A stretch of DNA of 25,875 bases, taken from contig CBFIGT010000023.1 in assembly GCA_965662175.1 (NCBI GenBank), forward strand, positions 1 through 25,875, given 5' to 3'. A model generated the notes under the pieces. It did no database searches. It saw only the letters and a program-made list of their open reading frames with translations, and was not told the origin of the DNA. The translations under genes were made by a program, and so were the position numbers. How positions within the stretch are numbered: position 1 is the stretch's first letter; each line of letters opens with the position of its first letter. Of the stretch, positions 1-25,875 are shown piece by piece. The stretch is from Arcobacter sp. Its GTDB lineage: Bacteria; Campylobacterota; Campylobacteria; Campylobacterales; Arcobacteraceae.

Positions 1-1
1 T

Positions 2-947
2 TTTTCCATAGGGCAAGTTTTTGGTGGACCAATTTCAGATAATTTTGGAAGAAAAAATAGCTCTATTTTGGGTTTATTAGCTTTTTCACTTTTTAGTTTT
101 TTAATCATTTTTAGTACAAATATTTACGAACTATGGATTTATAGATTTTTTGAAGCATTTTTTGGTGGAATTGTTGTAGTAAATGCAAGTGCTGCTGTTA
201 GGGATAGATTTCATGGAAAAGAGGCTGCAAAAATATTTAGCTCCTGCAATTGGTTCTTTTATTATTCATTTTTACTCATGGAAAGCTATTTTTATATTTT
301 TGACTCTATACTCTTTAGTGGTAGCTTTTTGGGTTTATAAAAGTTTAGATGAGAGTTTAAACTATATTAAACAGAATGTTTATCAATCATTTAAATTAGT
401 TTTAAGCCATAAAGAGGCTATGAAAATCATGATTACACTTGGATTAGCATTTTCAGGTTTTTTTATTTTAATTGCAAAATCTTCTTTTATATTTATAGAG
501 TATTTTGGAATTTCTACGGATGCTTTCCCTTTTTTCTTTGGTTTTAATTTTGTAATATTAATTGCAATGACAAGAGTAAATGTTGCACTTTTAAAAAAAT
601 ATTCACCAAAAGAGCTTATAAATATAGCTATAATAATACAAATATTATCAGGATTATTATTTATTTTATTATATGAGAATATATCCTTAATAAGCACTAT
701 GTTATTGATGGCATCATACATGAGTGTTATGGCATTAATATTTGGTAACTCTTTGGCTATGGCACTTGAGTATTTTCCTAAAAATGCTGGAGTTGCTTCA
801 AGTGTAGCTGGAGTTTTGCAATTTGGACTTGGCGCAATAATATCATCTATTGCTCTTAGTTTTCATAATGATAGTTTTTTGCCTATAGGTATTAGCTTAA
901 CTATTATTTCGCTTTTTTCTTATTTTTTAATAAGGAGACTTAAATAG
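2..947 (+). pseudogene. Bcr/CflA-family (DHA1) MFS drug efflux transporter, 5' end outside the window, frameshifted at ~236-241
   Basis: The frame from nt 2 reads FSIGQVFGGPISDNFGRK (MFS motif A)...RFFEAFFGG...AAVRDRFHGKEAAKIFS. The homologous continuation LAPAIGSFIIHF...GVASSVAGVLQFGLGA is in another frame (ORF 183..947). Confidence 0.75.
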
Positions 948-956
948 GAGTTTATT

Positions 957-2324
957 ATGTTTAAACTTTTTTTACTTTTTTTCTCTTTTAGTGCTTCACT
1001 TTTTGCAAATAGCAATGAAACAATAAACCTAACTTCAACTTGGCTAGGAGTAGCTGTTTTACTAATATTTATTATTGGATACTATATTATTGCTAATGAA
1101 GAGAAATACCATATTGATAAATCTATTCCAGCACTATTTATTGGTATTTTTACATTTTTACTAATTGCTGTATATTATTATTTAAATGACTTAAATATTA
1201 AATTGGTACATAATGAAGCTGAGAGTGTAATTTTAGAGATTGCGGAGATTTTTTTCTTCTTATTTGTTGCTATGACTTATATTGAATCACTTATTTATAT
1301 GGGTGTATTTGATAAATTAAAATATACCCTTATCTCAAAAGGTTATACCTATAAACAACTATTTTGGGTAACAGGATTTTTGGCATTTTTTATCTCTCCT
1401 ATTGCTGATAACTTAACAACTGCTCTTATATTATCAACTGTACTAATTACAATAGAAAAAGAGAAACAGAACTTTTTAGTCCCAGGTGCTATTAATATTG
1501 TAGTAGCTGCAAATGCAGGTGGCGCTTGGTCTCCTTTTGGAGATATTACAACTCTTATGGTCTGGACAGCTGGGAAAGGCTCTTTCAATGATTTTATTTA
1601 TTTATTTCCATCTGCAATTGGTGGATACTTAATAACAGCATTTCTACTCTCGAAATTTGTTCCAAATACAAAACCTGATTTTGATATAAATTTAGAGCTA
1701 AAACCAAAAATGAAAGAGGGAGCAGCTACTGTTATTATTCTGGGTTTTGTTACTCTTTTTTCAGCTGTTGTTTCACACCAACTTCTTGATTTTCCTGCTA
1801 TGTGGGGAATGATGTTTGGATTAACTCTTCTAAAAATCTATTCATATAAATTAAATCAAAAGTATGGAAAAGAGCATTTGGATGTTTATAAATCAATGTC
1901 AAAAATAGAGAATAATACCCTAATGTTCTTTTTTGGTATTTTAGCTGCCGTTGGCGCTTTATATTTTGTAGGCTGGTTAAGCCTAGCTTCTATTATCTAT
2001 GAACCTAACTATTTAGGTGCAACTTTTGCAAATATTAGTGTTGGTTTTTTATCAGCAATTGTGGATAATGTACCTGTTATGAGTGCTGTTTTAAAAGCAA
2101 ATCCTGAAATGAATTTATCAAATTGGATGCTTGTTACCTTAACAGCTGGAATTGGAGGCTCTTTAATATCTTTTGGAAGTGCAGCAGGTGTTGGAGTTAT
2201 GGGAAAATTAAAAAATATTTATACCTTTAGTTCACATATGAAATACTCTTGGACTATTTTAATTGGTTATTTTCTTTCAATTGCAATTTGGTATATTCAG
2301 TTTGAAATTTTAGCTTTTGCTTAG
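957..2324 (+). CDS. nhaD: Na+/H+ antiporter, NhaD family
   Basis: Polytopic membrane protein with FFISPIADNLTTAL, AANAGGAWSPFGDITTLMVW and SAIVDNVPV motifs. RBS AGGAG upstream. Confidence 0.9.
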   Translation: MFKLFLLFFSFSASLFANSNETINLTSTWLGVAVLLIFIIGYYIIANEEKYHIDKSIPALFIGIFTFLLIAVYYYLNDLNIKLVHNEAESVILEIAEIFFFLFVAMTYIESLIYMGVFDKLKYTLISKGYTYKQLFWVTGFLAFFISPIADNLTTALILSTVLITIEKEKQNFLVPGAINIVVAANAGGAWSPFGDITTLMVWTAGKGSFNDFIYLFPSAIGGYLITAFLLSKFVPNTKPDFDINLELKPKMKEGAATVIILGFVTLFSAVVSHQLLDFPAMWGMMFGLTLLKIYSYKLNQKYGKEHLDVYKSMSKIENNTLMFFFGILAAVGALYFVGWLSLASIIYEPNYLGATFANISVGFLSAIVDNVPVMSAVLKANPEMNLSNWMLVTLTAGIGGSLISFGSAAGVGVMGKLKNIYTFSSHMKYSWTILIGYFLSIAIWYIQFEILAFA

Positions 2325-2566
2325 AGTTTATTCTATAAAATCAAGCTTCCCTTTATAGTTTATGAGGAAAATTTAGATAAAATGATAAAAGAATTTAAAA
2401 ATAAAATAAATTTGTATCCTAATTTAAATACTTTAGATATTTTTAACTTAAATAGGATTAAAAAAGAGATATAAATAAAATTTGAGTTGTTTAACAAAGT
2501 TAAAAATAAGAAATATTATAAGTAGAACTTATGATTTTCTTATGCTTAATATAAGTTAGACTAATA

Positions 2567-2572
2567 TATAAT
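2567..2572 (+). promoter_or_regulatory. Putative sigma70 -10 box for ccoG
   Basis: TATAAT 53 nt upstream of the ATG. RBS GAGG lies before the start. Confidence 0.45.
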
Positions 2573-2625
2573 TCAAAAAATCCAAGATAATCTTTTAGAA
2601 GTTTATCTTACTAGAGAGGCATATT

Positions 2626-4011
2626 ATGGCTACTAAAACAGAAAGTTTACCAAAAAAGACTTCTTACAGAATATACAGATATTATATGTATGTTGCTGCT
2701 ACTATTATTGCATTGGTTCTTCCATTTATTAAAATAAATGATAACCATATCTTTTTATTATCATTTGATAAAAAACAACTTCATCTAATGGGTATTGCAT
2801 TTGACATGCAAGAGCTTTATATGATGCCATTTTTATTAATGTTACTATTCTTAGGTATTTTTGCAGTAACGGCTATTGGTGGAAGAGCATGGTGTGGTTG
2901 GGCATGTCCACAAACTATATTTAGAGTTATTTATAGAGATTTAATTGAATCAAAGCTTTTAGGTTTAAGAAGAATTAAAAATAAACAAAAAGAGCCTGAC
3001 TACTCAAAAGCTGAAAATTCAGCTAAAAAAGTTCTTGGTATTATCATATGGGCAATTTTATCTTTAATTGCAGCTGCTGATTTTATGTGGTATTTTGTGC
3101 CACCTGAAGATTTCTTTGCTTATTTACAAAATCCTACAGAACATATGTTTTTAATTGGTATGGTTCTTGGAATTGCTGCATTTTTAGTTTATGATGTTGT
3201 AAAACTAAAAGAGGATTTTTGTGTATATGTATGTCCTTATTCAAGAGTTCAATCAGTTTTATATGATGACAATACACTACAAGCTATTTACTCTACAAAT
3301 AGAGGTGGTAATATTTATGATGGAAATAAAGAGAAACTTATTTTCAAAGCAAAAGATTTACCAGACCCAACAAATGAGTGTACAACATGTGAATCTTGTG
3401 TAACTGTTTGTCCTACACATATTGACATTAGAAAAGGTATGCAACTTGAGTGTATTAACTGTCTTGAGTGTGTTGATGCTTGTACAACTGTTATGGGAAA
3501 ACTTGGTAAAGAGTCTCTTGTTCAATGGACAAGTACAAATAAAATAGAAAAAAATGAGCCTACAAAAATAATTAGAAAATCTACTATTATGTATTCAGTT
3601 GCATTATTAGTAATTTTAGGACTTCTTTTTGTTATGGGTGGTAAAAAAGAGTATATGCTTTTAAATGTTAATAAAACTACTCAATTATATAAAATTAAAG
3701 AAGATGGTTTAGTAACAAATAACTTTTTATTTTTATTCCAAAATACAGATTCAAAAGCACATAAATATGCCTTAGAAATTGTTGATAATAAAGATATCTT
3801 TATTGAAAGATTTAATCCATTTACTCTAAGTGCTAAAAAATTAGCTAAAAAAGTTGTTGTATTAGGAACTACTTCAAAACTAGTAGATGATGCTACAAAA
3901 GATACTCCTATTACGGTTACAATTAGAGCTTATGCTATTGATGAACCTGAAAGAGTTCAAGTATTTAGAAAAGCTGTATTTATCTACCCTCGTTCTGATA
4001 AATTAAAATAA
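2626..4011 (+). CDS. ccoG: Cytochrome c oxidase (cbb3) accessory protein CcoG/FixG, 4Fe-4S membrane protein
   Basis: GRAWCGWACPQT, FCVYVCPYSR, CTTCESCVTVCPTHIDIR and CINCLECVDAC motifs, plus a C-terminal FixG-type domain. Confidence 0.95.
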   Translation: MATKTESLPKKTSYRIYRYYMYVAATIIALVLPFIKINDNHIFLLSFDKKQLHLMGIAFDMQELYMMPFLLMLLFLGIFAVTAIGGRAWCGWACPQTIFRVIYRDLIESKLLGLRRIKNKQKEPDYSKAENSAKKVLGIIIWAILSLIAAADFMWYFVPPEDFFAYLQNPTEHMFLIGMVLGIAAFLVYDVVKLKEDFCVYVCPYSRVQSVLYDDNTLQAIYSTNRGGNIYDGNKEKLIFKAKDLPDPTNECTTCESCVTVCPTHIDIRKGMQLECINCLECVDACTTVMGKLGKESLVQWTSTNKIEKNEPTKIIRKSTIMYSVALLVILGLLFVMGGKKEYMLLNVNKTTQLYKIKEDGLVTNNFLFLFQNTDSKAHKYALEIVDNKDIFIERFNPFTLSAKKLAKKVVVLGTTSKLVDDATKDTPITVTIRAYAIDEPERVQVFRKAVFIYPRSDKLK

Positions 4012-4019
4012 TAACTTTT

Positions 4020-4052
4020 TTGTAAGTGCAAATTTAATCTTTGCACTTACAA
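4020..4052. terminator. Perfect 13-bp inverted repeat after ccoG, probable terminator or mRNA-stabilising hairpin
   Basis: TTGTAAGTGCAAA-N7-TTTGCACTTACAA, 8 nt after the ccoG stop. No clear U-tract follows. Confidence 0.6.
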
Positions 4053-4094
4053 TAATCCTCTCAAAAATTAAACCCTTATTAACATAAGCTTAGA

Positions 4095-4100
4095 TATAAT
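4095..4100 (+). promoter_or_regulatory. Putative -10 box for pyrG-recJ
   Basis: TAAGCTTAGA-TATAAT 41 nt upstream of the ATG. RBS GGAG upstream of the start. Confidence 0.55.
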
Positions 4101-4141
4101 CGCGAATATAATTAACTACTATTTTTTACGGAGTATCACCA

Positions 4142-5758
4142 ATGACTAAATTTATATTTGTTACAGGTGGAGTATTAAGTTCCCTTGGAAAAGGAATTAC
4201 TTCAGCCTCAATCGCCACTATTTTAAAACAATCTGGTTATAAAGTAACTATGCTTAAAATCGACCCATATTTAAATGTGGACCCAGGAACAATGAGTCCA
4301 TTAGAACATGGAGAAGTATTCGTAACAGCTGATGGTGCCGAAACAGACTTAGATTTAGGAAACTATGAAAGATTTATTGATGTTACACTTGGTGCTAAAA
4401 ATTCATTTACTACAGGTCAAGTTTACCAATCTGTTATCAAAAGAGAAAGAGAAGGTGGATACTTAGGAAAAACTATTCAAGTTATTCCTCATGTTGTAGA
4501 TGAGATTAAAAGAAGAGTTTTTGATGCTGCTGATGGTTATGACTTTTTAATAGTAGAGCTTGGTGGAACAGTTGGAGATATCGAGGGCTTACCATTTATG
4601 GAAGCTATTAGAGAGATTAGACATGAATTAGATAAAGATAAAACTATGAATATTCATGTTACTTTAGTTCCATATATAGCAGCAGCAGGTGAGCTTAAAA
4701 CAAAACCAACACAACACTCAGTTCAAGAGTTAAGAAGAATTGGTATTACTCCACATATGTTAGTTTGTAGAAGTGAAAAACCTCTTCCAAAAGAGTTAAA
4801 GAAAAAACTTGCAATGTCATGTGATATAAATAACAACGCTGTTATTGAAGCTGGAGATGCACAATCTATTTATCAAGTTCCTATGAACTTCTTAAAAGAG
4901 GGAATTTTAACTCCATTATCAGAACATTTTAATATCAAAATCAAACCAAATATGGAAAGATGGGAAACATTAGTTAAACATATTGTTCTTCCTCAAGATG
5001 AAGTTACAATTGCATTTGTTGGAAAATATTTAGAGCTTAAAGAGTCTTATAAATCATTAATAGAGTCACTAATTCATGCAGGAGCTCACTTAAACACTAA
5101 AGTAAATATCAACTGGTGTGATAGTGAAAGAATAGAAGATGTTGGTGCTTATGAAATTATTCAAAACTCTGATGCTGTACTTGTTGCTGGTGGTTTTGGA
5201 CACAGAGGTGTTGAGGGTAAATTAAAAGCTATTGAGTATGCAAGAGTTAATAATATTCCATTTTTAGGAATTTGTTTAGGAATGCAATTATCAATTGTAG
5301 AGTATAGTAGAAATGTTTTAGGACTTGAAGATGCTAACTCTATTGAGTTTGATGAAAATACAACAAACCCAGTAATTTATCTAATTGATGAGTTTATGGA
5401 CCAATCAGGTAACAAACAACTAAGAACTCACCAATCACCAATGGGTGGAACAATGAGATTAGGTGAATATCCATTTAATCCAAAAGTAGGAACAAAACTA
5501 AAAGCTGCATATGGAAATAATGAAACATATTATGAAAGACATAGACATAGATATGAAGCAAATCCTACTTATAAAGATAGATTAGAGGAAGCTGGTATGA
5601 TTATTTCAGGTGAATCAAACGGACTTATTGAAGCTGTTGAAATCAAAGGTCATCCTTGGTTCGTGGGAGTTCAATTTCACCCTGAATTTACATCTCACTT
5701 AGAAACACCAAATCCTATTATTTTAGAGTTTGTAAGACAAGCTACTAAATCGAATTAA
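4142..5758 (+). CDS. pyrG: CTP synthase
   Basis: [40 protein letters not shown] (catalytic Cys) and QFHPEF motifs. Confidence 0.99.
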
Positions 5759-7320
5759 TGTCAAAAGTTACAAAACAAAAACTTTTTAACCTACTTCTTG
5801 CAAGACATGAAGAGAATCAATACTCTCGTCTTGCAGATATTCCAACTCCTGATAAATTTAAAGATATACAAAAAGCCACAAAAAGAGTTAAGCAAGCTAT
5901 TTTAAATAATGAAAAAATCACTATTGTTGGTGATTACGATGTTGATGGAGTTGTTTCAACATCCATAATGCTTGATTTTTTTAATAAAATCTCTTATCCT
6001 ATTGATTATATTATTCCAAATAGATTTGAACATGGATATGGCTTATCTTCAAAAATAACTGAACTTATAAATGAGGGATTAGTAATAACTGTTGATAATG
6101 GAATATCAGCTTGTGAAGCAACAAAACTTCTAAACAATAAAAATATCGATGTTATAATCACGGATCATCATACAGTTGGAAATGAAATACCAGAAGCTTT
6201 TGCAATTATTAATCCAAAACAAGAGGATTGTAATTTTGAATACAAAGATATTTGCGGTGCTCAAGTTGCTTGGTATTTTTGTGCAGCAATTAAAAAAGAG
6301 TTAAATCTAAATATTAATATGAGTCAATTTTTAGACCTTTTATGTATCGCTATTATTGCTGATATGATGCCAATGACAAGTTTAAACTATACCATGGTTA
6401 AAACAGGATTAAAAAAACTTCAAACATCATCTAGAGTAGCTATTATACACCTAAGAAACGTAATGAGAAAAAATATTTTTGTTTCTGATGATGTTGGTTT
6501 TATTATTGCTCCAAAAATCAATAGTGCGGGAAGAATGGATGATGCTTCAATTGCCTTATCTTTTTTACTTTCAAATAGTTTAAATGAAGCAAATGAAGCC
6601 TTAGAGTTATTGGAAGATTTAAATAACAAAAGAAAAACTTTACAAGAAGATATATCCTCAAAAGCTAAAGTAAAAATTGAAGAAAAAGATAAAGCAATAG
6701 TTGTATGGGGTGAGGATTGGCATGAAGGTGTTATAGGAATTGTTGCTTCAAAACTATCTCACGGTTTTAAAAGACCTGCTTTTGTTTTTTCTATTCATAA
6801 TGGTATTGCAAAAGGAAGTGCTAGAGCAAATGCAGATATAAATTTACACTCTATTATTACCCAAGCAAAACATTTACTCTTAGGTTTTGGTGGGCATAAA
6901 AATGCAGCTGGATTAACACTATTAGCTGAAAATTTAGATGAATTTAAAAGAATAATAAATCAAGTTGTGGAAGAAGAATCAAATAAACTATATATAGAGC
7001 CAATTACCTTAGGTGAATTAGATATATCAAGTGTGGATATAGAGTTTATGGAAATAATTGAAAAATTTGAGCCTTATGGATTAGAGAATCATAAGCCTAT
7101 TTTCAAAATAACAAATGCAAAAGTATTAAAATCAGAACTCTTTGGTAAAGAGAAAAATCATCTTAAATTACATCTAAATCATGATGGCTATGAGTTTGAA
7201 GCAATTAAGTTTTATACCCAAGCAATAAATAAAAATGAAATCAATATAATAATTTCAGTAAATAAAAATGAGTTTAGAGGAGAGGTAACTCCCCAGTTTT
7301 TAATACAAGATTTCTTATAA
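5758..7320 (+). CDS. recJ: ssDNA-specific exonuclease RecJ
   Basis: GDYDVDG, TVDNGI, ITDHH, APKINSAGR and GGHKNAAG (DHH/DHHA1 motifs). TAATG coupling to pyrG. Confidence 0.97.
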   Translation: MSKVTKQKLFNLLLARHEENQYSRLADIPTPDKFKDIQKATKRVKQAILNNEKITIVGDYDVDGVVSTSIMLDFFNKISYPIDYIIPNRFEHGYGLSSKITELINEGLVITVDNGISACEATKLLNNKNIDVIITDHHTVGNEIPEAFAIINPKQEDCNFEYKDICGAQVAWYFCAAIKKELNLNINMSQFLDLLCIAIIADMMPMTSLNYTMVKTGLKKLQTSSRVAIIHLRNVMRKNIFVSDDVGFIIAPKINSAGRMDDASIALSFLLSNSLNEANEALELLEDLNNKRKTLQEDISSKAKVKIEEKDKAIVVWGEDWHEGVIGIVASKLSHGFKRPAFVFSIHNGIAKGSARANADINLHSIITQAKHLLLGFGGHKNAAGLTLLAENLDEFKRIINQVVEEESNKLYIEPITLGELDISSVDIEFMEIIEKFEPYGLENHKPIFKITNAKVLKSELFGKEKNHLKLHLNHDGYEFEAIKFYTQAINKNEINIIISVNKNEFRGEVTPQFLIQDFL

Positions 7321-7905
7321 AACTACTGGAGCAAAAACCTGTTGTCTCTCTCTTGGAACTTTTTCCAAATCTAATATCTCCTCATCTACTAATACAGATG
7401 AGCTAGATGAACCTAAAATAGTACCGCTTGTAATATCCATAAGTTTTATGAAAATAATCAATCTTTTTGTAGTTATTGTATAAGTTCCAACAACAGCAAA
7501 TCTTTCATTTGATACATTATTATTTATAAGCTTATGATCTCTACTTAAAATAGTAAATCCACCAGGACCTATTTGAAAATCTTTTCCTAACTCTATTTCT
7601 CTAACATAAATATTTTTATTTAATAGAGTGTTTTTTAGGGTATCTGATAATAAAAATCCTAATTTAGAATTATTTTTCAAACTATTTAAATTTACAAAAT
7701 CAGAGACTAAAACAACATCTTCATTTCTAATGTTTTTTTCAAATTTAGAATAAGATTTTTCAATCATACCTTCCATCATTGAGTGAAAATCATTAGCCCC
7801 ATCAGGAATTTGTTTATTTAAAATACAAGATGTAAAAAGTAAAGGAAGAAGAAGTATCATAAAAAACTGTTTTATAATACCTCTGTTAGCTTTTAATATT
7901 GCCAT
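7315..7905 (-). CDS. FlgO-family outer-membrane lipoprotein
   Basis: Lipobox-like LFTSC, VLVSDFVNL...LG, G.F.LSRD and VVGTY motifs of the FlgO domain. Paralogous to the neighbouring gene. Confidence 0.75.
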   Translation of the reverse strand: MAILKANRGIIKQFFMILLLPLLFTSCILNKQIPDGANDFHSMMEGMIEKSYSKFEKNIRNEDVVLVSDFVNLNSLKNNSKLGFLLSDTLKNTLLNKNIYVREIELGKDFQIGPGGFTILSRDHKLINNNVSNERFAVVGTYTITTKRLIIFIKLMDITSGTILGSSSSSVLVDEEILDLEKVPRERQQVFAPVVL

Positions 7906-7906
7906 A

Positions 7907-8539
7907 TTATTGTTCAGGAATAATTTTTATTGTTCTTGGAGGTTGACAATCTTTAAAAATAACACAATCATTTCTAAGACCATGTTCATATGTTGCTCTA
8001 GCACTTGTAACAATTTGACCTGTTGCATTATCCATTACTCTAGCATTTAGCATAATCTTTCCAAACTGTCTAGAATAAGTACCAACAACAACAAAACTAT
8101 TTACAACTCTTTCATTCATTTTACTAACATTTCTAGTAATAAAATACTCACCATGCTCGTTTACAGAAACAGCCATTTGACCTCTAAACTCAATTACATT
8201 GAATCCTCTATTTGAAAGCTCATTAATCAAACTCTCACCAACTACCCTACCAAACTCTGTAGTTTTTTTAAAATTATCTAATCTTACAAAAGATGTTATA
8301 AGTACAGATTTACTAGTTTGCATTTTTTGATTTTGCATCATTTGTGTAGCCAATGAAGTTATACTTGCTTCAAGGGAGTTTTGTGTAGTAACATTTTGTT
8401 GCATATCTTCGGCAATCTTCATATGCTCTTTTGTTAATTGAACTTTATCATTAGCCTTAGTTACTTCATCTGTGCTAGCGTTTAATAGTGTTAATGTTGC
8501 TATTAGAGCTAAACTAGAATTTCTAAGAAGTTTAAGCAT
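7907..8539 (-). CDS. FlgO-family exported protein
   Basis: Signal peptide, VLITSFVRLD...FGRVVGESLINEL.NRGFNVIEFR, GEYFITR and VVVGTYSR...NARV motifs. Confidence 0.82.
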   Translation of the reverse strand: MLKLLRNSSLALIATLTLLNASTDEVTKANDKVQLTKEHMKIAEDMQQNVTTQNSLEASITSLATQMMQNQKMQTSKSVLITSFVRLDNFKKTTEFGRVVGESLINELSNRGFNVIEFRGQMAVSVNEHGEYFITRNVSKMNERVVNSFVVVGTYSRQFGKIMLNARVMDNATGQIVTSARATYEHGLRNDCVIFKDCQPPRTIKIIPEQ

Positions 8540-8645
8540 TTATTACCCCTTTTTCATAATTGTTTAAATTTTATTTAAATCAAACTTATAAACTCTTGAA
8601 AAGCTTTATTTTTGCTTACTCAAGAGAGTAATATTGATTTTTTAG

Positions 8646-8651
8646 TATAAT
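8646..8651 (+). promoter_or_regulatory. Putative -10 box for the DJ-1 gene
   Basis: TTTAG-TATAAT 26 nt before the ATG. RBS AAGGA. Confidence 0.5.
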
Positions 8652-8677
8652 AAGAAATACTTAAAAAAGGATGGCAA

Positions 8678-9223
8678 ATGGCGAAATTATTAATACCTAT
8701 TTCAAATGGATTTGAAGAGATTGAGGCTATATCAATTATTGATGTTTGCAGACGTGCAAATATTGAAGTTACAGTAGCTTCAATAAATAATATTGAAATT
8801 ATAGGAGCACATAGGGTAAGGATTTTGGCTGATGAACTACTAAAAGATATAGATACAACTCTTTTTGATATGATAGTTTTACCAGGAGGTTTACCAAATG
8901 CTTTTAATTTAGCAGATGATAAACTTTTACAAAAGATATTAAAAGAGTTTAAAGAATCTAATAAAAAAATAGGTGCAATTTGTGCAGCTCCTTATGCACT
9001 TCATCAAGCAGGTGTTTTAAATACAAACTACACTTGTTATCCAAGTTTTGAAAAGAAGATAAAAGAAGAGGGTTATACCTCATCAAAAAATTTTATAATT
9101 GATGCTAATGTTATTACCTCTAAAGGACCAGCTACTGCTATGGAGTTTGCTTTAGAGATTGTTAAAATATTAACAGATGAAGTAAGTTATAAGGAAGTAA
9201 AAGAGGGATTACTTTTTAAGTAA
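8678..9223 (+). CDS. DJ-1/YajL(ThiJ)/PfpI family protein (glyoxalase III/deglycase-like)
   Basis: GFEEIEA, LPGG, GAICAAP (nucleophile Cys) and ITSKGPATAMEFAL motifs. Confidence 0.93.
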   Translation: MAKLLIPISNGFEEIEAISIIDVCRRANIEVTVASINNIEIIGAHRVRILADELLKDIDTTLFDMIVLPGGLPNAFNLADDKLLQKILKEFKESNKKIGAICAAPYALHQAGVLNTNYTCYPSFEKKIKEEGYTSSKNFIIDANVITSKGPATAMEFALEIVKILTDEVSYKEVKEGLLFK

Positions 9224-10360
9224 CTCTTCATAGATTTGAAGATTTTTATTCCAAAAATCTTCAAAACTTTGTGAAATAGAGTTTTCCTGCATAAATTTAA
9301 TTGCATTTAAACTTTTCATTTTTAGAATATCCCTATTTTCGCATAATAAATTAATAGTTTTTTTCCACTCTTTTTTATTATCAATATCTAAAACATAGCC
9401 TATTTTATCATTTACAAACTCTTTTGGGCCACCTTTATTTGTAACAATAACAGGTAAACCTGAAGCTAATGCTTCCATAACAACTTGACCTAAGGTATCA
9501 GTTATTGAGGGGAAAAGAAAAAATGATGAAGAGGCATATATTGTTGATAACTCTTTACCTTTAGCTCGTCCTAAAAAATAGATATTGCTCCTTTTTAACT
9601 CTTCTTCATCAACATTAAACTCCAAATCCCCAACTAAAATCAAATCAAGATTTTTAAAATCTGACTCTTTCCAAAACTCTATAAGTAAATCAAGATTTTT
9701 TTCAACAGATACTCTTCCAACATATAATGCTTTTAGATTATTATTTTCAATATTTTTACTTTTCCATATTACATCACTAGAAAAAGTTTTATCAAATTTA
9801 CTTAAATCTATACCTGCTTTTAAAGTCAATAAATTCTCTTTTTTAAAGCCTAAATCATTCTCTAATATTTTTTTATATTCATCTGTTCTACAAAAAATCT
9901 TTTTGAAATTTTTATAAAATATTTTTATAAATGTTCTAGTTATAAATAAAACCGATTTTGATTTAGTATTTTGGTATAAATATGAGGGAAAATCTGTATG
10001 ATAAACTCCTACAATTGGGATATTTAAGATTTTAGATGAGATTAAAGCTGCTAATCCTACAAAACCAGGAGTTGAGATATGAATTAAAGAGGGATTAATC
10101 TCTTTTATTTTTTTATGTATTTTAAAAAAATTAGGAAATACTAAATCTAAAGATTTATAAAAGGGCATTTTTATTTTAAAAAGTGCTTTTATATTATATA
10201 TATTATCTATTTTTTCATCACTACTTTTTAATGTAGAGCCTATAACATAAAATTTTTTATCTCTTTTTATAGCCTCTTTTGCAAAATCTTGAATAAATCT
10301 TGATACACCATTTAAATCATAAATTGTATCACTTAGTAAACATATATTTATATCTTTCAT
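9209..10360 (-). CDS. GT4-family glycosyltransferase, Agt/MGlcDAG-synthase-like (putative diacylglycerol glycosyltransferase)
   Basis: SDT..DLNGVSR, HISTPGFVGLAA, YHTDFPSY, YVGRVSVEKN and FPSITDTLGQVVMEALASGLPV motifs. GT4 is certain; the lipid acceptor is inferred from these motifs and from the neighbouring gene. Confidence 0.85.
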   Translation of the reverse strand: MKDINICLLSDTIYDLNGVSRFIQDFAKEAIKRDKKFYVIGSTLKSSDEKIDNIYNIKALFKIKMPFYKSLDLVFPNFFKIHKKIKEINPSLIHISTPGFVGLAALISSKILNIPIVGVYHTDFPSYLYQNTKSKSVLFITRTFIKIFYKNFKKIFCRTDEYKKILENDLGFKKENLLTLKAGIDLSKFDKTFSSDVIWKSKNIENNNLKALYVGRVSVEKNLDLLIEFWKESDFKNLDLILVGDLEFNVDEEELKRSNIYFLGRAKGKELSTIYASSSFFLFPSITDTLGQVVMEALASGLPVIVTNKGGPKEFVNDKIGYVLDIDNKKEWKKTINLLCENRDILKMKSLNAIKFMQENSISQSFEDFWNKNLQIYEELLKK

Positions 10361-10366
10361 TTTGAG

Positions 10367-10442
10367 ATTTTAGAAGATTAAGATTACTCTTTTATTACAG
10401 ATATTTTTTTGTTATTTACTTGTAACCATATTTTCATATTGT
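10367..10442. promoter_or_regulatory. Divergent promoter pair with Pho-box-like 11-bp-spaced direct repeats
   Basis: Minus strand: CTGTAATAAAAGAGTAAT (10400-10383), 10 nt, TAAAAT (10372-10367), 6 nt, ATG. Plus strand: GTTAT(10411)-N6-GTAAC(10422), 10 nt, TATTGT (10437-10442), 6 nt, ATG. Confidence 0.6.
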
Positions 10443-10448
10443 TCTTCT

Positions 10449-11177
10449 ATGAAAGTAAAAACTATATTTGTATCTGATGTACACTTGGGAACAAGATTTT
10501 CCCAAGCGGAAAAATTAATTGATTTTTTAAAAGAGTATGAGAGCGAAAACCTTTTCTTAGTGGGAGATATTATTGATGGGTGGTCAATAAAAAGAAAATT
10601 CACATGGCCACAAACCCACTCTGATGTTATTCAAAAGATACTTAGAAAAGCTAGAAAAGGTACAAATGTATATTTTATAACAGGAAATCATGATGAGTTT
10701 TTAAGGCCATTTGTTCCTTTGATTTTAGGTGATAAATTAAATATTTCAAATGAATTTGAATATAATGCTTTAAATGGGAAAAAATATTACATAACCCATG
10801 GAGATTTTTTTGATTCTATAACTATGACAAAAAAATGGTTGGCAATTTTAGGGGATTATGGTTACGATTTCCTTCTTTATATTAATCATATTTTAAATAA
10901 AATCAGAAAACTATTTAAAATAAACTCCCAATGGTCATTATCTAAATATGTAAAAGATAATGTAAAAAGTTCAGTTAGTTTTATAAATGATTTTGAAAAA
11001 GTGTTAACAGAACATGCTCATCACAAAGGATATGATGGTATTATTTGTGGACATATTCATAAAGCTGAACAAAGAGTTATTGATAATATTGAGTACAAAA
11101 ATTGTGGTGATTGGGTTGAATCTTGTACTGCAATTATAGAGGATTATGATGGGAAATTTAAAATTATTAGTTGGTAA
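10449..11177 (+). CDS. PlcP-like metallophosphoesterase (phospholipase C; often auto-annotated UDP-2,3-diacylglucosamine diphosphatase)
   Basis: TIFVSDVHLG, LVGDIIDGW, WPQTHSDVIQKILRKARKGT, GNHDE, HGDFFD, CGHIH and NCGDWVESCTA. The WPQ.H.DV.QK.LRKARKG segment matches the PlcP group as I recall it. Confidence 0.85.
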   Translation: MKVKTIFVSDVHLGTRFSQAEKLIDFLKEYESENLFLVGDIIDGWSIKRKFTWPQTHSDVIQKILRKARKGTNVYFITGNHDEFLRPFVPLILGDKLNISNEFEYNALNGKKYYITHGDFFDSITMTKKWLAILGDYGYDFLLYINHILNKIRKLFKINSQWSLSKYVKDNVKSSVSFINDFEKVLTEHAHHKGYDGIICGHIHKAEQRVIDNIEYKNCGDWVESCTAIIEDYDGKFKIISW

Positions 11178-11180
11178 AGT

Positions 11181-11933
11181 ATGAATTTAGCTTTGGTTTT
11201 AAGTGGAGGTGCAGCTCGTGGTGCTTTTCATTTAGGTGTTTTAGCTTTTTTTGATGAACATAATATAAAATTTGAAGCTTATAGTGGGAGCTCTATTGGA
11301 GCTTTAATTGCAACATCTTATGCAAGTGGTATTTCACCAAAAGAGCAACTTAAAATTTTTAAATCAAAAGAGATTAAAAAAGCTATAAAATTTAATCCAT
11401 TTTTAAATGGTCTTTTTAAAATAGATGAACAAAATCCCATAATAAAAGAGCTACTTCCCATAGAAAATTTAGAAGATATTAAAAAAGCAGTTTTTGTATG
11501 CGTTTATGATTATAAAAATAAACAACTCATCTATTATCCCAAAGGCAATACGCTTACTATTTGTACAGCTTCATTATCTCTTTTTCCTCTTTTTAAAGCT
11601 ACTAATTATGACAACAGAAAATTAATTGATGGGGGAATAGTAGATAATTTACCGGTGCGTCCTCTTCTAAATAAAAATCTAAAAATTTGTTCTATTGATT
11701 TATTTCCTAAAACTACTCAAGCTAAAGAAAAAGAGTTTAATCCCATAAAAACTTTAAAAAGAAGAGCTTTTAAAACTTGGAAGAAAAATTTAGAATACTC
11801 TATAGCACACTCTGATATTTATATTACAAATGAACGTTTAAGAAAGTATAAAATATTTACCTTTGAAAATTTAGATGAACTTTTTAATTTAGGATATAAA
11901 GAGGCAAGTAATTATCTCTCTTCATTTGAATGA
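11181..11933 (+). CDS. Patatin-like phospholipase
   Basis: LSGGAARG oxyanion motif, GSSIG nucleophile elbow and DGG motif. Starts 3 nt after the upstream stop. Confidence 0.92.
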   Translation: MNLALVLSGGAARGAFHLGVLAFFDEHNIKFEAYSGSSIGALIATSYASGISPKEQLKIFKSKEIKKAIKFNPFLNGLFKIDEQNPIIKELLPIENLEDIKKAVFVCVYDYKNKQLIYYPKGNTLTICTASLSLFPLFKATNYDNRKLIDGGIVDNLPVRPLLNKNLKICSIDLFPKTTQAKEKEFNPIKTLKRRAFKTWKKNLEYSIAHSDIYITNERLRKYKIFTFENLDELFNLGYKEASNYLSSFE

Positions 11934-11947
11934 TAGCCTATTTTTAG

Positions 11948-11953
11948 TATAAT
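11948..11953 (+). promoter_or_regulatory. Putative -10 box for the dnaE operon
   Basis: TTTTTAG-TATAAT 29 nt upstream of the dnaE ATG. Confidence 0.5.
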
Positions 11954-11982
11954 CCCGAAATACTATTATAAAAGATAAAATC

Positions 11983-14900
11983 ATGTCCGAAATACCACAA
12001 TTTACGCACTTACACTTACATACAGAGTACTCTCTTCTTGATGGAGCTAACAAAATTAAACCATTGGCTAAAAAAGTTAAAGAGATGGGAATGAAAAGTG
12101 TTGCTATGACTGACCACGGAAACTTATTTGGTGCTATTGACTTTTATAATGCCATGAGAGCCGAGGGAATAAAACCTATTATTGGGATGGAGGCTTATAT
12201 TCATAACTCAGAGGAGTTAGATGATAAATCCCACAAAAAAAGATGGCACTTATGTCTTTATGCAAAAAATGAAAAGGGTTACAAAAACCTTATGTTTTTA
12301 TCAAGCCAAGCATATATGCATGGTTTTTACTATTATCCAAGAATTACAAAAAAACTTTTAAGAGAAAATAGTGAGGGTTTAGTTTGTAGTGCCGCTTGTT
12401 TGCAAGGTGAAATTAACTGGCACCTAAATTTACAAAATGAGAGAAATGTAAAAAATGGTGCAAAGGGATATGATGAAGCAAAAAGAGTTGCTTTAGAGTA
12501 TAAAGATATTTTTGGTGATGACTTTTATTTGGAGATTATGAGACATGGTATTGGTGACCAACACTTTGTTGATGACCAAATTATTAGAATCTCAAAAGAG
12601 ACAGGTATTAAAATAGTTGCTACTAATGATACACACTATTTAGAGCAAAAAGATGCAGATGCCCATGAAGCTTTTATGTGTATTGCTATGAATAAACTTT
12701 ATGATGATCCAAATAGATTAAGACATAGTGTTCATGAGTTTTATTTAAAAACACCTGAACAAATCTCAAAACTATATGCGGATATTCCTGAAGCTATTCA
12801 TGCTACACAAGAGATATCTGATAAGTGTAATTTAGAGATAAAACTAGGAAATCCAACTCCACCAAACTTCAAGTTTACAAGACAAAAATCACAAGAACAA
12901 AATTTGGTTTTGCCTCAACCTGAACTTGAATATTCACTTGAAAATGATAAGGTTTTATTTATCCATGAGTGTTGGAAAGGTTTAGAAAAAAGACTTGAAA
13001 TAGTTCCCCAAGATAGGCATCAAGAGTATAAAGATAGACTACAAGTGGAGATTGATATTATTAATAATATGAAATTCCCTGGTTATATGCTTATTGTTTG
13101 GGATTTCGTTATTGTTGCAAAACAGATGGGAATTCCAGTTGGTCCTGGAAGGGGTTCTGCTGCTGGAAGTTTGGTTGCATACTCTTTATTTATTACAGAT
13201 ATTGACCCTATTCCTTATGGTTTACTTTTTGAGAGATTTCTAAACCCTGAAAGAATCTCAATGCCAGATATTGATATGGACTTTTGTCAAGGAAGACGAC
13301 AAGAGATTATTGATTATGTAATCAAACAATATGGTCGTGCCAATGTTGCTCAAATTATTACTTTTGGTAAATTATTAGCAAAAGGGGTAATTAGAGATGT
13401 TGCTAGAGTTCTTGATATGCCCTATTCTCAAGCTGATGCGATGGCAAAACTTATTCCTGATGAATTAGGTATAAATCTTACCTCTTCATATGAAAAAGAG
13501 CCAAAAATAAAAGAGCTTTGTGATTCAAATCCACAAGCTAAAAGAGTTTGGGATTTTGCCCTTGCCTTAGAGGGATTAAATAGAAATGCAGGAACACATG
13601 CAGCGGGTGTTGTTATTTCAAATGAACCTTTATGGAATAAAACACCACTTTTTAAACCCTCAGGTATGGATACCCTAGCAACTCAATATAATGGAAAATA
13701 TGTTGAAGATGTGGATTTAATCAAATTCGACTTCTTAGGACTTAAAACATTAACAGTAATTGAAGAAGCATTAAAACTAATAGAGAAACGTCATGGGAAA
13801 AGAGTAAACTTCCTTACAACTGATGTTAATGACAAGGGTGTTTATGATTTAATTCAAACAGGAAATACAATTGGATTATTTCAAATAGAGTCAGATGGTA
13901 TGCAGGATTTATGTAAAAGATTAAAACCATCAAACTTTGAGGATATTATCGCCGTTCTTGCTTTATATAGACCAGGTCCAATGGAGTCTGGGATGCTTGA
14001 TGACTTTATTGATAGAAAACATGGTCGTGCTGAAATCAACTACTTTTATGATGAGTTTGATGCTCCTTTACGTCCTATCTTAGAGACAACTTATGGGGTT
14101 ATTGTTTATCAAGAGCAAGTTATGCAAATCGTTCAATCTATTGGTGGATTTAGCCTTGGAGGTGCGGACTTAGTTAGACGGGCAATGGGTAAAAAGATTA
14201 AAGAGGAGATGGATAGATTAAAAGGTGAATTTGCAATTGGAGGAGTTAAAAAAGGCTTCCAAAAAGAGCATTGTGAAGAACTTTTTGATTTGATTGTTAA
14301 GTTTGCTGGATATGGATTTAATAAATCTCACTCAGCAGCTTATGCATTAGTTACCTTTTATACCTCTTATTTAAAATGCTATTATCCATCAGAGTTTATG
14401 GCAGCACTTTTAACACTTGAAAAAGATAACACTGATAAAGTTGTAAAATATGTTGATGAAGTAAAAAGATTAAAACTAGACCTTTTTCCACCTGATATAA
14501 ATAAATCTGATTTAGTTTTTTCAGCTAAAAAGATTGATGGTCAAGAGGTTGTAATGTTTGGAATGGGTGCCATTAAAGGTGCTGGAGATGTTGCAATTAA
14601 ATCAATTTTAAAAGAGAGATTAGAGAATGGCTCATTTAAAGATTTTTCTGATTTTGTTTCAAGAGTTGATGGAAGTAAAGTAAATAAAAGAGTATTTGAA
14701 TCTTTAGCAAAATCTGGAGCTTTTGACTCATTTGGACACTCACGACGAGCCATCTTAGAACAAATTGAACTTATCAATGAGACTGTTGGAAAAGCTATGA
14801 GTGCTAAAAAAATGGCAACAGGCTCTTTATTTGGAGATAGTGAAGAGTTAACACGAGTTGAAATACAACTTGAAGAGTTCCCTGAGTATGAGCTAAAAGA

Positions 14901-15525
14901 GTTACTTGAGGTTGAAAAACAATCCCTTGGTTTTTATGTATCAGGACATCCACTTGATGAGTATAGAGAGCAAATTGATGCCATAAAATATACTTTATCA
15001 TCTGAAATTGATGATTTAGATGATGGAAGTGAAGCTCTGTTTATTGGTAAAGTTGAAACTATTACAGAACGAATCTCTAAAAAAGGAAACAAATTTGCAA
15101 TTATAAGTATAATGGACTTCCATGGAAATATTGAGCTTATGCTTTTTGAAGATAAACTAAAAGAGTTAAGAGAAGATTTTGATTTAGAAGAGCCAATTGC
15201 ATTTAAAGTAAGAGTTACAAAAGATGATCAATTTACAAGAATAAACTTAAGAAAAATAGAGACTTTAAAAGAAGCAAAAAAAGAGAAAATAAAAACAAAG
15301 CAAAAAGCTATTGAAGAACCACCTTTAACTGTAGCTGTAAACTTTACAGATAATGCTAGAATTATTGATGAGTTATTTAATGTAATTGCCCATAATCAAG
15401 GGAAAAGAGAGCTGAAAATATTAATAAAATCAAAACTTGGTGATATCGAACTTGATAGTGGATATAAAGTTACATCAACAGTAGAGTCTTTAATAAAATC
15501 AATAGATGGAGCATTTATAGCATAA
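11983..15525 (+). CDS. dnaE: DNA polymerase III alpha subunit
   Basis: PHP domain HLHLHTEYSLLDG, GPGRGSAAGSLVAY, MPDIDMDF, KFDFLGL, FAGYGFNKSHSAAY and a C-terminal OB fold. Confidence 0.99.
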   Translation: MSEIPQFTHLHLHTEYSLLDGANKIKPLAKKVKEMGMKSVAMTDHGNLFGAIDFYNAMRAEGIKPIIGMEAYIHNSEELDDKSHKKRWHLCLYAKNEKGYKNLMFLSSQAYMHGFYYYPRITKKLLRENSEGLVCSAACLQGEINWHLNLQNERNVKNGAKGYDEAKRVALEYKDIFGDDFYLEIMRHGIGDQHFVDDQIIRISKETGIKIVATNDTHYLEQKDADAHEAFMCIAMNKLYDDPNRLRHSVHEFYLKTPEQISKLYADIPEAIHATQEISDKCNLEIKLGNPTPPNFKFTRQKSQEQNLVLPQPELEYSLENDKVLFIHECWKGLEKRLEIVPQDRHQEYKDRLQVEIDIINNMKFPGYMLIVWDFVIVAKQMGIPVGPGRGSAAGSLVAYSLFITDIDPIPYGLLFERFLNPERISMPDIDMDFCQGRRQEIIDYVIKQYGRANVAQIITFGKLLAKGVIRDVARVLDMPYSQADAMAKLIPDELGINLTSSYEKEPKIKELCDSNPQAKRVWDFALALEGLNRNAGTHAAGVVISNEPLWNKTPLFKPSGMDTLATQYNGKYVEDVDLIKFDFLGLKTLTVIEEALKLIEKRHGKRVNFLTTDVNDKGVYDLIQTGNTIGLFQIESDGMQDLCKRLKPSNFEDIIAVLALYRPGPMESGMLDDFIDRKHGRAEINYFYDEFDAPLRPILETTYGVIVYQEQVMQIVQSIGGFSLGGADLVRRAMGKKIKEEMDRLKGEFAIGGVKKGFQKEHCEELFDLIVKFAGYGFNKSHSAAYALVTFYTSYLKCYYPSEFMAALLTLEKDNTDKVVKYVDEVKRLKLDLFPPDINKSDLVFSAKKIDGQEVVMFGMGAIKGAGDVAIKSILKERLENGSFKDFSDFVSRVDGSKVNKRVFESLAKSGAFDSFGHSRRAILEQIELINETVGKAMSAKKMATGSLFGDSEELTRVEIQLEEFPEYELKELLEVEKQSLGFYVSGHPLDEYREQIDAIKYTLSSEIDDLDDGSEALFIGKVETITERISKKGNKFAIISIMDFHGNIELMLFEDKLKELREDFDLEEPIAFKVRVTKDDQFTRINLRKIETLKEAKKEKIKTKQKAIEEPPLTVAVNFTDNARIIDELFNVIAHNQGKRELKILIKSKLGDIELDSGYKVTSTVESLIKSIDGAFIA

Positions 15526-16313
15526 TGAAACAAATTTTACTTACAAATGATGATGGCTTTGATGCAATTGGATTAAAAGCTTTAATAGAAGCATTAACAC
15601 CAATTGCAAAAATCATAGTTGTAGCTCCCGCTAAAAACAAATCAGCTTGTGGTCACTCTTTAACTCTTGATAAACCACTAAGAATGGTAAATGTTGATGA
15701 TGATTATTATAAAATTGATGATGGAACACCAACTGATTGTATTTTTATCTCTTTAAATAATCTTTTTAAAAGTGATTATAAACCTGATTTAGTAATAAGT
15801 GGTATAAATATTGGTGCAAATATGGGTGAGGATATAACATATAGCGGAACAGCAGCAGGTGCTATGGAAGCTGTTTTACAAGGAATTCCAGCAATTGCTA
15901 TTTCCCAAGTATGTAATAATAGATGTGAAGATATAAAAAGTGGCTGGGACTTTGAACTTGCAAAAATTACAATTGCCAAATTAGCCAAAAAAATTTTAGA
16001 TAATAAATTCCCACTAGGAGAAAGAAAACTTTTAAATGTAAATATACCACCTATAAAAGCAGATAAGTGCAAAGGATTAAAGATAACAAAAGCAGGTTAT
16101 AGATTATATGGAAATGATACCCATAGACATCTAAACCCTAGAGGTGAAGAGTTTTATTGGATAGGATTACATCCCTTAATTTGGGAAAAAAGTGAAAATA
16201 GTGATTGTGATTTTGAAGCAATTAAAGCAAACTATGTTTCAATTACACCTATAAAACTTGATATGACATCATATAATGATATAAATATTTTAAATAATTG
16301 GATAAAGGAATAA
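15525..16313 (+). CDS. surE: 5'/3'-nucleotidase SurE
   Basis: ILLTNDDG, GTPTDC and SGINIGANMGEDITYSGT motifs. TAATG coupling to dnaE. Confidence 0.97.
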   Translation: MKQILLTNDDGFDAIGLKALIEALTPIAKIIVVAPAKNKSACGHSLTLDKPLRMVNVDDDYYKIDDGTPTDCIFISLNNLFKSDYKPDLVISGINIGANMGEDITYSGTAAGAMEAVLQGIPAIAISQVCNNRCEDIKSGWDFELAKITIAKLAKKILDNKFPLGERKLLNVNIPPIKADKCKGLKITKAGYRLYGNDTHRHLNPRGEEFYWIGLHPLIWEKSENSDCDFEAIKANYVSITPIKLDMTSYNDINILNNWIKE

Positions 16314-16317
16314 ACAA

Positions 16318-16578
16318 ATGAATTTTAAAAAAGCTTTAGAGAATCACATAGAAAAACTAGTTGGTGATTTAAAAGATGAAAAAGAGTTAAAAGAGGTTCT
16401 AAAAAGAAAATTTACTAAAAAAGAGTACAAAACTTTTCTTCATAAAGAAGAGGGAAAATCTTTCGAAGAGATTTCTGAAATTTTAGAAGAAGAGCTTGAT
16501 AGAGTACAAGAACTTTATAAATCAGCTTGCAAAAAAGTTAATCAAGAAAAGATTAAACAAGAGCTTGTTAATCTTTAA
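16318..16578 (+). CDS. Small hypothetical protein with a sigma70 region-4-like HTH
   Basis: Good RBS (AAGGA). The FTKKEYKTF...EGKSFEEISEIL...RVQELYKSACKKV pattern resembles a sigma region 4/LuxR-type HTH. Confidence 0.7.
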   Translation: MNFKKALENHIEKLVGDLKDEKELKEVLKRKFTKKEYKTFLHKEEGKSFEEISEILEEELDRVQELYKSACKKVNQEKIKQELVNL

Positions 16579-16589
16579 TTAATTATTAA

Positions 16590-17966
16590 TTACATTTTAG
16601 CAGGATTTTTTCCTGCTTCACTTGAAGCTATTGATACCTCTTTTGCTTCATTAAATTTTTTTTTAAACTTCACCATTACCATACCAGCAAATTTATTATC
16701 TTTTTTGTTATAAAACTCTACTCTATAAATCTGACCTTTTACATCAATTGAAAATCTAGGAGGAATATCTTTCTTTGTAATATTTAATCCAGATTCATTT
16801 CTTTGTCTTTTATTCACATATCCTATAACATTTACTCTATAATCATTTGGAACGACTGAAAAATCTTCTCCAACTACAATCAAAGAGCCTATCTCTACTT
16901 TTTTAATTTCACCATCAATTTTAAACTCAATTGTTTCTCTTTTTTCTTCAACATCTAAAAAGTCAGGTTTTAAAACTGCTAACTTTCTATTCCCATAGTG
17001 AATAGAGTATGTTGATTTATTATTTTTAACAATTGTCATAACAGGACTACTTGGTTTAAACTCAATAGTTCCATCTTTTTTGATTGGAAAATATTTTAAG
17101 TATCTTCTAACTTCAGATAATGGAAGTTTAATTTTATCATCATAAAATGTTATATAAATATCATTATCAATCACATTTTTTAAAGCAAGTGGTTCTAAAT
17201 CAAATTTTCTTTTAAACTCAATTCCCATAACATTCATATACTCTTCAAGAGCTAATAAATGATAATATGACCTTTCATGTACAGGTAACTCTTTACTAGC
17301 TTCATTTCCAAAAGCTGCTTTTCCATTATTAATAGCAAAATAAGTAAGAGTTTTTTCCATCTCTTTATCACCCATTTTTGTTCTTGTATTATGGATATGA
17401 TAAATATCTTCATCTCTAATCAAGCCTGCATTTACTTTTTTACAAATTCTATCTGCTATCTCTTCTAAATTTCCATATTTTTCAATATCTAAAGTAGATT
17501 GGTCAATAATAGAACTTTGTCCCCATCTATATGGAGCATGCATACTATCAATAACAGTATGTCTATAATATCCACTTCCATCATGTAAATTTAATACAAG
17601 TTTTACCTCAGGAGCTGTTATATAACTCTTTATTCTTTGAACATCTTCATAATCAGGATCATCTTTATCTAATGCTGCAAATTTTCTATTCATATCACCA
17701 TGTGGTCCACGAGTTCTTGTAATAATAGAATAAAAATTAAGATTTGGTACAACCCAAACAGAACCTTTTGTTATCTCATAATGAGTTGCTATCAAAGAAG
17801 CAGCCATAAAACCACCTGGCTCATCTCCTTGAATTCCACCAACTATTAATAGAGTATTATCATCTTGCTGACCCATTTTTATTAGCTCAAAATCTAACTT
17901 ATGCTCATTTGCAAATAAGTTCTGAGCCAATAAAAAAATAAATACTATTTTAAACAATTTTAACAT
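16590..17966 (-). CDS. Peptidoglycan DL-carboxypeptidase, Pgp1/Csd4 family
   Basis: GGIQGDEPGG (Gln/Glu metal ligands typical of Csd4), DMNRKF, LNLHDGSG and AFGNEASKELP. Start moved to the ATG at 17966, giving the signal peptide MLKLFKIVFIFLLAQNLFA. Confidence 0.88.
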   Translation of the reverse strand: MLKLFKIVFIFLLAQNLFANEHKLDFELIKMGQQDDNTLLIVGGIQGDEPGGFMAASLIATHYEITKGSVWVVPNLNFYSIITRTRGPHGDMNRKFAALDKDDPDYEDVQRIKSYITAPEVKLVLNLHDGSGYYRHTVIDSMHAPYRWGQSSIIDQSTLDIEKYGNLEEIADRICKKVNAGLIRDEDIYHIHNTRTKMGDKEMEKTLTYFAINNGKAAFGNEASKELPVHERSYYHLLALEEYMNVMGIEFKRKFDLEPLALKNVIDNDIYITFYDDKIKLPLSEVRRYLKYFPIKKDGTIEFKPSSPVMTIVKNNKSTYSIHYGNRKLAVLKPDFLDVEEKRETIEFKIDGEIKKVEIGSLIVVGEDFSVVPNDYRVNVIGYVNKRQRNESGLNITKKDIPPRFSIDVKGQIYRVEFYNKKDNKFAGMVMVKFKKKFNEAKEVSIASSEAGKNPAKM

Positions 17967-18762
17967 GCCAAGGTTCATACCTAACTCCGTCTTTATTATC
18001 AACTGTATACCTCATATCAATATATTTTAAACTTTTCATTTGTGAAAATTCATTTGTGTAAGAAAATCTTTCAGTAAAATTATCAGCACCTAAACCTTTT
18101 TTACCAACATCAAAATCACCAATTGCATGATAAGTAAATGCAGGAGGTGCTATTGACCTTGAAGCTTTAGATAAGTTCAAATTAACTGAATCTAATTTAT
18201 CTAAAAACAGTTTCAACTGCTTAACAACAGACCTTACACCTGAAGTTAAATAAATTGTAGGCCCTATATCATTAGTAAGGTGAATATAAGTCTCTTTAGG
18301 TTTTCCCTTAAATAAGTAGTGTCCGGTATAAGGGATTTTTTCTATCTCTTTTATATCAATCTCTGATGTAAGATTTGTAGTAATTCTATCCCCATAAAAT
18401 CCATGATAAGAGGGTTCATAGTAGAAAATATGCTCAATAAAATCTAACTCTTCTTTAGTGAATTTTTGCATATTTTTAGAATATTTTAAAATTTTATAAG
18501 CATAATCAAAAGAGATAATATTAAAGTTTCCATATCCAACATAATCTTGGATATATGTAATTTTTTCTTGCACACTTTTAAAAACATTTATATATTCATC
18601 CTCTAAATAAACATCTTTTAAATTAAAGCTATTGTGCTTAGTGCTTATTGAGTCTTTTGGAGTATAAGCAACATTTAATTCAGTACTTTTTGATATCAAT
18701 GGTAAGGTAGCTGTTAAAACAGCCAAATTTTTTGTTTTATTTAAGAAGTCTCTTCTGTTCAT
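17950..18762 (-). CDS. Tat-exported M15 (VanY/LdcB-like) zinc carboxypeptidase
   Basis: Twin-arginine motif NRRDFL, TSGVRS..KQ, IAPPAFTYH..GDFD and C-terminal YEPWH. Confidence 0.85.
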   Translation of the reverse strand: MNRRDFLNKTKNLAVLTATLPLISKSTELNVAYTPKDSISTKHNSFNLKDVYLEDEYINVFKSVQEKITYIQDYVGYGNFNIISFDYAYKILKYSKNMQKFTKEELDFIEHIFYYEPSYHGFYGDRITTNLTSEIDIKEIEKIPYTGHYLFKGKPKETYIHLTNDIGPTIYLTSGVRSVVKQLKLFLDKLDSVNLNLSKASRSIAPPAFTYHAIGDFDVGKKGLGADNFTERFSYTNEFSQMKSLKYIDMRYTVDNKDGVRYEPWHVKIV

Positions 18763-18787
18763 GCTAGGGATTTTACTAAATAAGAAC

Positions 18788-19051
18788 TTATAATACCATT
18801 TTTATTGAGCTATGTTGCCCCAAAAGTTCATATATTGTCTTCCTATCATCATCATTATGAACAATTAAATCTAATGTGTAACTTTTAAACTTACCTTTTG
18901 CACTCACTTTAGACTCTTTAACACTATGTTCTCTTTCAAGTATAACTTCTTGAACCACTTCTTTGATATTTATTGACTCCAAAACTACAATTTTATAAGC
19001 CCAACTACATGGGTAATCTAACTCTAATTTGTGTTTATTTAAATCAACCAT
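18788..19051 (-). CDS. DUF493/YbeD (HP0495-like) family protein
   Basis: LDYPCSWAYKIV, S.KGKF.SY.L and IY..L.....IKMVL motifs. Confidence 0.88.
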   Translation of the reverse strand: MVDLNKHKLELDYPCSWAYKIVVLESINIKEVVQEVILEREHSVKESKVSAKGKFKSYTLDLIVHNDDDRKTIYELLGQHSSIKMVL

Positions 19052-19539
19052 TATTTTTCTCCAATATTTTCTCTTAAAAATTCGCCACTTTTACCACCTG
19101 ATTTTTTCTCTAATTGAACATTAGAGATAACCATTGATTTATCAATTGCTTTTACCATATCATAAATTGTAAGTAAGCCAACACTAACTCCTGTTAAAGC
19201 TTCCATTTCAACACCTGTTTGACCATTAAGTTTTGCTGTTACAATTAATTTAAACCCCGGTAATTCAGGTAATTCTACAACATCACAATTTATTCCACTT
19301 AATAATAAAGGATGGCACATAGGAATTAATTCACTAGTTTTTTTAACTCCCATAATAGCAGCAATAACAGCTGTTTGTAAAACAGGACCTTTTTTTGTAT
19401 TATTAGAAATAATAGCATCATATGCACTATTTGACATTGAGATTTCCCCTGAAGCCACTGCAACTCTTGTTGTATCTTCTTTTGAAGAGACATCAACCAT
19501 TTTAGGTCTATTATTATTATCTAAATGTGTTAAATCCAA
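19051..19539 (-). CDS. moaC: Cyclic pyranopterin monophosphate synthase MoaC
   Basis: LTHLD...[32 protein letters not shown] and KSGGKSG motifs. TTG start with AGGA RBS. Confidence 0.97.
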
Positions 19540-19610
19540 AACTATTTCCTAAATTTAATTTTTATAATTATATCCTTTTATGGTTAAATTTAAATTAAGC
19601 AAAAGTTAAA

Positions 19611-19616
19611 TATAAT
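19611..19616 (+). promoter_or_regulatory. Putative -10 box for rpsU
   Basis: TATAAT 34 nt upstream of the ATG at 19651, with TTAAG upstream. A divergent TATAAT for moaC lies at 19572-19567. Confidence 0.55.
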
Positions 19617-19650
19617 GAGCCCCAATTTTAAAAAGAAAGAGGGTGATTAC

Positions 19651-19863
19651 ATGCCAGGTATTAAAGTTAAAGATACAGAATCTTTCGACGAAGCATATAG
19701 AAGATTTAAAAAGCAATGTGACAGAAACTTAATTGTTACTGAAACTAGAGCTAGAAGATTTTTTGAACCTATGACTGAAAAAAGAAAGAAACAAAAGATC
19801 TCTGCTAAAAAGAAAATGCTTAAAAGATTATACATGCTTAGAAGATACGAATCTAGACTGTAG
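19651..19863 (+). CDS. rpsU: 30S ribosomal protein S21
   Basis: [22 protein letters not shown]...RRFFEP...YESRL. Start moved to 19651, following the RBS GAGGGTGA. Confidence 0.97.
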
Positions 19864-19881
19864 TAACTACGCATATCGCTT

Positions 19882-19910
19882 AAAGGTCCGATTTTATCGG
19901 GCCTTTTTTT
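19882..19910 (+). terminator. Intrinsic terminator of rpsU, possibly bidirectional with purE; repeat copy A (19878-19913)
   Basis: AAAGGTCCGAT-TTT-ATCGGGCCTTT followed by further T residues. Confidence 0.85.
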
Positions 19911-19955
19911 ATGTTTAAGTTTTTTAAATAACTCTTATTTCTACTCTATTTATAA

Positions 19956-20480
19956 CTATTTTCCCATTGTTTTTAAATATTTTTTATATTTAATATCTTC
20001 TAGTTTATCTATCTTTGCTTGAACTTCATCAAGCATTTTATTTTTGTACTCTTTGATTTTTTCTCTAGTCTCTTTACTTTTTACACCCAATATTTGCGCT
20101 GCTAAAATTCCTGCATTTTTTGCACCATTAATTGCTACAGTTGCAACAGGCACGCCACCTGGCATTTGTACAATTGATAATAATGAATCCATACCCTCTA
20201 AGTTAGAACCTCGAACAGGAACACCAATAACAGGTAATACAGTCAAAGAAGCAACCATTCCAGGTAAATGAGCAGCACCACCGGCACCTGCAATTATAAC
20301 TCTTAATCCTCTTTTTTCAGCACTTTTAGAGTATTTTACTAATCTTTCAGGTGTTCTATGCGCTGATACAACTGTAACTTCATACTCAATTCCAAACTCT
20401 TCACACATTTGTGCAGCTGCACTCATAACTGGTAAGTCCGAATCACTTCCCATGATAATTCCAACTAATGGTTTATTCAT
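19956..20480 (-). CDS. purE: N5-CAIR mutase (class I PurE)
   Basis: [40 protein letters not shown] and [14 protein letters not shown] motifs. Confidence 0.98.
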
Positions 20481-21628
20481 AATCTTTTGCTCCCTCTTAT
20501 TTTTAAAATATTTTTTGCTCTCATTGCTTTTTCTAGTGCCTTATCAATATCATCATCTAAGACTGTAATATGTCCCATCTTCCTAAAAGGTTTAGTATAA
20601 CTTTTTCCATAAAAATGAAAAGATAGTTCAGGAATCTCTAAAGCATCATGAATACCCTCAATAAATGGCTCGCCCTCATATCCCTCTTCACCCAATAAAT
20701 TAACCATAACAGATGGAGAAATTAATTTTGTGGAACCTAAAGGTAAGTTTGTAACAGCTCGAATAATCTGTTCAAATTGTGATGTAGCGCATGATTCAAC
20801 TGTATAATGTCCTGAATTATGAGGTCTTGGTGCAATTTCATTAACCAAAACTTCACCACCTTTTGTTAAAAATAACTCAACACCAAAAATACCAACACCA
20901 CCTAAAGCCTCAATTGATTTAATTGAAACCTCTATTGACTTTTCTTCTATCTCTTTAGAGATTCTAGCAGGTGCCATTACGCTATCGCAGATATTTACTC
21001 TTTCATCAAAAAGCATTTCAACTACAGGATAACATTTTATTTCACCTTGGATATTTCTAGCAACTATTAATGCTAACTCTTTATCAATATCAACAAGCTC
21101 TTCAATAAAAGATTCAGTTTTAATAGCAATTTCAATCTCAGCTTCAGATTTAAGCATCTGAACACCCTTTCCATCATATCCACCCATTTTAGCTTTTTGA
21201 ATTACAGGAAATCCAAAGGCTTTTAAATCATCTTCATTCTCTACATTTTTATAAGCAGGTACAGGAATACCCTTTTCATCTAAAAGCTTTTTTTGCTCAT
21301 ATTTATTTTGAATTAACTCCATTACATAAGGTGATGGAAAAATATTATGCCCATGGTCATATAACTCTTTTAAAATAGATGTATCCACATGTTCTAATTC
21401 AAAAGTAGTTACATCTGTTTCTTGTACAATTTGCTCTAATTTTTCTTTATCGTAAAATCCACCCATAATATGCTTATCAGATACTTGAGCTGCTGGACAA
21501 TTAAATGTAGGGTCTAATATTGTCACATGAAAACCCATTTTTTTAGCTTTTTGAGACATAATTTTACCTAACTGTCCACCACCTATAATTCCTAGTTTTA
21601 AACTAGAGTAATTAAAATCTTTATTCAT
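20477..21628 (-). CDS. purK: N5-CAIR synthetase (ATP-grasp, bicarbonate-dependent)
   Basis: [37 protein letters not shown] and YGK...PFRKMGH motifs. ATGA overlap with purE. Confidence 0.97.
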
Positions 21629-21649
21629 ATTTACTAAACCTTTCTTAAT

Positions 21650-21940
21650 TTATAGTAACATTGAAGCATCAGTAACTATGCACTTTCCGCCATATTTTTT
21701 GATAAAAGATCTAACTTCTTCTTTAATCTCATCAAGTTTTTCCTCTTCACACACTGTAAATATATAGTTATTACTAAGAATATCACTAACTTCATCTGCA
21801 GTTTTTAAACCATGTCCACCACAGCCCTCAATATCTCTTATTATTGTATAACCTGTTATATTTCTATTACTAAATAAATCCAACACTCTACTTAAATAAA
21901 TAGACTCTACTATTATCTCAATTTTTTTCATTTTTTTCAT
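21650..21940 (-). CDS. sbtB: SbtB-like PII-superfamily regulator
   Basis: About 96 aa with MKKIEIIVES...ITGYTIIRDIEG.GGHG (PII fold and T-loop start). Begins 2 nt after the sbtA stop. Start set at ATG 21940. Confidence 0.85.
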   Translation of the reverse strand: MKKMKKIEIIVESIYLSRVLDLFSNRNITGYTIIRDIEGCGGHGLKTADEVSDILSNNYIFTVCEEEKLDEIKEEVRSFIKKYGGKCIVTDASMLL

Positions 21941-21942
21941 AA

Positions 21943-22926
21943 TTAACCCCACAACATATTTATAAAAAAGTAATATAAAGGAATTCCCAAAGAGATATTA
22001 AAAGGGAAAGTAACAGCTAAACTAAGAGGTAAATAAATACCAGGATTTGCCTCAGGTACAGATAATCTCATAGCAGCAGGAACAGCTATATAAGAAGCAC
22101 TACCACTTAATAATGCTAATAAAAATGCATCACCTTTTGATAATTCAAAAAAGTAAGCTAATCCCATAGCAACAGATGCATTAAAAATAGGCATTGCTAT
22201 TGCAAATATAATTAAAAATATACCAAGTTTCTTTAACTCATAAATTCTTTTTGCGGCAACTAATCCCATATCAAGAAGGAAAAAAGCCAGCATCCCTTTA
22301 AATAAACTACCAAATAATGGCTCCATTGAATCCCAACCTTTTTGCCCAGTTAAAATTCCTATAATTAAAGCCCCTATTAATAAATAAACAGATGGATTTA
22401 AAAATGCTTCCCTTAAAATCTCTTTCCAATCAGTACTTTTTTTAACATCATCATTACTACTACCTTTTGCAAATATAGCTGCAAAAACTAATCCCATTAC
22501 AATAGCAGGCGACTCCATAAGAGTCATAGCAGCAACCATATAACCACCATATTCAACCCCAATTGTTTGAAGATAAGTAACACCTGTTATAAAAGTAACA
22601 GCACTTATAGAACCATAAGTAGCAGCAACCGCCACTGCATTATAATTATCTAACTTAATTCTTAAAATGAAATAACTATAAATGGGAACTAAAGTTGCCA
22701 TAAAAACCGCTAATAATAGAGCTTTAAATATATAAATATCTAAGCCACTTTTTGAAAGCTCATATCCACCATGAAGTCCAATTGCAATCAAAAGGTACAG
22801 TGAAAAAAGTTTGGGTAATGGTTGTGGTATTGATAGGTCTGATTTAAAAAAAACAGCTAACATACCAAGAAAAAAGAATAATATTGGAGGATTTAAAATA
22901 TTTTGAATTATTAAATCAATACTCAT
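21943..22926 (-). CDS. sbtA: Sodium-dependent bicarbonate transporter SbtA family permease
   Basis: P.ILFFFLG...KSDL.IP, LYLLIAIGLHGG, AATYGSISAVTF, MESPAI, FFLLDMGL, SASYIAVPAAMR...PEANP and TFPFNI..GIPLY motifs. RBS AGGTGG. Confidence 0.93.
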   Translation of the reverse strand: MSIDLIIQNILNPPILFFFLGMLAVFFKSDLSIPQPLPKLFSLYLLIAIGLHGGYELSKSGLDIYIFKALLLAVFMATLVPIYSYFILRIKLDNYNAVAVAATYGSISAVTFITGVTYLQTIGVEYGGYMVAAMTLMESPAIVMGLVFAAIFAKGSSNDDVKKSTDWKEILREAFLNPSVYLLIGALIIGILTGQKGWDSMEPLFGSLFKGMLAFFLLDMGLVAAKRIYELKKLGIFLIIFAIAMPIFNASVAMGLAYFFELSKGDAFLLALLSGSASYIAVPAAMRLSVPEANPGIYLPLSLAVTFPFNISLGIPLYYFFINMLWG

Positions 22927-22960
22927 TAATTTACCACCTAATTTTTTTATAAATTCTCGA

Positions 22961-22966
22961 ATTTTA
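22961..22966 (-). promoter_or_regulatory. Putative -10 box for sbtA-sbtB-purK-purE
   Basis: TTTAAG-TAAAAT on the minus strand, 34 nt upstream of the sbtA ATG. Confidence 0.5.
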
Positions 22967-22986
22967 CTTAAATAATATTTTAATTA

Positions 22987-23022
22987 GCTTAAAGCCTCGA
23001 TTTTATCGAAGCTTTTTTTATG
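22987..23022. repeat. 36-bp hairpin, copy B of 19878-19913; probable pyk terminator
   Basis: GCTTAAAGcctCGATTTTATCGaagCTTTTTTTATG versus GCTTAAAGgtcCGATTTTATCGggcCTTTTTTTATG, 30/36 identical. Confidence 0.8.
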
Positions 23023-23040
23023 GCTATTAGAAATTTATAA

Positions 23041-24519
23041 TTATTTTAAACTCTTCTGTTTCTTTTTCTCTTTAGGAAGTTCTATATAATATTTTAACTC
23101 AGCAGGTGTTAATATTTTTATAGTATTAGTACTTCCTGGTTGTCCAACAGGATATCCAAAAGTTGCAATATATATTGCATTTTTATCTAAATAACCCCTT
23201 TCATCTAATTTTTTTAACATTGTTTGTATCATAGCTGATGCACCAGCTTCTTTTATTTTTGCTATAGGTTCAACACCCCATAATCCACACATAGGATTTA
23301 AAACTCTTCTTTTATGGGTAAACATATAAATATTAGTTTTTGGTCTATATCGTGATATTTTTCTCCCTGATAATCCAGAACTTGTTAAAGCAATAATTCC
23401 TTTTGCCCCAATATCATCAGCTAGTTTTGTTGCTGTTCCTTGAATAACATCAAAATTATCATTATAAGCTAACTTATTATGTTTATCATATGGATATATC
23501 TCTTCTGTTTTAGCAATAATATTTGCCATTGTTCTAACTGTATTAATTGGGTCAATTCCAACAGCACTCTCCTCAGAAAGCATAACAATATCTGTCCCAT
23601 CTAAAACAGCATTTGCAACATCTGAAATTTCAGCTCTTGTAGCTCTTTCGTTATGTGTCATTGATAAAAGCATTTGTGTTGCTGTAATTACAGGAATACA
23701 AGCCTCATTTGCTTTTTTAATAAGGGTTTTTTGAATTGTTGGTACCTCATAATAAGAAACTTCAATTCCAAGGTCTCCTCTAGCTACCATAATTCCATCA
23801 CTAACTTCTATAATTTCATCAATATTTTGAACAGCATCAAATTTCTCAATTTTCGCAATTAATTTACCCTCATAATCTCCAAGTAATTCTCTTGCTTTTT
23901 CCATATCTTTTTTGTTTTGAACAAAAGATATTGCAAAATAATCAACCTTATTTTTAACACCCCATGCAATATCTTCTTCATCTTTTCTTGTAATAACATT
24001 AATATCTATTACAGTATTTGGAAAATTTATTCCTTTTTTTGATGTAAGTGTTCCATGGTTTTCAACTAAGGCAACAACTTTTTCACCTGTTTCAATCACT
24101 TTTGCTCTAATTGTCCCATCATAAAGATATATATACTCATCAATTTTTACCTTATCCAATAACTCAGGATAGTTTGTAGATACTATATATTTTTTATCAG
24201 CCACTTTGTAACCAATAATTTCATCTTTTACAAATGTAATCTCATCACCTTGAAAAAGTTCAAACTTATCTTTTATCTCACCAATTCTAACTTTAGGTCC
24301 TGAAATATCTTGTAATACTGCAATTGTAACATCTAATTTATTCATAACTTTTCTAATATTTTTCAATGTTTCTAAATGATATTCATGATCCCCATGTGAA
24401 AAATTTAATCTAAACATATTTGTACCAGCTTTAACTAGTCCCTCTATCATTTCAACACTATTACTTGCAGGTCCAAGTGTTGCCAGAATTTTTGTCTTTT
24501 TATAAACAGTTTTATACAT
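23041..24519 (-). CDS. pyk: Pyruvate kinase
   Basis: KTKILATLGPAS, FRLNFSHG, IAKIEK, MVARGDLG, ATQMLLSM and RAEISDVANAVLDGTD motifs. ATG 24519 chosen because it sits 6 nt after AAGGA. Confidence 0.98.
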   Translation of the reverse strand: MYKTVYKKTKILATLGPASNSVEMIEGLVKAGTNMFRLNFSHGDHEYHLETLKNIRKVMNKLDVTIAVLQDISGPKVRIGEIKDKFELFQGDEITFVKDEIIGYKVADKKYIVSTNYPELLDKVKIDEYIYLYDGTIRAKVIETGEKVVALVENHGTLTSKKGINFPNTVIDINVITRKDEEDIAWGVKNKVDYFAISFVQNKKDMEKARELLGDYEGKLIAKIEKFDAVQNIDEIIEVSDGIMVARGDLGIEVSYYEVPTIQKTLIKKANEACIPVITATQMLLSMTHNERATRAEISDVANAVLDGTDIVMLSEESAVGIDPINTVRTMANIIAKTEEIYPYDKHNKLAYNDNFDVIQGTATKLADDIGAKGIIALTSSGLSGRKISRYRPKTNIYMFTHKRRVLNPMCGLWGVEPIAKIKEAGASAMIQTMLKKLDERGYLDKNAIYIATFGYPVGQPGSTNTIKILTPAELKYYIELPKEKKKQKSLK

Positions 24520-24632
24520 ATACATTCCTTATATTGAATTAATAATTTTAAATACTTTTTTGTAAATATATTCAACTATAATATAGCTAAAAACTCCAAA
24601 TTAGTAGTTAAATTTATAAAACTAATATTAAT

Positions 24633-25643
24633 CTATAAAATAGCATAAGATAATCTATTTCTTCCACCACGTTTAGACTTATATAGCTCTTTATCGGCCT
24701 TTTCATATACTAATTTAATATCATTTATCTTATTTACAACGCTAATCATTCCTAAAGAGATTGTAACTTTATTGTAATTAAAGTTATTCAAGTGTTCAAT
24801 ATCTAGATTTTCTACTCTTTTTCTAATTTTTTCAACAAACTCTTTTGCATACTTAATTGACTTAGAATCAAATATTAATGCAAACTCTTCACCACCAATT
24901 CTAAATAAATAATCACTCTCTCTTAGTAATATTTTATTTATTTCAGTTGATATAGTTTTTAATACATAATCACCTTTTACATGGCCATATAAATCATTAT
25001 ATTTCTTAAAACTATCAACATCAATTAATACAAAATTTATAATTTGTTGCTCTTCTCTATCATTCTCAATTTTACTTTTAAATATTTCATCAAATTTTCT
25101 TCTATTAAATAATCCAGTTAAAGAGTCTAAATATGAGAGTTTACTAAGTAATTTATTCTGATTATCAAGAAGTAATTGATTGTTTTTTAAATCAGTAACA
25201 TCTAACATTGTTCCAACTAAACCAATAACCTCGTTATTGATATTAAAAACTGTTGCCTTATAAAAATAAAATGTTCTAATTTCTCCATTAGCACATTTAA
25301 CTTTCCCCTCATAATATTGTGTTCCAGGATTTTCAAATAATTCAGTATCTTTTTTTTCATATAATTTAGCTAGTTCAAAAGGAATTTCATCAGGTAATTC
25401 AAACAATGTTTTCCCAATAATCTTTTCTTTTGGAATACCCAAAATAGTTTTTGAAAATGAGTCATTTAATGTTCGATAAACGCCATTTATATCTTTAAAA
25501 AAAACTGGATTAGGAATGGTGTTAATTAAAATATTTAAAAACTGTTTGTGATTAGAAATCTCTTTTTCCATATCACTCATTTTTTTAATTTTAGATTCTA
25601 ATATCTTTACTTTATTTTCAAGTTGTTCATATGTTAATTTCAT
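24633..25643 (-). CDS. PAS-domain diguanylate cyclase
   Basis: N-terminal coiled coil, PAS domain (IPNPVFFKDING...N..F), D.LTGLFNRR, DVDSFKKYND.YGH..GD, I-site RESD and active-site GGEEF. Confidence 0.93.
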   Translation of the reverse strand: MKLTYEQLENKVKILESKIKKMSDMEKEISNHKQFLNILINTIPNPVFFKDINGVYRTLNDSFSKTILGIPKEKIIGKTLFELPDEIPFELAKLYEKKDTELFENPGTQYYEGKVKCANGEIRTFYFYKATVFNINNEVIGLVGTMLDVTDLKNNQLLLDNQNKLLSKLSYLDSLTGLFNRRKFDEIFKSKIENDREEQQIINFVLIDVDSFKKYNDLYGHVKGDYVLKTISTEINKILLRESDYLFRIGGEEFALIFDSKSIKYAKEFVEKIRKRVENLDIEHLNNFNYNKVTISLGMISVVNKINDIKLVYEKADKELYKSKRGGRNRLSYAIL

Positions 25644-25742
25644 ATTATAATAATATCAAAAAATTGCTCTATAATGTGTAGTTTTGAAGAAAAATAAGAG
25701 TATTAGAAGATAATAATAACTTTTTGTTATAAATAAGAAGCC

Positions 25743-25792
25743 AAAAAAAAAGCTTAGCACTTCACCCTGTAAGGATAAAAAGCTAAGCTTTT
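25743..25792 (-). terminator. rRNA operon terminator
   Basis: Minus strand AAAAGCTTAGC...GCTAAGC followed by T9, just downstream of the 5S gene. Confidence 0.85.
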
Positions 25793-25807
25793 AAAAACAC
25801 TCAAGAG

Positions 25808-25875
25808 TTGGCGACGACTTACGTTTCCACAAGGGGACCCTGCAGTATTATCAGCGATGAAGTGCTTGACTTCCG
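25808..25875 (-). rRNA. rrf: 5S rRNA, 3' part (continues past the window end)
   Basis: Minus strand CGGAAGTCAAGCACTTCATCGCTGATAATACTGCAGGGTCCCCTTGTGGAAACGTAAGTCGTCGCCAA matches the 3' half of bacterial 5S. Abrupt GC rise and a terminator follows. Confidence 0.93.

Follow-up and report, generated by a model that had tools for sequence, protein, structure and literature searches.

A putative accessory low-CO2 module in Arcobacter links a predicted SbtA2-type bicarbonate permease to PurK and PurE

Introduction

The closest described relatives of the permease studied here are cyanobacterial. In Synechocystis, the Na+-driven SbtA1 is paired with the PII-like protein SbtB (PDB 7CYE/7CYF; PMC8352866), and SbtB1 binds AMP and cAMP (PMC8352866); a C-terminal CGPxGC redox hairpin occurs in some SbtB homologues only. 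A second pair, SbtA2-SbtB2, has recently been characterised (Rourke et al. 2026, PMC13187645): bicarbonate uptake by the tested SbtA2 proteins does not require Na+, and carbonic-anhydrase-free E. coli was rescued in air by three of five homologues, the other two being inactive in this host. SbtA2 is stimulated by chloride or sulfate, and its affinity for bicarbonate is reported to be about 150 uM.

Inorganic carbon also enters purine synthesis. According to PMC10880623, PurE by itself functions only when inorganic carbon is high, and purK mutants of cyanobacteria require high CO2. PMC10880623 and PMC13147460 also describe an inorganic-carbon toolkit, in which transporter genes lie beside carboxylase genes in autotrophic Campylobacterota and Aquificota, and discuss purK as a marker of low-CO2 adaptation, although the word "purK" occurs 0 times in PMC13147460. 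In mammalian cells, mTORC1 raises bicarbonate import through SLC4A7 for de novo purine synthesis (as summarised in PMC10912719), with an unrelated transporter, translational control and no gene cluster.

We describe a block of four genes, sbtA-sbtB-purK-purE, in the genome of an Arcobacter sp. (contig CBFIGT010000023.1). It shares the co-location of transporter and carboxylase genes with the autotroph toolkit, which differs in that, in the available parts of both reports, sbtA is not linked to purK.

Results

Organization of the block

The window, i.e. the whole 25,875-nt stretch of DNA that was analysed, carries the four genes as intact ORFs on the minus strand (Table 1). The ATG of sbtB lies 2 nt past the sbtA stop codon, sbtB and purK are 21 nt apart, and purK and purE share a 4-nt ATGA overlap. 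The coordinates agree with the co-directional packing described in the original prediction, and the four identities that it proposed are upheld by Pfam or TIGRFAM profile matches above cut-off; likewise, the window's 29 ORFs, nine of them scanned against Pfam, include no other recognisable pur or carbon-fixation gene. The spacing supports the view that the four genes form an operon. RNA-library contigs (151-236 nt) did not usefully bridge any two of the genes, and one metatranscriptome contained short pieces on purE, purK and sbtA, from which strand, level and co-transcription are not readable.

Table 1. Features of the sbtA-sbtB-purK-purE block and its flanks (positions in the window)
Feature	Position	Strand	Description
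sbtA	21943..22926	-	predicted SbtA2-class bicarbonate permease, 327 aa, PF05982 401 bits
sbtB	21650..21940	-	PII-like partner, 96 aa, PF00543 57.9 bits (longer GTG-started frame)
purK	20477..21628	-	N5-CAIR synthetase, 383 aa, TIGR01161
purE, second genomic copy	19956..20480	-	class I N5-CAIR mutase, 174 aa, TIGR01162
candidate -10 box TAAAAT	22961..22966	-	34 nt upstream of sbtA start; sequence match
hairpin, pyk/sbtA intergenic	22987..23022		minus-strand fold -13.4 kcal/mol
rpsU terminator hairpin	19878..19913		first hairpin after purE; listed by the terminator scan at 19882-19906, plus strand

A 4471-nt contig from a wastewater run, perhaps not independent of the source of the window, covers positions 19839-24306 with 18 differences; as it spans the block, it argues against a misassembly. 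In base composition the four genes do not stand out from the rest of the genome (GC and GC3, the latter at percentiles 66-80); a recent foreign origin was therefore rejected, and the block has been ameliorated or was acquired from kin.

The candidate promoter of the block amounts only to a -10-like TAAAAT box at 22966-22961, which is not among the promoters listed by a sigma-70 scan. In 38 of 44 homologous loci, the first gene is preceded by a TAnAAT box at a distance of 15-90 nt (shuffled mean 23, maximum 32). The hairpins expected at both ends are present; they are identical at 30 of 36 nt, and their 11-nt core was found only twice in the genome. Both have their 7-T tail on the plus strand and would therefore probably terminate minus-strand transcripts only weakly; transcription may read through from pyk into the block. 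An origin of the two hairpins as a target-site duplication was rejected, because a third terminator, on contig C31, matches them at 29/36, and a terminator family explains the likeness equally well. An empty insertion site was not found: only two genomes of the same genus allowed both pyk and rpsU to be located, and in these the two genes are not neighbours. Apart from a partial 5S rRNA at the window end, positions 19000-25875 contained no riboswitch or known RNA. Beside the Arcobacteraceae copies of the block, neither a regulator gene nor a shared operator was found, so induction by low CO2 is not indicated.

The permease and its PII-like partner

SbtA matches PF05982 over profile positions 1-307 of 308 (cut-off 27 bits). 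It is 53% identical over 328 aa to the SbtA of locus L223, which is encoded beside a carboxysome shell gene and form I Rubisco (rbcL), whereas its match to the solved SbtA1 (7cye) is weak (E 3e-26) and falls into two stretches. A second cyanobacterial SbtA class matches the block protein at 26-34%, the split between SbtA1 and SbtA2 being 20-27%. In pairwise alignment, two of the four bicarbonate-site residues of SbtA1 are kept (S114 as S108, S324 as S278) and two are changed (Y140 to M134, S327 to A281), so that neither the complete SbtA1 site nor high similarity to SbtA1 was found. Both crossover motifs equal those of the L223 SbtA and are kept in 84/88 and 88/88 homologues. Being much nearer the carboxysome-linked alpha-cyanobacterial SbtA than SbtA1, and having an sbtB2 partner, the block permease is by sequence of the SbtA2 type, and not the Na+-driven SbtA1 type (Na+/HCO3- symporter) originally proposed.

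The short central loop and the small PII-like partner downstream are further likenesses to cyanobacterial SbtA2-SbtB2, a comparison made with the L223 carboxysome-neighbour SbtA. The genomic setting differs, in that the neighbours here are purK and purE. With Synechocystis SbtA1-SbtB the block shares the Pfam family, the sbtA-sbtB order and two site residues; the other two are lost, its SbtB lacks the C-terminal CGPxGC hairpin, and a Na+ requirement is not expected.

The assignment of SbtB combines a PII-family match with a position directly after sbtA, where sbtB is found in nearly all loci that reach past sbtA. PII-like structures were matched at E 2e-5, the above-cut-off PF00543 score was obtained on the longer GTG-started frame, and residues of the glycine-rich loop are conserved over 75 homologues.

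PurK and two PurE proteins

PurK scores 409 bits against TIGR01161 (cut-off 318), is also above the cut-off of NF004679, and reaches 173 against the PurT profile TIGR01142, below its cut-off of 502; its best solved relative is 3ax6 (519 bits). It is encoded by the sole purK found in the genome, the other match, on contig C12, being 27% identical and PurT-like. The cassette PurE scores 225 bits against TIGR01162 (cut-off 150), and its best solved relative is 1o4v (E 4e-74); we take both structures to be Thermotoga maritima proteins. Both genes thus resemble other bacterial purK and purE in passing curated cut-offs, but differ in being accessory, in the order purK-purE and in lying outside any pur operon.

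The native purE that had been predicted was found at C21:15016-15510, without a purK of its own; its product is 49% identical to the cassette PurE. With class labels of the PDB entries that are partly our assumption, the cassette PurE matches N5-CAIR mutases at E 4e-74 to 3e-40 and direct AIR carboxylases at 7e-16 or weaker, and the native PurE matches class I structures at E 1e-47 to 1e-32, against 5e-11 or weaker for 3rg8 and PAICS/ADE2. Judged by these similarities, both copies are class I, nearer N5-CAIR mutases than direct AIR carboxylases.

Carbon context of the host

A search for carbonic anhydrase and DabAB revealed a beta-carbonic anhydrase, which is also present in 162/167 genomes of the Arcobacter family, while DabA was not found in the host genome. 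In this 94%-complete genome, Rubisco (PF00016), the sink that would define a cyanobacterial or proteobacterial CO2-concentrating mechanism, was not found, and ATP-citrate-lyase gave no match above cut-off. (In Synechococcus PCC 7942, purK reportedly lies next to rbcLS, for which our literature search found no confirmation.) All 30 sbtA carriers of the family also have a beta-carbonic anhydrase, and the single DabA carrier lacks one, which rules out the block as a carbonic anhydrase substitute. With the anhydrase so widespread, and with neither sbtA nor purK in 124/167 genomes, the host's growth in air is unlikely to depend on the block, contrary to the suggested help at ambient CO2.

Distribution, gain and loss

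Among the 167 family genomes, 30 carry sbtA, 40 the block-type purK and 27 both; 13 have purKE only, 3 sbtAB only and 124 neither. The proposed linkage is well conserved, as the two genes are adjacent in 27/27 double carriers (Fisher p 4e-18 for co-occurrence, a value that overstates the case because kin genomes are not independent), and most relatives lack the block-type purK (127/167 are without it). Two purE genes are kept by 33 of the 40 purK carriers, so that the cassette is usually added onto a native, PurK-less purE, and 7/40 show the cassette copy only. In a second family (n=101), sbtA was present in 8 genomes, purK in 9 and both in 7, adjacent in three of these, within 10 kb in one and on different contigs in three. 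Neither block sbtA nor block purK was matched in 350 further phylum genomes; this draw seems skewed, since it included 17 genomes of the Arcobacter family with no hit, and the result speaks for the searched genomes only.

The block occupies at least 11 different flanking contexts among relatives, and the protein distances of sbtA and purK correlate over 30 loci (rho 0.45, 0/499 permutations). Deletion scars (G032, G158, L137, L139) show repeated loss of sbtAB with retention of purKE; sbtB is lost jointly with sbtA in purKE-only genomes. In L145, sbtA and purK are still within 1 kb after an inversion. L161 and L166 have another purK lineage (46-48% identity) upstream of another sbtA (42-47%), and in L203 (Sulfurovaceae, with sbtAB) yet another purKE is inserted beside the native purE.

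All 29 purK-linked SbtA rows fall into one 44-row Campylobacterota clade (quick tree, SH-aLRT 98, without bootstrap), and most copies in this phylum should therefore be counted as one origin of the link. SbtA homologues were present on 20 plasmid records, with no purK or purE in the three neighbourhoods examined. Close sbtAB homologues also adjoin genes for isocitrate dehydrogenase, biotin carboxylase, TsaC/Sua5 and carB, and over several phyla the neighbours of SbtA homologues are repeatedly inorganic-carbon genes.

Discussion

We consider it probable (roughly 0.65), from gene content and distribution, that the block is an accessory low-CO2 module, which would add bicarbonate uptake and swap spontaneous AIR carboxylation for an ATP-driven step. 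The predicted role of the SbtA2-type permease is bicarbonate import; PurK would use this bicarbonate with ATP to make N5-CAIR for the neighbouring cassette PurE. The native PurE, having no PurK, would depend on spontaneous carbamylation of AIR, and so on high CO2 or bicarbonate; the block would lift this bottleneck from both sides, through a larger supply and an enzyme driven by ATP. SbtB, if it resembles SbtB2, would damp uptake. The imported bicarbonate would join a pool shared with acetyl-CoA carboxylase, carbamoyl-phosphate synthase and pyruvate carboxylase, and the link between sbtAB and purKE would then reflect co-selection and co-expression, not channelling.

This reading is favoured by the adjacency in all 27 double carriers of the family, the many contexts, the correlated distances and the separate pairings (L161/L166, L203), as well as by the class I native PurE, the rescue of E. 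coli by SbtA2 and the CO2 requirement of purK mutants. It is weakened by the beta-carbonic anhydrase, which, if cytoplasmic, would leak pumped bicarbonate, by the 124 genomes with neither half, and by the two inactive SbtA2 proteins among five tested and the two of four SbtA1-site residues kept. The low-CO2 cassette feeding AIR carboxylation of the original prediction stands as likely, and Rubisco was not found; the notion of a pump wired to purines is overstated, as the halves separate and close homologues lie beside other carboxylase genes. These homologues also make it improbable that the pump is dedicated to purines. Of the two halves, PurK-PurE seems the more durable, because purKE often remains where sbtAB has been deleted and sometimes replaces the native purE.

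A dedicated arrangement, in which SbtA feeds PurK preferentially and SbtB, possibly binding PurK, reads adenylate pools as end-product feedback, could draw on the translational coupling of the four genes, the adjacency in 27/27 double carriers, the proximity kept despite the inversion in L145 and the binding of AMP and cAMP by SbtB1. We regard it as decidedly unlikely, because sbtB travels with sbtA and not with purK, both being lost from purKE-only genomes, and because of the other carboxylase neighbours of close homologues. Moreover, bicarbonate diffuses freely in the cytoplasm. It is also unlikely that the block arose by a single joining of two separately useful pairs, which then moved together by horizontal transfer and today hardly interact in function: the single SbtA clade, the purKE-only and sbtAB-only genomes and the deletion scars would fit such a history, but purK is kept by 27/30 sbtA carriers, the two genes co-occur even when non-adjacent (G502, G697, G503), and other sbtA and purK lineages have paired separately (L161, L166).

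There is a small chance that the substrate of the permease is a different anion, or that the protein functions in pH or ion balance, purKE alone being the low-CO2 adaptation. The changed residues M134 and A281, the stimulation of SbtA2 by chloride or sulfate and the two homologues inactive in E. coli point this way, against which stand the conserved crossover motifs shared with the L223 SbtA and the recurrence of inorganic-carbon genes as neighbours across phyla. A broader idea, which we find doubtful, extends the low-CO2 module: purine synthesis, and not carbon fixation, would be the main reason why non-photosynthetic bacteria keep SbtA2-SbtB2. The block would then be a transferable module that concentrates CO2 for purine synthesis, its SbtB converting adenylate levels into feedback on bicarbonate import for PurK, and its gain and loss would track habitat CO2.

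All four proteins belong to known families; the sbtA-purK linkage is new to the literature searched, in which no description of it was found. It bears on the role of SbtA-family permeases in bacteria that lack Rubisco, and on PurK as a low-CO2 adaptation, as proposed in PMC10880623. Through the block permease, the recently characterised SbtA2 class gains a member from a likely heterotroph, and this protein is a candidate for studying the SbtA2 driving ion. The 167 genomes of the family, with their four states, form a natural experiment: some of these states occupy one chromosomal site with visible deletion scars, and each predicts a different CO2 and purine requirement.

Structure of the gene block

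All four ORFs of the block are intact, and the tight packing noted at first was confirmed: sbtA and sbtB lie 2 nt apart, sbtB and purK 21 nt, and purK and purE overlap by ATGA. The pyk gene lies upstream of sbtA on the same strand, 114 nt apart, and rpsU converges toward the block from its other side. The hairpins claimed for both ends are present, with the T-run of each on the plus strand. As for a promoter of the block's own, we found a −10-like candidate box 34 nt upstream of the start of sbtA, and 38 of the 44 homologous loci have one ahead of their first gene (shuffled mean, 23). Positions 19839-24306 are spanned, with 18 differences, by one contig of a wastewater run.

Genes of the sbtA-sbtB-purK-purE block in the window
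Gene	Coordinates	Strand	Assignment
sbtA	22926-21943	-	PF05982, 401 bits, above cut-off
sbtB	21940-21650	-	P-II family, above cut-off
purK	21628-20477	-	TIGR01161, above cut-off
purE (block copy)	20480-19956	-	TIGR01162, above cut-off

The non-coding stretch just 5′ of sbtA (22927-22962, minus strand) shows an in-frame likeness to the C-terminal part of SbtB (7/11 residues), which could be either what remains of a second sbtB or a chance likeness in AT-rich DNA. The pyk gene (23041-24525) is only 71-74% identical to that of relatives, and its context differs from theirs. A partial 5S rRNA gene lies at the contig end (25806-25875).

Distribution of the sbtA-purK linkage

Among the 80 SbtA loci taken from GTDB genomes, 22 contain the full block in the same order, and two more are cut inside purK. 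All 24 fall among the 39 Campylobacterota-type loci; purK was near sbtA in none of the 41 others (Aquificota, cyanobacteria, Bacteroidota and others). Judging from the nearest named loci, the host's family is probably Arcobacteraceae. Within this family (n = 167 genomes), 30 genomes carry a full sbtA (five further genomes with weak matches only, E about 1e-5, were not counted) and 40 a block-type purK (three matches at 32-36% identity were left out). The predicted conservation of the linkage was borne out, since both genes occur in 27 genomes and are adjacent in every one (27/27); 13 genomes have purKE only, 3 sbtAB only and 124 neither. Neither gene was found in the 7 genomes of the same genus or in a draw of 350 further genomes of the phylum. 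A second family, represented by 101 genomes around genome G502, has sbtA in 8 genomes and purK in 9; in the 7 genomes with both, the two are adjacent (3), within 10 kb (1) or on different contigs (3). The block occupies at least 11 flanking contexts, including moaA/rpsO, nrdD/argF, nhaA, icd/dabA and a biotin carboxylase gene.

Metagenomes yielded 80 purK loci, 29 of them with a cassette-type purK and 51 with a distant one. In the cassette-type loci, many of the remainder being short contigs, sbtA-sbtB lies directly upstream in 9/29 and inverted downstream in 1/29. In two of the 51 distant loci (L161 and L166), a distant sbtA follows downstream of purK, after purE and a DUF6671 gene, and in a Sulfurovaceae genome with sbtAB (L203), a purK-purE pair of a different kind is inserted at a distance of two genes from the native purE. 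These three are separate sbtA/purK pairings.

Purine and inorganic carbon genes of the host

The host genome (2.6 Mb, 27.8% GC, 94% complete) contains, as suspected, a second, native purE (C21:15016-15510; 49% identical to the block copy), which sits among housekeeping genes with no purK beside it and, judged by its likeness to solved structures, belongs to class I. The only purK is that of the block. The closest solved structures are 3ax6 for PurK and 1o4v for the block PurE, both of which we take to be Thermotoga proteins. The search for carbonic anhydrase and DabAB revealed one beta-carbonic anhydrase and no DabA; two SulP-family genes are present. Neither alpha-anhydrase nor Rubisco was found in this 94% complete genome, and ATP-citrate lyase gave zero matches above cut-off. 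From the results for Rubisco and ATP-citrate lyase, the host, whose assembly is incomplete, is probably heterotrophic.

Class of the transporter

SbtA of the window matches the solved Synechocystis SbtA1 weakly and, of the bicarbonate-binding residues of the latter (S114, Y140, S324 and S327; PMC8352866), keeps S114 and S324 but not Y140 and S327. When used as a query against cyanobacterial genomes, it recovered two classes, at 26-34% and mostly 54-63% identity. A closer-class member, 53% identical to it and with the same crossover motifs, adjoins a carboxysome shell gene and rbcL, which is the arrangement of SbtA2 in the accessible part of PMC13187645. According to that part, E. coli lacking carbonic anhydrase was rescued in air by three of the five SbtA2 proteins, K0.5 is about 150 uM, Na+ is not required, chloride or sulfate stimulates, and uptake falls in the presence of SbtB2 (PMC13187645). 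The likeness to SbtA2, together with these assays, makes it likely that the window SbtA is a bicarbonate importer, as predicted here by comparison, and the label 'Na+/HCO3- symporter' of the original prediction is probably wrong. Alignment revealed no C-terminal redox motif in the window SbtB.

Origin, loss and possible transfer of the block

In a quick SbtA tree of 88 rows, from which four duplicates and partial hits were omitted, all purK-linked proteins (29/29) fall into one Campylobacterota clade of 44 rows, so that most copies go back to a single origin of the link. The distances of sbtA are correlated with those of purK over 30 loci (rho 0.45), as expected for a co-travelling unit; kinship alone gives the same. 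Loss of sbtAB is visible in genomes G032 and G158, where the first part of sbtA and the last part of sbtB are collapsed ahead of an intact purK, and loci L137 and L139 carry similar remnants. The moaA/rpsO, nrdD/argF and rpsU sites were each seen with the full block and with purKE only. Two purE genes are retained in 33 of 40 purK carriers; in the other 7 (one a complete genome) only the cassette purE was found.

In the case of G158, which is placed in another genus, the rpsU terminator core (window 19878-19913 and L096:2160-2230) and insertion site are the same as in the window, PurK is 97% and PurE only 86% identical, and same-genus genomes have different terminators. This combination may point to recombination close to rpsU as the route of transfer. 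An unrelated purE-purK pair in the usual order (genome G102, L100:4970-6529; 36% identity to the window PurK) is yet another separate acquisition within the family.

Neighbouring inorganic carbon genes in other genomes

A region of roughly 10 kb in G502 (L202:4826-14679) contains sbtA-sbtB, an AraC/GyrI regulator, a 486-aa isocitrate dehydrogenase, SulP, DUF6671, an aminotransferase and purK-purE, and is a candidate for a larger low-CO2 island. DUF6671 is a repeated neighbour of sbtA, icd or purKE in Campylobacterota and Bacteroidota-type loci (L030, L068, L069, L070, L161, L166) and is probably an inorganic-carbon-related protein. TsaC/Sua5, also a bicarbonate- and ATP-using enzyme, lies a few genes from sbtAB in L004, L020, L030 and L067. 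Directly before sbtA of L166, a 150-aa protein with zero Pfam hits (6317-6769) has a cysteine motif reminiscent of a beta-carbonic anhydrase. The sole DabA carrier among the 167 family genomes (G070:C6:65838-68609) is one of five without a beta-carbonic anhydrase match.

Possible role of the block

PurK ligates bicarbonate to AIR in an ATP-dependent reaction and PurE then rearranges the product; PurE without PurK is enough only at high inorganic carbon (accessible parts of PMC10880623 and PMC10912719). Most genomes of the family possess a purE of class I but lack purK, from which we infer that AIR carboxylation is the family's most CO2-sensitive step. The block would relieve it by combining bicarbonate supply (SbtA) with an ATP-driven enzyme (PurK).

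A pump dedicated to purines is unlikely, because close sbtAB homologues adjoin other genes: isocitrate dehydrogenase, biotin carboxylase, TsaC/Sua5, SulP and DUF6671 in Sulfurovaceae and Sulfurimonadaceae, a 2-oxoacid:ferredoxin oxidoreductase cluster in Aquificaceae, and carB, which precedes them in L043. Several bicarbonate sinks would also fit the failure of chemical complementation to rescue bicarbonate-deficient Bacillus subtilis mutants, as stated in the available portion of bioRxiv 10.64898/2026.09.08.750065. Against the likely reading of the block as a low-CO2 module stand the beta-anhydrase found in 162/167 family genomes, the fact that most of these genomes manage without the block, and that no regulator gene was seen beside it.

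The available text of two papers places transporter genes beside carboxylases, in autotrophs (PMC13147460, PMC10880623). The parts of the block are known; their combination, the sbtA-purK linkage, was not found described in the literature searched, which covers few subscription journals. The block is a real, conserved accessory module, whose benefit is probably conditional, arising where cell density is low and the water is poor in CO2 and free of purines.
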